Virus record (IMG/VR): IMGVR_UViG_3300017917_004176 | Coordinates: 28,172 to 92,171 of that record | Direction: 5' to 3' (one strand) | DNA from: a virus | Length of the DNA stretch: 64,000 bases | In this document: positions 1 to 64,000 of the stretch, piece by piece | Position numbering within the stretch: the first letter of the stretch is position 1 | Layout: each line of letters starts with the position of its first letter | Made by a program: the position numbers and the translations under genes | The notes under the pieces: generated by a model | Told to the model about the DNA's origin: nothing | The model's database searches: none | What the model saw: only the letters and a program-made list of their open reading frames with translations

Positions 1-363
1 AGAACTAAAGATGATGTTTCTGCTTTAGAACAATTTGAAATATATAAAACATTTCAAAAATATTATACAGATATGAATACTTCAAATACAATCACAGTTA
101 AGCCTGATGAATGGACTGGATTATTCGAACAAATCTATGAAGACTGGGATCAATATGTTGGAGTTTCTTTCTTGGCTTTAGATGGTGGAACATATCAATT
201 AGCGCCATATGAGACCATTACAGAAGAAAAATATAAAGAATTATCTGCAGTTCATAATCCTCTGAGATTAGATTTACTTCAAGAGTATGATTTAAAACTA
301 TATTCTGAATTATTAGATGACACGATGGAAGGCTGCGAAGCTGGAGTTTGCCCAGTAAGATAA
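1..363 (+). CDS. nrdJ: Class II (B12-dependent) ribonucleotide reductase, C-terminal fragment (5' truncated by window)
   Basis: Frame is open from base 1 (RTKDDVSALEQFEIY...). Contains YQLAPYETITEE and a terminal redox pair CEAGVCPVR, like monomeric RTPR. Confidence 0.85.
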   Translation, partial: RTKDDVSALEQFEIYKTFQKYYTDMNTSNTITVKPDEWTGLFEQIYEDWDQYVGVSFLALDGGTYQLAPYETITEEKYKELSAVHNPLRLDLLQEYDLKLYSELLDDTMEGCEAGVCPVR

Positions 364-375
364 GGAGGAAGTTTT

Positions 376-1791
376 ATGAAATATGATGTTTTAATCGTTG
401 GAGCAGGACCTACTGGTATTTTTGCTGCATATGAACTTATAAATAAAAGCCCCAATCTAAAAGTATTGGTTTTGGATAAAGGACATGAAATTACAAGACG
501 CAATTGTCCTATATTAGAAGGTAGAATAGAAAAATGTCCACCACCAGCTGGTAAGAAAGATTATGCTGGATGCTTGCCTGCTTGTTCGATAACAAGCGGG
601 TTTGGTGGAGCTGGAGCCTATTCTGATGGTAAGTTTAATATAACTTCTGAGTTCGGGGGATGGATGTCCGAATACCTACCCCCCTCTCAAGTTTTAGATT
701 TAATTAAGTATGTAGATAAAATTAATCTAGAAATGGGCGCACCCCTAGAAAAGACTAACCCTAATTCTCCATATATAAATGAGATAGAAAAAAAGGCTAT
801 TTCGGCTGGTCTTAAATTATTGAAGGCAGAAGTAAGACATCTTGGAACTGAGCTCAATTTAGAAATCTTAAAAAGAATATATGATTCTTTGAAAAATAGA
901 GTTGAGTTTAGATTTAAGACTGAAGTTATTGATATTGAATTTCAAGATAATCAAGTTCAATCAGTCGTCACTAATAAAGGAGAAGTTTTACACGCAGAAA
1001 CCTTTATTATATGTCCTGGTCGAGATGGTTCTATTTGGTTAAAAAACTTATTATCAAAACAAAAAGTTAAGTTTACAAACAATCAAGTAGATATTGGAGT
1101 TCGAGTTGAAACTTCTGACGTTATTATGTCTGACATTAATAAACACTTATACGAGGCCAAGTTTATATACAATACTTCCTTCGGAACAAAAGTAAGAACT
1201 TTTTGCTCAAATCCATCTGGTCATGTTGTAGTAGAAAATCATTCTGGAACAATGCTTGCAAATGGTCATTCTTATAAAGACCCTGTTTTGGCAAGTACAA
1301 ATACAAACTTTGCTCTTCTTGTCTCTCATGTTTTTACAGAGCCATTTAATCTAACTAATGAATATGCTCATGAAATTGCAAGACTTGCAAACCACCTTTC
1401 AAATGGTGGATTGATTATTCAAAAGTTTGGAGATATAATGAAAAATCGTAGAAGCACAGACAAGAGAATAAAAGAAGGGTTTGTTGAGCCAACATTAAAA
1501 GAAGCAGTACCAGGTGATTTAGGATTAGCTCTTCCATATGTGACCATGAAAAGTCTGATAGAAATGATCGAAGCTCTTGATGTAGTTACTCCAGGAATAG
1601 CTTCTGAACATACATTATTATATGGAGTAGAAGCAAAATTTTATTCTTCTCGTCCACAGGTAGACAAGACTTTTAAAACTTCCATTGATAATTTATATGT
1701 TGGTGGAGATGGCGCAGGTCTAACTCGAGGATTAGCACAAGCTAGTGCATCGGGAGTTTGGATTGCTAGAAATATATCTGAAAATAGGTGA
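376..1791 (+). CDS. NAD(P)/FAD-dependent oxidoreductase (COG2509-like)
   Basis: Rossmann GAGPTG, Cys-rich [31 protein letters not shown]-terminal GDGAGLTRG. Confidence 0.85.
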
Positions 1792-1795
1792 ACAC

Positions 1796-2995
1796 ATGAG
1801 AGATACTAAAATACTAGATTTAATAAACAAAGAAGCAAAAAGACAAAAAAATAATATAGAGCTCATAGCTTCTGAGAACTTTGTTTCTCAAGATATTTTA
1901 TTGGCTCAAGGTTCCATACTCACAAATAAGTATGCAGAAGGATATCCTGGAAGCAGATACTATGGTGGGTGTGAATGGGTTGATGAAGTAGAGCGAGTTG
2001 CAATAGAAAGAGCAAAACAATTATTCGGCGCTGAACATGTTAATGTTCAACCACATTCTGGATCACAGGCAAATACTGCAGTTTATTCTGCGCTTTTAAC
2101 TCATGGTGATGTTGTTTTGGCAATGGACCTTGCACATGGTGGACATTTAACTCATGGAAGCCCAGTTAATTTTAGTGGTAAAACATACAATTTTTATCAC
2201 TATGGAGTTGATAAAGAAACTCATTTAATTGACTATGACCAGGTAAGAGAACAAGCTAAAAGACTTCAGCCAAAAATGATAGTTGCGGGTGCAAGCGCAT
2301 ATTCAAGAATAATTGATTTTGCAAAGTTTAGAGAAATAGCAGATGAAGTAGATGCTTATTTAATGGTTGATATGGCTCATATCTCAGGTTTAGTTGCAAC
2401 AGGTGCGCATCCAAGTCCAGTACCATATGCAGACTTTGTTACGTCAACAACACATAAAACCCTAAGAGGTCCTCGCGGTGGAATAATACTAAGTAAGAAA
2501 GAATATGGTCCTGCTATAGACAAAGCGATTTTCCCTGGTATACAAGGAGGTCCTTTGGTTCATGTTATAGCAGCTAAAGCCATATGTTTCAATGAGGCAT
2601 TAGATCCATCATTTAAGTTGTATATTGACAAAGTTGTTAGGAACTCAAAAAGATTTGCTCAAAATCTTCAAAACAATGGATTTGAAATTATTTCAGGTGG
2701 AACTGATAATCATCTTTTTTTAGTTAACGTTGCTAAAAAAGGACTTACAGGAAAACGAGTAGAAGAAAGTCTAGATGAAATAGGTATAACTCTAAATAAA
2801 AATTCCATTCCTTTTGACGAACTATCTTTTAAAGTGACTAGTGGTGTTAGAATTGGAACAGCCGCCGTAACCACCAGAGGTTTTGATGCTATTGAGATAG
2901 ATGAGGTCTCAGAGATAATAACTGACTTCCTCGGCAATAAAATAACAAAACAAGAAGCTAGTGATCGAGTCAAAGACTTGACCTACGTATTCTAA
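1796..2995 (+). CDS. glyA: Serine hydroxymethyltransferase
   Basis: [27 protein letters not shown] (PLP lysine). Start moved to ATG 1796. Confidence 0.97.
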
Positions 2996-3012
2996 AAAAG
3001 GAGAACAAAAAT

Positions 3013-3504
3013 ATGGCAAATGTAAGTCCTAAGCTTGTAGAGATGTTGAATCAACAAATTGCACATGAAGGCTTAAACTCTCAAAAATATGCTTATATTG
3101 GAGCATGGTTGCAAAACAAAGGATTAAATAAAATTGGTGCACACTTTTTTCCAGGACAAACTGATGAAGAAAGAAGTCATCAAGATTTAATTCGTGATTA
3201 TTTAATTAAAAGAAATGAAAATGTTCAATCTTATGTTATTCCAGAATTTAAAATGGAACTGTCTGGCGTAACTCAAATTGCTCAATTTTATTTAGCAACA
3301 GAGCAAGAAACAACTGCAAAATTAAAAGCTATCGCACTAGCTGCTTTTGCAGAAGGAGATCTTTTAACTTTTGATTTTGCTATGGACATGGTTCATAAAC
3401 AATTAAATGAAGAAGATGAGGCTATTACTTTCTTGGATAAAGCTATTATGGCTGATGATGCTCCAGAAGTATTATTGCTTTGGGATGCAAATTTTTCACT
3501 ATAA
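3013..3504 (+). CDS. Non-heme ferritin (FtnA-like)
   Basis: 163 aa; LNQQIAHE, EERSH, EQE, QLNEEDE ferroxidase-centre pattern. Confidence 0.85.
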   Translation: MANVSPKLVEMLNQQIAHEGLNSQKYAYIGAWLQNKGLNKIGAHFFPGQTDEERSHQDLIRDYLIKRNENVQSYVIPEFKMELSGVTQIAQFYLATEQETTAKLKAIALAAFAEGDLLTFDFAMDMVHKQLNEEDEAITFLDKAIMADDAPEVLLLWDANFSL

Positions 3505-3522
3505 TATAAAGGGGGGTTTAAA

Positions 3523-4380
3523 ATGCCCTTAAAAAGAGATAGTTCTGATAAGTCTTTTAGAATGAATGTTTCTTTCTTAATAAGAGAGGGATATCTACAA
3601 GAGCAAGCTGAATTAATTGCTTTACAGATACAGAAAAAATCTGCATCTCGAGTTGTGACTGCAGAAGAAAAACTTTCTCAAATTGATTTTATTGAACTAG
3701 AAAAAATAATGGATAGTATAGAAGCAATTGAAGATGAGAATGATCAATTGAGTAAAAGATATGATATGGGTAGTATAAAAGATATTGGCCCAAGTGGAAA
3801 GCATTTAATATACTATACTACTGAAACAAAAGATCTTCAACTTCTAGAAGACGTAAAATTTTGGAATATGTTTATGGATGAATTGGATTCTTTCCCTTAT
3901 GAAACTCATATTGAAAACGAAGAAGATAGAATTATTATTGTATCGAATATTCATGAAGAAGATGAATATGAGTTTGGAAAAAAGAAAACTGGTGCTAGTA
4001 CACCAGCTCCAGCAAAAGATAGAATAAAAGGCAGTGAAAAAAATAAGCCTGGAACTGCAAAAGGTCCTGGTGGAGATATTGATATTGATGAAAGTACAGA
4101 AGCTGGATTAAAAAATAAAGTTTCTGAGCATAATGAAAAAATGAAAAAACTTGGAAAGCCAGACTGGTCTAAGGCTACCTTGGGACAGCTAAAAGCTGTG
4201 TATAGAAGAGGTGCAGGAGCATACTCACAATCTCATAGACCTGGTGTGTCTAGAGGTGCATGGGCGATGGCAAGAGTCAATGCATATTTGTATCTTTTAA
4301 AAAATGGTAGACCTAAGAGTAAAAACTATGTAACAGACAATGATTTACTTCCAGAAAAACACCCAAAATCTACAAGATAA
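3523..4380 (+). CDS. Hypothetical protein, paralog of next ORF plus a basic C-terminal domain
   Basis: N-terminal ~140 aa aligns with 4398-5006. C-terminal VYRRGAGAYSQSHRPG...WAMARVNAY...DNDLLP domain. Confidence 0.7.
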   Translation: MPLKRDSSDKSFRMNVSFLIREGYLQEQAELIALQIQKKSASRVVTAEEKLSQIDFIELEKIMDSIEAIEDENDQLSKRYDMGSIKDIGPSGKHLIYYTTETKDLQLLEDVKFWNMFMDELDSFPYETHIENEEDRIIIVSNIHEEDEYEFGKKKTGASTPAPAKDRIKGSEKNKPGTAKGPGGDIDIDESTEAGLKNKVSEHNEKMKKLGKPDWSKATLGQLKAVYRRGAGAYSQSHRPGVSRGAWAMARVNAYLYLLKNGRPKSKNYVTDNDLLPEKHPKSTR

Positions 4381-4397
4381 AAAAAGGAGGTTATAAC

Positions 4398-5006
4398 GTG
4401 CCATTAAAGAAAAGTCCATCTGATAAGGCTGCACAAGCCAATATCAGAACTTTAATTAAAGAGGGCTATCCTAGAGAGCAAGCCGTAGCTATAGCTCTAG
4501 ATATCCAAAGAAAAGAAGCTGAAAAGACAAAAGCAGAGCTAAAAACTCCGCAACAAAAAATTGAAGAGATAGATTTTAAGGCTCTTCATGACGAGCTTCT
4601 TTCTGCAAAAGCTATCAAAGATCCGCAGCATGGACACTCAACTCGCTATGCATATGTTGGAACTGTTGCCGATTTAACTCCTAGTGGAAAGCACTATATA
4701 TATTGGTCAGAAGATCACTCAAATCCAGAAATTGAAGCAGATGTTGAATTTTGGTCTATGTTTGAAGCAGAGTTAGAAAAATTTGATTTTCCTGTTTGGT
4801 TGGAAAATAATAAAGATGAAATTCTATTGGGCGCTTATTTTGCAGAAGATCAAAACTTTGTTGAACAACCTTCTGATGCTATTGAGGCTATGACAACTGA
4901 AGATTCAGTTGTAATAGATGAAGAGACTTCATATCAAGTAAATAATGAAGATGCTGAAGAAAATTCTCTTGGTGCTATATTAAATAAATTAATTACTAAA
5001 AAATAA
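4398..5006 (+). CDS. Hypothetical acidic protein, paralog of previous ORF
   Basis: AGGAGG RBS, GTG start; MPLKK...NIRTLIKEGYPREQAVAIAL and PSGKH...D.EFW.MF..EL shared motifs. Confidence 0.7.
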   Translation: MPLKKSPSDKAAQANIRTLIKEGYPREQAVAIALDIQRKEAEKTKAELKTPQQKIEEIDFKALHDELLSAKAIKDPQHGHSTRYAYVGTVADLTPSGKHYIYWSEDHSNPEIEADVEFWSMFEAELEKFDFPVWLENNKDEILLGAYFAEDQNFVEQPSDAIEAMTTEDSVVIDEETSYQVNNEDAEENSLGAILNKLITKK

Positions 5007-5024
5007 ATTTGAGGAGTAAGTAAT

Positions 5025-5285
5025 ATGAAAATTATTAAATTTTCTGCAGAATGGTGTGGCCCTTGTAAAATGTTAGATAAACAATTACCCCAAGTAATTG
5101 AGCATTTTGAATCCAAGGGAATCGCTTTAGAAATTGAAAAAATAGATATTGACTTAGACAAAGAAAAAGCTGAGCAATATGATATTATGGGAGTTCCAAC
5201 TTTAATCTTGGAACCATCTCAAAAAAGATTAGTTGGTTATATGCCAGCTGCAAAATTAATCGAGGAACTTGAAGCACAAAATTAA
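5025..5285 (+). CDS. trxA: Thioredoxin
   Basis: WCGPC active site, GVPTL cis-Pro motif. Confidence 0.9.
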   Translation: MKIIKFSAEWCGPCKMLDKQLPQVIEHFESKGIALEIEKIDIDLDKEKAEQYDIMGVPTLILEPSQKRLVGYMPAAKLIEELEAQN

Positions 5286-5314
5286 TTGACAAAATATAAT
5301 ATTTTTGATATAAT
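5286..5314 (+). promoter_or_regulatory. Sigma-A consensus promoter
   Basis: TTGACA-17-TATAAT with extended TG. Confidence 0.85.
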
Positions 5315-5353
5315 TATTATATGGTCTTATTTTTATAAAAAAGGAGAGTTATT

Positions 5354-5539
5354 ATGTCCAATAAAAAATTATTCTTTCAATGTTTCTCAATTAACTTTCA
5401 TCGTTTTCTAAAAGCAAATGGTCTAAGAGCGATGAGCAAAAATGTCCACGCAAATGGAAAAACCTTTTGGGTTTATGAGCGCACAGAACAATTTGAAAAA
5501 TGCCTTAAAATTTGGCACGATACTAAGCCCGTGAAATAG
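5354..5539 (+). CDS. Small hypothetical phage protein
   Basis: 61 aa, own promoter and AAGGAG RBS. Confidence 0.7.
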   Translation: MSNKKLFFQCFSINFHRFLKANGLRAMSKNVHANGKTFWVYERTEQFEKCLKIWHDTKPVK

Positions 5540-5540
5540 G

Positions 5541-5569
5541 TTGACAAATCCTTATATTTTTGATATAAT
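5541..5569 (+). promoter_or_regulatory. Sigma-A consensus promoter (BMP-qcrBC)
   Basis: TTGACA-17-TATAAT with extended TG. Confidence 0.85.
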
Positions 5570-5607
5570 ATAATTGTAATACAAAATAAATATAAGGAGA
5601 ATTGTCT

Positions 5608-6681
5608 ATGCAAAAACGTTTTATTCTTATCTTTTCAATCTTTGCAGCACTTTCTTTAGTTCTTTCTGCCTGTGGTGGAACGACTGAAGAAACTAAGTTT
5701 AAAGTTGGTATGGTTACTGACGCTGGTACGATTGATGACAAATCTTTCAACCAAGGAACTTGGGAAGGTGTTTTAAAAGCTGGTAGTGATTTTAATTTAG
5801 ATACTGTATATCTAAAACCAACTGGAACCACTCAAGCAGATTATCTAAGAGAAATCACAAATTTATATGATACTGGTTACAAGCTTATTGTAACACCAGG
5901 CTTTAAATTTGAAACTACTATTTTTGAAGCTCAAACAAAATATCCTGATGCAAAATTCATTTTAATTGATGGATATCCTCATGCAGGAGATTGGGCTCCA
6001 GTAGTTGGAGAGAATACAGTTTCTATCTTCTTCGCAGAACATCAATCGGGCTTCCTAGCTGGTTTGGCTACTGCACTAGAAATTGGAACTGGTAAGGTTG
6101 GTTTTATTGGCGGTATGGAAATTCCTCCAGTTCAAAAATTCAACTGGGGCTTCCAACAAGGTGTTGCTTATGCAAATGCTAATTTTGGAACTACAGTAAC
6201 TATTGCTCCAGAAGATGTTGTTTATCAAGGTTCATTCGATAATGTGCAAGCTGGTAAAACTATCGCTGCTGCTATGTATGAACGCGGAGTTAAAGTTATC
6301 TTTGCTGCTGCAGGTGGAGTTGGCGTAGGTGCTATCTCTGAAGCTAAAGATCGTGCATTAGCTGGCGAAGAAGTATGGATTGTTGGAGTAGATGTTGACC
6401 AATATGCTGAAGGAGTTTATACAGATGGTAAGTCAATCATCTTAACTTCTGCTATGAAATATATTGATCAAGCTGCGTATGATATGATTAAAGCTGAATT
6501 AGATGGAACATTCCCAGGTGGAGAAATCTTAACTTTCGATGTTACAAATAATGGAGTAGGTATTCCAAAAGAAAATCCTAATCTTTCAGCTGAAACTGTT
6601 GGCAAAGTAAATGAAGTTCTTGAATTATTAAAAGAGGGAACTGTTACTGTATCTGCTGAGCAAGGCAATTTAATTAAGTAA
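5608..6681 (+). CDS. BMP/PnrA-family ABC substrate-binding lipoprotein (nucleoside-binding type)
   Basis: Lipobox LSAC; DAGTIDDKSFNQGTWEG, IGGMEIPPV, GVDVDQ, TSAMK. Start ATG 5608 or TTG 5602. Confidence 0.9.
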   Translation: MQKRFILIFSIFAALSLVLSACGGTTEETKFKVGMVTDAGTIDDKSFNQGTWEGVLKAGSDFNLDTVYLKPTGTTQADYLREITNLYDTGYKLIVTPGFKFETTIFEAQTKYPDAKFILIDGYPHAGDWAPVVGENTVSIFFAEHQSGFLAGLATALEIGTGKVGFIGGMEIPPVQKFNWGFQQGVAYANANFGTTVTIAPEDVVYQGSFDNVQAGKTIAAAMYERGVKVIFAAAGGVGVGAISEAKDRALAGEEVWIVGVDVDQYAEGVYTDGKSIILTSAMKYIDQAAYDMIKAELDGTFPGGEILTFDVTNNGVGIPKENPNLSAETVGKVNEVLELLKEGTVTVSAEQGNLIK

Positions 6682-6687
6682 TATATC

Positions 6688-6734
6688 TTTAAGTGGTGCT
6701 ATCTGGCGGCCCACTCTAAAAAATAAAAGCCAGA
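6688..6734 (+). promoter_or_regulatory. Candidate H-type pseudoknot upstream of qcrB
   Basis: AGTGG(6692-96)/CCACT(6711-15) stem; loop TCTGGC(6702-07) is complementary to GCCAGA(6729-34) after an A-rich linker. Confidence 0.4.
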
Positions 6735-6772
6735 GTTTTATTATAAGGGCGAATTTAAAGGAGTGATGATCC

Positions 6773-7447
6773 ATGTTAAATCGCATTTATGACTGGATTG
6801 ATGAGCGCCTAGATATTACACCTATTTGGCGAGATATCGCCGATCATGAAGTCCCAGAGCATGTAAATCCCGCACATCATTTTTCTGCATTCGTATACTG
6901 CTTTGGAGGACTTACATTTTTTGTTACTGTCATACAAATATTATCTGGAATGTTCTTAACAATGTACTATGTTCCAGATATTGAAAATGCTTGGCAATCG
7001 GTTTACTATTTACAAAATGAAGTTGCATTTGGACAGATTGTTCGTGGTATGCATCATTGGGGTGCAAGTGTTGTTATTGTTATGATGTTCTTACACACAC
7101 TTAGAGTTTTCTTTCAAGGTGCCTATAAAAAACCACGCGAAATGAATTGGGTAGTAGGAGTTCTAATCTTCTTTGTTATGTTGGCCCTTGGTTTCACTGG
7201 ATATTTACTACCATGGGACATGAAAGCATTATTTGCTACAAAAGTTGGCCTGCAAATTGCAGAAGCAACACCATTTATAGGACCACTATTGAAAACATTA
7301 TTAGCTGGATCAGCAGATGTTGTTGGGGCTCAAACATTAGCACGATTCTTTGCGATCCATGTATTCTTTCTACCTGCAGCACTTTTTGCCTTATTAGCAG
7401 CTCATTTTATTTTTATTCGCAAACAAGGCATATCAGGGCCTTTGTAA
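6773..7447 (+). CDS. qcrB: Menaquinol:cytochrome c reductase cytochrome b6-type subunit
   Basis: 224 aa; YCFGG (heme ci Cys), RGMHHWGAS, LHTLRVF, GYLLPWD, FAIHVFFLP...AAHF heme b ligands. Confidence 0.97.
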   Translation: MLNRIYDWIDERLDITPIWRDIADHEVPEHVNPAHHFSAFVYCFGGLTFFVTVIQILSGMFLTMYYVPDIENAWQSVYYLQNEVAFGQIVRGMHHWGASVVIVMMFLHTLRVFFQGAYKKPREMNWVVGVLIFFVMLALGFTGYLLPWDMKALFATKVGLQIAEATPFIGPLLKTLLAGSADVVGAQTLARFFAIHVFFLPAALFALLAAHFIFIRKQGISGPL

Positions 7448-7471
7448 GTTGAATAAGGGAGATGAACATAT

Positions 7472-8233
7472 ATGCAACGCGGAAAAGGAATGAAATTTGT
7501 TGGAGATTCTCGCATATCAGCAGATCGAAAGCCAAATATACCAAAAGATTATTCAGAATATCCTGGTAAGACAGAGGCTTTTTGGCCGAATTTTCTTCTT
7601 CGAGAATGGATGGTTGGGTCAGTATTTTTAATTGGATTTTTATTTTTAACTGCCGCACATTCAGCCCCACTAGAAAGAATTGCAGATCCAACTGATACAA
7701 ACTACATACCATTACCAGACTGGTACTTTTTATTTCTATATCAGCTATTGAAATACACATATGCCTCTGGTCCATATACTGTTATTGGTGGACTAGTGCT
7801 TCCTGGAATTGCCTTTGGAGCATTACTTTTAGCGCCATTTTTAGATCGTAGTGAGCATAGACGCCCATGGAAACGACCTTTGGCTACTTCATTTATGCTA
7901 TTAGGAACAGCTGCAACTATCTACTTAACGTGGGAGTCTGTAGTAACAACAGATTGGAATAAACGAGAAGAACAGGGAAAAATTGTGGAAGAAAAAGAAA
8001 TTGATACAAAAGCAGAAGGATATATATTATTGTCGAATAATGGTTGTATATCTTGTCATGGAAATGATTTGGCGGGTGGCGCTGTTGGCCCAACATTAAT
8101 TAATACTGGACTAACTTCTGAAGAAATAAAATCAATTGCGATTAATGGAGTAGGCAATATGCCTGCTGGAATATTTAAGGGCACACAAGAAGAACTGCAA
8201 ATATTGGCTGATTATTTAGCCGAATTAAAATGA
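7472..8233 (+). CDS. qcrC: Menaquinol:cytochrome c reductase cytochrome b/c subunit
   Basis: MQRGKGMKFVGDSR start, PLPDWYFLF (PEWY equivalent), CISCH heme c motif, MPAG axial Met. Confidence 0.95.
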   Translation: MQRGKGMKFVGDSRISADRKPNIPKDYSEYPGKTEAFWPNFLLREWMVGSVFLIGFLFLTAAHSAPLERIADPTDTNYIPLPDWYFLFLYQLLKYTYASGPYTVIGGLVLPGIAFGALLLAPFLDRSEHRRPWKRPLATSFMLLGTAATIYLTWESVVTTDWNKREEQGKIVEEKEIDTKAEGYILLSNNGCISCHGNDLAGGAVGPTLINTGLTSEEIKSIAINGVGNMPAGIFKGTQEELQILADYLAELK

Positions 8234-8260
8234 TATGAATTTGAAGGGTAGAGCGCCAAA

Positions 8261-8428
8261 ATGAAGGGTAGAATGGTTAAAATATTAAAAGAACATGGAA
8301 TTAGAAGAGATCCTGAGACTCTTGAAAAACTTGAAAGAATAAAGACTCATCGAATTATAAACCTTTATTACAAAGAAATTGTAGACAAAGGGCTCTTAGA
8401 TTCAGTTGACAAAAATAAAAATTCATGA
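8261..8428 (+). CDS. Small YflJ/DUF2639-like protein (not in ORF track)
   Basis: Hand translation: MKGRMVKILKEHGIRRDPETLEKLERIKTHRIINLYYKEIVDKGLLDSVDKNKNS (55 aa); resembles Bacillus YflJ from recall. Confidence 0.55.
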   Translation: MKGRMVKILKEHGIRRDPETLEKLERIKTHRIINLYYKEIVDKGLLDSVDKNKNS

Positions 8429-8434
8429 TATAAT
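8406..8434 (+). promoter_or_regulatory. Sigma-A consensus promoter for replication genes
   Basis: TTGACA-17-TATAAT with extended TG. Confidence 0.85.
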
Positions 8435-8469
8435 AGGTATATAATTAAATAAATGGAGGAATAAATTCA

Positions 8470-9306
8470 ATGAAAAAAATGATTAACAAGACAGTAGTTG
8501 AAGGCGTTTTGCTTGAAAAAGAATTACGCTCTGGTGTGGCAGAAAAATCTGGAGTGAAGTATATTGCAGGCAAATTACATCTTGAAACTGAAGATGGCAA
8601 TACTATTTCAGTAGAGCTTTATGAAGGAGAAAAAACTTCAAAAGGTCTAGAAAATCCTAAGTTTGCTACTTTAAAAAGCATTTATGATAATGCTAAAACA
8701 AAGCATAGTGGTGCAGAAAAACCAACTCTTTTAAAGATTAATTCTGCATTTGGAACAAATGATTGGTATAATAAAGAAGGAGAGCTTGTTTGCTCTTTAG
8801 TAAATAAAGGTGGATATATTAATGTTGTATCTGCTACATCTCCTAAATCTGAATTTGAAGTAGATGTTGTTATTCAATCAGTAGTTCCTGAGATTCGCAA
8901 TGAAGTAGAAACTGGTCGCGCTTACGTTAATGGTTTAATTTTTAACTATGCTAACCAAGCCCTTCCTGCTAAGTTTGTTGTTGATAATCCTAAAGGTGTA
9001 GCTTTCTTTGCTGCTCTGCCAAAAAATACTTTTACTCGCGTTTGGGGAAAACAAGTTAACTCTAGTGTAACTTCTGAGCGCATGGAAGAGTCTGCTTTTG
9101 GCGATGCTAAAGTTGCAAAAACTTCTTATACTCGTAAAGAGTTTGTTATTACTGGTGCACAAGTTGAACCATATGATGACATGCAATTAACTGCAGATGA
9201 ACTTAATACTGCTATTCAAAATCGTAATTTAGCTATGGCAGAATTAAAAAATCGAACAGTATCAAAAGAAACTTCAAAACCAGCTTTTGGTGGATTCTCA
9301 TTCTAA
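8470..9306 (+). CDS. Putative single-stranded DNA-binding protein (tandem OB-like)
   Basis: INKTVVEGVL start, two beta-rich halves, aromatic C-terminal tail, upstream of Sak4-like ATPase. Confidence 0.55.
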   Translation: MKKMINKTVVEGVLLEKELRSGVAEKSGVKYIAGKLHLETEDGNTISVELYEGEKTSKGLENPKFATLKSIYDNAKTKHSGAEKPTLLKINSAFGTNDWYNKEGELVCSLVNKGGYINVVSATSPKSEFEVDVVIQSVVPEIRNEVETGRAYVNGLIFNYANQALPAKFVVDNPKGVAFFAALPKNTFTRVWGKQVNSSVTSERMEESAFGDAKVAKTSYTRKEFVITGAQVEPYDDMQLTADELNTAIQNRNLAMAELKNRTVSKETSKPAFGGFSF

Positions 9307-9402
9307 TATTTAGGGCGAAGAAATTCGCCCCTAGATTTGAGGGCTTTAAGATTTAAAGTCTTGAAATGTAGTAAAAATATAAAAGAAAAGGTAGGAAAAA
9401 CT

Positions 9403-10371
9403 ATGTCAATTTTTGATATTAAGCCGCATCAAGTAAGTCGAGATTTGCGTGGATACTCTGTATTGTTTTATGGAGAACCAAAATCTGGTAAGACTACAAC
9501 AGCTTCTAAGTTTCCAAAGTCGCTCATCATTGCCTTTGAAAAAGGTTATGCTGCACTTCCTGGAGTTAAAGCTGCACCAGTTAATAGCTGGGGAGACTTC
9601 TTAAAGATTCTTCGTGAATTAAAAGATCCACGAGCAAAAGATCTTTATGAAACTATTATCATTGATACTGCCGACATCGCTTATGATTATTGTGAGCAAT
9701 ATGTTTGTAATATGAATGGTGTTGACGCTATCAATAAAATTCCTTTTGGTGGAGGATATTCTCAAGTTTCAAAAGAGTTTGATTCTAAGCTTCGTACAAT
9801 TATTCAACTAGATTTCGGTTTGGTTTTAATTTCACATGCTACTGATAAAACTTTCACTTCTGAAACTGGAGAAGAATACCACAAAATCGTTCCAACTTTA
9901 CCAAATAAGGCTCGCTTAATTGTTGGTCGTATGTCTGATATTATTGGATATTCTCGTGGAGTAGAAACTGCAGAAGGCAATAAAACTATGTTGTTTATGC
10001 GTGGAACTCAACGATTTGAAGCAGGATCCCGCTTCAAGCATACTCCAGATGCTATCGAATTTACTTATCATAATCTAGTAGATGCTATTGCAGATGCTAT
10101 TGATAAGCAAGCTCAAGAAGATGGAGGTCAGTTTGTTGTCGAGTCAAAAGACAACATCTATAAAAAAGTCGATTTAGACTTTGACTTTCTCATGGAATCA
10201 TTTCAAGAAATCGTTAATGACTTACTTGAAAAAGATAAGGCAAAATACTTCCCTCGCATTACAGAAGTTGTGGAGCGCCATTTGGGTAAAGGCAAAAAAG
10301 CCAGTGAAATGACTCGTGATCAAGCCGAACTATTAGATATTATCGTTTATGAATTAAGAGAATTGTTATAA
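9403..10371 (+). CDS. AAA_24/Sak4-like recombination ATPase
   Basis: YGEPKSGKTT Walker A, IIIDT Walker B, LISH. Start reassigned to ATG 9403. Confidence 0.8.
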   Translation: MSIFDIKPHQVSRDLRGYSVLFYGEPKSGKTTTASKFPKSLIIAFEKGYAALPGVKAAPVNSWGDFLKILRELKDPRAKDLYETIIIDTADIAYDYCEQYVCNMNGVDAINKIPFGGGYSQVSKEFDSKLRTIIQLDFGLVLISHATDKTFTSETGEEYHKIVPTLPNKARLIVGRMSDIIGYSRGVETAEGNKTMLFMRGTQRFEAGSRFKHTPDAIEFTYHNLVDAIADAIDKQAQEDGGQFVVESKDNIYKKVDLDFDFLMESFQEIVNDLLEKDKAKYFPRITEVVERHLGKGKKASEMTRDQAELLDIIVYELRELL

Positions 10372-10380
10372 AAATTAATT

Positions 10381-10409
10381 GGGGAGGCTAACAACCTCCC
10401 TTTTATTTT
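10381..10409 (+). terminator. Rho-independent terminator
   Basis: GGGAGG/CCTCCC stem plus T-rich tail. Confidence 0.65.
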
Positions 10410-10423
10410 AGGGTGGTATTGGT

Positions 10424-10924
10424 ATGAGTAGATTAGTAAAATGTTTATATTGCGAAAAAACAATAAATAGACAACAAGAATCTTTTGTTCAAAAGAATTC
10501 TCGATATGCTCATACTCAATGCGACCAAGAGCATAATAGAGAACAATTTGAAAGAGATGGTTTAACTGACTACATTATAAAGCTTTTTGGTGATAGAGTT
10601 AATTTTGGAATGGTTGGCAAACAAATTAAAAACTTTTCTGATGATTATGATTATACTTTATCAGGAATAAAAGGAACTCTTTATTATTGTTATGAAGTAA
10701 AAAAGATGAACATTAATATGGCGCAGGGAATAGGTATCGTTCCATATTATTACAATGAAGCTAAAAACTATTTTGAAAAAGTTGAAAAACAAAGATTAAA
10801 TATTGGTGTTGATTTCACTCCATACAAAAAGAAATCTGTTTATATAAAATCTCCAAGAACATCTGTCCTAAAGCCAGCAGAGTCTTTAGATGATTTGGAA
10901 AGGTGGTTGCTAGAAAATGAGTAA
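10424..10924 (+). CDS. Zn-finger protein upstream of helicase (possible loader)
   Basis: CLYC...HTQC; GIGIVPY; overlaps dnaB start. Confidence 0.6.
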   Translation: MSRLVKCLYCEKTINRQQESFVQKNSRYAHTQCDQEHNREQFERDGLTDYIIKLFGDRVNFGMVGKQIKNFSDDYDYTLSGIKGTLYYCYEVKKMNINMAQGIGIVPYYYNEAKNYFEKVEKQRLNIGVDFTPYKKKSVYIKSPRTSVLKPAESLDDLERWLLENE

Positions 10925-12455
10925 TAACTCATTATATGATACTAAGTCTACTATACAAGTATTAGCAGGATTATACAAAAATCCAAATTTGTTTGATAGA
11001 TACGATAAATATTCTTTGAGCTGGCAAGATTTCAATATTCCTATACATCGAATTATTTTTAATGCTCTTCATAATCTAACTATGCAAGGTGTTAAGAATC
11101 CAGGTGTAGTTGATATAGAAAATTATCTTTTCGCAAGAGCACAAATAAAAGAAATATATGATAAAGAAAATGGGGCGCAATTTCTTCAACATCTCGAGTC
11201 TCTTGCGGACTTGAGTAATTTTGACTATTATTACAACAGAATGAAAAAGTTTTCTTTGCTTGCGTCTTTTTATGATAATGGTATAGATATTTCTACCATT
11301 TATAATAAAGACATTATAGATCCTGCTGTGAAGCGGAAGCAAGAAGATTATATTGATAATTTATCTATTGATGAATTAGTTTCTATAATAAATAATAAAA
11401 TAGAAGAAATTACTAAAAGTTTATTAGGAAGTACGATTTCAGAAACAAAACAAATTGGAGAAGGTCTTTCAGACTTAATTGAAAGCTATAAAATTCAACC
11501 AGAAATCGGGATCCCATTATATGGCCCCCTCATTAATACTATAACTCGAGGTGCTCGATTAAAAAAGTTTTATTTGCGATCCGCTCCAACCGGAGTTGGT
11601 AAAACTCGTATGATGATGGCAGATGTTTGTAACTTTGCAACCGATAAAATTTTTGACTTAACTAAAAATACTTGGGTTGAAAATGGAACATCAGAGCCTT
11701 CTTTGTTTATTACAACAGAGTTAGAAATAGATGAGTGTCAAACAATGGCATTGGCATTCTTAAGTGGAGTGCAAGAGGAAAAGATATTGAATGGCTCATA
11801 TGATTCTTATGAACATAAACGCATAACTCAGGCAGCTAAAGTTTTAGAAAAATCTCCATTGTGGATTGAGCACTTACCAAACTTTTCTTTAAGAGATATT
11901 GAAAGTGTGATACGTAGGCATGTAAGAGAGAATGGTGTTCGATATATAGCATTTGATTATTTGCACACTTCATTAAGAATATTAGAAGAGATTTCTCAAA
12001 AAGCAAAAGGTATAGCTTTACGAGAAGACAATGTTCTTTTTATGATAGCTATTAAAATAAAAGACTTATGTAATGAGCTTGGAGTTTTTATCTTATCTGG
12101 TACGCAATTAAATGCAGACTGGGAGAGTAGAGGAACTTCAAATCAAAACGTACTTCGTGGGGCAAAAGCGATAGCAGATAAAATTGACTTAGGTATTATT
12201 TCTGTACCAGTAACAGATGAAGATCGAGAGTCTTTAAAGAACTTTGTTACAGCCAATGTTTTGCCTATGCCAAATTTAGTTCACCATATCTATAAAAATA
12301 GACGTGGGAAATTTAAATCTGTTAAGCTTTGGTGTAGTGCAGATCTAGGAATTTGCAGAGTAACCCCTTTATTTTTAACTGATGATAATTATAACTTAAT
12401 TGAAATTGAAGACTTGGATATTATTGTTGAGAATGAAATAGACTTGACCAAATAA
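10917..12455 (+). CDS. dnaB: DnaB-like replicative helicase
   Basis: SAPTGVGKT, ITTEL, FDYLH, TQLN, KNRRG motifs. Confidence 0.9.
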   Translation: MSNNSLYDTKSTIQVLAGLYKNPNLFDRYDKYSLSWQDFNIPIHRIIFNALHNLTMQGVKNPGVVDIENYLFARAQIKEIYDKENGAQFLQHLESLADLSNFDYYYNRMKKFSLLASFYDNGIDISTIYNKDIIDPAVKRKQEDYIDNLSIDELVSIINNKIEEITKSLLGSTISETKQIGEGLSDLIESYKIQPEIGIPLYGPLINTITRGARLKKFYLRSAPTGVGKTRMMMADVCNFATDKIFDLTKNTWVENGTSEPSLFITTELEIDECQTMALAFLSGVQEEKILNGSYDSYEHKRITQAAKVLEKSPLWIEHLPNFSLRDIESVIRRHVRENGVRYIAFDYLHTSLRILEEISQKAKGIALREDNVLFMIAIKIKDLCNELGVFILSGTQLNADWESRGTSNQNVLRGAKAIADKIDLGIISVPVTDEDRESLKNFVTANVLPMPNLVHHIYKNRRGKFKSVKLWCSADLGICRVTPLFLTDDNYNLIEIEDLDIIVENEIDLTK

Positions 12456-12472
12456 TAAAAAAATGTTATAAT
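12444..12472 (+). promoter_or_regulatory. Sigma-A-type promoter
   Basis: TTGACC-17-TATAAT with extended TG. Confidence 0.75.
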
Positions 12473-12487
12473 AAAAATAAAAAGGAT

Positions 12488-13570
12488 GTGGTTTTTATCT
12501 ACGATAAAGACCTAGTAAAAATAGAATTAAAAACCGAAGAAATCCTTAGAATACTGCAAAAGCTTGGTGCGGCAGAGCCATATACGAAAGATGGAAATAT
12601 TGTTCTTGAAACTATATGTCACAACCCACCAGGCGAAGGCAGTAATAAATTATACTATTATCCAAATACAGGATTATTTAAATGCTATACTCATTGTGGC
12701 GAAAGCTTTGATATTTATGAGTTAATAATAAAAAATAATAAGGCTTCTAATGTTTCAGAAGCAATGAAGTGGATAGATAGAAATATAAAAGGATTTTCTA
12801 TTAATCAAAATGATTCAGAAGAATGGCAAATAACAAAAAGCTATAGAGATTTGTTTTCTATAGAACGAGGATTCAAAGAACAAGATATAATAATTTATGA
12901 TAAAAAAGTTTTGTCTGTCTTGCCCTTCTATATTATTAAAGATTGGCTTGATGAAGGTATCTCTGTTCGAGCTATGCAACAATTTGAAATTAAGTTTAAT
13001 CCAGTAAATAATTCAGTTATTATTCCACACTTTGATATAGATGGAAATCTAATTGGAATTAGACAGCGAACACTAGTAAAAGAAGATGAGATATATGGTA
13101 AATATAAACCTGCCACGATAGATGGTAAAATGTATAATCATCCTTTATCTGTTGCTGCTTACGGCCTAAACTTAAATAAAGATAATATTAAAAAAAGTAA
13201 AATAGCTATTATCTTTGAAGGAGAAAAGTCAGTTCTTCTTTATGAAAGTTATTTTGGCAGAAAGAGAAATATATCTGTTGCTTGTTGTGGATCATCAATT
13301 TCAGAATCTCAAATAGATGAATTGATAAAAGCAGGCGCGGAAGAAATTTGTATTGCTTTTGATAAAGAGTTTCACTTATTGGGTGATTCAGACTATCAAC
13401 TTCAAGTAAAACATTTAAATCATATATTTAACAAGTATAAAGAAAAAGCTTTAATTAGTTTTATATTTGACAAGGAAAATAAGCTTGGTTATAAAGATGC
13501 CCCTATAGATAGAGGTGAAGATACTTTCATTTATCTTTTTAATCAAAGATTTACATTGAAAGAGGAATGA
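12488..13570 (+). CDS. DNA primase (Zn-binding + TOPRIM)
   Basis: CHN...FKCYTHC, IIPH, FEGEKS, AFDKE, KDAP. Confidence 0.85.
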   Translation: MVFIYDKDLVKIELKTEEILRILQKLGAAEPYTKDGNIVLETICHNPPGEGSNKLYYYPNTGLFKCYTHCGESFDIYELIIKNNKASNVSEAMKWIDRNIKGFSINQNDSEEWQITKSYRDLFSIERGFKEQDIIIYDKKVLSVLPFYIIKDWLDEGISVRAMQQFEIKFNPVNNSVIIPHFDIDGNLIGIRQRTLVKEDEIYGKYKPATIDGKMYNHPLSVAAYGLNLNKDNIKKSKIAIIFEGEKSVLLYESYFGRKRNISVACCGSSISESQIDELIKAGAEEICIAFDKEFHLLGDSDYQLQVKHLNHIFNKYKEKALISFIFDKENKLGYKDAPIDRGEDTFIYLFNQRFTLKEE

Positions 13571-15309
13571 AAATGAAATATGCTTTAATATCAGAACCAA
13601 AACATAATTTAACTACTATAGAACAAATATTAGTTAATAGGGGAATTGAGATTTCAAAAATCAATAATTATATAAGAACAACTGATGATGTTTTATATAG
13701 TCCCCTATTATTAAACAATATAGAAAATGGAATTGACATTTTACTGAGTCACTTAGAAAAAAAATCTAAGATACTTTTACAACTTGATTCTGATTGTGAT
13801 GGATATACATCTGGCGCATTGCTATTAAATTATTTATATGCAGTTAATTCTGAATGGTTAAATAATATAGATTTCAGAGTTCATTCTGGAAAAGAACATG
13901 GTTTAGACTTTGCGCTAATTGAATCATTAACATCTGATGACTATCAATTAATTCTTGTGCCAGATGCAAGCTCAAATGAATATGAAATTCATGCCCTACT
14001 TAAATCTAAGAAAATAGATTGTTTAATTATTGACCACCATGAAGCTCCTGCTCAATCTGAAAATGCGATTGTTATAAATCCCCAATTAGATGACTACCCA
14101 AATAAAAATCTCAGTGCTGTTGGAGTTGTTTATAAATTTTGTAAACTATTAGACTCAAAACTCGGTGTAGATTTAGCAGACAATTTTTTAGATTTAGTTG
14201 CTCTTGGAATGGTTGCAGATATGATGGATATAAGAGAGCTTGAAACTAAGCATTTAATTTCTAAGGGTATTATTAATATAAGAAATCCTTTTATTAAAAG
14301 CTTAATCGAAAGACAATCTAATTCTTTAAAAGATGGATTAAGTCCAAATAGTTTTGGTTTTTATATTGCACCTTTAATAAATGCAACTATAAGAATAGGA
14401 ACAGAAGAAGAAAAGCTAACTATGTTTAAAGGCTTTTTAGATAAGTATGCTAATGAAGAAATGGATTCAACAAAGCGAGGCGCCAAGCCAGGAGAAACTG
14501 AAACGTTTGCTGATAGAGCTGCTAGACAGTCTATGAATATAAAAAATCGACAAGCAAAAATGAGAGACGAAGGTATAGCTTTAATTGAAGAGATTATTCA
14601 ACGAGAATCTTTAAATGACAATAAAGTTTTAGTTGTTGTTCTAGACCAAGATATAGATAAAAATTTATCTGGTTTAATAGCAAATAAAATAATGTCTAAA
14701 TACAAAAAACCAGTTTTAATTTTAAGAAACAATAATGAAACTTTAAATGGCTCTGCAAGAGGATATGAGAAGTCTGAGTTGCGCGACTTTAAATTATTCT
14801 TAAATGATTCTGGATTAGTAAATTATGCAGAGGGCCACGCTAACGCGTTTGGAGCGGGAATAGATAAGGATAAGCTTGAAAACTTTATCGAATATTCTAA
14901 TGAACAATTAAAAGATTTTGATTTTAGTGCAACCCATTTAGTTGATTTTATTTGGGACTCTGAGACTCTAACTTCCCAAGATATTTTTGATGTAGCGAAT
15001 CTTAGAAGTTTTTGGGGCAAAGGTGTAGAAGAAGCTTTAATTTGTATCAAGGGATTAAAAGTAACTAAAGATAGAATTGCATTGCTTTCTCCAGATAAAA
15101 GCCCTACAATAAAGATTAATTTTAAAGGAATTGATTTTATTAAATTTGGTTCGAGTCAACAAGAATTTGAATCTCTTCGTGCTGATACTGGATATATAGA
15201 AATCGATATAGTTGGAAAATGCTCTATAAATGAATGGAATGGTAATATCACAGCCCAAGTTTTTATTGAAGACTATGCAATCAAAGATACTAAGGCTTGG
15301 TATTTCTAA
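13567..15309 (+). CDS. recJ: RecJ-like ssDNA exonuclease (DHH/DHHA1)
   Basis: DSDCDG, IDHH, ALGMVADMM, GSARG, GHANAFG. Confidence 0.92.
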   Translation: MKMKYALISEPKHNLTTIEQILVNRGIEISKINNYIRTTDDVLYSPLLLNNIENGIDILLSHLEKKSKILLQLDSDCDGYTSGALLLNYLYAVNSEWLNNIDFRVHSGKEHGLDFALIESLTSDDYQLILVPDASSNEYEIHALLKSKKIDCLIIDHHEAPAQSENAIVINPQLDDYPNKNLSAVGVVYKFCKLLDSKLGVDLADNFLDLVALGMVADMMDIRELETKHLISKGIINIRNPFIKSLIERQSNSLKDGLSPNSFGFYIAPLINATIRIGTEEEKLTMFKGFLDKYANEEMDSTKRGAKPGETETFADRAARQSMNIKNRQAKMRDEGIALIEEIIQRESLNDNKVLVVVLDQDIDKNLSGLIANKIMSKYKKPVLILRNNNETLNGSARGYEKSELRDFKLFLNDSGLVNYAEGHANAFGAGIDKDKLENFIEYSNEQLKDFDFSATHLVDFIWDSETLTSQDIFDVANLRSFWGKGVEEALICIKGLKVTKDRIALLSPDKSPTIKINFKGIDFIKFGSSQQEFESLRADTGYIEIDIVGKCSINEWNGNITAQVFIEDYAIKDTKAWYF

Positions 15310-15420
15310 AAGAAAATGGTTGGTTAATTAAATATAATCAATCATTTTTTCTTTTTATATTATACAGCAAGAGAAAAATAAAATATCTCTTAGAGTAAAA
15401 TTAATAGGAGATGGTGGTTT

Positions 15421-15672
15421 TTGTCTCAAAATTTAATTGATTTTTTTATTATGCAAGGTCCATATGCAGTCTTGTTTGTCCTACTTTTGGTTCATACTCA
15501 AAAGCAGGCGACTAAACGAGAAGAAAGATTAATGGAACACCTTGAGAAAACATCACAAACTTTATCAGCTATCCACTTTAACTTAATGGAACTTGAAGCC
15601 AAATTAATGGATCAGGACGCTAAGTTAGATGAGATATGGGAAGAAATTCAAAATGTCAAGGAGGAAGAATAA
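15421..15672 (+). CDS. BhlA/UviB-family holin-like protein
   Basis: QGPYAVLFVLLL transmembrane segment followed by KREERLM coiled coil. Confidence 0.8.
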   Translation: MSQNLIDFFIMQGPYAVLFVLLLVHTQKQATKREERLMEHLEKTSQTLSAIHFNLMELEAKLMDQDAKLDEIWEEIQNVKEEE

Positions 15673-15968
15673 TGTTTGGAATTAACAAAGCAATGTTAGA
15701 GTCTTATCTTCGTAGTTTACTTGGACAAGTTTTTGCAGCAGTAGCTGTAGTAATGGGCGCAGAAGGTCTTGCTAGTCCATTAGAGTTTGGTGCTGGAGAA
15801 TGGATCTTAGTAGCAAATGCTCTTTGGGCATCTTTACTTCCAGTAGCTTTACGCTATTTCAATTCTAAAGATCCAGCATTCGGCCGTGTAGCCGCAACAG
15901 TTGGAACTGAAGTTGGAAAAAAACTTGAAGCAGAAGGCAAAAAAAGAAGTAAAAAAGCAGCGAAGTAA
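15672..15968 (+). CDS. Putative holin (2 TM, basic C-terminus)
   Basis: TAATG coupling to previous gene; LESYLRS...LPVALRYFNSKDPAFGR. Confidence 0.65.
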   Translation: MFGINKAMLESYLRSLLGQVFAAVAVVMGAEGLASPLEFGAGEWILVANALWASLLPVALRYFNSKDPAFGRVAATVGTEVGKKLEAEGKKRSKKAAK

Positions 15969-15977
15969 ATAAAGTTA

Positions 15978-16012
15978 GGGTTAAGAGCCAAAAGCTCTTA
16001 GCCCATTTCTTT
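15978..16012 (+). terminator. Rho-independent terminator
   Basis: GGGTTAAGAGC/GCTCTTAGCCC stem plus T-rich tail. Confidence 0.7.
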
Positions 16013-16018
16013 GTTTTA

Positions 16019-16047
16019 TTGACACAATTTTAAAAATATAGTATAAT
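16019..16047 (+). promoter_or_regulatory. Sigma-A consensus promoter
   Basis: TTGACA-17-TATAAT. Confidence 0.85.
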
Positions 16048-16067
16048 AAATATAGAGGTGAAAAATA

Positions 16068-17156
16068 GTGAATCTTACTGAAGAACAAGAATTAGCCATT
16101 AGAGTTGTTAAGCAAAAACTAATGATAGGCCAACCAATAGTTACTATCGCTGGATATGCGGGTACTGGTAAGACAACACTAATTAAATATATTATAGATG
16201 ACCTAAGAATTGAAATGAGACAAGTTGCATTTGCTACTTTTACAGGTAAGGCTGCATTTGTCCTTCAACAAAAAGGCATTCCTGCTATGACATTACATGC
16301 CTTATTTTTTAATTCTTATAGATTAAAGAGTAATAATTTTATTCATAAAAAAAAGAAATATTTAGATTTACCATATAAACTTATTGTGATAGATGAAATT
16401 TCTATGGTAAGTTTAGATATGTTGCAGACAGCAGTTTCTTTTAAGATTCCAATAATAGCTCTTGGTGATATTGGTCAGCTTCCTCCAATAGGATATGATA
16501 ATGGCTTGTTAGCAAAACCAGATGTTGTTTTAACAGAAATTATGCGACAAGAAAAAGATAGTCCTATCATAGAATTATCATTTAATATACGAAAAGGACT
16601 GCCTTTACAAGAACAAGAAAATGAACATGTTGTTGTTGTAAAAAAAGAAAATATAAATACAAATTATTTATTAGAGGCCGACCAAGTATTATGTGGCTAT
16701 AATGAAACCAGAGTGTATTTAAATGAAAAACTAAGAACTGGATATGAATTACCAGAACCCTTTCCATCTCCAGGAGATAAAGTTATTTGCTTGAGAAATA
16801 ACTGGGAAAAATTTTCTGATATAAATAAGCTACCACTTGTAAATGGATCTATAGGATATTTAGCCAGAATAGATAAAAAGATTTCTGAGACGGAAATACA
16901 AGCTACTTTTGCCCTTGACTATGTTCAAGATGGATATCATAAATTAAATATGACATTCGACTCAAAAAATAAAGATAAGAAGTTTAATGAATTTGATTTG
17001 GCTTATGCTGTTACAGTTCATAAATCACAGGGAAGTCAGTGGAATTCTGTTTTTGTTTTTGAAGAAGTTGTTAATTCTAAGCACCATGCAAAATGGCTTT
17101 ATACTGCAGTTACTAGAGCAATAAATAAAATTATTATAGTCAAGGGAGATTATTAA
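16068..17156 (+). CDS. RecD/Dda-like SF1B helicase
   Basis: GYAGTGKT, DEISMV, GDIGQLPPI, TVHKSQGSQW, YTAVTRA. Confidence 0.9.
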   Translation: MNLTEEQELAIRVVKQKLMIGQPIVTIAGYAGTGKTTLIKYIIDDLRIEMRQVAFATFTGKAAFVLQQKGIPAMTLHALFFNSYRLKSNNFIHKKKKYLDLPYKLIVIDEISMVSLDMLQTAVSFKIPIIALGDIGQLPPIGYDNGLLAKPDVVLTEIMRQEKDSPIIELSFNIRKGLPLQEQENEHVVVVKKENINTNYLLEADQVLCGYNETRVYLNEKLRTGYELPEPFPSPGDKVICLRNNWEKFSDINKLPLVNGSIGYLARIDKKISETEIQATFALDYVQDGYHKLNMTFDSKNKDKKFNEFDLAYAVTVHKSQGSQWNSVFVFEEVVNSKHHAKWLYTAVTRAINKIIIVKGDY

Positions 17157-17157
17157 A

Positions 17158-17511
17158 ATGTCGTATGAAACTAAGGGTTATCATGTTATTGCTGATATGT
17201 GGACTTGTGACGAAGATATACTGGACAGTCTACAAAAAATGAGAAAAATTTGCGAAGATGCAATTGAACTAGGTGGAGCTACATTAGTAGATGTTTCATA
17301 TAAAAAATTTACGCCTCAGGGACTAACGATGTTATTTTTATTAGAAGAATCTCACTTAAGTGTTCATACTTATCCAGAACATAGATATATGTCATTTGAT
17401 TGCTATACTTGTGGCTCAAATACAGACCCAGTTGCGATTTTTGAGTATGTAAAAAAAGAAGTTGGTTCGGGTTATGTTAAATTAAACTTTTTAAATCGTG
17501 GTAAATTTTAA
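17158..17511 (+). CDS. speD: S-adenosylmethionine decarboxylase proenzyme (pyruvoyl, class 1B)
   Basis: LLEESHLSVHTYPE self-cleavage motif, DCYTCG. Confidence 0.88.
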   Translation: MSYETKGYHVIADMWTCDEDILDSLQKMRKICEDAIELGGATLVDVSYKKFTPQGLTMLFLLEESHLSVHTYPEHRYMSFDCYTCGSNTDPVAIFEYVKKEVGSGYVKLNFLNRGKF

Positions 17512-17527
17512 TTAGAGGAGGGTTTAT

Positions 17528-20500
17528 GTGGCTTATACTTCAATTCATAATCACACGCACTATTCAAATTTGCGCTTATTAGATTGCATTATAAGGCCTA
17601 CAGACCTTATAGATGAAGCTTATAAATTGGGCTTAAAAGGTATAGCCATAACTGATCATGAGTCTTTATCGGCTCATATTGAAGCTATACAACATTATAA
17701 AAAGAAATATCTAAATACTGATTTCAAACTTATTTTAGGAAATGAAATATATTTAGTAGATGAAAAAAAGAGCGGTTCTCAATATTATCATTTTATAATT
17801 TTGTCTAAAAATAAGACTGGTCATAGAGCACTAAGAGAACTTTCTTCAATAGCTTGGAGAGATAGTTATTTTGATCGCGGCATGGAGCGAGTTCCAGTTA
17901 CTAAAGATGAGCTTAGAGAAGTAGTTAAAAAATATCCTGGGTCTTTGATGGCAACATCTGCGTGTATAGGTGGAGAGCTTTCTCAAAATATACTAAGATT
18001 AATTGTAGCTGAAAATTTAAATGACCAAGAAAAGATAAAAGAATATAAGTCAAATATAACTGAATTCCTCTTTTTTATGAAAGAAGTATTTGAGAATGAT
18101 TTTTATCTTGAGATAGCACCAAACTCTTCAGAGGAGCAACGTATTGTAAATACAAGAATGAAATCAATTTCTAACTTCTTTGAAATACCAATTTTATTTG
18201 CCAGCGATTCTCACTATCTAAAAAAAGAAGACCGTGAAATTCATAAAGCATTTTTAAACTCCAAAGATGGTGAGCGAGAAGTTGATGATTTTTATACAAC
18301 AGCCTTTTTAATGTCACCCGAGGATGCCTGGGATTATCTTAAAGAAGACTTTTCTCAAGATGAATTTCAAGAGATGATGAATGTTTCTAATACTATTTAT
18401 GATAAAGTTGAATTTTATGATTTATATAAACCGCAGATAATTCCTAATGTAGAGTTAAACATAAAAGGTACAAAATTCAAAGACTTAGAAAAGTATGAAT
18501 ATGTTTTGGCTCTTTTGAATAGCGATAACATCCAAGATAAATATTGGGCAGAAACTTGTTTAAATAGATTGGCCGAGATAAAACTTTGGAATGATGTTTA
18601 TCTTTCAAGATTAGATGATGAAGCCAAAGAGATATATTTAATTTCTAAAAACTTAGATCTACAAATGACTTCATATTATAATACCATGTCCAAGATTATG
18701 GATATTGTATGGGAAGGCGGAGATTCTCTAGTTGGAGTTGCCCGAGGATCTGCCACTGGATTTCTTTCTTGTTATCTATTGCAAATAACTCAATTAGACC
18801 CAATAAAATGGAAGCTCCCACATTGGAGACATTTAACTTCATCTCGACCAGAGTTACCAGACATAGACTTTGATACTCAAGCCCTAAGGCGAGGTCAAAT
18901 ATTAGAAGCCATCAAAGATTTCTTTGGTGAAAAGAATGTGTTAAATATTTGTACATTTGGAACAGAGGGTCCGAAGTCAGCTATCTTAACAGCTTGTCGA
19001 GGATTAGGAATTGATTCTGATATTGGTTTATATTTAACAGGAATGATTCCACAAGAACGAGGCTTTACATGGCCATTACAAGATTGTCTTTATGGAAACA
19101 AAGAAAAAGGTCGAGAGCCAATTCATCAACTTAAAAAAGAAGTTGAGAAATATGATAAGCTTGAAGAAGTCATTTTAAAGATTGAAGGTCTAGTAAATAA
19201 GCGCTCTATACACGCAGCAGGAATTTATATATTCAATGATGGCTTTGAAGAAATGAATGCTTTAATGAGAGCGCCTAATGGTCAAGCGATAACTCAGTGG
19301 GATATGTCTGACTCAGATTATATGGGCTGTTTAAAATATGATTTTTTAACTGTTGAGGCACTAGATAAAATTCGTGTTGCCCTAGATCTTTTAATAGAAG
19401 ATAATTTTATTCAATGGCAAGGCAGTTTAAAAGAAACATATAATAAATATTTGCATCCAGATATTTTAGATTATTCAACTGAAATGTGGGAAGCTGCCAG
19501 TAATGGCGAAGTAATAAATCTATTTCAATTTGATACACTAGTTGGTGGTCAAGCTATTAAAAAAGTTAAGCCTAAATCTCTAGAAGATGCAGCATCTGCA
19601 AACTCTTTAATGAGATTAATGCCACTTGAAGATGGAACGGTTCCTGTAGATAAATATATTAAATTCAAAAATGATTTAAAGCTTTGGTATAGAGAAATGA
19701 AAAACTTTGGTTTGACCGAAGAAGAAATGAAAATGCTTGAACCACATTATCTTCCTGTATATGGAGTTCCAAATACACAAGAAGATATGATGGAAGTTTT
19801 AATGAATCTAGACTTAATCGGTTTTTCTATTGAAGAGGCAAACTATGCTCGTAAGATAGTTGGTAAAAAGAAAATGGATGAAATTCCAAAGTTAAAAAAT
19901 ATGATTTATACAAAAGCTAAAATAAGAAAAAATGTTGTTGACTATATTTATTATACTGCTATTGAGCCGCAATTAGGATATTCGTTTAGCAGAAATCATA
20001 CTATGCCTTATACAACAATTGCCCTGCAAGAATTAAATCTTTTTAATAAATATCCTACTCTTTATTGGAATACTGCCTGCTTAACTATTAATGCGGGTGC
20101 GGCAGATGAGGTTGAAGGTAAAGGAACAGACTATGCCAAGATGGCTGCTGCGATAGGATATATAAAATCTCAGGGCGTAGAAGTTTCATTGGCCAATATA
20201 AATAAATCGAGCTTTGGCTTTAAACCCGATTTAAAAAATGATCGAATATTATATGGACTAAAAAGCATTTCAAACTTGGGCGACGATATTTCAAAACTTA
20301 TAATTGAAAACCGTCCATATGAATCTATGGAGGACTTTATTGAAAAGTGTAGTCCTTCTAAGACTGCAATGGTTTCTTTAATAAAAGCTGGTGCCTTTGA
20401 TGAGATTGAAGGCAAGCCCCGAGAAGAAATAATGAAAAACTATATTGCTTCTACTATTGAGGTTAAGAAAAGGATTACTCTTCAAAATATGCCTGTTTTA

Positions 20501-21319
20501 TTACAAGAAGGTTTAATTCCTGAAGAGTTTAAGTTTGAAGCACAGCTTTTTGAATTTAATAGATACTTAAGAACAAATCTTAAAAAAGGAAATTATTATA
20601 TTCTTGATGATAGAGCATATCAATTTTTCATGAGACACTTTGATCAAGATTTATTAACTATTGCTGATAATAAAGAAGCAATCTTAATTAATAAATGGGA
20701 CAAGGCTTATAATATTAAAATGTTGAGACTTAAAGACTGGATGAAGGATCAGGCTGGTGAATTAATAAGAACTCTTCATACAGATGTTTTTAATAGTGAA
20801 TGGGAAAAATATGCTAGTGGAAATATAGCAGCATGGGAAATGGATGCAGTTTGTTTTTATCACTCTTTTCATGAATTAGATAAAGCAGATGTTGATAAAT
20901 ATGGAATATCAAGTTTTTATGATTTACCAGAAGAGCCTGTAGTAGAAAAATATTTGGAATTTGGTAAAAAGAAAATACCAATTTTTACGACTTATTTAAT
21001 AGCAGGAACAATGATAGGTAAAGATAAAATCAAATCTACTATTTCTCTTTTAACTACTGATGGGGTTGTTTATGTTAAATTTAGACCAGAACAATTTGCT
21101 TATTATGACAAACAACTTTCTCAACAGCAAAGCGATGGAAAGAAAAAGATAATGGAAAGATCTTGGTTTACAAGAGGAAAGAAAGTATTATTGACTGGCT
21201 TCAGACGTGGGTCAGAATTTGTACCCAAAACTTATAAACATACTGCGACTGAAACCTTGTATCTTATTGATGAGATTACTGAAGATGGGGAGCTTATATT
21301 GAGACGGGAGAGATCATGA
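17528..21319 (+). CDS. dnaE: DNA polymerase III alpha subunit
   Basis: PHP domain (HNHTHYS, ITDHE), ARGSA, PDIDFD, IHAAG, KYDFL, GYSFSRNH; no intein evident. Confidence 0.95.
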   Translation: MAYTSIHNHTHYSNLRLLDCIIRPTDLIDEAYKLGLKGIAITDHESLSAHIEAIQHYKKKYLNTDFKLILGNEIYLVDEKKSGSQYYHFIILSKNKTGHRALRELSSIAWRDSYFDRGMERVPVTKDELREVVKKYPGSLMATSACIGGELSQNILRLIVAENLNDQEKIKEYKSNITEFLFFMKEVFENDFYLEIAPNSSEEQRIVNTRMKSISNFFEIPILFASDSHYLKKEDREIHKAFLNSKDGEREVDDFYTTAFLMSPEDAWDYLKEDFSQDEFQEMMNVSNTIYDKVEFYDLYKPQIIPNVELNIKGTKFKDLEKYEYVLALLNSDNIQDKYWAETCLNRLAEIKLWNDVYLSRLDDEAKEIYLISKNLDLQMTSYYNTMSKIMDIVWEGGDSLVGVARGSATGFLSCYLLQITQLDPIKWKLPHWRHLTSSRPELPDIDFDTQALRRGQILEAIKDFFGEKNVLNICTFGTEGPKSAILTACRGLGIDSDIGLYLTGMIPQERGFTWPLQDCLYGNKEKGREPIHQLKKEVEKYDKLEEVILKIEGLVNKRSIHAAGIYIFNDGFEEMNALMRAPNGQAITQWDMSDSDYMGCLKYDFLTVEALDKIRVALDLLIEDNFIQWQGSLKETYNKYLHPDILDYSTEMWEAASNGEVINLFQFDTLVGGQAIKKVKPKSLEDAASANSLMRLMPLEDGTVPVDKYIKFKNDLKLWYREMKNFGLTEEEMKMLEPHYLPVYGVPNTQEDMMEVLMNLDLIGFSIEEANYARKIVGKKKMDEIPKLKNMIYTKAKIRKNVVDYIYYTAIEPQLGYSFSRNHTMPYTTIALQELNLFNKYPTLYWNTACLTINAGAADEVEGKGTDYAKMAAAIGYIKSQGVEVSLANINKSSFGFKPDLKNDRILYGLKSISNLGDDISKLIIENRPYESMEDFIEKCSPSKTAMVSLIKAGAFDEIEGKPREEIMKNYIASTIEVKKRITLQNMPVLLQEGLIPEEFKFEAQLFEFNRYLRTNLKKGNYYILDDRAYQFFMRHFDQDLLTIADNKEAILINKWDKAYNIKMLRLKDWMKDQAGELIRTLHTDVFNSEWEKYASGNIAAWEMDAVCFYHSFHELDKADVDKYGISSFYDLPEEPVVEKYLEFGKKKIPIFTTYLIAGTMIGKDKIKSTISLLTTDGVVYVKFRPEQFAYYDKQLSQQQSDGKKKIMERSWFTRGKKVLLTGFRRGSEFVPKTYKHTATETLYLIDEITEDGELILRRERS

Positions 21320-21867
21320 TGAAAATTTTGTTTCCCATTTTTGGGAAATCTGGAAGTGGTAAGAGTCGTATCATTCGAGATATAAAAGAGTTAAAGCCTG
21401 AATATAATATTGTTCAGCGAGCAACAACAAGACCAAAAAGAGAAAATGTAAATGACTATGATTTTTTAACTATACCTGAGTTTGAAGAAAAACAGGAAGC
21501 TGGAGAAATTATTGGGGCTTTAGAGTTTAATAATTGGTTATATGGAACTTATAAAGATAGTATTCTTGATGATGTTGTTAATATTGGTGCTTATGATATT
21601 GATTCAGTAAGAGAGTTGAAAAAAGATCCTGATATAGAAGTTTATCCAATATATATTGAGGCCACAGACAAAATAAGATTGCTTCGACAATTGAATAGAG
21701 AAGAAGAGCCCAATATAAAAGAAATCATACGAAGATATAAAACAGATGAATATGATTATCAAGAGATAGATTTTTTTCATATTCCTATTGATAACTCTGG
21801 CAAAATTTCAATTCATGTTGTTGTTGCTCAAGTCTTATTACATATTGACAGAAAAATAAAAAAATGA
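21316..21867 (+). CDS. gmk: Guanylate kinase-like
   Basis: GKSGSGKS, TTRPKRENVNDYDF, FNNWLYGT. Confidence 0.85.
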   Translation: MMKILFPIFGKSGSGKSRIIRDIKELKPEYNIVQRATTRPKRENVNDYDFLTIPEFEEKQEAGEIIGALEFNNWLYGTYKDSILDDVVNIGAYDIDSVRELKKDPDIEVYPIYIEATDKIRLLRQLNREEEPNIKEIIRRYKTDEYDYQEIDFFHIPIDNSGKISIHVVVAQVLLHIDRKIKK

Positions 21868-21873
21868 TATAAT
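21845..21873 (+). promoter_or_regulatory. Sigma-A consensus promoter
   Basis: TTGACA-17-TATAAT with extended TG. Confidence 0.85.
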
Positions 21874-21894
21874 ATAAATAAACGAGGTGAAGAG

Positions 21895-22287
21895 ATGGAA
21901 AAAGAAATTCGACTTGAAGATTTTGGTAAAATGGTTTTAAAAAATGCAGAGCCTCTGGATCAATCTATTATAGCAGATAAAATCCATGAGTTTGTAACAG
22001 ATATGCGGGGCGATATGACTACAATTAAAAGACATGTAAATTATCTTCTTTTATTATCAAAAGAAGTTGGATATTACAGTGTCTTAAAAATTGAAGATCG
22101 TCCATCGCTTGAAGAAAAAATTATGGTTTATCTTTTTGAAAGTTCATTTCTAAAAGATGGTGCAATTTGTGATTTTAAAAATATTCAATATATAGAATAT
22201 AACAAAGAAACTCATACCTTAGAGCTTTGGGTCGATCAAGTATATTTCTGTCTCTTTGATTTCGATTGGGGGGTAGCAACTCTATGA
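21895..22287 (+). CDS. Hypothetical phage protein
   Basis: 130 aa, GAGGTG RBS, ends FDFDWGV. Confidence 0.7.
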   Translation: MEKEIRLEDFGKMVLKNAEPLDQSIIADKIHEFVTDMRGDMTTIKRHVNYLLLLSKEVGYYSVLKIEDRPSLEEKIMVYLFESSFLKDGAICDFKNIQYIEYNKETHTLELWVDQVYFCLFDFDWGVATL

Positions 22288-22529
22288 AAACACTTTTAGT
22301 TCCATGTTTTAGTTTTACTTTGGGAACCACTGGTATTATGCCAGAAGATAAAACTAATTACAAAATTGATAGTATAAATACACCAAGTATTCTTGCAGCC
22401 GTGCAAAAAAGTGGAGCAGACAAATTAATTTTAGTTGGTCCTGCTTCATTTACACAAAGAATAAAACAAGAGATTCTTGCAACTGAATATAGTTATTTAC
22501 AAATAGAATTAATGGAGGAAATACGATGA
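22284..22529 (+). CDS. Hypothetical protein
   Basis: ATGA overlaps at both ends. Start reassigned to ATG 22284. Confidence 0.6.
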   Translation: MKTLLVPCFSFTLGTTGIMPEDKTNYKIDSINTPSILAAVQKSGADKLILVGPASFTQRIKQEILATEYSYLQIELMEEIR

Positions 22530-22723
22530 CACATTTATTAAAAACAATAGATTATATTTTAACTGGATCAGAAGAAGAAGCAGAGTCAATGGTAGCTTCT
22601 ATTAAATCATCTTCTAGTTATACTGTAACTGGTTATTCAATTACAAAAAAAGTTAAAAAAGATTCTGAGTATTTTATCTTAAAAATTACAAAAGAATTTG
22701 CCACAGAAAAAGATGTAGTTTGA
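22526..22723 (+). CDS. Hypothetical protein
   Basis: 65 aa, GGAGG RBS. Confidence 0.65.
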   Translation: MTHLLKTIDYILTGSEEEAESMVASIKSSSSYTVTGYSITKKVKKDSEYFILKITKEFATEKDVV

Positions 22724-22745
22724 TAATCAAGTTAGGAGGAAGCTA

Positions 22746-23375
22746 ATGGCTTATTTAAATCATCCCCTTCCTCCGTGGACTTGTTATATAAGAAATGAGT
22801 TTCTTTATAATCATACAAAAGGCCATGGAGAGCTTACTTTATGCGACGTTCATTCTGTTGCATCAATAGAAAAACGCGTACCACTTTTTGAAGCTTTTCT
22901 AGAAAATGGTGTTAATTGGACTCGAAGGCCATTGCATGCTTTTTGCTGGCGAACAGATGCTCCACCACCAAAGTTAGAACAAGTTATTTATTGGAATTCT
23001 TTTTCTCCATATATTGATGTACAAATACGCCCTAGATTGGCAGGATTACGTGCTGATCTTATAACACCCGATGGCAAGCTTGAAGGTGGAGAATATATGT
23101 TTACATTAGATTGGGGATGGGAAAATAAAGCTATATTAGATTGTAATTTTAGTGAAACTCCTGAGCATAAATGCGCACATCTTTTTAAAATGGATTCTGG
23201 TAATTTTTATGCCTATCCTAATAATAGAATAATATGGCGCGATGCTGCCTTTACACAAAATAGAATTAAAACAAATCCAGGCTATAAAATAGATTTAACA
23301 TATTATGCAGTAGAAAATCTTAAACGAGGAGAAACTGATGATAGTTATATTTATATTATAGAGGAAGATAAATGA
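22746..23375 (+). CDS. Hypothetical phage protein
   Basis: 209 aa, AGGAGG RBS; EHKCAH...AYPNNRIIW motif. Confidence 0.7.
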   Translation: MAYLNHPLPPWTCYIRNEFLYNHTKGHGELTLCDVHSVASIEKRVPLFEAFLENGVNWTRRPLHAFCWRTDAPPPKLEQVIYWNSFSPYIDVQIRPRLAGLRADLITPDGKLEGGEYMFTLDWGWENKAILDCNFSETPEHKCAHLFKMDSGNFYAYPNNRIIWRDAAFTQNRIKTNPGYKIDLTYYAVENLKRGETDDSYIYIIEEDK

Positions 23376-23384
23376 GGTATTCAT

Positions 23385-23843
23385 ATGAATAAATTAAGAG
23401 GATTTGAAGTTGTTACAAAAGAACATAGAAAGCATCCAAACTTAGAAATTCAATTACCTATTCGGGGTAGCGCAAATGCCGCGGGATATGATTTATTTAG
23501 TCCTATTGATGTAACCTTGGGACCAGAGCAAAGTATTTTAGTTTGGACTGATGTTAAGGCTTACATGCTAGCAAATGAAGTTTTGGAAATATATCCAAGA
23601 TCTGGATTAGCTACAAAGTTCGGCATGGTCTTAAAAAATGGGGTTGGAATTGTAGATAGCGATTATTATTCAAATCAGAGTAATGATGGCAACATAGGAT
23701 TATTTTTTATAAATAATGGAAAGAGTACTGCTTATATTAAAGCAGGGGATCGAGTTGCACAAGCTATTTTTAAAAACTTTTTACTTGCAGATGGAGATGA
23801 ATCTTCAGCTGAGCGAGTTGGGGGATTTGGTTCTACAGGATGA
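23385..23843 (+). CDS. dut: Trimeric dUTPase
   Basis: AAGYDL, RSGLA, GIVDSDY, GDRVAQ, RVGGFGSTG. Confidence 0.95.
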   Translation: MNKLRGFEVVTKEHRKHPNLEIQLPIRGSANAAGYDLFSPIDVTLGPEQSILVWTDVKAYMLANEVLEIYPRSGLATKFGMVLKNGVGIVDSDYYSNQSNDGNIGLFFINNGKSTAYIKAGDRVAQAIFKNFLLADGDESSAERVGGFGSTG

Positions 23844-24310
23844 TATATTTAGCCTTAGATCAAAGCTCAAACATAAGTGGATATTCAGTATGGAAAGATA
23901 AAAATCTTATTGAGTATGGTAAAGTAAAATTTGATGGAGAGTTTATCGACAGAGTTGTTTCTTTAAAAAACTGGATGAAGGACAAAATTGAAGAGCTTGA
24001 ATCTGAGGGATTGGTAGAAGTTATAATCGAAGAAATACAAGAGCAAGCAAATATGCAAACATTTAAGATGCTCGCTATGGTGCAAGGAGTTTTGCTTGCC
24101 GAGCTTGCCGAACAAAAAATAAAATTTCACTTAGTATATGCGTCAAGCTGGAAAGCTAACTCTGGAATAAAGGGTGTAAATAGAACAGAGCAGAAGCGAA
24201 ATACTCAAGAATATATTTTACAAAAGTATGGAAAAAAAGTTACGCAAGATGAAGCTGATGCTATATGTATTGGTGAATATGTTGCTACAAAAATAATAAA
24301 CTGGGGCTAA
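23840..24310 (+). CDS. RuvC-like Holliday junction resolvase
   Basis: LALDQSSNISG, IIEE, WK, DEADAICIG. Confidence 0.85.
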   Translation: MIYLALDQSSNISGYSVWKDKNLIEYGKVKFDGEFIDRVVSLKNWMKDKIEELESEGLVEVIIEEIQEQANMQTFKMLAMVQGVLLAELAEQKIKFHLVYASSWKANSGIKGVNRTEQKRNTQEYILQKYGKKVTQDEADAICIGEYVATKIINWG

Positions 24311-24329
24311 TATGCCCCAGTTTTTTTTT
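24298..24329. terminator. Terminator at convergence of + and - transcription units
   Basis: AAACTGGGGC/GCCCCAGTTT plus T run. Confidence 0.8.
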
Positions 24330-24331
24330 GT

Positions 24332-25663
24332 TTAGTAAATTTTTTCTGCTGTAAGACTCATTGTACCGCCGTTAGTTAGATCATAGTTAATAGCTTGAAC
24401 CCTATAATCACCTATCATTTTTGTGTCTAGATCCATTATATTTACAATAGTATCTACATCAATAGAATAGATAGGTATAGAAACGATATTTACTTTTTCA
24501 TTAAAATTAGTATGTGTATACAATAAATTTTTTATTGCACTAAATGCATCATTTTTATATTCATAAATTTCGTTATTTAAATAGTCTTGTATTTGGCTTC
24601 TTAATACGCTAAAGTATGGGATACCCTTTGATTTTAATTCTTCTTCTGCCGCGATAGCATCTTTATTATATAATAAAAAATCCATATAAGTATAAGTTAG
24701 TCCATTTATTGATACAGATCCTGAATCATGTGTCGGAGGAAGGGTTCCAGTTTTTATTGGTTCGCCATTAATTGATGTTCCAGATATTTCATAGTATTTA
24801 TATATATATTCATTTGGTTGTGTTCCAGATATAAGCACTTTAATTATTGAACCCTCAAATACCAAATAATCATCTGTTTTAAAAATTTTAGCATCTTTGA
24901 ATGGCAAGTCGTTAAAAATAATAATGTTTTTTCTTTTTCCTTGAAAAGTTTCTGGTGTATCAAAATATTCAATATCAAATATTCTTTGCTCAGAAGTAGT
25001 TTCAATTGGAAAATCTAATTCTTCATCTGGCAGTATAATGGGAGGTGGATTTACATTATCTTTATTTTTTATACTATAGGATAGATATTTATTTGGATTA
25101 TAGATATTAATCTTATATAAAAAAAGATCTGGATCCTCATTTTCTTTTATTCCATCTCTTGTTTTATATCCATAAATCGTATTGCCAAAAGATGTATCTG
25201 GATTCAAAGGACCTCTACCATCTCTTCTAATTTCGTAGTGAAGATGAACTCCAGTTGAATATCCTGTTGTCCCCATTACACCGAGCAATTCATTTTTTGT
25301 AACAGGAATTCTTTGTTTTCCATCTACAGGAGTGGCTGTGTCAGCTGCCTTCTGAAAAAATTTTGAATCTATAGATTTTAGGTGACAGTATAAATGTAGG
25401 GCTTTATTTCCATCCCGTATTACTACCACATTTCCATATCCACCAAGACCAGTTTTTTTCTTGCCTTCATCCGCATAGATAACTTCTCCACCAACAAAAG
25501 CATATATATTATAGTCTTCACCTTTTTTAGGAATTAAATCAAAACCACAGTGAAAAACCCATTTTTTATTTACATTATCCCATCTATTTGTAAATAGACT
25601 TGTTGAATTATATCTACTAAAATTAGAGTTTAAATCTCCAACATCTATATCTAGTACGCCCAC
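24332..25663 (-). CDS. Tail-associated M23 peptidase fused to the C-terminal part of a DUF5048-like tail protein
   Basis: HCGFDL, GGYGNVV, YCHL, STGVHLHYE. C-terminus SIPIYSIDVD...GDYRVQAINYDLTNGGTMSLTA. Confidence 0.75.
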   Translation of the reverse strand: MGVLDIDVGDLNSNFSRYNSTSLFTNRWDNVNKKWVFHCGFDLIPKKGEDYNIYAFVGGEVIYADEGKKKTGLGGYGNVVVIRDGNKALHLYCHLKSIDSKFFQKAADTATPVDGKQRIPVTKNELLGVMGTTGYSTGVHLHYEIRRDGRGPLNPDTSFGNTIYGYKTRDGIKENEDPDLFLYKINIYNPNKYLSYSIKNKDNVNPPPIILPDEELDFPIETTSEQRIFDIEYFDTPETFQGKRKNIIIFNDLPFKDAKIFKTDDYLVFEGSIIKVLISGTQPNEYIYKYYEISGTSINGEPIKTGTLPPTHDSGSVSINGLTYTYMDFLLYNKDAIAAEEELKSKGIPYFSVLRSQIQDYLNNEIYEYKNDAFSAIKNLLYTHTNFNEKVNIVSIPIYSIDVDTIVNIMDLDTKMIGDYRVQAINYDLTNGGTMSLTAEKIY

Positions 25664-25681
25664 AATCTCACTCCTTTTACT

Positions 25682-27277
25682 CTATTCTTCTGGAACCAAT
25701 GTCGGATACAAACATTTTATATTAGGATTATTAAGTGCCTTAATTCTTCTACCTATTGCATTAACAGAGAATCCATTATATGCAGGAGCACCTTCATCAA
25801 TTATATCAAAAAAGTACTTCCATTTAGATGAAAAGCCCTTTCTTAATTTTGAATCAGTTATCTTAAAATCTTTTTGTTCTATCCCTGTATTATCAGATCT
25901 CCAAACTCCAGTTGTTGAATCTATTTTTTTATATATGCCCATTAACTGATCATCTTTTTCCGAAGTGTATTCAAAAAAAGCTTTTAATTCTTCATAATAA
26001 GGAGATATTGTCGCACCTGGATTTTTATATAGAAGATATTCTGATTGATCTATTAAAAATTGCTGCCAAGGCTGATCATATTTAACAAGTACATCTCCCC
26101 AAGATCCATCACTAAATTTTTCATAAAAAAAGCTTGGAACTACTGGCTTTGAATCTATTACCAAATGAAATAAAAGATTGTCTGCGCCATATACATAAAA
26201 ATCATTTTTTATTCCTCTCCAATCTGGATTATTGGAGTAGGATGAAACTATTCCTTTATCAGAAAAATCATAAGAATAATCAAAAGATTCATAACTAGGA
26301 ATATAACTATCATTAGATATTTCTTGTAAATATTGCAGCTGAGTTGAATACTCTCTAAAAATCATTTTAATTGGTTCAAATTTAAAAAAACCATTTTCAT
26401 CATAATAAAAATCATAAGACCCAAATAAATCTTCTTTGACTTTATTTAAAACTTGAACAACTGTTGAGTTAGACTTAAAACTAAAAGCTCCTTCTACTTG
26501 AGAAGCAAATGGAAGATACACGTTAACTTCCTCTTCTTCTTGAAGCTTTAAGATAGGAGGACTAAAAAAACCTTCTTCTGATTCAAGAGGTATGCCGCTG
26601 TCGTTAAAAGTTCTTCTTGTTTCAATATTATAATATAAATCTGGAACACTAGATGTAATTTGTTGTATATTTGTTATGTAGATCGGCAAATCGTTTATAA
26701 TTATTTTTTGCGGATTTTCTGCTCCAAATTTAGTCATTAAATCCTTAATAACATAAAAATATGGAATATTTTCTTTTGTGTCTCCATAGGTAAAAGATGT
26801 ATCTGCTCCAAGCTCTCCGCCTAAAGTTCCATCCAGCATACTCATTTTATCTTGACATTGCATAGATATAATATTAGAATCAATTCCATGAGAAAAAGAA
26901 ACTGAAGAAATTAAAAATATACCTAGATTAAACCATATAATATCATCATCTAAGGCTTCTTTTCTATCATATACATTATTTTTTAATCCTATATATGCTT
27001 GAATTTTTTTATTTATTGAAATTTCGTCTGCTGCAGCAGAAAGAGAATATATATTTCTATCAAGAAAAAATTCTAAGGAAAGGGTTCTTCTAATTGGACT
27101 ATTGCTTTGAGTTGAAAAATTTCCAGATATAATTCTACCCTGGATTTCTTTTATCTTTTCTTCGTCCCAAGATAATAAATTTATTTTTACAAACATGGAT
27201 CTATCTCTATTTAAAAAAAGAGAATCTAAAAATAAAGAAGATAGTTCATTGCCTTTTTTGTCAACAGGAATTCCCAT
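25682..27277 (-). CDS. DUF5048-like distal tail/hub protein (N-terminal part)
   Basis: EIQGRIISGN...SPIRRTLSL, WFNLGIF, DKMSMLDGTLGG, IKNDFYVYG (family recalled, not searched). Confidence 0.65.
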   Translation of the reverse strand: MGIPVDKKGNELSSLFLDSLFLNRDRSMFVKINLLSWDEEKIKEIQGRIISGNFSTQSNSPIRRTLSLEFFLDRNIYSLSAAADEISINKKIQAYIGLKNNVYDRKEALDDDIIWFNLGIFLISSVSFSHGIDSNIISMQCQDKMSMLDGTLGGELGADTSFTYGDTKENIPYFYVIKDLMTKFGAENPQKIIINDLPIYITNIQQITSSVPDLYYNIETRRTFNDSGIPLESEEGFFSPPILKLQEEEEVNVYLPFASQVEGAFSFKSNSTVVQVLNKVKEDLFGSYDFYYDENGFFKFEPIKMIFREYSTQLQYLQEISNDSYIPSYESFDYSYDFSDKGIVSSYSNNPDWRGIKNDFYVYGADNLLFHLVIDSKPVVPSFFYEKFSDGSWGDVLVKYDQPWQQFLIDQSEYLLYKNPGATISPYYEELKAFFEYTSEKDDQLMGIYKKIDSTTGVWRSDNTGIEQKDFKITDSKLRKGFSSKWKYFFDIIDEGAPAYNGFSVNAIGRRIKALNNPNIKCLYPTLVPEE

Positions 27278-27289
27278 TAATTATCCTCC

Positions 27290-29101
27290 TTAGTTAAAAT
27301 AACCTGGAATATAGTTTCCAGCATATTTTAATTTATATGTACCAATATTAGTAATTATAGTATCTGGATCTTTTAAAGTTGGAGGGGTATCATAAGAAGC
27401 TCCACTTTCAACAACTTGATAATATTCTCCTTTATATTTTACATATGATCCTTTATAATAATCTGTTAAAGGAGTCCAATTATATATTTTTAAGCCGATT
27501 TGAGAAAAATCATATAAATCTCCTTGTATTTTTCTAAAACCATAATAATTTAAACTATTAGTATTTATTTCATCTATCTCAGTCATCGTACAAGAAAAAG
27601 AATATAATATTCTTCCCATTTCTTCTACTGGCTCTAACGATATTTCTGTTATCTTAACAACAAACAATCCTTCTGTGTCAGACTTGAAAACTTTTGGTTT
27701 TCCATCATATAACCAATCCATAACTTTTTTTCTGAATTCTCTTTCAACTAAATAGTTTTCATTTTTATTCAAATAATTTTTATCGTTCATTGTAGTTTTA
27801 ATATAATATTTAGAAGAAACATCGCCAAGTACTTGTTGAGATCCTTCTAATATAAATTTTTCATATAAAGTATTTATATTAACAACATCAGTTCCATTCA
27901 TTAATGTGGAGTAAGTCATTCCAGTTAGCTGTCTTAATGGATCAGCGATCGAAGTAATAAGAGCAGAGAATTGAAATTGTTTATATCCTATATCAGAACT
28001 TCTAACAACAAAAGGATATTTTGATCCTATTGTTTCTATTACAGCATCTCTTTTTACTTCCTTAAAGCCTGAAATTTTTCCATTATATATGAAATTTAAT
28101 TGTACTTGGTCTGTTCCATATAAATAAGATCCTTCAAAATCAGGAATTATATTAACTCTTTGTCCAATTGGAGTTGTAGCCCCTCTTGATACTACTTTAT
28201 TATTTGATTTATTTATATTTACAGCTTGAAGCATATAGGAATATAACATGCCCGGCTCTAATAAATAATCATAAAAATATTTTGGATTTTGAAATTCAGT
28301 TACATCAAATAAGGCAATTTGTTTATAATTTGAAACACCTTCTGATAAAGAGCTTCTTAAAAGTGCAATTCCATTATTTGATGAGTCAAAACTACCAGCG
28401 TCTAATCCTGGCTCTTCTGGACTTCCATCATTATTAAATAATCCTCTATAAACAGTAGAATCTTGAATCCAATTTGAATCAAAATATGGACCAATTATGT
28501 AAGCATTATCATAAGTTGCTCCAAGTGGACTAATATTTGTTTTAATTTTTATATATCCATTTTCTATCGAATGAATTGGCCATTCACGATTAAAACCTGT
28601 AGATCCAGATACTCCTGTAATTATAATATTATCTCCAGCTGCATAAGTTTGATTTGCTGAATTTGTAAAATAAATATTTGCATAGTCTCCATCTAAAACA
28701 ATAGATGAGATCGATCTTTTTTCTCCATTTGATTTTGGTGGATTCATCTTTCCAAAATCTTTTTCTAGGTTAAACAAATCATATCTATAAGTATATGTAA
28801 CATTTAAAATAGTTTGACTTCCTTCAGTTACATTTGGACCAGCACCACTACCTTCGGGAACAAAACCTACGTTAGTTGAAGTTATTTCATAAATATATCT
28901 TCCATTTTTTACATTTAATCCTTGAGAAATTTCTAACCCTATGGCCCAATCTCTATAAGGAAATACTCCATTATATGCAACGGATTCATCTATAATTAAA
29001 TTCGAAAAATTTATAAATTTTAATGCATCTGTCGAAAATCTATTCTCAAAAGTATTATTAATAAAAAGATAGTTTCCATTTATTAATTTGGGAAGTGGCA
29101 T
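27290..29101 (-). CDS. Minor tail/baseplate protein
   Basis: ETIGSKYPFV, EREFRKKVMDWLYDGKPKVFKSDTEG; position in tail module. Confidence 0.65.
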   Translation of the reverse strand: MPLPKLINGNYLFINNTFENRFSTDALKFINFSNLIIDESVAYNGVFPYRDWAIGLEISQGLNVKNGRYIYEITSTNVGFVPEGSGAGPNVTEGSQTILNVTYTYRYDLFNLEKDFGKMNPPKSNGEKRSISSIVLDGDYANIYFTNSANQTYAAGDNIIITGVSGSTGFNREWPIHSIENGYIKIKTNISPLGATYDNAYIIGPYFDSNWIQDSTVYRGLFNNDGSPEEPGLDAGSFDSSNNGIALLRSSLSEGVSNYKQIALFDVTEFQNPKYFYDYLLEPGMLYSYMLQAVNINKSNNKVVSRGATTPIGQRVNIIPDFEGSYLYGTDQVQLNFIYNGKISGFKEVKRDAVIETIGSKYPFVVRSSDIGYKQFQFSALITSIADPLRQLTGMTYSTLMNGTDVVNINTLYEKFILEGSQQVLGDVSSKYYIKTTMNDKNYLNKNENYLVEREFRKKVMDWLYDGKPKVFKSDTEGLFVVKITEISLEPVEEMGRILYSFSCTMTEIDEINTNSLNYYGFRKIQGDLYDFSQIGLKIYNWTPLTDYYKGSYVKYKGEYYQVVESGASYDTPPTLKDPDTIITNIGTYKLKYAGNYIPGYFN

Positions 29102-29128
29102 AATAAAACCTCCTTTCTATCTTCATAA

Positions 29129-30139
29129 TTAAACCGTAACGTTTGTATCAAACCATATATAATATCTTCCACCATAGCCTTTTACTGCTGGATCAGTATC
29201 AGATATTTTTACCATTAGTGCATTTACATCATTAATATACTCAGCAGCTGATCCAAGTTGTGAGTTTAAAACCGATGTAACACTTGTAAATTCATCTTCC
29301 ATATACTGAGCTAAATATAATTGAATATTCATAATAGCAGAAGACATTTTATTATAATCTGTTTCTGTTAAAATATAGTTTTGAACATTTGCAGCTTTAG
29401 CATTAACTAGATCTGCATTTGTAATAGTAGGATTAGAGTAATATGTTGCTAATGCCGAATAATATGCTGATAAATGTCCAGCTGCAGTTCCATCTGAAGA
29501 ATAATCTAATATTTTAAGTTCATCAATACTAACTGGAAAAGTGCTTAATCCAAGTGGTATTGGTTGTGTTGCTCCAGTTTTATATTGTTGAACAGCAATT
29601 AGTACAGCAGAAGATAGTGACAATAGTGAAAATCTTAAATATGGAGGAGTGCCTCCAGTATTAATATATTCTGAATTATCAAGTAGAGATAAAACTCTAT
29701 CAAAGCCGTATCTTAATACTCCTAAATTTGTACTTAAAGAACCAGTACTATCAAAATTAGATGAGACAGAAAAAGTAAATGTATCATCTGTTTTTTGTGT
29801 AATAGTCCACTCTCCATTTAATTTTACTTGTTCTGTTCCAGTAGCTCCATTAATAAATATTTTATCTCCAACTAAAAAACCATGAGCCGTAGAAGTTCCA
29901 ACTACTATATTAGAATTTAATGTTACTGCATAAGATGTAACAGTTTTAGTTGGAGCAACTCCTGGCTGAGATGTAATTTTTGTACTAATAACACTAGGAG
30001 TGTTCTGATCTCTTTTATATATTCCACTATTTGAATTATCACTACTAACTAAAAAATAATCTCCAACTCTTATATCTGTCGTATTTTCATTTGCAGTAGC
30101 AAGAGTTGTAAACGTTTTTCTAACATAAAAATAAGCCAT
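29129..30139 (-). CDS. Tail structural protein with E1-FCCH-like beta module
   Basis: TAHGFLVGDKIFINGATG...LNGEWTIT...TFTF. Confidence 0.55.
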   Translation of the reverse strand: MAYFYVRKTFTTLATANENTTDIRVGDYFLVSSDNSNSGIYKRDQNTPSVISTKITSQPGVAPTKTVTSYAVTLNSNIVVGTSTAHGFLVGDKIFINGATGTEQVKLNGEWTITQKTDDTFTFSVSSNFDSTGSLSTNLGVLRYGFDRVLSLLDNSEYINTGGTPPYLRFSLLSLSSAVLIAVQQYKTGATQPIPLGLSTFPVSIDELKILDYSSDGTAAGHLSAYYSALATYYSNPTITNADLVNAKAANVQNYILTETDYNKMSSAIMNIQLYLAQYMEDEFTSVTSVLNSQLGSAAEYINDVNALMVKISDTDPAVKGYGGRYYIWFDTNVTV

Positions 30140-30159
30140 TTATTCCTTTTCCTCCTTTA

Positions 30160-33100
30160 TTATAATAATCCATTTTGAGTATTTATTCTATCTACTTTAT
30201 TATTTGTTAAATCTTTTACATATAAAAATAATTTTCCTTGATTTTCTCCAAAAAATAAATAATAATTTAAATTTGAATTAATTTCTGAATAAGAGCCCAA
30301 GCCATCTAAATTTCTCATATAAGCTCTATAAATATTTACTTTTTCATTTTCATCAATTTTTATTGACTCTTGTCTACTATATCCATTTTGTATATTTAAT
30401 CTATTAAAAAATTTTATAGCTATATTAGAAAAAATATTGTCATTTATAGATTTTTTTACAAGCCAAAAATCATTATAATTTTTTTGCACCAAAGGATCTT
30501 TTTTAAATGTAATATTTCCAGAAACTTCGCCGATATTATTTTTAGATAATAATATTGAAGTTCCATTAATAGAAGCAACCTTACTGCCTTCTTTTATTCC
30601 AGTGCCTGAAACTAAATATCCAATTTTAATGTCATTATTATTCGATACTATAATAGTATTTTTATTTATACTACCAGAGCCAGTTTTGGTTATGGACACA
30701 GAATTAATTTCTTTATCTATAAATTTAATAGGAATTAAATAATAATCAAATCCATCTCCAGAGGTTAGCTTTGCTATATAATTTGATTCAAAATCTTCAA
30801 ATGTTTTTGGTATTTTATTTAATGGATTTATGCCTGTTACTATTGAATGAACTCCCCATGATGAGTTTTGAGTATTCCAAATTAATAAATTTTTATTTGT
30901 CATAAAACCATTCTTTATTACTAGTTTTTTAGCTAGATTATTTTCATTGCTAAAAGTTATAGTTTTATTAGAAAAATTATTTTTGTTCTCTAAATCTAAT
31001 GTAATTACTAATCCAGATATAGAAACAACTTTTGAACCAGTAGCAATACCGTCTCCATAAACAAGCATTCCTGGAACTATTCCTGTTGAATTATTTACGG
31101 TAATTGTTTTATTATTTATAGATCCGCTGGCAATTTTATCTAACCCATCTATAAAGCCATAAATTGTATCTGAATTGCCTGGTACAAATCTTACTTGATT
31201 ACCAGACATTAAAAATTCAATTCTTCCATTATCAGGATCGCTTAATGCGTCAAAAGCAAGTCCGAGAGGTTTTGAAGTATATTGAGTTGTAGCTTGATAC
31301 CTAATTTTTCCATTATATCCACTAACAGTTGAAAATTCAAATGTTATATAATATTTTTTTCCATTTTCAAAAGCAATTGAATTTATCCACTCTATAGAAA
31401 TATTTGTATAATTTGGAAAGAATCCCAATGGACTCTTTTCAAATTCATATGAAGATAGTGGTTTTGATTCATTTACAATTAAAGCATTTCCATCATTATA
31501 ATGTATAATAAATTGATAGGACTCAATTCTTTCAAGAGGGTCATCAAATACCCCATTAAAAGAAAAAATTGCTGCATTAATTATATTATTTTGATATAAA
31601 GAGAGACCAGTTCTAGAAGTCCATAATGGGATAGTAGATATACTAGATTGAATTCCTATGTTGGCTAAATTTATTAATATAGGCCTAAATAAAATTTCAG
31701 AGGACCAAGGAGATATTTGATTTTGTATAGTATTTTCAATCCATCCAGTTGTTAAAATTTCTGAAAAAACATTGTTATTATATATAGACCATAAACCATC
31801 TGGATTAAAATCTATATTTTCTGTAGATAATAAATTAATTTTCTTTAATTGGATTTTATAATATTGGTTCCATCCATATAAAACATCTTTATGTTCATAG
31901 TCTATTTCATTATAAAAATCAATAAAACCTTCATTTGATTCAAAATAAGGCCCAAAAGAAAAAGATACTTGAGGTAAAAATTCAATAGTTTGATCTGTGA
32001 AAGTTTGTGCAACTGGTTGATCTAATGAAACCTTTATGTAAGATGGTCCATCGTTGGTTATAATTTCTACTTTTGTAACTAAAGTTCCTAATGGAATTGG
32101 AGGATTAACTACTTGATTAAGATATTTTAGGACTTGGCCTGCTCCGATATCATCAATTGTATATCCTGCAGATAGTTTAACAAACTTATCACCAGCAACA
32201 CCGCTAGCATTTTTTGTTATTTGAGTATAAGAATTTAAATTCTTATCTAAAGTAACTACAATATATCCATTAAAAGCTAATGATATACTAGTAAAAGTTG
32301 CTAAATTTGGAACACTCAAAGTTATTGTAGTTCCAGATGTTCCAGATATTAAAATTACTCTTGCCCCTATACCAATACCACTTCCCTGAACAAACATTCC
32401 TAATTGAATGCCAGTATTACTTGCAACAGTTATAGTTGACTGACCAACTGTGCCACTACCTGTAGTTGTAACAGGAGTAACAGAAGCTATATTTGTAATT
32501 CTAGTATTTTTTGGTATATATGTGTTTGAACCAACTAATTGATTAACAGATAAATTTGTAGAATTATTTACTAAAATTTTATTAGAGTCAAAGGATAAAA
32601 GAGCTCCTACTTTATTATACGATAAAATATATGGCTCTGTGTTAAAAGAAACTTCTTCATTTGTAAATTGAGATGTTGTTTGTCCATTAGATAGAGTGAT
32701 TGTATAAAGCCCATTCACAGGCCCACTTATAGATGAAATTGTAACAGGCTGAGATAAATTTATTGCCGCTATTTTTGCTCCATTAACAATTTGACCTGCT
32801 ATTAAATTTGTAATGCTTGTTGTTGTAATCGCTGTAGCACCAATAGCCGCAGAACTAGCAGTCTTTGTATAAACTATTCCTTTTTCTGCAATTGTTTTAT
32901 TTGTTTTTATTGTAAAAGTATCTCCTGTTGCAGAGTCAATTGTCCAAGTTCCATTTATTTTTGCTGCTTCAGTATTTGATAGAGGAACTTCTTTTATTAC
33001 AATTGAGTATCCAGGTAATAAAGAGTGATTATATGATGTTACAACAATAGTAGAAGCATTAGTTACTCCATCACTTGTAAAACTTTGAATTCCACGATAT

Positions 33101-33876
33101 AATAATCCTTTAGTATCTATTGTTTTTTTAGATAGTTTAAAAGAGCTATTATCATTAGATATAATAACTGTTCCAGGTGCTATGCCAGGACCTTCAATTT
33201 GCATACCAGGCTGTATTGATCTATAATATCCACAAGCTCCAATAGAACTTCCAAAATAAGAGTTTTGTAATATTGATTGTGAAACAGAAAAAGTAAAAGT
33301 ATTTCCATTTATTCCAGTTACAGTCCAAGTTCCATTTAGTTTTTCTTGTTCTGCTCCAAAAGCACCAATAATTCTAATTTTATATCCAACTTGTAATGGA
33401 TTTACACTTCCAAAAATAATTCCTATAACAGTAGTTCCTGTTGTTTCAACAGTATATTGTTGAATATCTAATGAATTTGGAACATAATTTGAAGAAGTGT
33501 AGGAAATAGTATCTACTCCTTTCGACCAAGCAAGTTGACCTAAAGACAATTCTTTTTTATATGAATTTAAAAAAAGATGAGCAGGAATATCAATATAATA
33601 ATTATCATCAGTTTGATCCAATCGTGGCTTTGAAAAATAGTAAGGAATTGAAAATCCTCTTATTGCCAAAGGATTAGATGAATTGGTGGCAGAAACTATC
33701 CTTGTTGCTATATGAGTATATGGTTCTAATGTTGTAGGCCTTGGAACCAATATACTTAAAAAATTTTCTGAGTTAGAATTCAATGTATCATATGGATTTT
33801 CTTTTTCTAGATTTACAATTGCCTTAGAATCCCAAGAGCCTATTGAGGCTGGAACTGTTGGTACCGTTAATCCCAT
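30160..33876 (-). CDS. Large repetitive tail/baseplate protein
   Basis: 1238 aa, Ser/Thr/Gly/Asn-rich; several G(M/Q/Y)xVxGxGIxxGxxV repeats and two FCCH-like modules. Confidence 0.65.
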   Translation of the reverse strand: MGLTVPTVPASIGSWDSKAIVNLEKENPYDTLNSNSENFLSILVPRPTTLEPYTHIATRIVSATNSSNPLAIRGFSIPYYFSKPRLDQTDDNYYIDIPAHLFLNSYKKELSLGQLAWSKGVDTISYTSSNYVPNSLDIQQYTVETTGTTVIGIIFGSVNPLQVGYKIRIIGAFGAEQEKLNGTWTVTGINGNTFTFSVSQSILQNSYFGSSIGACGYYRSIQPGMQIEGPGIAPGTVIISNDNSSFKLSKKTIDTKGLLYRGIQSFTSDGVTNASTIVVTSYNHSLLPGYSIVIKEVPLSNTEAAKINGTWTIDSATGDTFTIKTNKTIAEKGIVYTKTASSAAIGATAITTTSITNLIAGQIVNGAKIAAINLSQPVTISSISGPVNGLYTITLSNGQTTSQFTNEEVSFNTEPYILSYNKVGALLSFDSNKILVNNSTNLSVNQLVGSNTYIPKNTRITNIASVTPVTTTGSGTVGQSTITVASNTGIQLGMFVQGSGIGIGARVILISGTSGTTITLSVPNLATFTSISLAFNGYIVVTLDKNLNSYTQITKNASGVAGDKFVKLSAGYTIDDIGAGQVLKYLNQVVNPPIPLGTLVTKVEIITNDGPSYIKVSLDQPVAQTFTDQTIEFLPQVSFSFGPYFESNEGFIDFYNEIDYEHKDVLYGWNQYYKIQLKKINLLSTENIDFNPDGLWSIYNNNVFSEILTTGWIENTIQNQISPWSSEILFRPILINLANIGIQSSISTIPLWTSRTGLSLYQNNIINAAIFSFNGVFDDPLERIESYQFIIHYNDGNALIVNESKPLSSYEFEKSPLGFFPNYTNISIEWINSIAFENGKKYYITFEFSTVSGYNGKIRYQATTQYTSKPLGLAFDALSDPDNGRIEFLMSGNQVRFVPGNSDTIYGFIDGLDKIASGSINNKTITVNNSTGIVPGMLVYGDGIATGSKVVSISGLVITLDLENKNNFSNKTITFSNENNLAKKLVIKNGFMTNKNLLIWNTQNSSWGVHSIVTGINPLNKIPKTFEDFESNYIAKLTSGDGFDYYLIPIKFIDKEINSVSITKTGSGSINKNTIIVSNNNDIKIGYLVSGTGIKEGSKVASINGTSILLSKNNIGEVSGNITFKKDPLVQKNYNDFWLVKKSINDNIFSNIAIKFFNRLNIQNGYSRQESIKIDENEKVNIYRAYMRNLDGLGSYSEINSNLNYYLFFGENQGKLFLYVKDLTNNKVDRINTQNGLL

Positions 33877-33902
33877 TTATTGTCCTCCTTTTCTCTTATT
33901 AC

Positions 33903-33928
33903 AAAAAATAGGGAGCAAGCTCCCTATT
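33903..33928 (-). terminator. Rho-independent terminator after endolysin
   Basis: AATAGGGAGC/GCTCCCTATT with U run on minus strand. Confidence 0.75.
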
Positions 33929-34667
33929 ATTTTTTGTAATATAATTTGTCACCAATATTTAAAATATTTGGATTTTTTAATAATCTATTTCCAACTAAAG
34001 GATTATGCTTTACCGTTTCTTCAATTAAATTTTTTTGATCTTTTAAGCCAAGTCTTAAAGTAATTCTACTAAGACTATCTCCAGATTTTACTATATAAAA
34101 TAAAGGCTCTACCACTTTTACGCCTTCCGATTTTACTGATGTATTTATTGTTGAAATTGGCTTAATTTCAATATCAGCTTTTTTAGGAGTTTCTTTTTCA
34201 AGAGACTCAAGATATTCAGTTGGATTGTATACATGTAATTTAGATACGAAATCTTCTTCTGTTTGTCCTTCTGCTAGCTCAGGAATTGCTTTCCATCCAA
34301 AAGAAGGCTTTGATTTTTTACGAATTTCATAATGAAGATGAGATCCTGTAGATTTTCCAGTTGAACCTTGAAGACCTACTAAGTCACCTTTTTTCAATTT
34401 ATCTCCTACTTCCACTTTACACTCATCAAGATGAGCATAAACATGCAAAGCGCTATTACTATCCAAGACTGCCACGACATTACCATAGCCTCCAAATCCA
34501 GAGCCTTTTACTCCTTCTCCAGCAAATAATACTTCTCCATCTGTAAATGATTCAATAGGTGAACGATGAGGCTTAACTAGGTCAATTCCTTGATGAAAAG
34601 CCTTGCCACCATTAACAGGGTCAATGCGAAAACCAAACTTGCTTGTAATTTTATATCCTTCAAACAT
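33927..34667 (-). CDS. Endolysin: M23 peptidase + LysM
   Basis: HQGIDL, YAHL, STGSHLHYE; YIVKSGDSLSRI...NPNILNIGDKL. Confidence 0.85.
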   Translation of the reverse strand: MFEGYKITSKFGFRIDPVNGGKAFHQGIDLVKPHRSPIESFTDGEVLFAGEGVKGSGFGGYGNVVAVLDSNSALHVYAHLDECKVEVGDKLKKGDLVGLQGSTGKSTGSHLHYEIRKKSKPSFGWKAIPELAEGQTEEDFVSKLHVYNPTEYLESLEKETPKKADIEIKPISTINTSVKSEGVKVVEPLFYIVKSGDSLSRITLRLGLKDQKNLIEETVKHNPLVGNRLLKNPNILNIGDKLYYKK

Positions 34668-36618
34668 TTATTTTATCCTCCAATTGTTTAATTTTATTAT
34701 TTAATTCTTGAATACTTTTAACTAGCAAGGGTATTAATTTTGATTGATCGATTTGTTGATAAACAGGATTTCCATTTTTATCAATTGCGTCTTTTTCTCC
34801 AGTAACTGCTTCTGGAACATAATTTTGTAATTCATGTGCCAAAAATCCTATTGTTTTTATTTTTATTGGATCATCTTTCCAGTTAAAAGTATAAATAGGT
34901 ATAGATATTATTTTATCTAATGCCTTATCGTATAATTTTAAATCTTCTTTTAATCTATAATCTGAAGTTCCATTTACAGAAATTGAACCATAATTTACAA
35001 CTATACTTCCTACTTCTACAGTATTTTGTGTACCATTGGTTCTAGTAAAAGATATTTTTTTATCCGATGGGCTGGTTGAAGTTTCAACAGCACCCTGAAA
35101 AGAAGTAATAGAATCAAATCCAAATTCTGCAATAGGTGTATTAGCATAAAGAGTGTTGCCATATTTAATGTATAGTGGAACAGAACCTCCTGCTGTAAAA
35201 GCCATGTTATTAGATCCTCTTCTATAAATTCCAGTATTAGTATCATTTGCAAAACTAATCGATGGAGCAGTAGCGGATCCATCTTCGAATTGTATACTTG
35301 AAGCTGAGGCTCCATTATTAAAAACAGCTATTTTATTAAAATCTATTGTAGCATTTCCTATTGCTAAAGCGTTTACTCCATTTGAAGAAAAACCCATTTG
35401 ACCATCGGCCATTTGGTAGATTCCAGTATTTGTATCTCCACTAAATGTAATAGATGGAGAAGTTACATTGCCAACTCCAAATGCTACAGTAGCACCAGTT
35501 GCTCTTACTAAGCTACCACTGCCTGTTGTTGATGACCAGGTTGGAACTGTTCCATTTGAAGTAAGGACTGTATTATTTCCTCCAATAGGAAGTCTAGTAC
35601 TACTATTAGCTGCGTTTCCATAAATTAAATCTCCAACATTAGCTATCGGACTTAAATTGTTAAATGCGACAGCTTTTGTTGTTGCTCCTGTACCACCTTT
35701 TTCCAATGGAACTGTATTAGAATAAGAAAGACCAATCCCTGATAAGTCATTATTACCATCTATAGTAAAGGTTCCTATTACATCTCCACCACTAAATGTT
35801 ACAGTTCGTGCCGTTGTCCATTTTCCTGCAGTAGTTGCAGTAGCTGCAGTAGTTGCAGTAGTTGCAGTACCAACTACCATATTAGCTTGGCTTATCCATA
35901 TTGGAGCAGTTCCATTAGAACTCAATATCTGTCCATTAGTTCCAATATTTAAAAATACAGTATTATTTGGTCCAAGTTGATAAGGTAGGTCTCCAGCAGC
36001 ACCGGAAGCCAAATCATTTGCTTTATCTGCTGTTAAATTACTTGGACTTATCCAGCTTGGACGTCCATTTGTATTATATTGAAGCAACTGTCCTTGAGTA
36101 GCTCCACTTGTTGGTGCTGAAATAAGTGTTAAGTTAGTTTGATCAATAAACTGTACTGTTCCACTTACAGGTCCACTATTTTGAACACTTAAAGTTATTG
36201 TTGTTCCATTAATATTCGTTACTATTGCTCCGGTCCCAATACCAGTACCACTCACATTCATACCAGTAATAATATTCGCAGCGCTACTTACTATTATATT
36301 TGTTGCACCAGATGCTCCTGTCGCACTGGGATTAGCACTTAAAGGGGTATATGTAGGAACTAAAAGCGTTGTATTTGCAGAACTAGATTGTTTAAAATTA
36401 GAAAAATAAGGCGTTGCTAAAACTGGATTCGTTCCAAAAACTAATGCCCCAGATCCAGTTTCACCTGTTATAGCTGTTGCTAATTTTGCACTAGTTGGAT
36501 CTTTTAAAAAAGCTTCTACATTTGGTCCCAGTTCTTTTACACTTGATATATTAGTTTCTGGCCATAAAATAGTATAAGCACTTCCATCATATTGTTTAAT
36601 TTGCATTGGTTTAGTCAT
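34660..36618 (-). CDS. Tail fibre with C-terminal S74 intramolecular chaperone
   Basis: Gly/Thr-rich fibre repeats; TSDYRLKE...GFLAHELQ...LVKSIQEL. Confidence 0.85.
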   Translation of the reverse strand: MTKPMQIKQYDGSAYTILWPETNISSVKELGPNVEAFLKDPTSAKLATAITGETGSGALVFGTNPVLATPYFSNFKQSSSANTTLLVPTYTPLSANPSATGASGATNIIVSSAANIITGMNVSGTGIGTGAIVTNINGTTITLSVQNSGPVSGTVQFIDQTNLTLISAPTSGATQGQLLQYNTNGRPSWISPSNLTADKANDLASGAAGDLPYQLGPNNTVFLNIGTNGQILSSNGTAPIWISQANMVVGTATTATTAATATTAGKWTTARTVTFSGGDVIGTFTIDGNNDLSGIGLSYSNTVPLEKGGTGATTKAVAFNNLSPIANVGDLIYGNAANSSTRLPIGGNNTVLTSNGTVPTWSSTTGSGSLVRATGATVAFGVGNVTSPSITFSGDTNTGIYQMADGQMGFSSNGVNALAIGNATIDFNKIAVFNNGASASSIQFEDGSATAPSISFANDTNTGIYRRGSNNMAFTAGGSVPLYIKYGNTLYANTPIAEFGFDSITSFQGAVETSTSPSDKKISFTRTNGTQNTVEVGSIVVNYGSISVNGTSDYRLKEDLKLYDKALDKIISIPIYTFNWKDDPIKIKTIGFLAHELQNYVPEAVTGEKDAIDKNGNPVYQQIDQSKLIPLLVKSIQELNNKIKQLEDKINV

Positions 36619-36694
36619 TATATCTCTCCTTTTCTCTCAATTCTCATTCTTTGTAAATGAAAGTTGGGTTTATTTATTTTTATTGAAAAGACCA

Positions 36695-39445
36695 TTATTT
36701 ATTTTCTAGTGCCTCAATGCGAGCGAGCATTTCTTCAATTGATTTTTGTTGATTTTTTATAATTTCTAATAGATAAATAGGTAGTTTTTCATAAGCAAAA
36801 TAATCTGCAATACCTTGTTCATCAACTTGATATAAAAAATCTAATTCAAGTTCTTGTGCTTGTTCTGCAATATATCCTAAATTTAAACCAGCTTTTTCAC
36901 CTTGTTGTTCAACTTCTTTTTTATATTTAAATGTAACAGGATTTAATTGTAAAACCTTATAGCAGTCTTTTGTAAAATTACTAACCTGTTCTTTTAAACG
37001 TATTGTAGAAGCAGAAGTTCCAAATTCAAAATTACCACCAGAACCTGCGATTAAAACTGTTCTAGTAGTAGTAACTGCATTGTTCCAAACGTCACCAGAA
37101 CGCATAAATGAAAAACTTGTTGTTCCACCAAATGTTTTAGAACCACCAAAAGTTTGTGTTCCTGTAGAAACAATACCAGCAGTTGTAGTTCCATTTGCAA
37201 CAGGAAGACCGATGTAAGTATCTGCAGTCATAATACTAAAAAATCCTCTATACCAAGAATTCGTGGCTTTTCCAATAGATCCATAATTGTCTAAACTTGG
37301 ATAAATAGCAGGTTCCTCTGCAACACTCGAACCACTTAACCCAGTTCCATCTATTTCAATATTTGCAGTTCCTACACCATCTAACTCAATAACTGTTTTG
37401 GCTCCAGTGGTTGCACTACCAATAAAAACATTTGTATTTGACCCAGAAACTCCACCAGTACCTATATTTATTGTTTTGGTTGTAGCATTAGCAACTGCTC
37501 CTGTATTAATATTTGTGGTTGAAGCTGCAGTTCCATCATAGCCTAAATTTAAAGTAGTTGCAGCTCCTGCAAAATTAATAGTAGTTGCAGTTGTATCTAC
37601 CAAATTAAATGTAGTAGCACTTGTTGTTATGTCTCCACCATTTACAGCTAAATCGCCAGTTAATGTTAAAGAAGTTCCACTTGCAACGCCAATATTAGGA
37701 GTTGTTAAACTAGGAGAAGTTGCAAAAACTAATGCTCCACTTCCAGTTTCATCTGAGATAATGCCGGCTAGTTGTGATGATGTTGTTGAAGAAAATGCTG
37801 AAAGATTATCACTAGTATCTACAAATCTTGTCCAATTTGACCATGTAGAAGCACCTGTTGAATATCGCATCCACATATTTCCATTATTTGTAAGTCCTAA
37901 TTGATGTTGAACTCCTCCAGAGGAATCATTCCAATGAGCTAAATCAAGAACTCCATGAAATGTACCGCCATCATTAAGTCCATCAGTTGTATTTGTTTTA
38001 AGATGTAGGCTTAAGCCAATATATGTAAATGGATTATAATTTGTCGCTCTAGTATCTTTAAATAAAATTCTTTCTGGTACAATATTTGCTGAACCATTAA
38101 ATGATACATCACCAATAGTTCTAGCTGTTGTAAGAGTTGCAGCAGTGCCTGTTGTATTTTGATTTAAAATTGGTATATCAGCAGCAACAATAGCACGAAA
38201 ACTAGGTACGCCCGCAGTTCCATTTGGCGCAGCTAAAAAATAATTTGCAGTTTTAGAGGCATATGGATTTTGTGTATCTCCATACCCAGAAGCTAAACTA
38301 ATAGCTGGAGTTGTTCCACCAGTAGATGATACTGGAGATGTTCCAGTTACAGAAGTAACGCCAGTTGAAGATGTTAAATAACTATTTGTATCTACACTCC
38401 AAGTTCCAGTACCATTAGTTTTCAAAAATCCAGAACTTCCACTTAATCCAGCAATAGCACTAAGATTTGTAGTCGGTAAGGAAGTATTCCATGCTGTCCC
38501 AGTTGAAATTGGGATTCCGGCTCCTGGATATATCATAGATCCTCCACCACCGCCGTTATTTACCCAAGTAACATCATAATCAGTATTACTTGCTTTTGCT
38601 AATACTTGACCAGTGTTTCCTCCAGGCGGAACTCCATCACCAGGATCTCCTTTGGGACCTTGAGGACCAACAATAGAATTAGCTACTTGAGTAGCAGTTA
38701 CTATAATTCCTGGACTTAATGGAGCAACTGGAGAAGTTGTTGCTGGATAGCTAATAATAGATAAAGTAGTTGCACTACCCGACCAATAAAATTCAATAAA
38801 ATCATTTTTATTTAGTGTTAAAACGTAATTCCAACTGGCTATAGCATGACCATTTAAACTACCATGTTTTTGTGGAATAGATATAATTCCTGAACTATTT
38901 GAAATATCAGAACCATTTTTTCTAATCCATACCTTTACATCTTGTTCGTTTGCATCAGTATTTTGAAATTGTATACTAAATTGTATATTATAGGTTCCAT
39001 AATTCTCAAAAATAATTTTTGTATTTAGTGCTGTATTTCCAAGTGAAACGCCGAATTTTTCAAAACTCTTTCTTATGTAAATAGGATATGCAGTATTAGC
39101 TACTACTGTTGCTGGTTGAGAAGCGGCATCATCATAAAAAGAGCCATAGAAGCCTGGGTCACCAAAAACCCCAGGCACTAGGTCAGTTCTTCCTAAAATC
39201 ATTTTTTTATTTGAAAGCGTATTGTTTAAAACTAAAATATAAACAGAGTCGCCAGCGTTAAATCTATCATTCCCTAAAGAAAAAGCTTCATATTGAACTC
39301 CTTGAAATAAAATTGTATATTGATTTGGCTCAAGAGATCGAGAAACTATGGTTCCAATAACTGTTGTATTATAAGGTATTTCTGTTATTTTGTCTTGTAT
39401 CATTAAATGTATTGTTTTTAATATTTCATCTTGAAAAAGACTCAT
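36695..39445 (-). CDS. Tail fibre/spike: N-terminal OB-like, C1q/BclA-like, collagen, fibre, S74 chaperone
   Basis: Follows tape measure; YGSFYD...YNIQFSIQ, GPQGPKGDPG, STIRLKE...GYIAEQ. Confidence 0.8.
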   Translation of the reverse strand: MSLFQDEILKTIHLMIQDKITEIPYNTTVIGTIVSRSLEPNQYTILFQGVQYEAFSLGNDRFNAGDSVYILVLNNTLSNKKMILGRTDLVPGVFGDPGFYGSFYDDAASQPATVVANTAYPIYIRKSFEKFGVSLGNTALNTKIIFENYGTYNIQFSIQFQNTDANEQDVKVWIRKNGSDISNSSGIISIPQKHGSLNGHAIASWNYVLTLNKNDFIEFYWSGSATTLSIISYPATTSPVAPLSPGIIVTATQVANSIVGPQGPKGDPGDGVPPGGNTGQVLAKASNTDYDVTWVNNGGGGGSMIYPGAGIPISTGTAWNTSLPTTNLSAIAGLSGSSGFLKTNGTGTWSVDTNSYLTSSTGVTSVTGTSPVSSTGGTTPAISLASGYGDTQNPYASKTANYFLAAPNGTAGVPSFRAIVAADIPILNQNTTGTAATLTTARTIGDVSFNGSANIVPERILFKDTRATNYNPFTYIGLSLHLKTNTTDGLNDGGTFHGVLDLAHWNDSSGGVQHQLGLTNNGNMWMRYSTGASTWSNWTRFVDTSDNLSAFSSTTSSQLAGIISDETGSGALVFATSPSLTTPNIGVASGTSLTLTGDLAVNGGDITTSATTFNLVDTTATTINFAGAATTLNLGYDGTAASTTNINTGAVANATTKTINIGTGGVSGSNTNVFIGSATTGAKTVIELDGVGTANIEIDGTGLSGSSVAEEPAIYPSLDNYGSIGKATNSWYRGFFSIMTADTYIGLPVANGTTTAGIVSTGTQTFGGSKTFGGTTSFSFMRSGDVWNNAVTTTRTVLIAGSGGNFEFGTSASTIRLKEQVSNFTKDCYKVLQLNPVTFKYKKEVEQQGEKAGLNLGYIAEQAQELELDFLYQVDEQGIADYFAYEKLPIYLLEIIKNQQKSIEEMLARIEALENK

Positions 39446-39463
39446 TTATATCCTCCTTTTTCT

Positions 39464-42400
39464 CTAATATGATTTTCTTGAGCGACTATATTGTATAGCT
39501 CTATTAGATAATCCAATTACTGCCCTCTGTATTTCTTCTGCTGATGTTACTGATGGAAAGTTATTATTGTGGACTATAGTGATAGGTTCTCCCATTCCAA
39601 ATCCACCCATGCGTTCTTTTAATAAATCTATCCATCCTGTATTTCTATCAAGAGGAAGAACAAGTTCACGCCCAGCTTCTCCAATATTGGCAAAAACAGA
39701 ATCTTGAATAAATCCTCCTTGAGCTAGTGCTGGAGCTTCTTTAGTTAATTTTAATTTTGTATATTGATTTAATCTATAATTTGGATCTGGTGAAACTCTT
39801 GAAGCATTAAGTTGGTCTTGATTTAAAGATACTAATTCATCATAAGTGAGTCCTGCATTTGCTGCGACTCTTTCTAATATTGCTTTTGTGTTTTCAGAAT
39901 TTCCGATAATTGATGTTCCGTCTGAAAATTTTGTTGTTCTTATTAATTCATTATCTTTAGGATTTCCTTGTGTACTAAAAATCTCTTCTAATGTTGGTTC
40001 ATAAAAAGCTTCGTTTTTAATTGTAGGTGCTCCAGCTAAAACATTTGCTGCTGCTTGCAACTCACCTTTTAAAGCAAGACTTGTAGCGTCTTCAATTAGT
40101 TTAGTTAAAGACCCATCCATATTAGCTTCTTTTACCTGGTTCAAAAGATCAATAAATTCTTCCATTTTTACTGTATCTTTTTCGCCTTCTTTTTGTTGAT
40201 ATCTAAAGGCAAATCCACCACTTCGAGTTCGAGTTAGAGCAAGATTTGATTTTTCTTGTTCTCCACGAATTTTTTTAATTAGTTCATATTGCTTTTGATA
40301 AACCTCTAATTGATTTTTCGTTATTTGATTAGATTTAACTCTTGTTTTTAATAACTCATTTTCTTGTTCGCTTAAAACAGATCCATACTCTTCTTCCATA
40401 TCTTTGTAATAAGCATCTTTTTCTAATTGTGTTAAATAGCTTAAATCATAGCCCTCATTAAGAGTTTTAATTACATCTTGTAAATTACCCTGATCGATCT
40501 CACTAATTACAGTTCCACCAGACTCAAAGAGATCAAAAAATTTAAGTTTTTTAGATTCTTCTGCAAGAGTTTCTCTTTCTGTTTCTGTGATTAGACCATC
40601 AGCTGTAATTTCTTGTATTAGACCGCTTACTGACATAAATTCAGTATAAATATCTAATATAAGCTGCATTGCCTTAGATTGATCTTTTACTTGAGCCGAA
40701 ATCGAATCTATAGAATCAGAAAGTGAAATATTTCCTGCAATTTCTGCTCCCTCTTTGAAAGAATCTACCATTTTTTGAAATTCTTCTTTAGGAGCGTCTT
40801 TTATTGCAGAAGATAAAATAGCAAAAGCTTGAGATATATCTATACCACTTTTAGTTGCCCAGGCACTAAGTTTTTCATACATATTTTCGCCTTTAAATGA
40901 TTGAAGGAACTCATATGCAGATTCTTCTAATTTCATTGTATCATTTTTTAATATTTTTTGAGCTTCTATTCTTTGTTCGGTTATATCATTAATTTGATCT
41001 TCATATTTTTCAAAAAAGCCCGCAACAGTTTTATCATCTTTTGAATCTTTTTGTGCATCAATAAGTTCTTGCTGCTGTTCTCTTGTTAATTTAGATAGAA
41101 ATACTTTTACTGACTCTGTATATTGAGCAACTTCTTCTTTTGTGGCTTCTGTATATGCATCATAGGCAAAACCAGCCTGTGTTGCTATTGCATCAATTTC
41201 AGTTTGAGTAAAGGCTAATAATGTATTATCTGTGATTTGAAGAAAAAATTTTCCACCAAATTTAATAGGTATAATAGATCTTTCTTGTCCATATGTTTCT
41301 TCTAGATATTTACTTATTAGCTTTCCAACATCAGCGAGGTCTTCTTTGTTTGGACTATAATGAGTTGCTGCCTTTGGATATTTTTCTATAAATTTTAAAG
41401 CTTCTGAGTTGCCTTCTCCCGGAAAAAGCATTTCAAAAATATCAGTTATTTGTTTTACTGTCGTAAAAGTGTTGTTTTCTCCATACTCTTGAGCTTCTTT
41501 TTTTGTATTTATTCCTCTTAGAGCTAGTATACTACCTTCAAAAGCGACATCTTCAGCTTTTCCATATGTAGCACGTCTTTGATAGGACATTGCTCCACGA
41601 CCAGTATTTCCTACTGCAGCTGCAGTAATTTCTCCCAAATCTTTTACTGTTTTTTCTGCATAAATTTCTTCTTGTAAATCGATTTGCTCTTTTAAGCCTT
41701 CTATAACTTTTTGAACATTAGAAGCACTATCTATTATAACATTATTAAACTCATCATAGCCGGTAATTATACTTGGAAGCAATTGTCCAAGTTCACCAGT
41801 TACTTGTTGGAGTCTTTGAATCTCTGATGGCTGCAAATCTATTTTTGCAGATAATATAAGATATTCTTTTAAAAGCTCTTGTATCTTTGAAGTATTTTTT
41901 TTATAAGATTCTAATGTTTGAGCTTCAACAGTAGCAAGCTTTTCCATCATATCAAGTTCGCCTTGAGAGACAACCCAGTTTTGAGCAGCATAAGTTGTTA
42001 CTGTTTGAATAGCAGTACCCGCAGCACTGGTTCCACCCATAATTGCCATACTAAATTGTGGTGCAAAAGCAGAGGCTACTACACCAGCAACTTGAAGAGC
42101 AATATTAGTTACTGCTCCACCTATTTGCCAAGCAGCGACAGTATTTTTTTCTTCGTCTGATAATAAATTATTTGCCATTGTTCCTTGGACAGCAGAAAAG
42201 GCCATTGTAATTGCAGCTAATGATTGAGTAGCTGCCATACTTCTAGTCAATGCCGCATTGTATCTATCAATTGCTTTTGTACTTTCACTAAAAGAAGCTC
42301 TTACTTTTTTTTGCGCTTCAGCAGTTTTTGCTGCTGCTAAAGCAGCTCTATCATTTGCCCATGTTTGAACTTCATCTTCAGTAAAACCTTGAGCCGTCAT

Positions 42401-43981
42401 TTGAGCTCTAAAGCCAGGGGAAACTACTCCTTGAATCGGAGAACCAGCTCCACCTCCTGCAACACTTGTTTTACTAGGCTGTCCTACTCCTAAAGCTGCA
42501 AAAAGTCCTGCGCTTGCAACACCAATACTTCTGCTTTTTAGCATTAACAATAAAGATCCTATTTGAAGTAAAAGTGAGACCCATTTTCCACTACTATTAC
42601 TTATTCCATTAAATAATGTTAAAACTTTATCTAATGTTTTTACAAAATCTTTTACAACATCACTATTAAAAAATTGTAAAGTGGTTTCTTCCCATTCAGC
42701 TTTTAGTTGCTCAACTCTTCCAGCAACAGAATCTAAATATTTAGCTTGGGCGCGCTCAGCCATTCCAGCAGAGCCTTCAGCTATTCCTAGTAATTCATTA
42801 TATCTTTCTTGGTTTTCAACTAGCGCAATAAAGCGATCTCGTTGCTCTTTACCAGCAACTGCTTCAATCAAAGAATTTCTAACAGCAACACTTCCAGTTT
42901 GCTGATATATCTTCATTATTTCTTTTAATAAAGCTGGTATTTTTTTCATGTCACCAGTAGCTTCATCAAAAAGAGTAAATTCAACATTAAAGCCTTGGAG
43001 AGATTTTTGAATTAAACTTGTTATTTCTCCATATTCTTGACTATCTCTTTTTATTTCAGCTATTCTACCAACAACTGTTTTTAATCCAGTACCAATCATT
43101 TCTGGTGCTTGACGAGTAGTTTCTGAAATAACAGAAATCATAGCAGCAGTCTCTTTCATTGTAAATCCAGCTGCTGCCATTGAGGACGCAGATTTTTTCA
43201 TTGCTGCTGCTATTTCATTTGCAGAAGATCCAGATGCTGCGTCCAAGGAAGCCAATACGTCTACTATTTCTTCTCCAGCAGACATTCCTGTTTTTTTCAA
43301 AAGATCAAAAGAGTTAGCTATAGCAGTGATATATTCTGAAGTTGAGTCGCGATTTTCGCCTGTGATATTTGATAATTTAATTGATGCTTCGGCCAACTCT
43401 GTTGCATAATCTGCGGCCAATCCACCTTGTTGCAAAAAGATAACAGATGCTTCTAAAAATGCCTGACCAGTAACCCCAAGCTGCTTCCCTGCCTGATTTG
43501 CATAAAAAGCAAAATTTCGAATCTCATCAGTATTTTTTTCTGTTACTATTGCTATACGAGTTAAAATTTTATCTATTTCAACAAAGTTTCTAAAACTAGT
43601 TGCTATTCCACTCATTAAAGCAAATGAACTTGCATATAATGGAGCCTCTAGATATGCTTGACCAAGAGCTTTTTTTGTTCTTCCCATTATACTACGATTT
43701 CTTTTTTCTTGTATATCTTCGCCTTTTTGTAAAAGACGATTTTGCAAACTTAGCTCTTGGTTTTCTTTTTTAATTAACATTAAGTATTTTTGTCGAGCAG
43801 CAGTAGCATTTTTAATCTTTCTTTCAAGTTGGTCCATTGTCATACCAACTGGAAGCTCTGCTTTTCCAGAAGCTATATCTCGTCTAAGTTTTTGTAATTT
43901 TTTTAATTGAGATTCTGCTTTTTGAAGACCCGCCTGATTAGATCTATATTCTAATACAACCTGATGTCTTATTTGTGCCAT
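39464..43981 (-). CDS. Tape measure protein (TP901-like)
   Basis: 1505 aa helical, Ala-rich; APEMIGTGLKT, VAGKEQRDRFIAL, TM-like segments. Confidence 0.9.
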   Translation of the reverse strand: MAQIRHQVVLEYRSNQAGLQKAESQLKKLQKLRRDIASGKAELPVGMTMDQLERKIKNATAARQKYLMLIKKENQELSLQNRLLQKGEDIQEKRNRSIMGRTKKALGQAYLEAPLYASSFALMSGIATSFRNFVEIDKILTRIAIVTEKNTDEIRNFAFYANQAGKQLGVTGQAFLEASVIFLQQGGLAADYATELAEASIKLSNITGENRDSTSEYITAIANSFDLLKKTGMSAGEEIVDVLASLDAASGSSANEIAAAMKKSASSMAAAGFTMKETAAMISVISETTRQAPEMIGTGLKTVVGRIAEIKRDSQEYGEITSLIQKSLQGFNVEFTLFDEATGDMKKIPALLKEIMKIYQQTGSVAVRNSLIEAVAGKEQRDRFIALVENQERYNELLGIAEGSAGMAERAQAKYLDSVAGRVEQLKAEWEETTLQFFNSDVVKDFVKTLDKVLTLFNGISNSSGKWVSLLLQIGSLLLMLKSRSIGVASAGLFAALGVGQPSKTSVAGGGAGSPIQGVVSPGFRAQMTAQGFTEDEVQTWANDRAALAAAKTAEAQKKVRASFSESTKAIDRYNAALTRSMAATQSLAAITMAFSAVQGTMANNLLSDEEKNTVAAWQIGGAVTNIALQVAGVVASAFAPQFSMAIMGGTSAAGTAIQTVTTYAAQNWVVSQGELDMMEKLATVEAQTLESYKKNTSKIQELLKEYLILSAKIDLQPSEIQRLQQVTGELGQLLPSIITGYDEFNNVIIDSASNVQKVIEGLKEQIDLQEEIYAEKTVKDLGEITAAAVGNTGRGAMSYQRRATYGKAEDVAFEGSILALRGINTKKEAQEYGENNTFTTVKQITDIFEMLFPGEGNSEALKFIEKYPKAATHYSPNKEDLADVGKLISKYLEETYGQERSIIPIKFGGKFFLQITDNTLLAFTQTEIDAIATQAGFAYDAYTEATKEEVAQYTESVKVFLSKLTREQQQELIDAQKDSKDDKTVAGFFEKYEDQINDITEQRIEAQKILKNDTMKLEESAYEFLQSFKGENMYEKLSAWATKSGIDISQAFAILSSAIKDAPKEEFQKMVDSFKEGAEIAGNISLSDSIDSISAQVKDQSKAMQLILDIYTEFMSVSGLIQEITADGLITETERETLAEESKKLKFFDLFESGGTVISEIDQGNLQDVIKTLNEGYDLSYLTQLEKDAYYKDMEEEYGSVLSEQENELLKTRVKSNQITKNQLEVYQKQYELIKKIRGEQEKSNLALTRTRSGGFAFRYQQKEGEKDTVKMEEFIDLLNQVKEANMDGSLTKLIEDATSLALKGELQAAANVLAGAPTIKNEAFYEPTLEEIFSTQGNPKDNELIRTTKFSDGTSIIGNSENTKAILERVAANAGLTYDELVSLNQDQLNASRVSPDPNYRLNQYTKLKLTKEAPALAQGGFIQDSVFANIGEAGRELVLPLDRNTGWIDLLKERMGGFGMGEPITIVHNNNFPSVTSAEEIQRAVIGLSNRAIQYSRSRKSY

Positions 43982-45231
43982 TATGAAACCACTCCTTGTT
44001 TTCTATCATCTATAAATTTAAAAAACTCTGAATAAACAGTTGCGTCAATCTTTGCTTCGTGTAAAATATTACTATAATTCCCTTCTTTTTTTTGTGTAAA
44101 ATAAATTACTGGTAAAGGCTTATTTCCTTTTTTTGCTGCAAATTCATTCAATAAATCATGTAAAAAATAAAATCTAGCTTTTATTTTTTTTACTCCTGCT
44201 ATTTCATCATATCCAACTTTTATAAAAGAGAGGGGTGGATTTTGATATCCTAAAAAAATTAAATCTGCCAATGTTCTAGTTGCAGCCTGCCTATAATAAA
44301 AACCGACTCCTTCTTTTGCTTCATTGAAAGCCAAAAAGACAATCTTTCTCAAATCTTCTTGATGCTCTTTTTTTCCTCCAAAAAGGCGATTTAATCTAAG
44401 AGAGCCAACTAATGATGTAGTTGATCCTTGTCCAAAATAAGCTTTTATACTTAAACCAAAAGCACTAGTCATATTTGATTTTTTAATTTTTGCATAAAAA
44501 TCGGATTTAGAATCAGATGTTCCAGCTTGAAGAAAAAAATCTTTACCAGAAAGTTGTAAAGATTTTTCTGCAAATGCTCTATCTAAATGAGATATTATTG
44601 CATTTAAAACTATTAATTCAAAAGATGTTCCATAAAATTTATTAAAGGCCCCTTTTAAAGAACCTTGAATTTGACTTTTAGAATATTTTGTGTTTCCATG
44701 GACAGTTTTTTTAAGAAGATCGCTGTTTTTCATAAAATCTGAAAAAAGCTTCATCGATCCCTTGGTAACATTTGCTGCATTTTCAAGCTCACTAATAATT
44801 GTCTGTACCCCTATTGCTAAATCTTTTTTTGATATTTTTATATCATCAGAAAAATTTTCTAAATCCCTTTCTACTATAGATCTAACATTTATAAAATTAT
44901 TTAATGAAATTTGATTATTTGAAAAAAAATCTTCAAGAAGTGAATTCATTTCTAACTGAATTTCTGCTAATCTAAATTCTAATTCTGTATCTGAAAATCC
45001 ATAGACTTCTTTAGTTATTTGTCTATATCTGTAAGCTAGAATTGCATATGGATCTTGACCCTTTGGTGCCGTCTCCATATCAAATTGACCATTTGCAACC
45101 CCATAAACTTCACGACCTGATTTTGTGGTTTCAAAACGATGAAAATCTCTTTTTAAAATAATATATTTAGACTGTAAATCGACTTCGTTCTTTAAGCTAT
45201 CAATATCAACATTATTTTTAAATTTTTTCAT
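43981..45231 (-). CDS. Hypothetical protein, possible PD-(D/E)XK fold
   Basis: GTSFE...KSDF...GLSIKAY; translationally coupled (TAATG) to tape measure. Confidence 0.5.
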   Translation of the reverse strand: MKKFKNNVDIDSLKNEVDLQSKYIILKRDFHRFETTKSGREVYGVANGQFDMETAPKGQDPYAILAYRYRQITKEVYGFSDTELEFRLAEIQLEMNSLLEDFFSNNQISLNNFINVRSIVERDLENFSDDIKISKKDLAIGVQTIISELENAANVTKGSMKLFSDFMKNSDLLKKTVHGNTKYSKSQIQGSLKGAFNKFYGTSFELIVLNAIISHLDRAFAEKSLQLSGKDFFLQAGTSDSKSDFYAKIKKSNMTSAFGLSIKAYFGQGSTTSLVGSLRLNRLFGGKKEHQEDLRKIVFLAFNEAKEGVGFYYRQAATRTLADLIFLGYQNPPLSFIKVGYDEIAGVKKIKARFYFLHDLLNEFAAKKGNKPLPVIYFTQKKEGNYSNILHEAKIDATVYSEFFKFIDDRKQGVVS

Positions 45232-45261
45232 TATCTAACACATCCTTTTTCTCTATAAAAT

Positions 45262-45294
45262 AAAAAAAACCCTCTTGTTTAATAAACAAGAGGG
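45262..45294 (-). terminator. Rho-independent terminator
   Basis: CCCTCTTGTTTA/TAAACAAGAGGG plus U run on minus strand. Confidence 0.8.
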
Positions 45295-45303
45295 GAAGCT
45301 TTT

Positions 45304-45804
45304 TTATTCTTTTTGGCCAAGATCAAGATTCAATGAATCTGGAGTATCTCCAAGTAGATTATCTAAATTTGAATCTCTTAAAAATTCTTGAACCGAATCT
45401 AATGTTTGAAGAGTATATCCAAAAGATCTATAGTATTCATTTAAATTATTAGCATGAATACTTGCTTCATTGAATAAATATTCATATTCTGCTTGGGGCA
45501 TATTTTCAATTACTAAATCAATTAATCCATTTGTTTGTAATAAATCAAATACTCCCAAAATATTTTCTTTTTCATCTTCTGTAAATTCAATATTTGTATA
45601 ATTTTCTACAATTAAAAGATGTAGATATGCATCCATTAACACTCGAGAAATAACATTTTCTACTTGCGCACCAGTTGTTGCCATAATTACAATTGCATGT
45701 TTATCTCGAACTGGTAAGTATTGCTTAACCAAAACTTCCTTATCACCAAATAAAAATTTTACATCCGTTGTTTTTAATTCTAATTTTAAGTCTTTAAATT
45801 CCAT
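45304..45804 (-). CDS. Putative tail assembly chaperone
   Basis: Acidic 166 aa after tail tube; VKQYLP, YTNIEFTE. Confidence 0.5.
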   Translation of the reverse strand: MEFKDLKLELKTTDVKFLFGDKEVLVKQYLPVRDKHAIVIMATTGAQVENVISRVLMDAYLHLLIVENYTNIEFTEDEKENILGVFDLLQTNGLIDLVIENMPQAEYEYLFNEASIHANNLNEYYRSFGYTLQTLDSVQEFLRDSNLDNLLGDTPDSLNLDLGQKE

Positions 45805-45827
45805 TTTTAATTCCTCCTTATATTCTT

Positions 45828-45856
45828 ATTATATCACATTATCTAAAAAAAGTCAA
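45828..45856 (-). promoter_or_regulatory. Sigma-A-type promoter
   Basis: TTGACT-17-TATAAT with TG on minus strand. Confidence 0.75.
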
Positions 45857-45857
45857 C

Positions 45858-45883
45858 AAAAAAAAGGGAGCCCGAAGGCTCCC
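45858..45883 (-). terminator. Terminator after major tail protein
   Basis: GGGAGCC-TTCG-GGCTCCC plus U run on minus strand. Confidence 0.85.
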
Positions 45884-45888
45884 AGTTA

Positions 45889-47016
45889 TTAGATATTTGA
45901 TGTAGAATTTTTATCAAAAATATCTAAAGTAAACAATACTTTTTTCGTTGAGTCAAAACGAGTAGGCGCTGGGAACGCATCTAAAGTAAATGTAAATGTA
46001 GATGGGTCGCCAGTAGGAGCCATTGTAAACGTAAAGTTAGATTGAATTTTTGCTTTAGGAATTGTAAATTGAGCAGGATAATCTTTTCCATCTAAGCCAC
46101 GGAATAGAGTATTTGCTTCAACATAGTAGTAACCAGCAAATTTGCCTGCAGAAATTTCCAATTGTTTTGCTTTTGTTTGAACATAAAAATCAACTAAAAC
46201 ACTATCTCCAGCAACTAATCCAGCAGTAGCAATATCTCCAATTTTTAAAACTCCGCCAGTGTAACTAAATTTAGCATTTGTTAAATCAATTAAAGAATCA
46301 ATATCTCCATCTTCAGTTAATTTCATCAACTTAATATATGTTGAATTTAAATAAGTAGAAGGAATTGTAATAGGAGCTTCTACTGTTGATAATGTAGAAA
46401 TGTTAACTGTAACTTCGAACTCAGCACTAAGCTCAGCAATTTTTGCAGTTGACCATACAGGAGCAGTAGCGCCTGGAGCCAGTACTTTGAAACCGATAGA
46501 TGAAGTTCCAGCTGCTGTTAGTTCAAAAGTACCATTATAAGCAGTATTTCCAGTGACTCCACTAATAATAACAGAATCTCCTATTTTATAAGTTTGTGAT
46601 GGTTGAGCTGCAAAAGTTAAAACAACATTATAGTCTTCTCCATCTGCAGTAACAGCTCCACTTAAAACAGAAACAAGTGCTTCTCCAGCAATATTTGACT
46701 TTTCAGTTAAGTGAAGATTTGCTGTGTCATTTCCAAATAAATCTGCGCCTGAAAGAGCTGCAAAAGTATAAGGAGTCATTAATGCGTCTTCAAATGTAAA
46801 TGTAACTGTTTTGTCTCCGTCCCAAGCTAGTAAACGAGGATTTCCACGTCCACCTTGAGCATAAACTGTAGCAACTGCACCTTCAACTGTCGAAGTTTTT
46901 GCAGAATCAAAGAAAAGAATAGGATCATAAATATCATATGTAGCAGTTCCTAATCTTTGGTTGTCTGCACTAGCTTTAAAAACGATATCTGTAATTTCAC
47001 GAACACCAAACTTCAT
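45889..47016 (-). CDS. Major tail tube protein with internal accessory module
   Basis: MKFGVRE, YAQGGRGNPRLLAWDG, IPKAKIQSNFTFTMAPTGDPSTFTF; followed by strong terminator. Confidence 0.8.
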   Translation of the reverse strand: MKFGVREITDIVFKASADNQRLGTATYDIYDPILFFDSAKTSTVEGAVATVYAQGGRGNPRLLAWDGDKTVTFTFEDALMTPYTFAALSGADLFGNDTANLHLTEKSNIAGEALVSVLSGAVTADGEDYNVVLTFAAQPSQTYKIGDSVIISGVTGNTAYNGTFELTAAGTSSIGFKVLAPGATAPVWSTAKIAELSAEFEVTVNISTLSTVEAPITIPSTYLNSTYIKLMKLTEDGDIDSLIDLTNAKFSYTGGVLKIGDIATAGLVAGDSVLVDFYVQTKAKQLEISAGKFAGYYYVEANTLFRGLDGKDYPAQFTIPKAKIQSNFTFTMAPTGDPSTFTFTLDAFPAPTRFDSTKKVLFTLDIFDKNSTSNI

Positions 47017-47036
47017 TATTTTTCCTCCATGTCATT

Positions 47037-47759
47037 TTATATTTTTTTATACCAATCTACTAACTCTATATCTTCAGCTCCTTGCATCATAGCACTGATT
47101 TGGTTATTATAAGACTCATACATTCCAAATCTTTGTATTTGAACAAGAAATTGATAAAGAGTAAAATTTTCCAAGTCTTTTAAAGAATTGGAGTTGGAAC
47201 CAATTGCAAGAACACTAATTAAATTAGAAATTTTTGAATCTTCATTTTCTTTATCAGATTTAAGCTTAGAGATTTTCTCCTGTCTTTTTTTAAGTTTTTC
47301 TGCTATTTTTTCCGCTGCAGAATTTGCAGGATTATATTTATCTAAGTCTGCACCCAATTTAAAAATTTGCTTAAAGATTTCTTTTAATAAAGAAAAACCT
47401 TCTTGATTAATTATACATTCTTGTCCTGAGCTCAGAGTTATTTTTATTTCATCTTGAAAAAATAAAATTGAGTCCAAGTCATCTATGCATAATTGAAAAA
47501 GCGCAACAACATCCAATCTCATTGATTCAGCAACCGAAAGAAAAAATAAAAAAACTTCTAGGTCACTTATTTCTGATTCATGAAATTCTTCTGGCAAAGC
47601 TTTTTTTGTAATTAAAAAATAAGCCAAAGAGGTATAAAATCTATCTTCTCCAATTGCGGCTATATCTTTTAATGTGGGTTGGTTTATAGTAAGCCCTAAT
47701 GAAGGAATTGATATTGGAACTCCCATTATTAAAGTTAGTTTATCTATAATCATAAACAT
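47037..47759 (-). CDS. Head-tail/tail assembly region hypothetical protein
   Basis: QPTLKDIAAIGE, NPANSAAEKIA, TLYQF; position. Confidence 0.55.
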   Translation of the reverse strand: MFMIIDKLTLIMGVPISIPSLGLTINQPTLKDIAAIGEDRFYTSLAYFLITKKALPEEFHESEISDLEVFLFFLSVAESMRLDVVALFQLCIDDLDSILFFQDEIKITLSSGQECIINQEGFSLLKEIFKQIFKLGADLDKYNPANSAAEKIAEKLKKRQEKISKLKSDKENEDSKISNLISVLAIGSNSNSLKDLENFTLYQFLVQIQRFGMYESYNNQISAMMQGAEDIELVDWYKKI

Positions 47760-48270
47760 TATACATCATAGTATATCCAACTAAATTTTCATTAATCAAA
47801 AGAGAAGTTGAACCGGCAAAATTAATAGGTCCCGAACTTCTTAATTTTGACATGTTGAAAATACTATTTAGCTCACTCATAATTTTATATGGTCTTAACA
47901 TATAATCGTCCATAACCCAAGTTTTTGAGTAGCACAGCACATCAAAAGATATTGTGAATTGAATATAAACATTATCATCTTGATTATTTGGAAAAAATCT
48001 ATCAAATTGAATTATAATCATATTTGTAGTATCCTGATCTTTTTCTATTGTTGGAACAACTTTAATATTTTTTCCGATTAATGCAGACTTTTGTTCTGGT
48101 GTTAAATTTGGTCTTGATAGTGCATCTGGACCATCATAATATAAAAGCTTACAAATATTATCATTTTTAATAATTTTATTCATTATTATTTGTAAATCCA
48201 CAGCCAAGCTTGTGAAATTACCAAATGGAGTTAAATTATTTCTTAAACCATCATTTGTATATATAGACAT
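47740..48270 (-). CDS. Putative tail completion/terminator protein
   Basis: KLLYYD, FDVLC, RPYKIM; position. Confidence 0.5.
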   Translation of the reverse strand: MSIYTNDGLRNNLTPFGNFTSLAVDLQIIMNKIIKNDNICKLLYYDGPDALSRPNLTPEQKSALIGKNIKVVPTIEKDQDTTNMIIIQFDRFFPNNQDDNVYIQFTISFDVLCYSKTWVMDDYMLRPYKIMSELNSIFNMSKLRSSGPINFAGSTSLLINENLVGYTMMYNVYDYR

Positions 48271-48288
48271 ATAAAACCTCCTTTTTCT

Positions 48289-49587
48289 CTATCCTATTAA
48301 AGTAGTAACTTTAATAGTTTTTGTTGCTTCTGTGGCTGTCATAGAATCAATAAATTTAAGTTGAATCTCTCCTAATTTTTTAGGCTTTAAAATAATTGAG
48401 TTAGATGTAAATGAAACTGTATCTGCATATCCAACTGGAGATATAGTCCAAATTCCATCTGGTGCAGGCTGAGCTATTCCATTTATAAATTTTTCTATAA
48501 TATAAGTTTGCTGCAAACCTTCTCTTATTTTTTCTGATCCTTCAATTTGGTAAACTATTGTGTCTTCTATGCCAGCTTCAATAGAGATAGTATATGTAAA
48601 TTCTGGTGGGTAGCCCACCACAGAAATTTTAACTTCATATTCTCCTTCTTCATTAAAAATATGAGGAAGCTCAATTTGAAGCTCATCATTTACATAGACT
48701 CTGTAGTTTGCAGAATTAACAGTTTCTAATTTGCCATCTTTATAAAAAATAAATTCAGATGGATTGATTTGATATCCAATATCTGCTATTTCTGGAATTC
48801 CAGAATTCAGTGTGTACTTACTTCTTATTAAAACATCGGCTATAGCTTCTGCTTCATTATCTGTATAATTATCAAGCATTGTCTCAGTCAATGAAATTCT
48901 AATTAAATCTGGATTACTCATATCATCTTGCGTACTTATGTACCAAGGAAGTCCAGCTAAAATTAATCGCTTATATCTTTTTAAAAACTGAGATCCAGCA
49001 GTTTTTCCAACAAATAACTCTGCTTTTTGCTCGCCTTCGTCAACAACAAGATTATTTTCTTCACCAAAGCCACGCATTTTTTCATCAGGACCTTTTACAA
49101 CAACCCATTGCTGATAAATGTTTCCATTATCATCTGTCCATTTTAAAATATAATTTGCGCGCTCCATAATCCCAGAAAAATAAGCTTTTTGTGAATAGTC
49201 TTGGCTCATAACTAAATATTTATAATCAGTTCTAAACCAATCTATTGTATTTCCTACGTGAACATTAGACTGAAAGGGCATGGAAAGTTTTCGTTTATCA
49301 GAATCAAATTTACTGTCCATTTCAAATACTAACGCCAACCATTCTATTCCATCATTTGCTTCGACTATTCCAACTTTTTCTGAGCTGTAACTATTATTGA
49401 GCGCATCAAGAAAAGATTGCTCCATATCTTGAATGGCATTTTGAGTGGAGTCTCCAGTAAAACCTTCTTTAATTAAACGTCTTTTATAAAGATCCACGCA
49501 TTCAACCGCGCTATCAGTAAATATATTAGGATCTGTGCCAGTAGTTTTTTGCGCACCTTTTGTATAAGGCAAACAATTGTCTTGCAT
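48289..49587 (-). CDS. Putative head closure/neck protein with C-terminal Ig-like region
   Basis: Position after adaptor; beta-rich C-terminus. Confidence 0.5.
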   Translation of the reverse strand: MQDNCLPYTKGAQKTTGTDPNIFTDSAVECVDLYKRRLIKEGFTGDSTQNAIQDMEQSFLDALNNSYSSEKVGIVEANDGIEWLALVFEMDSKFDSDKRKLSMPFQSNVHVGNTIDWFRTDYKYLVMSQDYSQKAYFSGIMERANYILKWTDDNGNIYQQWVVVKGPDEKMRGFGEENNLVVDEGEQKAELFVGKTAGSQFLKRYKRLILAGLPWYISTQDDMSNPDLIRISLTETMLDNYTDNEAEAIADVLIRSKYTLNSGIPEIADIGYQINPSEFIFYKDGKLETVNSANYRVYVNDELQIELPHIFNEEGEYEVKISVVGYPPEFTYTISIEAGIEDTIVYQIEGSEKIREGLQQTYIIEKFINGIAQPAPDGIWTISPVGYADTVSFTSNSIILKPKKLGEIQLKFIDSMTATEATKTIKVTTLIG

Positions 49588-49889
49588 TAGCGCTCCTCCA
49601 TTCCATCAAGAATAGAAAGAACTTCAAAAATAGTTTTTCGATAAACCAAAAAATCTAATTCTGTTTTTATTGCTTCTAATTTAGAAATAATAGAAATGAG
49701 GGCTACCATATTAGTTAACTTTTTTAGACCAGATAGTTCTAAAACTATTGTATCTAAATGTTTTTTCCAATCAGCGCCCTCTTCTCTTAAAGGCAATAAT
49801 TTAAAAATATCATTTTTTGTTTTTCTTAAATATTGATTCCAATCTTTATGCTCAATTTCTAATCCATATTTTGCCTTAATCAACTGCAT
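49587..49889 (-). CDS. Hypothetical protein
   Basis: IFKLLPLREE...RKTIFE motif; coupled to neighbours. Confidence 0.65.
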   Translation of the reverse strand: MQLIKAKYGLEIEHKDWNQYLRKTKNDIFKLLPLREEGADWKKHLDTIVLELSGLKKLTNMVALISIISKLEAIKTELDFLVYRKTIFEVLSILDGMEER

Positions 49890-50934
49890 CGACTTTCAAC
49901 CCCCTTGGATTAGCAAGAGTTCCTGTTCCTTCACGAGGCCCAAGACCAAGCGCTAATTCTTGCTCTGGAGTTAAATTGCCTTTTTGATAAGGATCTAAAG
50001 TTGAGTAACCACCATAAACAGCACTTAACTCTTCAGTCCACCAAGCACCCCCATTAATAGGAGATCCAAATAACCAACCAGAACCGATAGTTGCCAAACG
50101 CCATCTTTCTGTAATAGCAGAGTTTGCTAAGCCACCATAATTTGGTTTTACTCTTCCATTAGGATCAATAGTTCTGCGCTGATAAAGTCTTTGCAATCTT
50201 TTTGCCTGTAAAAAGAAATTGTCTTTTGCCACAAGCAATTTTTGAATATGATTTGCCTGAGATGTAAATTGAAAATCTTTAGAAGAATATTTCATTCGAG
50301 TTAAATTTACTGTTGTAATTTGACGATTGAGCCACTCTACTAACATTAAATCCGCGAATATATTTATCTCTTCTATTGTTAAATCTACAAAAAACTTCCC
50401 ATATGAAACAACTGACCCATCTGCCGCAACCATACCAATGGCTTGCGTTGAGTAATCATATAATGCAAATTTTGGCCATTCAAACTGAGGTAATGCGTCC
50501 ATAAAAATAGACTCTAGGTTTTTAAAAGTGTCCTCTAGAGTCCATTCAAGATATAGATCATCAGTTACTTTGGATAAAAATCTACAATAGATTACATAAA
50601 AAGGGGTTCCAGGTTGTCTCACATAAGGAGTTTCAACAATTAAAACTTCACCTTCGTTATCTGTTGTTAATCTGAAAGCAGTGCCATCTGGAGACTCAAA
50701 CCAAATTCCAACATATTTTGGACTAGTTTGTTTTTCTGTGTCAACAGTATAGAGATTTCCATCATTATCCACTCTTAAACTCCAAATAGAATTTAATTGT
50801 ATAGACCGAACTCCTGTTGGGGGATTCGTTTCTGGAATTACTATTTCTTCAACAACGGCTTCTCCAGCATCACTAACAGAAACATTAAATAAAGTAAGGT
50901 CAGGTGATTTTAAGTTTAAACTCTTAATGATCAC
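49876..50934 (-). CDS. Putative head-tail adaptor with N- and C-terminal extensions
   Basis: Core TPFYVIYCRFLSKVTD...EEINIFADLMLVEWL...DFQFTSQANH; N-terminal SPD repeats. Confidence 0.6.
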   Translation of the reverse strand: MIIKSLNLKSPDLTLFNVSVSDAGEAVVEEIVIPETNPPTGVRSIQLNSIWSLRVDNDGNLYTVDTEKQTSPKYVGIWFESPDGTAFRLTTDNEGEVLIVETPYVRQPGTPFYVIYCRFLSKVTDDLYLEWTLEDTFKNLESIFMDALPQFEWPKFALYDYSTQAIGMVAADGSVVSYGKFFVDLTIEEINIFADLMLVEWLNRQITTVNLTRMKYSSKDFQFTSQANHIQKLLVAKDNFFLQAKRLQRLYQRRTIDPNGRVKPNYGGLANSAITERWRLATIGSGWLFGSPINGGAWWTEELSAVYGGYSTLDPYQKGNLTPEQELALGLGPREGTGTLANPRGLKVDAVD

Positions 50935-50953
50935 TATAATACCTCCTTTTTTA

Positions 50954-51577
50954 TTATTCTTCAGAAGGCTTTTGATTCTTTGGTTCTGAAGGTTTTAGTG
51001 CTTCAGCCTTTCTTTTTGGCTTAGATTCTGAAGTTTCGGTTTTTGGAGCTCCTGCTCTACGTTTAGGTGTAGGAGAAGCTTCTTTAGGTTGCTCGCTATT
51101 AGCTTCACGAATATTTTTAATATTCATGCGGAATAATTTATTAAAGAACTCCATTTTTTCTAAAGAATCAACTTCTACAATCGCAAAATGCTTAATCATA
51201 CTTGCTAGTCCTGTTGGACCAAATTCAAGAGCATCAAGAATTTGTTCTTGTGTTCCTGTTTTTACAAGACGACGAGCATCTTCTTCTGTATAAAGATATT
51301 CTGGGTCTAGTGGCAATTGTAGTGCCTCACGAACTTTATTATCTCTAATTTGAAGACGATTTGTTAAAAGAAATCTACCTCCAGGTGCATTTACTAATTG
51401 ATATAGTTCATGGAATGTTAAAATTTTTAACTCGCCTGGATTCCATCTTCGAGAAACTTGTGGATCATTTAATGCATATGCTGCACGACCTGCTCCAATA
51501 CACCATACTTTAACTTCTAAATCTGGAGTAATTTCTTCACCCAAAAAAGAATATGGATTTGCTTTAGTTATTGACAT
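50954..51577 (-). CDS. Hypothetical protein downstream of capsid gene
   Basis: 207 aa, DALEFGPTG, basic tail; own promoter. Confidence 0.65.
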   Translation of the reverse strand: MSITKANPYSFLGEEITPDLEVKVWCIGAGRAAYALNDPQVSRRWNPGELKILTFHELYQLVNAPGGRFLLTNRLQIRDNKVREALQLPLDPEYLYTEEDARRLVKTGTQEQILDALEFGPTGLASMIKHFAIVEVDSLEKMEFFNKLFRMNIKNIREANSEQPKEASPTPKRRAGAPKTETSESKPKRKAEALKPSEPKNQKPSEE

Positions 51578-51600
51578 TTTTAATATCCTCCTTTTACTCT

Positions 51601-51629
51601 ATTATATCATATTTTCAATAAAAAGTCAA
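51601..51629 (-). promoter_or_regulatory. Sigma-A-type promoter
   Basis: TTGACT-17-TATAAT with TG on minus strand. Confidence 0.75.
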
Positions 51630-51630
51630 C

Positions 51631-51667
51631 AAAAAAATGGGAGGGGAGCAGTGCTCCTCACTCCCAT
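51631..51667 (-). terminator. Terminator after major capsid gene
   Basis: ATGGGAG.GGAGCA/TGCTCC..CTCCCAT hairpin plus U run on minus strand. Confidence 0.75.
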
Positions 51668-51677
51668 AAATTTAAAA

Positions 51678-52811
51678 CTAGTTAATGATGTAAGAATAAG
51701 TGTATTCAGCTTCGCCTGCAACAGGAACAAAGATAGGTCCTGCAACATTAGGCCAGTCACTAAGAACACTGTTATTGTAAACTGTAATACCAGCATTTGT
51801 GATGATAGTTACGCCGAATTTTTTGAATACTTGAATTTCTTTTGACCAATCGCGGTTTTGGAATTCTTCAACAACTGCTTCGCCTTCAAATGCAACTTTA
51901 ACTGGTTTGTCTGGGCCAGCTGGGATAATCCAAGCATAACCTGCAGGTACAACAACAGCATCTGGTCCATTTGTTACGTTATAAAAAGATTGAGGAAGAA
52001 CTACGATGCGAGCACCATTATAGCGGCCAATGTAACCATTTTCACGCAACTCAGAACGATCAGCATCAGATACCCAGTAAGCATCTGGTTTAATGTTCAA
52101 TGCGAACATTTGAGAACAGAAGATTGTAGGTTCACCATAAGCACGAGTGATTCCAAGAAGAGCATTGAACTCTACTGGAGCCCAACCAGCAACATCAATA
52201 ATGTTGTTTTCTGGTAATTTATTAGTAATAGTACCAGCATAGTTAGCGATACCATTAGTAGCAAGAGCTACCATGTTACGCACTACTTCTTTGTATACTG
52301 CAATTTCAAGTCCTACATTGATAACGTCCATTAATTGAGCGAAATCAACAGTTCCTTCTAGGAATTCTTCAAGACCGATTTGAGCAGCACCACCGAATAC
52401 TTCAGTAGTAACGTTTACAACTTCAGCATCCATTTTGAATGCTTCGTATACACCACCAGCAGAAGCACGTGTAACAAATGTACGTCCACGTAGAGCTGAT
52501 TGACGACGTTTGAAGTAAGGTTTGTCACCATGAGCAAAAGTTTTGATTTCTGCGAATTCTTTCATGTTGTCGTAAACATTTTTTGGAAGAACTAGTTCAA
52601 CAACTTCTTCAATCAATTCGAATAAAATATTTTTATTTTTACGATAAGAAGCATAGTCACCAACTAATTCTTTTAATTCTGCACGAAGTGCGTCGTTTAA
52701 TTGATCATATGTGAATTTACGTTCGCCATAAGAATAAGCAACAGGAGCTTGTTTATCAGCTTGAGCAACTGTAACCATAAGCTCTTTTAATTGTTCTTTA
52801 TTTAAAGCCAT
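51678..52811 (-). CDS. Major capsid protein
   Basis: 377 aa, highly biased codons, strong RBS, GRYNGARIVVLPQ, KPVKVAFEG; position after protease/scaffold. Confidence 0.85.
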   Translation of the reverse strand: MALNKEQLKELMVTVAQADKQAPVAYSYGERKFTYDQLNDALRAELKELVGDYASYRKNKNILFELIEEVVELVLPKNVYDNMKEFAEIKTFAHGDKPYFKRRQSALRGRTFVTRASAGGVYEAFKMDAEVVNVTTEVFGGAAQIGLEEFLEGTVDFAQLMDVINVGLEIAVYKEVVRNMVALATNGIANYAGTITNKLPENNIIDVAGWAPVEFNALLGITRAYGEPTIFCSQMFALNIKPDAYWVSDADRSELRENGYIGRYNGARIVVLPQSFYNVTNGPDAVVVPAGYAWIIPAGPDKPVKVAFEGEAVVEEFQNRDWSKEIQVFKKFGVTIITNAGITVYNNSVLSDWPNVAGPIFVPVAGEAEYTYSYIIN

Positions 52812-52851
52812 TTATTTTTCCTCCTTGAATTATTATAAGGTTATAAGCTCA

Positions 52852-53460
52852 TTAAGCTTGAATACATTGAAGTTTTAAAGCTGGTTGTAGATCTGGAGTT
52901 GTAGTGATAGCAGCAACGCGATACAATAAAACTTGATCAGTTACAGTAGCAATTTTTACTAATACTCCATCTGCGCCAGGAGTTAAAACATTACCCACAG
53001 CATAATCGCCGATAACACCTGTTCCTTCAGCAGCTACTAGGTTAGTAGTGATGATATCTCCAACTTCTGGTTTGTAAAGACGAGGGAATACAGTGCTTGT
53101 AACATCTGCAGTTACTGGATTTTGGTAAGCGCCTTCTGGAGCAAGACCAATGTTAGTTGCAGCTCCACTTGGGAACAATGCAAAGTCTTTGTTAGTTAAG
53201 AAGTCAGCATAAAGACGAACTTCATTAAATACTAACATAGTTAATTTAGATCCACCTGCTTCTGGAAGAGCTACTTCAGATACTCCTCCAATTCCATAGT
53301 TGTAATCTAAGAATAATCCATTTTCTACACGTCCGCCAAGAGTTGTTAGATCAGCAACATTTACTGGAAGCTGAGCAAATACTTGACCTGTACGTTGAGC
53401 TGATAAATGATTTGGTTCTAATTGACCGAATCCACTTTTCGCTAATTTAGTGATAGCCAT
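52852..53460 (-). CDS. Capsid decoration/minor capsid protein
   Basis: GQLEPNHLSAQRTGQVFAQLP; leader nearly identical to capsid leader; biased codons. Confidence 0.65.
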   Translation of the reverse strand: MAITKLAKSGFGQLEPNHLSAQRTGQVFAQLPVNVADLTTLGGRVENGLFLDYNYGIGGVSEVALPEAGGSKLTMLVFNEVRLYADFLTNKDFALFPSGAATNIGLAPEGAYQNPVTADVTSTVFPRLYKPEVGDIITTNLVAAEGTGVIGDYAVGNVLTPGADGVLVKIATVTDQVLLYRVAAITTTPDLQPALKLQCIQA

Positions 53461-53540
53461 TAATTTTTCCTCCTTGAAATTTTAAAGTCTTTCGATAATA
53501 TTATAAAACAAGAAATAGAGATTAATCAATATTGACCCAA

Positions 53541-55481
53541 CTACTTCTTAGTTTTTTCTAATGCCGCAATCCAGCTAGGTGCACTGCTTGTTTCGATAAA
53601 CGAATAAGTAGCAACACTTTCTTCTTTCTTAGTAGAGCGAAGAGCTTCAACTGCAAGTTTTCCTTCTAGTTGCTCAAAAGAATAAGAATCTAGTTTTGAT
53701 TTAATGTCATTTAAAAAGTCTTCGTTTAAAGAACTGAACTTTTCAACAAGCGCCATTTTCTCTTTCTTTTCCATTTCTGCTAGAGCAGCTTTTGCAGCCT
53801 CAAGTTCCATTTTTAAAGTAGAAGCTTCTTCAATTTTATATTGAAGGTCTTCACGAACTTTTTTCAATTCTGCTTCAGCATCTACTCGAGGAGCTTCTTC
53901 TTTGCCCATTACTGGAGCATAAGTTTCTTCCGCCTCAACTGCAGATTTTGTAGTGCCCTGAGCATCAACTAGATGTTTAAGCATAGATTTAATTTCGTCT
54001 AAAACAGAAGCTTCTTTTTCTTCTTCTTTTTTGTCTTCTACTTCAATAACTTTTTCAGCCATATCTGTTTCAGCTTCTTTTTCTTCTTCTTCAGACTCAA
54101 CCTCGTCTAATTCTTCTTCTTCTTTTTCTTCAACTTCTGCAAACAATTCTTTTTCCTCTTGCATTAAAACCAATTCCTCCTTCTGAGTATAATTTTGTAA
54201 CTCAGGATCAGATATAAGCGGCGTATCTTTTTCCGCTTTCATCGCATCAAGGATCTTATTGAGTTCTGTGATTATTAAATCTAAATCATCAGTAGATTCA
54301 ATGTCTTTATTATCCTCAAACTGATCTGCCATGTTACTCAATTTTTTAATTTCGTCCTTTAGTTTAGTGACGAGTTCGGAGGTAGCTGAGTAGTTTTTCA
54401 CTTTACGTGCCTCCCTCTTTTTAATCTCTTCTTTAACTAAATCCTTCATATAGGCTTGACCCCTAGAGCCAACAGCCAACCATTTTATTTGAGCTATTAC
54501 TCCAGCTATTCTAAAGTCGCCTTTATGACGAGCAACCCAAGCTTCACGAAGTTTGATAGCATCTTTTAATGTAGGAGTAAGCTCATCTTCAGCTTTTCCG
54601 ACGGCTTTAATTAATTTTCGATATTGACTATTGCCACGAATGTTTCCGCCCAAGTTCCAGATTTCTGGATACTTTTCTTTAATCATTGCAGCAAAATCAG
54701 GATCAAAAACTTGCCATTCAGAATTTCTTAAAGTGATTGCTTTGTCATCTCCCTTTTTAGGAAAGTCTGTTTTCTTTGGTTTGTACTCAACCAAGGCTTG
54801 CTCTAATTCAAAAACAAGCTGCTTCACTTCTTTATCAAACTCTTGTTTTCTTTCTTCATTTTTCAATAAAGAATAAAGAACAGGATCTTGATTTTTAAAT
54901 GAGGCTCCTTCAAAGGCTGGTTCAACAGATTCGCCAAGAACGCAGAGCGCTGAGAAATGCGCTTCCTCTACAATAAAATATTCTGGCCCCTTCTTATCTA
55001 ATTGCGCCCATTTGCCCTTGATAGTAACTGGGTCTAGTTCCATAGATTGATTATTTTTGCCTCGCTCAACCATCTTTTTGGCTTCTGGGTATCGTCCAGT
55101 CCAAATATAGGCTTCGCTGCAAAGATAATCTCTCTCAGTCTTTCCATTATCCAAAAAGGTTTCCCACCAAATTTTTGCATTTGATGGAACAACTCCAATT
55201 GGAATTGTTTTTCTGACAGTTTTTACATTTCCACGATCATCAATTCGTGTTTCCTGACCATGCCCCAGAAAATCATTTTCATATTCGTCCCATTCTCCAA
55301 CAATAGGAGTATTAGGAAGCGATTTTGCCATTTCCTCAATAACCTCTTTTGAAAAATAAGATGAGTTTCTATTTTTTCCTGAGTACATAATTTTAACTGT
55401 CATTTTTGAAATTAGGGGATTGATTGCATCAACTTCTACAAATTGCACTGGCATTTTTAAAGAAACGCTTTTATTATTCAT
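53541..55481 (-). CDS. Prohead protease-scaffold fusion with inserted domain
   Basis: GKNRNSSYF, FLGHG, QSMEL, ALCVLGESVEPAFEGA, then acidic coiled coil. Confidence 0.8.
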   Translation of the reverse strand: MNNKSVSLKMPVQFVEVDAINPLISKMTVKIMYSGKNRNSSYFSKEVIEEMAKSLPNTPIVGEWDEYENDFLGHGQETRIDDRGNVKTVRKTIPIGVVPSNAKIWWETFLDNGKTERDYLCSEAYIWTGRYPEAKKMVERGKNNQSMELDPVTIKGKWAQLDKKGPEYFIVEEAHFSALCVLGESVEPAFEGASFKNQDPVLYSLLKNEERKQEFDKEVKQLVFELEQALVEYKPKKTDFPKKGDDKAITLRNSEWQVFDPDFAAMIKEKYPEIWNLGGNIRGNSQYRKLIKAVGKAEDELTPTLKDAIKLREAWVARHKGDFRIAGVIAQIKWLAVGSRGQAYMKDLVKEEIKKREARKVKNYSATSELVTKLKDEIKKLSNMADQFEDNKDIESTDDLDLIITELNKILDAMKAEKDTPLISDPELQNYTQKEELVLMQEEKELFAEVEEKEEEELDEVESEEEEKEAETDMAEKVIEVEDKKEEEKEASVLDEIKSMLKHLVDAQGTTKSAVEAEETYAPVMGKEEAPRVDAEAELKKVREDLQYKIEEASTLKMELEAAKAALAEMEKKEKMALVEKFSSLNEDFLNDIKSKLDSYSFEQLEGKLAVEALRSTKKEESVATYSFIETSSAPSWIAALEKTKK

Positions 55482-55483
55482 CC

Positions 55484-57013
55484 CTAACCTCCCGACGCTT
55501 CATTGGCCAAAGTTTTATCTGACTTTTGATCATCTGGTAATTCTGGTCGCCCAGCCCCATCCAATGATCCACTTTTTGAAGACATAGTTGACGCCATTTT
55601 AACTGGCTCCATTTTATCTCCTAAATTTAGAATGTCGTTTTCAAATAAAAGTGTCGCCATAAGATTTGCTTGACTTTGACCAAGTGCTAATGCAGGAAGT
55701 ACTTTTGAATACCCCAATGAAGCTTGTTCTTTATAAAGTTTAGCAACTTCATTTCTATTATGTTGAGTTATACGTGGGAACCAACAAGAGAAACGATATT
55801 TTCCATCTATAGGATTAAATCGAATTTCAAGTTGTTTATTTAACCACTCTTGATATTGAAGAATTAAACTCATCATAATTGATTCATCATTAGCAACTGA
55901 TTTTTCTAAAGCCAAGTTTCCTTCTGTGGCAAATAGTTGTTGAGAAACCCCAAGCTCGTTATACAAAGCTTTTTCCCATCGCTCAGAATCTGTAGCATTT
56001 CTATTTCTATCTTCAAGATCTAATAATTGAGAATCTGCAAAAGTAGTTAAAACATCTACATTCATTGCGCGAGCTAGCATACCTACTGCATTATTATGCA
56101 TTGCTTTTGCTTCTTCCATGTCAAAAATAAAATCACCATTTTTATCTAGTGGAATTTTTTGAATCATGATTTTTAGAAGTTGTTGCTCGGCTTTCTTTTT
56201 ACTTACTGCTTGTAGATCATCAAGATCTAATATTTGAGGAATGGCACTTGTAAAAATACCAGTCTCATCATCGTTTAGTCTAAATCTCATTGTGTAATTT
56301 GGATCTAGTTTAACCCAAACACCAAGGTCTTTAGATGTTATTCTTTTGTCATTTCCTTCTTTATATTGAAGATATGCATCAATAATTTCTGCAGGCATTG
56401 ATTTTAAAACATTCATTCTGATTTCTGGATTTGAATACATAATGTCAAAAAAGAATAGATTAAATTCAATAACAGGCAGTCCGTTTATTTTATAAATACT
56501 TCGACAATAATCTGGTGGCAATTCTTGAATCATAGTGTTATTACCACTTTGTCTTAAGTATCCATAAAAAACGCCATCAACTAAAACACGAGTTGAAATT
56601 TCACCAAGTCTAGATTTTAAATTTAAAGACTCTAAAAATTTTAATGCTCGAGAAAAATCAGAAAGCAATCTTTCTTTACGAACATCATCTGAGTCAATGT
56701 ATGGAGTTAATAAATAATCATAGCTTGGTAGGTTTGCCATATATCTAACTACACGACTATAAATACCACTCGCAGAAAAAAAGTGTCGGCTTATAGCACG
56801 AATACTTCTTATTTCTCTCAATTCTATTGCACGAACAATTTGTCGCTTAGCAAATATAGTACGACCCATTGCACGATAGTTTCCTATGTCGGCTGAATTT
56901 TCTGAGATATTTAATCCGCCGTTTCGTTGATAGGCATAGTTTAATTCTCTAGTACTAAGCTCTGTTAGTCTATCTCGTTGTTGAAAATTAGAATTAACAT
57001 TTCGCTTCTTAAT
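55484..57013 (-). CDS. Portal protein
   Basis: About 510 aa between terminase and protease; QELPPDYCRS, ELGVSQQLF. Start uncertain (ATT 57013 vs TTG 57055). Confidence 0.8.
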   Translation of the reverse strand: MKKRNVNSNFQQRDRLTELSTRELNYAYQRNGGLNISENSADIGNYRAMGRTIFAKRQIVRAIELREIRSIRAISRHFFSASGIYSRVVRYMANLPSYDYLLTPYIDSDDVRKERLLSDFSRALKFLESLNLKSRLGEISTRVLVDGVFYGYLRQSGNNTMIQELPPDYCRSIYKINGLPVIEFNLFFFDIMYSNPEIRMNVLKSMPAEIIDAYLQYKEGNDKRITSKDLGVWVKLDPNYTMRFRLNDDETGIFTSAIPQILDLDDLQAVSKKKAEQQLLKIMIQKIPLDKNGDFIFDMEEAKAMHNNAVGMLARAMNVDVLTTFADSQLLDLEDRNRNATDSERWEKALYNELGVSQQLFATEGNLALEKSVANDESIMMSLILQYQEWLNKQLEIRFNPIDGKYRFSCWFPRITQHNRNEVAKLYKEQASLGYSKVLPALALGQSQANLMATLLFENDILNLGDKMEPVKMASTMSSKSGSLDGAGRPELPDDQKSDKTLANEASGG

Positions 57014-57074
57014 AACGAACACCTCCTCTAGTATACTTATAATTAGACAGGTCAAAATTGTATAATTTTAACCA

Positions 57075-57470
57075 CTATATTCCAGCTTTTTGAAATATAT
57101 ATTCTAAATCGAATAAATCATAATCATAGTATGGAATTATTACCAATGGAATTCCTTTGCGTGCACAATATCTTAATTTTAAATTATCATTATATTTTTG
57201 TTGTGCCAGCTTTTTTCCGCCGCCATAAGCATTAATAGAAGTATAGTGCTGTTCACCATTATACTCTATTAAAAAATCTAGCTCACCATCATCATCAAAA
57301 ACCGCAAAGTCAAAACGCAATGGCTTACCAGAAGATGAGACAAGATCAGGAAATTCATATTGTTGCTCGAAAATTAATCCTGAGTTTTGTAAAATTTCCT
57401 TGACCTTTATTTCGCCTCGTGACATTGGGGCCTTAAAAGCTCCTTGGGTGCTGCTTGTTCCCTCCGTCAT
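57075..57470 (-). CDS. PD-(D/E)XK / Vsr-like endonuclease
   Basis: SRGE, LRFDF, IEYNGEQHY, DNLKLRYC, IPYY. Confidence 0.75.
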   Translation of the reverse strand: MTEGTSSTQGAFKAPMSRGEIKVKEILQNSGLIFEQQYEFPDLVSSSGKPLRFDFAVFDDDGELDFLIEYNGEQHYTSINAYGGGKKLAQQKYNDNLKLRYCARKGIPLVIIPYYDYDLFDLEYIFQKAGI

Positions 57471-57624
57471 GTTGATCTTCCTCTCTTATTAATTCAAGCT
57501 CAAATAACAAGCCTATAAAAATATCTGTGATATCTTGCACTTCTTCTTCGGTTGGCGCGTATCCTAGCTCAACCAAGACATTGAAAACATATTCATCAAT
57601 TTGCTCATTAGTTAAATATTGCAC
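57433..57624 (-). CDS. YozD-like small acidic protein
   Basis: LVELGYAPTEEEVQDITDI resembles Bacillus YozD (recall). Confidence 0.55.
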   Translation of the reverse strand: MQYLTNEQIDEYVFNVLVELGYAPTEEEVQDITDIFIGLLFELELIREEDQHDGGNKQHPRSF

Positions 57625-57635
57625 GCCAATTCCTC

Positions 57636-59366
57636 CTATGAATAAAACATAAAATCGGAGGCTCTGTATTTGCCCCTCTTTTTCTTTTCAGAATCCTCAA
57701 GTATTTTTATATAATATAGACCATATTCAAAGGCTGAAAATTTATCTTTTGGAATTTTATTGTTTGCTTTTTCTAAGACCACGTTTTTGCCATCGCGTTT
57801 TTCGCGTAGGTTCATCATCTCTTCTTTAAGAATCGAGGTTAGAACAAAAGGTCTTAAATAATCTTGGCGTGCCTCGGGAGTCATATCTTGGCCCACTCGG
57901 GTCGCCATTAATTTTGCTTTTGCATTTCGCTCATCTATTAAGAATTTAATTTTACCCGAGCTTATTTGCGTTACAACATTAACATGAGCCTCATTGTTTA
58001 TTTCGGCATTTGCTTTAATTAAGTATAAAACATTTTGCTCAACTTTACCTTCTTTTTGATAGCGTCGATAATTTCCATTATCGTCGTTAATAACACCAAG
58101 CGCCGCATATTCTTCATTTGTTTTTTTGTCAGTATTTGGCATAATCAAGTAGTCTACTAATCCCGCTCCAAGACCATTAGCGTCTATAGCTATTGCCTTT
58201 GGAAGATATTTATAATAAAGTTTTTTAATAAAAATAGATTGAACTTCAAAATGTTCGTTCTCGATAGTAAATACATTTACTAAAGATTTTAAAGCTATTC
58301 CTTGTGGTTGTGGATTTACTTTAAAAACCATTACAACCGACTGAGCGCCTTGACGCCCAACGTCTATACCAAAAATATAATAGTGGCTTGTATTTCCTCG
58401 GCCACTCCATTCTTCTTCGGCTTGATTGAGAACTCGATATTTATCAAATTGGTCTGCGCTAAAGAATGCATCGTCCATCGAGCCAGACCATAAGCTTTCA
58501 TATTCTCGGCCGAATGAAGCTTCGTTAAAAGTTCCATCTTGACGCATATCTGATACGAAGCCTTTATCTAGTAGACTATGACGCACAGGGATTCTCCAAG
58601 TACCTCCAAATACAAATGCCTGGCCTGGCCTCATTATCTGCCAGAGCAAAAGCTGTAATTGTTTCTGATAGGCAAATGAATCTCGAAAGCCCGCAGTAGT
58701 TACATAAATTTGAGATTTATTTAAAGTCTCATTTGGATCGACCTCACCATTAGCGGCTCGTCTCGAGATATTCATCAGTGGTAAAATAACTGTGTTGAGC
58801 TTTTCGCCATCTACAAGAATAACTTCCTCGATTAGTCCCCCGTGCCTACGACCTCCACGAGTAGATTCACGCACAGCTACGATATCAAGTCGCGACCCAT
58901 TTTTAAATTGGAGGCGCACATAGTCTTTCGTAAACTGGGTCTTACCAGGGCGCCAGTCTATTTCTTTATTGAGCGCCGGAAATATATCGAGCAACTCTTC
59001 TATCTTTTCTTTTGCGATATTTGCAGCCTGCTCTTTACCACCAGACGCGATAAATAATCTTGCGCCTGGATAAAGTATTGCGCGAATGACCAAAACCAAA
59101 ACTGAAAGAAAGGATTTTGAGAAAGCACGAGTAAAAGTTGCATAAACATATTTATATCTCATTGCTACTCGCAAAAACATTCTTTGATAAAAGAATAGTC
59201 TAAAAGTAGATGAAGCGGGAGTTATCATATCTACAAAGATATCTGGGTACTCGCGCCAAAATGAAATCCATTTTTTAAACTCTGGTATTTGAGCGCGTAC
59301 TCGTTCTTCGGATAGCCCGACTTTTTTCTTTGGTTCTAATTTCTGTAAAATATCACTTAGTGCCAT
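57636..59366 (-). CDS. Terminase large subunit
   Basis: Deviant Walker A TRAFSKSF, RGGRRHGGLIEE, YVTTAG, GIDVGR, IDANGLG, KDKFSA. Confidence 0.9.
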   Translation of the reverse strand: MALSDILQKLEPKKKVGLSEERVRAQIPEFKKWISFWREYPDIFVDMITPASSTFRLFFYQRMFLRVAMRYKYVYATFTRAFSKSFLSVLVLVIRAILYPGARLFIASGGKEQAANIAKEKIEELLDIFPALNKEIDWRPGKTQFTKDYVRLQFKNGSRLDIVAVRESTRGGRRHGGLIEEVILVDGEKLNTVILPLMNISRRAANGEVDPNETLNKSQIYVTTAGFRDSFAYQKQLQLLLWQIMRPGQAFVFGGTWRIPVRHSLLDKGFVSDMRQDGTFNEASFGREYESLWSGSMDDAFFSADQFDKYRVLNQAEEEWSGRGNTSHYYIFGIDVGRQGAQSVVMVFKVNPQPQGIALKSLVNVFTIENEHFEVQSIFIKKLYYKYLPKAIAIDANGLGAGLVDYLIMPNTDKKTNEEYAALGVINDDNGNYRRYQKEGKVEQNVLYLIKANAEINNEAHVNVVTQISSGKIKFLIDERNAKAKLMATRVGQDMTPEARQDYLRPFVLTSILKEEMMNLREKRDGKNVVLEKANNKIPKDKFSAFEYGLYYIKILEDSEKKKRGKYRASDFMFYS

Positions 59367-60417
59367 CGACCTCATCCTCTCCTCTTAATTCAGAGTACTC
59401 GGTCCAGTCATCGTCAGTTAGTTCTTCTTCATAGGTTTCAGATTCTCGTTCCATTTCTATTTGCATTTGTTTAATAGCTGAATCTATTAGAGTTCCAAGA
59501 TTAAGTTCAGTTTTAACTAAGCGCTCAACATATTGTGAAATGTCTTTTATGGTGAGATCAACTATATCTTGATCTTCTTCTCTATGGTATCTAGGAATAA
59601 AACCCTCTTCTTCACAAAGACGGACCATTTCTCCAATTGAATCAATAAAGTCTTCACTTTCTGCTTTGTTTTGCGCTGCTGTAAATTTAGCAGAACGCAT
59701 CAAACTGTCATAACTTTTACTCAATTTACTAAAACCCTCAATGTCGCCTATGTCGATAGCTTGATTCATCTTGAGCGATGTTTTACAAATCATTTTTAAA
59801 TAGTCTTCGTGCGAGGCAGTTTGAATATCATAGCTTTCATGCATCTGATTATAAAACTGCTCGAGGATTAACCATTCTTCTTCTTTATAAAGCTTGCCCC
59901 ATTTGAGTGTAAGCATTTCTTTTTCTTCTCGACTTAACATTGAACCAAAGTCAAATATATGCTTCATATCCAGACTGCTTTGTTCTTCTGCTTGTTCTTC
60001 TGAAGCGCCTTCTGATATTAAAGCCTTCTTGTATCTATTTTGATGATCTTCTTCCATTTGCTTTAATCGACGCAGTTTTTCGTTATATTCTTCAATAATA
60101 CGATCAGTATCATCCCAGACGTATTGTGAGAACTGTTTAAGCTTCATTTTGGCCAAATAACGGCCGATAATAGTAGTGCCTTTAAGAGTACCAGGGTCAT
60201 TACCATAACGCTCTACGAGGGCTTCCCATTCTTCTGGGATGAATGGCACATCAACTTCTTGCAAAATATGATAAACAGTTGATGGTTCGTGTGGGTTTAT
60301 ATGCATGGTTAAACATTTTTTGCAAGTAATCATTAGCTGACCACTTTTATCTTGGTAAAAGTTTTCTGCTCGCATGTCGCGTTTACATTTCACGCAACTA
60401 TGTAAATCTTCTCTCAT
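59353..60417 (-). CDS. Zn-finger protein upstream of terL (possible small terminase)
   Basis: CVKC...CKKC, helical C-terminus; overlaps terL start. Confidence 0.55.
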   Translation of the reverse strand: MREDLHSCVKCKRDMRAENFYQDKSGQLMITCKKCLTMHINPHEPSTVYHILQEVDVPFIPEEWEALVERYGNDPGTLKGTTIIGRYLAKMKLKQFSQYVWDDTDRIIEEYNEKLRRLKQMEEDHQNRYKKALISEGASEEQAEEQSSLDMKHIFDFGSMLSREEKEMLTLKWGKLYKEEEWLILEQFYNQMHESYDIQTASHEDYLKMICKTSLKMNQAIDIGDIEGFSKLSKSYDSLMRSAKFTAAQNKAESEDFIDSIGEMVRLCEEEGFIPRYHREEDQDIVDLTIKDISQYVERLVKTELNLGTLIDSAIKQMQIEMERESETYEEELTDDDWTEYSELRGEDEVDGTK

Positions 60418-60428
60418 CTGCGCACCTC

Positions 60429-61424
60429 CTATTTATTTCGGCATTCTTTGCAAATAGAGTAGAAGCCATATTGTGCTGTCTTGTTAGTTGTAAAATATCT
60501 TGTATGAGCTAATTTAGTTTGACCACAGCGAGAACATGTTTTATAATTACCTTTCATCTTGTAAGTGTAAACCCAATTGAGCCAATCTTCTTTAAAACCA
60601 TCTGCGATTAAATATGGAATTTTGTTGCACCACAGCGAAGATATATATTCGTGACTATGGCGTCGCCCATACTTATCTTCTATCTCTTGCTGAATCTGAT
60701 TGTTTGTGTAGCCATCAGCTTTCATTACTAATAAATCGTAGTAAAGAGGATATTGATCTTTGATGTATTTATCAATAATGTTTTCTAGGTCAATTAAGGC
60801 CCAGCGCATATCTTCATTAAGCTTGTCCCAGAAGTGTTGTTTCAATTTTGAATAATTATTTAAAATTTGAAATACATGCTTAGGGTCATCGAAGCGAAGA
60901 TCGGATAGGGTGTCGTCATTTTTTTGTATACCAAGCTTGGCCGATGATGATGGGTATACAGGTTGGCGATAAAGGTTTCGCAGAGTATATTGTTCTTTGC
61001 GCATTTCAATAATCATTTTCTTTAGACGATATTTTTGTGCACCGTGCGCATCTTGTAGCAATCCCTCTAGTCGTTCAATGTTGTGACGCAAAGCTCCGAG
61101 ATCAGGAACTTCATTTAAGTCTTTTGTTGAGATAGATGTTTTATGCGTTAGAATCATATTTTTATCTGAGCGCATTAAGTTATGAAGTGAATCTTCTCCA
61201 CCTTCTAATTTTTCACTGAGGCCTTGGTAGCTTGTTTCGCGTTTATTGATAGTGACCATTCGGTTTTCAGTTAAGATGTCATTTTCATGTTTTTCAATAG
61301 CATAGATAAGATAGTTGGCGAGTTTTTCAAGTTCGCGCGGGGTCCAGTCGTCTTTTTGGGCGATGAGGGCCTCTACTATTTGTTTACGCTCTTGAGGGTC
61401 TTTTATAGTATAATCGAGCTTCAT
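60429..61424 (-). CDS. HTH + Zn-finger protein (possible transcription regulator)
   Basis: GYTNNQIQQEI...HEYISSLW HTH-like segment; CSRC...CKEC. Confidence 0.55.
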   Translation of the reverse strand: MKLDYTIKDPQERKQIVEALIAQKDDWTPRELEKLANYLIYAIEKHENDILTENRMVTINKRETSYQGLSEKLEGGEDSLHNLMRSDKNMILTHKTSISTKDLNEVPDLGALRHNIERLEGLLQDAHGAQKYRLKKMIIEMRKEQYTLRNLYRQPVYPSSSAKLGIQKNDDTLSDLRFDDPKHVFQILNNYSKLKQHFWDKLNEDMRWALIDLENIIDKYIKDQYPLYYDLLVMKADGYTNNQIQQEIEDKYGRRHSHEYISSLWCNKIPYLIADGFKEDWLNWVYTYKMKGNYKTCSRCGQTKLAHTRYFTTNKTAQYGFYSICKECRNK

Positions 61425-61445
61425 GTGCAGCCTCCTTCATAATTT

Positions 61446-61474
61446 ATTATAACATATTTCTCGGCGTTTGTCAA
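61446..61474 (-). promoter_or_regulatory. Sigma-A consensus promoter
   Basis: TTGACA-17-TATAAT with TG on minus strand. Confidence 0.85.
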
Positions 61475-61674
61475 GAGGGAAGTGAAAATTAGTTGGGGCG
61501 TCGAAGTTAGTGTGATACTTTGTATTTTTTAAAAATCCTGCGTTACAATCCCGAAACATACCCCCCGCCAATATCTATGATACACTATCCCCCTATTCCG
61601 AATAAACTGTGCTATTATATATTATTATAATAACTAGTAGATTAGACATAAGAAATAGCACTTACTTCGGAAAC

Positions 61675-61753
61675 ACTAAGATATAATAGCTCATACTAAG
61701 ATATAATAGGCGCTGCTTTGGCAGACACTAAGATATAATCGCTCGCACTAAGA
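61675..61753. repeat. Phased direct repeats ACTAAGATATAAT (iteron-like)
   Basis: Copies at 61675, 61695, 61727 and partial at 61747. Confidence 0.85.
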
Positions 61754-61808
61754 AAACTTATAAGCTATGCAAAAGAATAAGAAAATATATAAGACATAAA
61801 AGACAGTT

Positions 61809-61837
61809 CCCGCTCCCGCTCCCGAGTTCCCGCTCCC
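61809..61837 (-). repeat. GGGAGC repeats, G-quadruplex-type tract
   Basis: Five CCC runs on + strand at 61809, 61815, 61821, 61829, 61835; shorter copy at 62185-62198. Confidence 0.7.
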
Positions 61838-61875
61838 TGTGTTGTGAAGATATTATGTTTGGTGTTCGCGCTGCC

Positions 61876-62431
61876 CTTCGCTATTCGTCAAATGAGCTGT
61901 ACGCTCATTTGCTCTAGCTCGGACTCTTTCGTCGCTTTCGCTTATAAAGATTGTCTGTCGACAACTTTATAGCTCTATCTCCTCAATCGTGCGTTCGCTC
62001 GTTAGGTAAATGAGATTGATTGCCATCAACTCATTAACTAACTCGCTCTCTTTCCTCATTCGCTAGGTAAATGAGATTGATTGTCATCAACTCATTAACT
62101 AGCTCATTCGTTTGCAGCGCTCATATACGCTTCCTCGCACAAATAAGTCTCGTTATCACGTCGCTTAATTGTGCTCGGGCTGTTCCCGCTCCCGCTCCGC
62201 AAAAGCCTCGCGTTAATAAGTCTCGCTATCGCGTCGCTTAATAACGCTCGTTCGCTCACTCGGCAAATGAGACTGCCTGCTCATTTGCTCGTTCGCTGGT
62301 GCGCTCGAAGTAAATAAGTCTCGTTGTCACTTCGCTTAATTACTTCTCGCTCTGCGTTCGTGTTAATAAGTCTCGTTATCACTTCGCTTAATAACACTCA
62401 CTTGACCTTTTGCTTCGCGGTCGAAGGTCAA
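61876..62431 (-). repeat. Array of about 10 imperfect hairpins in three families
   Basis: Inverted repeats at 61889-911, 61940-973, 62001-042, 62062-103, 62137-174, 62210-247, 62263-288, 62307-346, 62360-397, 62402-431. Confidence 0.9.
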
Positions 62432-62806
62432 AAGCAAAAGACTAAAAGCATAAGGTCAAAAGCATCTAAACCCTTTTTTAAAACCTTTAAAACCTTTAAA
62501 GGAAAGCGCTCCGCGCCCTCCATTTTTGTCCCTCCATGTATGGACGCGTCGGAAACCTTTTGGCAATTTTTGGAAAAAATAAGCGCCAAAAAAAAGATCA
62601 AAAATACGAACACGCGTTCCCATAATTTTTTTTTGGTAATTTTTGGAAAAAACGGCGCGCAAGGGGCGCGAATTTCACACGCGAACACGCGTTCGCATAA
62701 CCTATTCAATTTTTTGACGGGGTTATGTGGTATTATTTATTCATAGGATAGCAAGACAAGGCAAGGCGTAACCCTATCAAAAAAACGGATAGGTTAAAAC
62801 TTTTAC

Positions 62807-62835
62807 TTGCAAATTGTCAAATTATCCTATACAAT
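62807..62835 (+). promoter_or_regulatory. Early promoter
   Basis: TTGCAA-17-TACAAT; same form at 63193-63221. Confidence 0.7.
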
Positions 62836-62874
62836 AAGAGTATAAAATAAAACAAAAAAAAGGGGTTATGAAAA

Positions 62875-63156
62875 ATGTTTAAGACAATTCTACTCAATGA
62901 TGAAATGATAGAAAAAAGTTACATTTCATTGGGTCGCGAGTTTAAGCAACAAATTGTAAATGATGAAAAACACGCGCTGAATATAGCGCGCAAGTTAGCA
63001 AGTAAAGGCTTGGAATACAAAAAAAGTCTTAATTTTTCAAGTGGTATATACTATGTATACTTTACAAATTATACCCTAGTACTTATACCACGGCGCGTAA
63101 AATTGGCAGTATATGGAAATCTGCTAAGCGCTGATATAAAATGGAAAAACGCATAA
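62875..63156 (+). CDS. Small hypothetical early protein
   Basis: 93 aa; conserved leader AAAAAGGGGTTATGAAAAATG. Confidence 0.7.
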   Translation: MFKTILLNDEMIEKSYISLGREFKQQIVNDEKHALNIARKLASKGLEYKKSLNFSSGIYYVYFTNYTLVLIPRRVKLAVYGNLLSADIKWKNA

Positions 63157-63169
63157 CCTATGCAAAAAA

Positions 63170-63221
63170 TTGCAAGGGTACAAAAAATACCCTTGCAAGT
63201 TTTGAAATAATCGTTTACAAT
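63170..63221 (+). promoter_or_regulatory. Hairpin overlapping early promoter
   Basis: TTGCAAGGGTA/TACCCTTGCAA; the right arm is the -35 of TTGCAA-17-TACAAT. Confidence 0.7.
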
Positions 63222-63258
63222 AGTAATATAAAATAAAACAAAAAAGGGGTTATGAAAA

Positions 63259-63513
63259 ATGGAAAAAAGAAAAATAGTAAACTTGATAGGGGTACTTGGT
63301 AAAATTGAATTGACAGATATAAGCGACATGTCATTTAATTGTACTCTTGAAAAAATGGATGAACTGAAAAAAGTACTTGATGCGCTAGAAGTCAAATATC
63401 AATATAGCGCAAATAAAAGCAAGTATAACGAACTAAATACTCAACATGTATTAAGAATAGCGCCAAATGATGAACTTGGTTATATAGCAATATTCAGTTA
63501 CGAACAAAAATAA
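63259..63513 (+). CDS. Small hypothetical early protein
   Basis: 84 aa; same leader. Confidence 0.7.
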   Translation: MEKRKIVNLIGVLGKIELTDISDMSFNCTLEKMDELKKVLDALEVKYQYSANKSKYNELNTQHVLRIAPNDELGYIAIFSYEQK

Positions 63514-63578
63514 GCGCAAGGGCGCAAGCCCTTGCAAGTTTTACCAAAAATAAAAAATAAAAAAAGGGGTTATGAAAA

Positions 63579-63779
63579 ATGTTGTATAAATTAATCTATG
63601 AATACGAAAATAAAAATATTGAAAAATACTTTTGTATCTTGCAACATGAAAATATACTATATGGAAAAATGCATGATATGAAAAAACGCGATAGACAAGA
63701 AATACAAATACAACTTGATGAAAATAAAAGTTTTGAATTACAAGTCAATGAATTAAAACTAAAATTATTTTCACTATAA
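63579..63779 (+). CDS. Small hypothetical early protein
   Basis: 66 aa; same leader. Confidence 0.65.
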   Translation: MLYKLIYEYENKNIEKYFCILQHENILYGKMHDMKKRDRQEIQIQLDENKSFELQVNELKLKLFSL

Positions 63780-63784
63780 AAAAT

Positions 63785-63815
63785 AAAAGGGGTAAAAAAA
63801 TACCCCTTTTTTTTT
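63785..63815 (+). terminator. Rho-independent terminator
   Basis: AAAAGGGGTA/TACCCCTTTT plus T run. Confidence 0.8.
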
Positions 63816-64000
63816 ATGTAAAAAATTTTTTCAAAAAATAAAAAAGTTGGCTCGCCATGTTTGGCCGCACATGAGACTTTCTCGGAGATTTTAGAAAAAC
63901 CGAGAGCGCGAAAAACTGCGCAAAAAAATTTTTTCAAAATCACAAAAATAAAATTCGCAAAAAATAAAAAAATAAAAAACGAAAAATAAAAATCGCAAAA

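Follow-up and report, generated by a model that had tools for sequence, protein, structure and literature searches.

The BMP-qcrB-qcrC cassette lies on the plus strand of a 64,000-nucleotide window, the whole stretch of DNA analysed here, which corresponds to bases 28172-92171 of a 92,171-bp metagenome-derived virus record in IMG/VR. The record as a whole is of the linear class and ~60% complete according to CheckV. In plus-strand order, the region encodes thioredoxin, a 61-aa protein, the BMP/PnrA-family lipoprotein, QcrB and QcrC, followed by a 55-aa ORF and the first gene of a replication module (Table 1). Consensus sigma-A promoters stand in front of the BMP gene and in front of the replication module. 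The initial annotation had placed a phage-style sigma-A promoter and a BMP gene upstream of the qcr genes, and both are found there.

Table 1. Features of the cassette and its borders, numbered from the first base of the window.
Feature	Position	Strand	Remarks
Thioredoxin gene	5025-5285	+	Upstream of the 61-aa gene
Backbone gene, 61 aa	5354-5539	+	Left border of the variable slot; 90% identical protein in L001
Sigma-A consensus promoter	5541-5569	+	TTGACA-17-TATAAT with TG extension; 12/12 consensus; phage backbone element
BMP/PnrA-family lipoprotein gene	5608-6681	+	First gene of the cassette; PF02608, 227.5 bits against a cut-off of 24.1
qcrB	6773-7447	+	Cytochrome b6 subunit of menaquinol:cytochrome c reductase; 224 aa, without internal stops
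qcrC	7472-8233	+	Subunit IV fused to a c-type cytochrome; 253 aa, without internal stops
Small ORF, 55 aa	8261-8428	+	Downstream of qcrC, 27 nt beyond its stop, and ahead of the next promoter
Next backbone consensus promoter	8406-8434	+	Right border of the slot; kept before the homologous gene in L001
Backbone gene, 278 aa	8470-9306	+	No family match; opens the replication module; 63% identical in L001

The carrier phage and its variable slot

The replication module runs from the 278-aa protein through AAA_24, DnaB-like and RecJ-like proteins and a helicase to a 1263-aa DNA polymerase. This polymerase is of the YorL/SPbeta type, finds a match in PHROG 405 and shares 44-45% identity with its counterparts in SPbeta-like Bacillus phages and Enterococcus phages (134-142 kb). 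The minus-strand half of the window encodes a tape measure protein of 1505 aa as well as a long run of phage-family proteins; PHROGs matches in this phage include the polymerase, the tape measure protein and RecJ. Gene order on either side of the cassette is common to this phage and to the IMG/VR phage contig L001. To the left, the two share a ribonucleotide reductase (69% identity), a DUF5824 protein (80%) and the 61-aa protein; to the right, the 278-aa protein is followed in both by AAA_24 (78%), DnaB-like (63%) and RecJ-like (55%) proteins. The carrier of BMP-qcrB-qcrC is therefore a genuine phage, a point on which the polymerase, the tape measure and phage-family proteins, the synteny with L001 and the different cargo in the L001 slot concur. 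The phage context claimed in the initial annotation is borne out by the polymerase, tape measure, RecJ, DnaB and AAA_24 genes together with the two-sided synteny.

The region upstream of the cassette contains genes for a class II ribonucleotide reductase (assigned by homology to the L001 gene), serine hydroxymethyltransferase (SHMT), an FAD-dependent oxidoreductase, ferritin/Dps and thioredoxin. These nucleotide and cofactor metabolism genes fit a general auxiliary-metabolism region. As expected of auxiliary metabolic genes (AMGs), the cassette consists of host-type genes inside a viral genome, with viral genes on both sides and far from the contig ends: it is located 34-36 kb into the 92-kb record, ~34 kb from one end and ~56 kb from the other.

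Because both border promoters are conserved in L001, the cassette can be said to sit in a variable slot with a backbone promoter at either border. The left-hand promoter is kept in L001 directly after the stop of the DUF5659 gene, and the DNA of the two phages ceases to be similar where the first cargo gene has its ribosome-binding site. The match of the 61-aa protein to Pfam DUF5659 is weak (E 5e-4) and below cut-off. Perfect sigma-A promoters occur six times in the window against 0.05 expected. Between the genes for the 61-aa and 278-aa proteins, L001 carries ~5.7 kb of different cargo, encoding three glycosyltransferases, a ferritin-like protein and an HTH protein. Slot contents thus turn over between related phages.

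The initial annotation had recognised that an assembly chimera would undo its reading. We consider it very unlikely that the cassette is an artefact, whether a chimera or host contamination in a viral bin, since both junctions coincide with promoters that L001 also has. The contig is metagenome-derived, linear and incomplete, and viromes can contain cellular contamination (PMC3877843), but the 2.7-kb cassette sits deep in the contig with L001-shared genes and promoters on both sides. It also lacks host flanks, and its codon use lies inside the phage range. Chimera and contamination were rejected as candidates on the synteny with L001 and the conserved promoters at both junctions.

A cytochrome bc core without a Rieske gene

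The BMP gene probably starts at the ATG at 5608, which is positioned 8 nt after the sequence AAGGAG. Proteins of the BMP/PnrA family are the solute-binding proteins of nucleoside-type ABC transporters. The N-terminus of the encoded protein carries the lipobox LSAC followed by GG, as in a lipoprotein signal peptide. Its closest relatives, 97, 92 and 91% identical (P0362, P0242 and P0361), are found on metagenome contigs of 63-88 kb, while identity to named bacteria reaches 70-72% at most. BMP proteins in the genomes behind the bacterial loci L100, L065, L064 and L116 are no more than 70% identical, and those in 28 genomes of the family of L065 no more than 72%. A scan of IMG/VR for the BMP protein gave no matches. 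No BMP gene is present near qcr in any of 80 bacterial and 54 metagenome loci. Members of the same family occur occasionally in the genomes of cultured phages, such as Lactobacillus phage Ldl1 and Enterococcus phage Efs 1-1-1, but these are only 30-36% identical to the cassette protein and have no qcr genes linked to them.

QcrB reaches 413.9 bits with the NCBIfam model NF002990 'cytochrome b6' (cut-off 325), matches PF00033 at 4.6e-49 (167 bits against a cut-off of 27.2) and is 85-91% identical to QcrB proteins of Bacillaceae. C43, H94, H108, H196 and H211 all fall in columns that are invariant across 25 sequences. The histidine ligands of the b haems are spaced by 14 and 15 residues, which we take to be the spacing of b6, and C43 is presumably the counterpart of the B. 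subtilis cysteine that binds haem ci covalently.

QcrC matches both PF00032 (subunit IV) and PF13442 (cytochrome c) above cut-off. The residues P82-D83-W84-Y85, C192-x-x-C195-H196 and M230 lie in invariant columns. The PDWY motif lies at the Qo site, and CxxCH together with the methionine provides the haem-binding and ligand residues of c-type cytochromes. The best match in a named bacterium is 74-75% identical; the best match overall (P0122, 82%) is encoded on a 2.2-kb metagenome contig. The solved structures closest to QcrB and QcrC are cytochrome b6 and subunit IV of cyanobacteria and chloroplasts, the Bacillus b6c complex being absent from the structure collection searched, and the C-terminal domain of QcrC has a structural match to Bacillus cytochrome c-553. 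The initial annotation had described a full-length QcrB with its haem b histidines and haem ci cysteine, and a QcrC with PDWY, CISCH and a methionine ligand. This description holds: the residues are intact and occupy invariant columns. Both reading frames are intact and have strong ribosome-binding sites; the predicted promoter and these ribosome-binding sites form the visible basis for expression.

Synonymous sites are saturated in comparisons with the five nearest bacterial loci tested (pS 0.64-0.87). In the same comparisons, dN is 0.06-0.09 for qcrB and 0.19-0.24 for qcrC. Omega, where computable, is ~0.04-0.16, no different from that between the two bacteria L100 and L065. QcrC departs from the consensus of the bacteria in 68 of its 253 columns. 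Of the 100 columns that never vary among 79 bacteria, all are kept, where 27 changes would be expected (P = 6e-19). In QcrB, 22 columns have changed, with three of the changes in 144 invariant columns against 14 expected (P = 4e-7); 141/144 are kept, and the three exceptions, K4R, L100V and L124M, are all conservative. Phage qcrB and qcrC encode strongly constrained, presumably functional proteins. Relaxed selection or pseudogene status, the former named in the initial annotation as grounds for abandoning its reading, is rejected by the low dN and omega and by the retained invariant columns, the comparison of dN and dS with bacterial orthologues showing purifying constraint.

The cassette lacks qcrA, the gene for the Rieske protein. 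In each of the 80 loci that QcrC retrieved from bacterial genomes, qcrA lies directly upstream of qcrB, and the closest partial metagenome relative inspected, L054, also has the order qcrA-qcrB-qcrC. In the phage, the position directly upstream of qcrB is taken by the BMP gene, and the arrangement is thus not that of a complete qcrABC operon. The 92,171-bp record is free of matches to the Rieske domain PF00355 over its full length, and a tblastn search with a bacterial QcrA query recovered no remnant of qcrA from the record or from the 91-nt spacer between the BMP gene and qcrB. The absence of an upstream qcrA asserted in the initial annotation therefore extends to the entire record, although the gene may be present elsewhere in the genome, beyond the ~60% that the record covers. 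The initial annotation had also called for a search for cytochrome oxidase genes; neither COX1 nor a CcsA/ResC-type gene is present in the 92-kb record.

In five bacterial qcrABC operons inspected, only a few bases separate the end of qcrA from qcrB, and qcrC is followed by an intrinsic terminator. No terminator-like site is predicted after the phage qcrC. The cassette is cut to within a few bases of its coding ends, with the loss of both the native terminator and qcrA. A structured RNA or terminator in the 91-nt spacer was considered and rejected, since the predicted fold is no better than those of shuffled sequences (z = 0.72). The 55-aa ORF stands where the terminator ends the inspected bacterial qcr operons. 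Phage QcrB and QcrC are thus orthologous to the products of the qcrABC operons of Bacillus and other Bacillaceae, with the same lengths, haem ligands, haem ci cysteine, PDWY and CxxCH motifs and qcrB-qcrC order, but the phage genes come without qcrA and without a terminator and have a backbone promoter and a BMP gene in front of them.

Origin and occurrence of the qcr genes

In a tree of the combined QcrB and QcrC proteins, the phage falls inside Bacillaceae as the weakly supported sister (SH-aLRT 82) of L100, an uncultured Bacillaceae metagenome-assembled genome (MAG), with L065, another uncultured Bacillaceae MAG, nearby. No end branch in the tree is longer than that of the phage (0.26, against 0.20 for L100), and the best bacterial identity over the two proteins combined is 82%. 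The phage rate is not accelerated, because phage and L100 are equally far from the outgroup L065 in dN (0.140 and 0.143). GC3 is 0.25 in qcrB and 0.21 in qcrC, compared with a mean of 0.198 (sd 0.066) across the phage genes and 0.19-0.28 in L100 and L065. Codon use of the cassette is therefore within the phage's own range, and the nearest bacterial lineages fit equally well. Amelioration was considered as proof of long residence and dropped, GC3 being equally low in L100 and L065. The qcr genes descend from an unsequenced low-GC lineage of Bacillaceae. Since their codon make-up matches the nearest bacteria as well as the phage, the data may reflect either long residence in the phage or a more recent capture from an unsampled host.

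No other carrier of qcrB or qcrC was found among 50,697 GenBank phages or in IMG/VR, which was scanned by pattern with single proteins and with alignments, and PHROGs contains neither gene. The sole cytochrome b match in a GenBank phage, a Helicobacter record, occupies the last 430 bases of that record and is probably host flank; it was set aside. Among plasmids, qcrBC matches only one chromosome-sized record of 5.5 Mb and one replicon of 733 kb. At 90% identity, the QcrC protein cluster contains this contig only, whereas BMP relatives (91-97%) are found on several contigs. Recurrence in related phages, as looked for in auxiliary metabolic genes, is not seen: no other phage in these collections has qcrBC, and the nearest relative, L001, has other cargo. 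The genomes of L100, L065, L064 and L116 contain no related prophage polymerase, with identities of 29-31%, and 37% over one short piece. The initial annotation had treated core subunits of menaquinol:cytochrome c reductase as not known from Bacillus phages and had proposed a search of IMG/VR and GenBank; that search yielded no second carrier, and no description of such genes came to light in the phage collections or the literature searched.

This singular occurrence bears on the possibility that the genes are a neutral passenger, picked up recently by illegitimate recombination from an unsampled low-GC Bacillaceae host and of no use to the phage, their constraint having accrued in bacteria. 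We consider this rather unlikely. The isolation of the QcrC cluster relative to that of BMP would agree with it, as would a GC3 and codon fit equal to that of the nearest bacteria, the absence of a rate increase relative to L100 and slot contents that differ between relatives. A recent chance acquisition is nevertheless hard to square with a cassette trimmed at both ends, with qcrA and terminator removed and a backbone promoter in front. The closest known bacterium is also distant, at 82% over the two proteins with synonymous sites saturated, and the frames and strong ribosome-binding sites are intact.

Proposed role during infection

We propose that BMP-qcrB-qcrC is a host-derived auxiliary cassette, carried in the cargo slot of a large Bacillaceae phage akin to the SPbeta-like phages, which would sustain the bc-caa3 branch of the host respiratory chain via hybrid complexes. 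We judge this explanation, taken as a whole, to be evenly balanced between right and wrong. Host sigma-A RNA polymerase would transcribe the cassette from the promoter at 5541. QcrB and QcrC would enter the host membrane and load host haem, with maturation of QcrC by the host cytochrome c system. The two subunits would then pair with host QcrA to form a hybrid menaquinol:cytochrome c reductase (b6c). The likely benefit would be that capacity of the bc-caa3 branch is kept or raised while host gene expression falls. The BMP protein, presumably cotranscribed, would likewise be a lone subunit in need of host partners, here the permease and ATPase of a nucleoside-type ABC importer. The counterpart of such a cassette would be psbA/psbD of cyanophages, with respiration in the place of photosynthesis. 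The initial annotation had drawn the psbA analogy for hybrid complexes with host QcrA that would keep up proton-motive force and ATP. Counting against this proposal are the single contig, the lack of a second phage with qcrBC and the QcrC cluster of one. The same goes for a GC3 that the nearest bacteria share, a phage branch no faster than that of L100 and a ~60%-complete record that leaves room for a qcrA gene elsewhere. If host QcrA is limiting, moreover, extra QcrB and QcrC would give no added capacity.

The choice of subunits may have a different basis. In B. subtilis, QcrA is a main source of lethal superoxide after membrane depolarisation; deletion of qcrB or qcrC makes cells more sensitive, deletion of qcrA protects them, and on depolarisation QcrA delocalises while QcrB and QcrC do not (PMC11317493). 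By raising the ratio of QcrBC to QcrA, the cassette could leave no host Rieske protein unpaired, with fewer superoxide bursts and premature host deaths once infection depolarises the membrane, and without a rise in respiratory capacity. Such sequestering would explain why QcrB and QcrC are carried without QcrA, as the phage holds exactly the two protective subunits, has no qcrA and places them behind a strong consensus promoter. We nonetheless think it unlikely as the full account, given that it is extrapolated from stationary-phase cells treated with valinomycin (PMC11317493). It is also compatible with the hybrid-complex proposal rather than its exclusive alternative, and the two possible benefits, replenishing the core subunits and keeping the Rieske protein paired, are not mutually exclusive. 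That the phage encodes the membrane-core subunits of complex III and deliberately omits the Rieske protein, remodelling the host bc complex for either proton-motive force or superoxide silencing, seems to us a tentative reading whose prospects fall slightly short of even.

A prophage might also profit from the cassette. The DNA polymerase is of a type found in temperate SPbeta-like phages, and cargo slots with their own promoters are typical of morons, so lysogenic conversion, in which a temperate SPbeta-like phage improves the respiration or nucleoside uptake of its lysogen, was considered. We regard it as distinctly improbable. The ~60%-complete record contains no tyrosine integrase or serine recombinase, and the cassette promoter is of the same type as those of the replication genes. 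Further, the host already has qcrABC, and a second QcrB and QcrC without QcrA would add little in steady state.

The proposed provision of hybrid complexes has its closest parallels in cyanophages, whose electron-transport genes include psbA/psbD, petE, petF, PTOX and ndh subunits (PMC12801897). Like the qcr genes, psbA and psbD encode host-derived subunits of an energy-converting membrane complex that need the remaining subunits of the host. The cyanophage genes related to b6f encode the soluble carriers petE and petF, and the core subunits petB and petD are not listed (PMC12801897). What sets the present genes apart is that they specify core subunits of a respiratory complex, b6 and subunit IV, and are carried by a phage of heterotrophic Firmicutes. 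On the respiratory side, Roux et al. 2013 had assigned 7 reads from 2 viromes to K00412, complex III cytochrome b, with no genomic context. These hinted at virus-encoded parts of oxidative phosphorylation that had never been described in complete viral genomes (PMC3877843). In contrast to those reads, the present genes lie on a 92-kb phage contig with both junctions resolved. Our literature search found no paper on phage qcrB or qcrC, or on phage genes for menaquinol:cytochrome c reductase. What is new here, within the theme of auxiliary metabolic genes, is a partial set of core subunits of a respiratory complex.

Reprogramming of host energy conversion by phages is well documented for photosynthesis, while the evidence found so far for respiration consists mostly of reads or short contigs that lack genomic context. 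Here, complex III core subunits are seen in a phage as a clean case with its context resolved. The subunits chosen, b6 and subunit IV/cytochrome c without the Rieske protein, offer a hint as to what part of the complex is limiting during infection, and connect the cassette to the Bacillus Rieske protein as a lethal source of superoxide once apart from QcrBC (PMC11317493). The closeness of phage qcrBC to its B. subtilis counterparts makes laboratory assays feasible. Intact qcrB and qcrC without a Rieske gene, in a combination found in no other phage, suggest that the phage tunes host respiration during infection. If that is true, the cassette would represent the first complex III core encoded by a virus and would parallel psbA/psbD on the respiratory side.

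Relatives of the cassette genes

Among GenBank phages, the sole cytochrome b match lies in PQ159902.1 (36335-36760), a Helicobacter prophage record in which it occupies the final 430 bases. This match probably represents flanking host sequence, not a gene carried as cargo by the phage. The BMP lipoprotein encoded beside qcrB and qcrC (window 5608-6681) shares 97, 92, and 91% identity with relatives on metagenome contigs of 63-88 kb, which may represent related phages. Its identity to proteins of named bacteria reaches only about 70-72%, with Spirochaetes and Clostridiales among the top matches.

In two of the bacterial genomes used for comparison, Bacillus sp. V59.32b and an uncultured Bacillaceae MAG, tblastn returns qcrB in two pieces (L093:5272-5944 and L105:5257-5930), which suggests a frameshift or sequencing error at these loci. 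L093 is also an outlier in carrying 20 changes in columns that are otherwise invariant.

Promoters, tRNA genes and base composition

Chance alone would give 0.05 perfect TTGACA-17-TATAAT promoters in the window, but six are present. A TG extension occurs in at least those three that surround the cassette, and the two to the left of the cassette have nearly identical spacer ends (TTTTTGATATAAT). ARAGORN detected no tRNA genes across the whole 64-kb window (1-64000). In the part of the record 5' of the window, a 206-aa ORF (G000:C1:12991-13611) has a GC content of 0.467 and a GC3 of 0.478, compared with a mean GC3 of 0.20 for the genes of this genome, and may be a recent foreign gene.

Gene content of the cassette slot and its flank

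In the syntenic IMG/VR phage L001, the slot equivalent to that of the cassette encodes other proteins, listed in the table. A series of metabolic genes resembling those of hosts lies 5' of the cassette in our record (window 376-5285). Homologues of the oxidoreductase, SHMT, and thioredoxin of this series were sought in the retrieved part of L001 and none was detected; the entire stretch from the ribonucleotide reductase gene to the replication genes therefore looks hypervariable.

Features of the window and of the equivalent slot in phage L001
Feature	Position	Strand	Detail
FAD-dependent oxidoreductase	376-1791		
Serine hydroxymethyltransferase (SHMT)	1745-2995		PF00464, 559 bits
Ferritin/Dps-like protein	3013-3504		
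DUF5824-type paralogue	3523-4380		first of two diverged copies
DUF5824-type paralogue	4398-5006		second of two diverged copies
Thioredoxin	5025-5285		CGPC
Perfect TTGACA-17-TATAAT promoters	5286, 5541, 8406, 16019, 21845	+	
Perfect TTGACA-17-TATAAT promoter	61474-61446	-	
HTH protein	within L001:4374-9923		
Two proteins of unknown kind	within L001:4374-9923		
GT17-like glycosyltransferase	within L001:4374-9923		
Ferritin-like protein	within L001:4374-9923		
Two GT2-TPR glycosyltransferases	within L001:4374-9923

Follow-up and report, generated by a model that had tools for sequence, protein, structure and literature searches.

A strand-biased array of covarying hairpins at the transcription divergence point of a large phage contig: a candidate folded DNA element

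The window analysed here, the final 64 kb of a 92,171-bp IMG/VR viral contig from a gut phage, contains at positions 61876-62431 an array of nine to ten imperfect hairpins belonging to three related families, identified by direct reading of the sequence, with a repeat finder and in four folds. The arms of the hairpins covary, and motifs in their unpaired parts are confined to the minus strand (14:0 to 18:0, depending on the word counted). Together, the covariation and the motif bias give good support to the original prediction that structure is selected on one strand. The array lies at the only point of the contig from which transcription diverges, and we tentatively interpret it, at somewhat less than even confidence, as a folded single-strand DNA element of a replication origin, serving for priming or helicase loading.

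Organization and covariation of the hairpins

All hairpins are described as they read on the minus strand. The leftmost, A1 (61872-61928), has the stem CAAATGAGC/GCTCATTTG, extended outward by GA/GA steps (GCTA/TAGC, GTCC/GGGC). It is followed at 61934-61941 by the linker word GCGAAAGC, identical to the DNA mini-hairpin of the phage G4 primase origin, and by the three hairpins of family B: B1 (61940-61977), with an outer stem, a bulged T, the inner stem TTGTC/GACAA, a GACA loop and GA flanks; B2 (61999-62044), with a GGCA loop and, past the stem, a GA/GA step and then GC/GC; and B3 (62060-62105), with a GACA loop and a base in which GA/GA and AT/AT steps alternate. Two members of family C come next, C1 (62133-62178; outer stem GCACAA/TTGTGC, loop GATA) and C2 (62206-62251; outer stem GCGTTA/TAACGC, apical part GCGATAGC). 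Hairpin A2 (62257-62292; stem GCAAATGAG/CTCATTTGC) separates these from C3 (62304-62349; outer stem GAAGTAA/TTACTTC, loop GACA) and C4 (62356-62401; outer stem GTGTTA/TAACAC, loop GATA). The array ends in an additional hairpin (62402-62459), within a terminal inverted repeat (62402-62464) whose 14-nt arms are 93% complementary and which overlaps two direct copies of AAGGTCAAAAGCA. The original prediction of about ten hairpins is thus borne out, in number and position, by the sequence, the repeat finder and the folds. The 24-nt core of family C occurs exactly four times in the window, against an expectation of 0.00.

The array folds far better than shuffled sequences, with z values for the two strands of -8.4 and -7.1 as RNA and of -7.8 and -6.7 as DNA; none of 100 shuffles folded as well. 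In nearest-neighbour models both strands fold equally well, the energy models used being blind to the stability of GA pairs and mini-hairpins. This equality in energy, together with the recurrence of the stem AATGAG/CTCATT in five hairpins, speaks for a duplex or cruciform platform for proteins (operators, a partition site or nucleoprotein packaging of the region). The original prediction had itself held that equal folding of both strands, coupled with a lack of conservation, would reduce the array to operator palindromes in duplex DNA; such equality is indeed seen in energy terms, but the asymmetry of the motifs (see below) argues against palindromes of that kind. Furthermore, the arms of AATGAG/CTCATT lie 5 to 15 nt apart and therefore do not make up a duplex site of fixed spacing.

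To assess covariation, we aligned the minus-strand sequences of the four C copies and counted the pairs of the structure first proposed for them. Both partners had changed in eight of the 15 pairs, and a single partner in none; 96.7% of the cells were paired, and this result was not equalled in any of 500 shuffles. A shift of the partner by 1-3 columns lowered pairing to 27-45%. The outer stems of family C therefore vary while staying paired around four copies of the same core, as had been proposed, and the compensatory changes noted past the GA flanks (CC/GG, C/G, GC/GC, GT/AC) are part of this covariation. In family B, comparison of B1 with B2 and B3 revealed double changes in 4 of 9 pairs, no one-sided change and 100% pairing; between B2 and B3, GTTAG/CTAAC becomes GCTAG/CTAGC. 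Every covarying pair passes from one Watson-Crick pair to another, and a single G-T pair was seen in the stems. The scarcity of G-U covariation that had been put forward as a mark of DNA is thus present, among paralogues within one genome. Indeed, since the array was found in no relative examined (see below), the covariation evidence as a whole comes from paralogues of one genome only.

Variable, covarying arms around a constant, asymmetric core, as seen in family C, are the opposite of a palindrome that binds a dimer. Because, in addition, the motifs are one-stranded (14-18 unpaired copies on one strand and 0 on the other), duplex palindromes for dimeric proteins fit the array poorly. Conserved symmetric half-sites at fixed spacing, equal on both strands, were looked for in the array and not found. 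Relatives do carry arrays of short palindromes near the corresponding gene (CTAAC-N4-GTTAG in one, AATAACANNTGTTATT in another; see below), a point in favor of the protein platform; on balance, we consider such a platform unlikely.

The repeat finder also showed that families A and B have in common the AATGAG/CTCATT stem and an upstream linker, CGTTCGCTC. Hence, of the three families originally proposed, the groups of hairpins stand, but A and B are not independent of each other, and the array grew through duplications in place, after which the copies diverged within the limits set by pairing. Growth of this type, along with the restriction of the array to one lineage and its recent gain relative to relatives, could be reconciled with a locally expanded family of selfish palindromes, or with a decoy or trigger for hairpin-sensing defence or repair (Lamassu/DdmABC-type, SbcCD-type). 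There is no sign of mobility, however: the rest of the 92-kb contig and every collection scanned are free of copies. No defence-related gene adjoins the array. Moreover, 12 pairs have had time to change on both sides with pairing preserved, a sign of function more than of a recent selfish expansion. Either explanation is highly improbable.

Strand bias and structural motifs

In the 556 nt of the array, AGCGA is found 14 times on the minus strand and 0 times on the plus strand; the corresponding ratios are 18:0 for GCGA and 15:0 for CGAG, with 0.3-0.9 occurrences expected for the words counted. These words are irregularly spaced and are therefore not helically phased duplex sites. When the hairpin arms were aligned with a scoring scheme blind to mismatch type, 39 of 51 mismatches proved to be purine-purine on the minus strand. 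Among the eight 2x2 internal loops with Watson-Crick pairs on either side, seven read 5'-GA/5'-GA on this strand, mostly in a C-GA-G context. All seven loops of families B and C are of the GNNA type (GATA three times, GACA three times, GGCA once), and a T-T mismatch is retained in all four C copies. The tandem G-A pairs, the loop sequences and the conserved T-T mismatch of the original prediction are all recovered in this way. On the plus strand the counterparts are C/T mismatches, TNNC loops and C-runs, for which we know of no structural role.

Several known elements were considered in light of these motifs. The GA/GA steps are symmetric 2x2 loops and come without the 3-nt bulge that a kink-turn requires, as judged from the alignments; a kink-turn was accordingly rejected. 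Hammerhead or other ribozymes, integron attC sites, CRISPR-like repeats, type III antitoxin repeats and hairpin telomeres were likewise dismissed once the sequence had been inspected.

Tandem GA pairs and GNNA-like loops occur in RNA as well as in DNA. Covariation and strand bias would fit a transcript equally well, and the leftward late genes share the polarity of the purine and G bias, which would thus also suit a minus-sense transcript. A structured non-coding RNA of approximately 0.6 kb, of minus or plus sense, is thus a possibility to be reckoned with, albeit a doubtful one. The loops of the array carry a pyrimidine at position 3, hence they are not GNRA, nor are they UNCG; this, and the near absence of G-U pairs, speaks against RNA. 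For a plus-sense RNA, the conserved features would amount to UC/UC mismatches, UNNC loops and C-runs, again without a structural role known to us.

DNA mini-hairpins offer closer matches. The oligonucleotide d(GCGAAAGC) melts at 76.5 C, as compared with 39 C for r(GCGAAAGC), while d(GCGATAGC) and d(GCGACAGC) have Tm values of 71 C and 72 C, respectively (mini-hairpin DNA review, 2026; PMC13037366). Compact DNA mini-hairpins resist coating by SSB and mark primase start sites at single-strand origins; G4, St-1 and alpha3 have them where primase starts, and they also occur in RSF1010 ssiA and in N4 promoters (PMC13037366). In the array, GCGATAGC lies at 62225-62232 of the minus strand, where it forms the tip of hairpin C2 and matches a DNA mini-hairpin of measured stability. 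The loop type, the mini-hairpin matches, the near-absent G-T pairs, the promoter layout and the origin-like neighbours (for the last two, see below) lend indirect support to a preference for DNA over RNA. The original view that the element probably acts as single-stranded DNA is favored by the loops, the Tm values, the scarcity of G-T pairs and the lack of an inward promoter; it stands with the reservation that RNA keeps the place given to it above.

The intergenic hub and its genomic surroundings

The array is contained in an ORF-free region of 1.45 kb (61425-62874; here referred to as the hub), with leftward genes on one side and rightward genes on the other. ORFs overlapping the hub had no family match. 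Because genes run leftward from 61.4 kb and rightward from 62,875, where small rightward genes resume, the hub is the sole point of transcription divergence in the contig. The minimum of the cumulative GC skew coincides with the hub, the skew being confounded here with gene orientation. The leftward genes, from 61.4 kb down to 24.3 kb, include those for a sigma-like factor (phrog_5767; 60429-61424, minus strand), terminase (57636-59375), an HNH nuclease, portal (55484-57055), head and tail. Rightward genes between window position 1 and 24.3 kb encode a DnaB-like helicase (10917-12455), a primase (12488-13570), a PolIII-type polymerase and proteins of nucleotide metabolism. The array was thus correctly placed between the packaging operon and the early cassettes in the original prediction. 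No initiator gene was recognised beside the hub among the proteins scanned.

The portal, sigma-like and packaging-operon proteins show 24-48% identity to proteins of large siphoviruses, the distant relatives being Enterococcus phages EF1/VRE9, Phass-1, Brevibacillus phage Sundance, the Lactococcus 949 group and SPbeta-like phages. At E<=1e-10, 4,921 homologues of the sigma-like protein were counted; most of the contigs carrying it fell into bins of Bacillota MAGs, the sources being rumen, caecum and rabbit gut. Its C-terminus contains an invariant four-cysteine motif (C297, C300, C325, C328). The HNH/homing-endonuclease-like ORF (131 aa; 57075-57470, minus strand) lies between terminase and portal; in Enterococcus phage VRE9_3, homing endonucleases interrupt the terminase region. 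Eight tRNA genes (Asn, Met, Ser, Lys, Thr, Trp, Glu, Ile) are found on the plus strand outside the window, at contig positions 11084-12282 (locus L085).

Facing away from the array on its left is a sigma-A-type promoter with a perfect TTGACA-17-TATAAT sequence and a TG element (61446-61474, minus strand), which drives the sigma-like gene; relatives have the same type of promoter ahead of this gene. Next come an AT-rich tract (61596-61660), recognised by direct reading, and three 14-bp iterons, (C/T)ACTAAGATATAAT, on the plus strand at 61674-61739. The iterons start at 61674, 61694 and 61726 (spacing of 20 and 32 bp) and are exact or near-exact copies of a word unique in the 92-kb contig; iteron-like repeats were found in no other gap of the window. 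They contain TAAGATATAAT, which closely resembles an extended -10 element. Between iterons and array, at 61809-61837, the minus strand carries five G3 runs with 3-5 nt loops, a tract of the G-quadruplex type on the strand that is the purine-rich side of the hairpins; a shorter copy of the G-runs is present at 62182-62198, and throughout the hub G-runs fall on the minus strand. On its right, the hub contains a tandem duplication of approximately 73 bp (62558-62700), each copy with a GAACACGCGTTC-type palindrome, and, within the duplication, a terminator-like hairpin of the minus strand (62656-62670). The first rightward early promoter, TTGCAA-17-TACAAT (62807-62835, plus strand), again faces away from the array. 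A possible small unit occupies 62650-62760 of the minus strand: it comprises a weak promoter, TTGTCT-16-AATAAT (62759-62732), a CATAACC...GGTTATG hairpin and a GAACGCGTGTTC palindrome, and at 62670-62650 it has the strong terminator-like hairpin of the duplication, T-run included.

The promoter standard of the phage itself is TTGACx-17-TGnTATAAT, and the internal late promoters resemble the host sigma-A consensus despite the phage's own sigma-like factor. A consensus scan, which would miss phage-specific promoters, found no promoter of the phage's own type reading into the array on either strand. This layout bears on the RNA alternative. Neither strand offers a sigma-A-type promoter with a -35 box directed into the array; the terminator-like site at 62670-62656 would stop minus-sense transcription coming from the right, and no terminator follows the array. 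A minus-sense RNA might serve as a purine-rich protein sponge, as a cis-acting antitermination or leader element of the 37-kb late operon, or as an RNA II-like preprimer whose G-rich end would form an R-loop at the iteron/AT-rich site. A plus-sense RNA might start at the -10-like iterons, in the manner of the PE1-T transcript of phage c2; the likeness of TAAGATATAAT to an extended -10 element is in keeping with this option. Also in favor of RNA, hairpin arrays in phage gaps often are RNAs, and the c2-type origin yields a non-coding transcript at the same genomic position (PMC7150918).

The position of the array, upstream of an operon with the sigma-like factor, terminase, HNH nuclease and portal genes and 1.6 kb from the contig end, could also suggest a packaging or genome-end signal: a pac or cos site for terminase, a T5-like injection stop, or protection of the end from host exonuclease. 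Contig ends within 600 bp of the sigma-like gene were noted in relatives 17 times upstream and 3 times downstream (loci L004-L084 and L239-L315), an imbalance that might be held in favor of such a signal; it points to a hypervariable or repeat-rich boundary upstream of this gene across the family. One relative (L051) begins with tandem repeats of about 40 bp. The word AGCGA is oriented to the putative left end and presumably resembles the short GCG-containing Chi sites of Bacillota. Against an end signal, the near-complete relatives do not terminate at the sigma gene, no terminal repeat was found in the contig, and neither pac nor Chi accounts for covarying hairpins. Furthermore, the head and tail of the contig share rightward early cassettes and motifs, so that the break looks like an assembly break in repeats and not like a physical end. 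An end signal is accordingly a decidedly improbable explanation. Contig positions 1-300 share TTCCAAAAA/TTTTTGGAA-type words with the right side of the hub (window 62558-62830), and the leader 'aaccctatcaaaaaa...ataggttaaaa' is common to both; the break probably falls inside repeated early-gene cassettes. From the CheckV completeness estimate (60%), approximately 40% of the genome may be missing, in which case a second origin could exist elsewhere. This estimate may be too low: the sigma proteins of the two closest relatives are 97% and 92% identical to the one described here, and since their contigs measure 88 and 84 kb, the true genome may be near 95 kb.

Search for similar arrays

Rfam 15 gave no match at gathering score in the whole window. 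Within 61300-63000 the best E-values were 0.27-8.5, each with a score below half of the family's gathering score, so that the RNA alternative finds no Rfam counterpart even at E<=10; in the first 18.6 kb of the contig, outside the window, Rfam reported the eight tRNAs only. A BLASTN search of the hub against 50,697 phage records produced no match. Pattern scans showed the exact family C core to be absent from the viral, metagenome and genome contig collections; a looser inner-core pattern returned single matches of the kind expected by chance and no locus with two or more. A covariance model of family C recovered the window's own copies only.

Homologous intergenic regions, which the original prediction had looked to for conservation, were compared in the neighbourhoods of the sigma-like gene at 80 viral loci and 77 MAG loci. 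The expected homologues did not turn up: none of these approximately 150 loci has a hairpin array upstream of the gene. The gap at this position in relatives is mostly 150-260 bp, and longer gaps contain small ORFs. An equivalent array is absent from the whole sequences of all four near-complete relatives, and nothing comparable to the strand-biased GCGA/CGAG clusters was found in approximately 3 Mb of related DNA. One cluster, at locus L231, was rejected as a similar array on the grounds of being a plain tandem repeat. Literature searches brought up no account of an array like the one seen here. The array is therefore known from one lineage only, and its strand-specific architecture is unusual.

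Other repeats occupy comparable places in two relatives. A 150-kb relative, G002 (L097), contains at least 10 CTAAC-N4-GTTAG palindromes and repeated TAGTCA words in non-coding DNA at 8740-8960 and 10360-10480, 1.5-3.5 kb upstream of the sigma-like gene. In phage VRE9_3, AATAACANNTGTTATT and TGTGAAATATTTCACA palindromes are found in a 1.8-kb gap at the equivalent place. Both are arrays of short symmetric sites of the duplex-binding kind. As relatives have different repeat hubs nearby, the hub would appear to be a fast-evolving control region in which the hairpin array is specific to one lineage.

Comparison with known elements and possible mode of action

The closest functional parallels are the complementary-strand origins of G4, St-1 and alpha3 and the ssiA and ssiB signals of RSF1010, whose hairpins are active in one strand only and as single-stranded DNA; the design of the array is one-stranded as well. 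G4 and ssi signals contain SSB-resistant mini-hairpins of the GCGNNAGC or GNA type, and the array contains the exact G4 word. More generally, GCGNNAGC or GCGNAGC mini-hairpins set in strand-specific hairpins, the hallmark of ssi-type signals, are represented on its minus strand by GCGAAAGC and GCGATAGC. The known elements consist of one to three hairpins in single-stranded DNA phages or plasmids, whereas the array numbers about ten in a double-stranded DNA phage of about 92-150 kb. It also differs in its systematic tandem GA steps and has no sequence homology to them; priming by the array is put forward as a proposal.

In lactococcal c2-type phages (Ceduovirus), the late and early blocks diverge from a structured non-coding stretch that serves as the origin; the first early promoters delimit it, and phages that are otherwise alike have origins unrelated in sequence (PMC7150918). 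The hub at 61425-62874 is likewise non-coding and placed between divergent gene blocks. The c2 origin needs the defined promoter PE1 and a transcript. For transcription of the array in the early direction the hub has, by contrast, just the -10-like iterons, which lack a -35 box, and the strand bearing the conserved features is antisense to early transcription. The early promoters of phage N4 are strand-specific DNA mini-hairpins extruded with the help of negative supercoiling and SSB (PMC13037366). The array resembles them in having strand-specific hairpins of the mini-hairpin type near early genes. However, the N4 promoters, which a virion RNA polymerase uses, combine stems of 5-7 bp with loops of 3 nt, whereas the hairpins of the array have long interrupted stems and 4-7-nt loops; an N4-type hairpin promoter was rejected on account of loop size and stems, and no N4-type virion RNA polymerase was found among the proteins scanned. 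The divergence point recalls iteron origins in having three 14-bp direct repeats alongside an AT-rich tract. Classical iteron origins differ in that here there are only three iterons, no initiator gene was recognised alongside, and the hairpin array has no counterpart in them. The iss region of T5 is non-coding DNA rich in repeats and palindromes near early genes. The likeness to it is one of description, the hub being devoid of evidence for a terminal repeat or two-step DNA transfer.

On these grounds, the array may be a cis-acting DNA element of a replication and control hub that works when the minus strand is single-stranded. According to the twin-domain model, promoters firing apart drive negative supercoiling into the DNA between them. 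Applied to the hub, the two outward promoters would load it with negative supercoils, and the duplex could be opened by this supercoiling, by an initiator acting at the iterons and AT-rich tract, or by the first replication fork. The three iterons and the AT-rich tract would then represent the initiator-binding and melting site. Once exposed, the purine-rich minus strand would fold into about ten SSB-resistant hairpins and a G-quadruplex, the hairpins being held by GNNA loops of the mini-hairpin type and by C-GA-G tandem G-A pairs, next to the G-run tract; the plus strand, with its C/T mismatches, would fold less well. We infer that the active form is DNA, that the hairpins are extruded and that their function is in priming. 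Because compact hairpins resist SSB and mark primase starts in G4, St-1, alpha3 and ssiA, we propose for the array the role of clustered signals for single-strand initiation, from which the phage primase and DnaB-like helicase would start. An origin element without relatives is plausible, given that c2-type origins differ in sequence between close relatives (PMC7150918).

A more specific possibility, which we regard as rather doubtful, is a strand-specific 'GA-zipper' in which some ten mini-hairpin-capped stems and the G-quadruplex tract would be extruded between the divergent promoters and would recruit the phage replisome, or keep the origin open, without a transcript. If correct, this would be an origin architecture undescribed for tailed phages, and a natural, selected form of non-B DNA built from tandem G-A pairs.

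The wider meaning of the array depends on the nature of its active form. Should it be RNA, it would be a new orphan structured RNA with an unusual design of repeated GA steps. Should it be folded DNA, as we tentatively favor, it would rank among the clearest instances, at the sequence level, of a double-stranded DNA virus in which a non-B DNA structure has been selected, given its covariation free of G-T pairs, its purine mismatches and loops that match the most stable DNA mini-hairpins known. Large phages of the SPbeta/Schiekvirus-like type are abundant in herbivore and human guts, and we know of no origin described for them. Folded DNA at the hub would extend to these phages the single-strand-origin logic of G4, of the RSF1010 ssi signals and of the N4 promoters.
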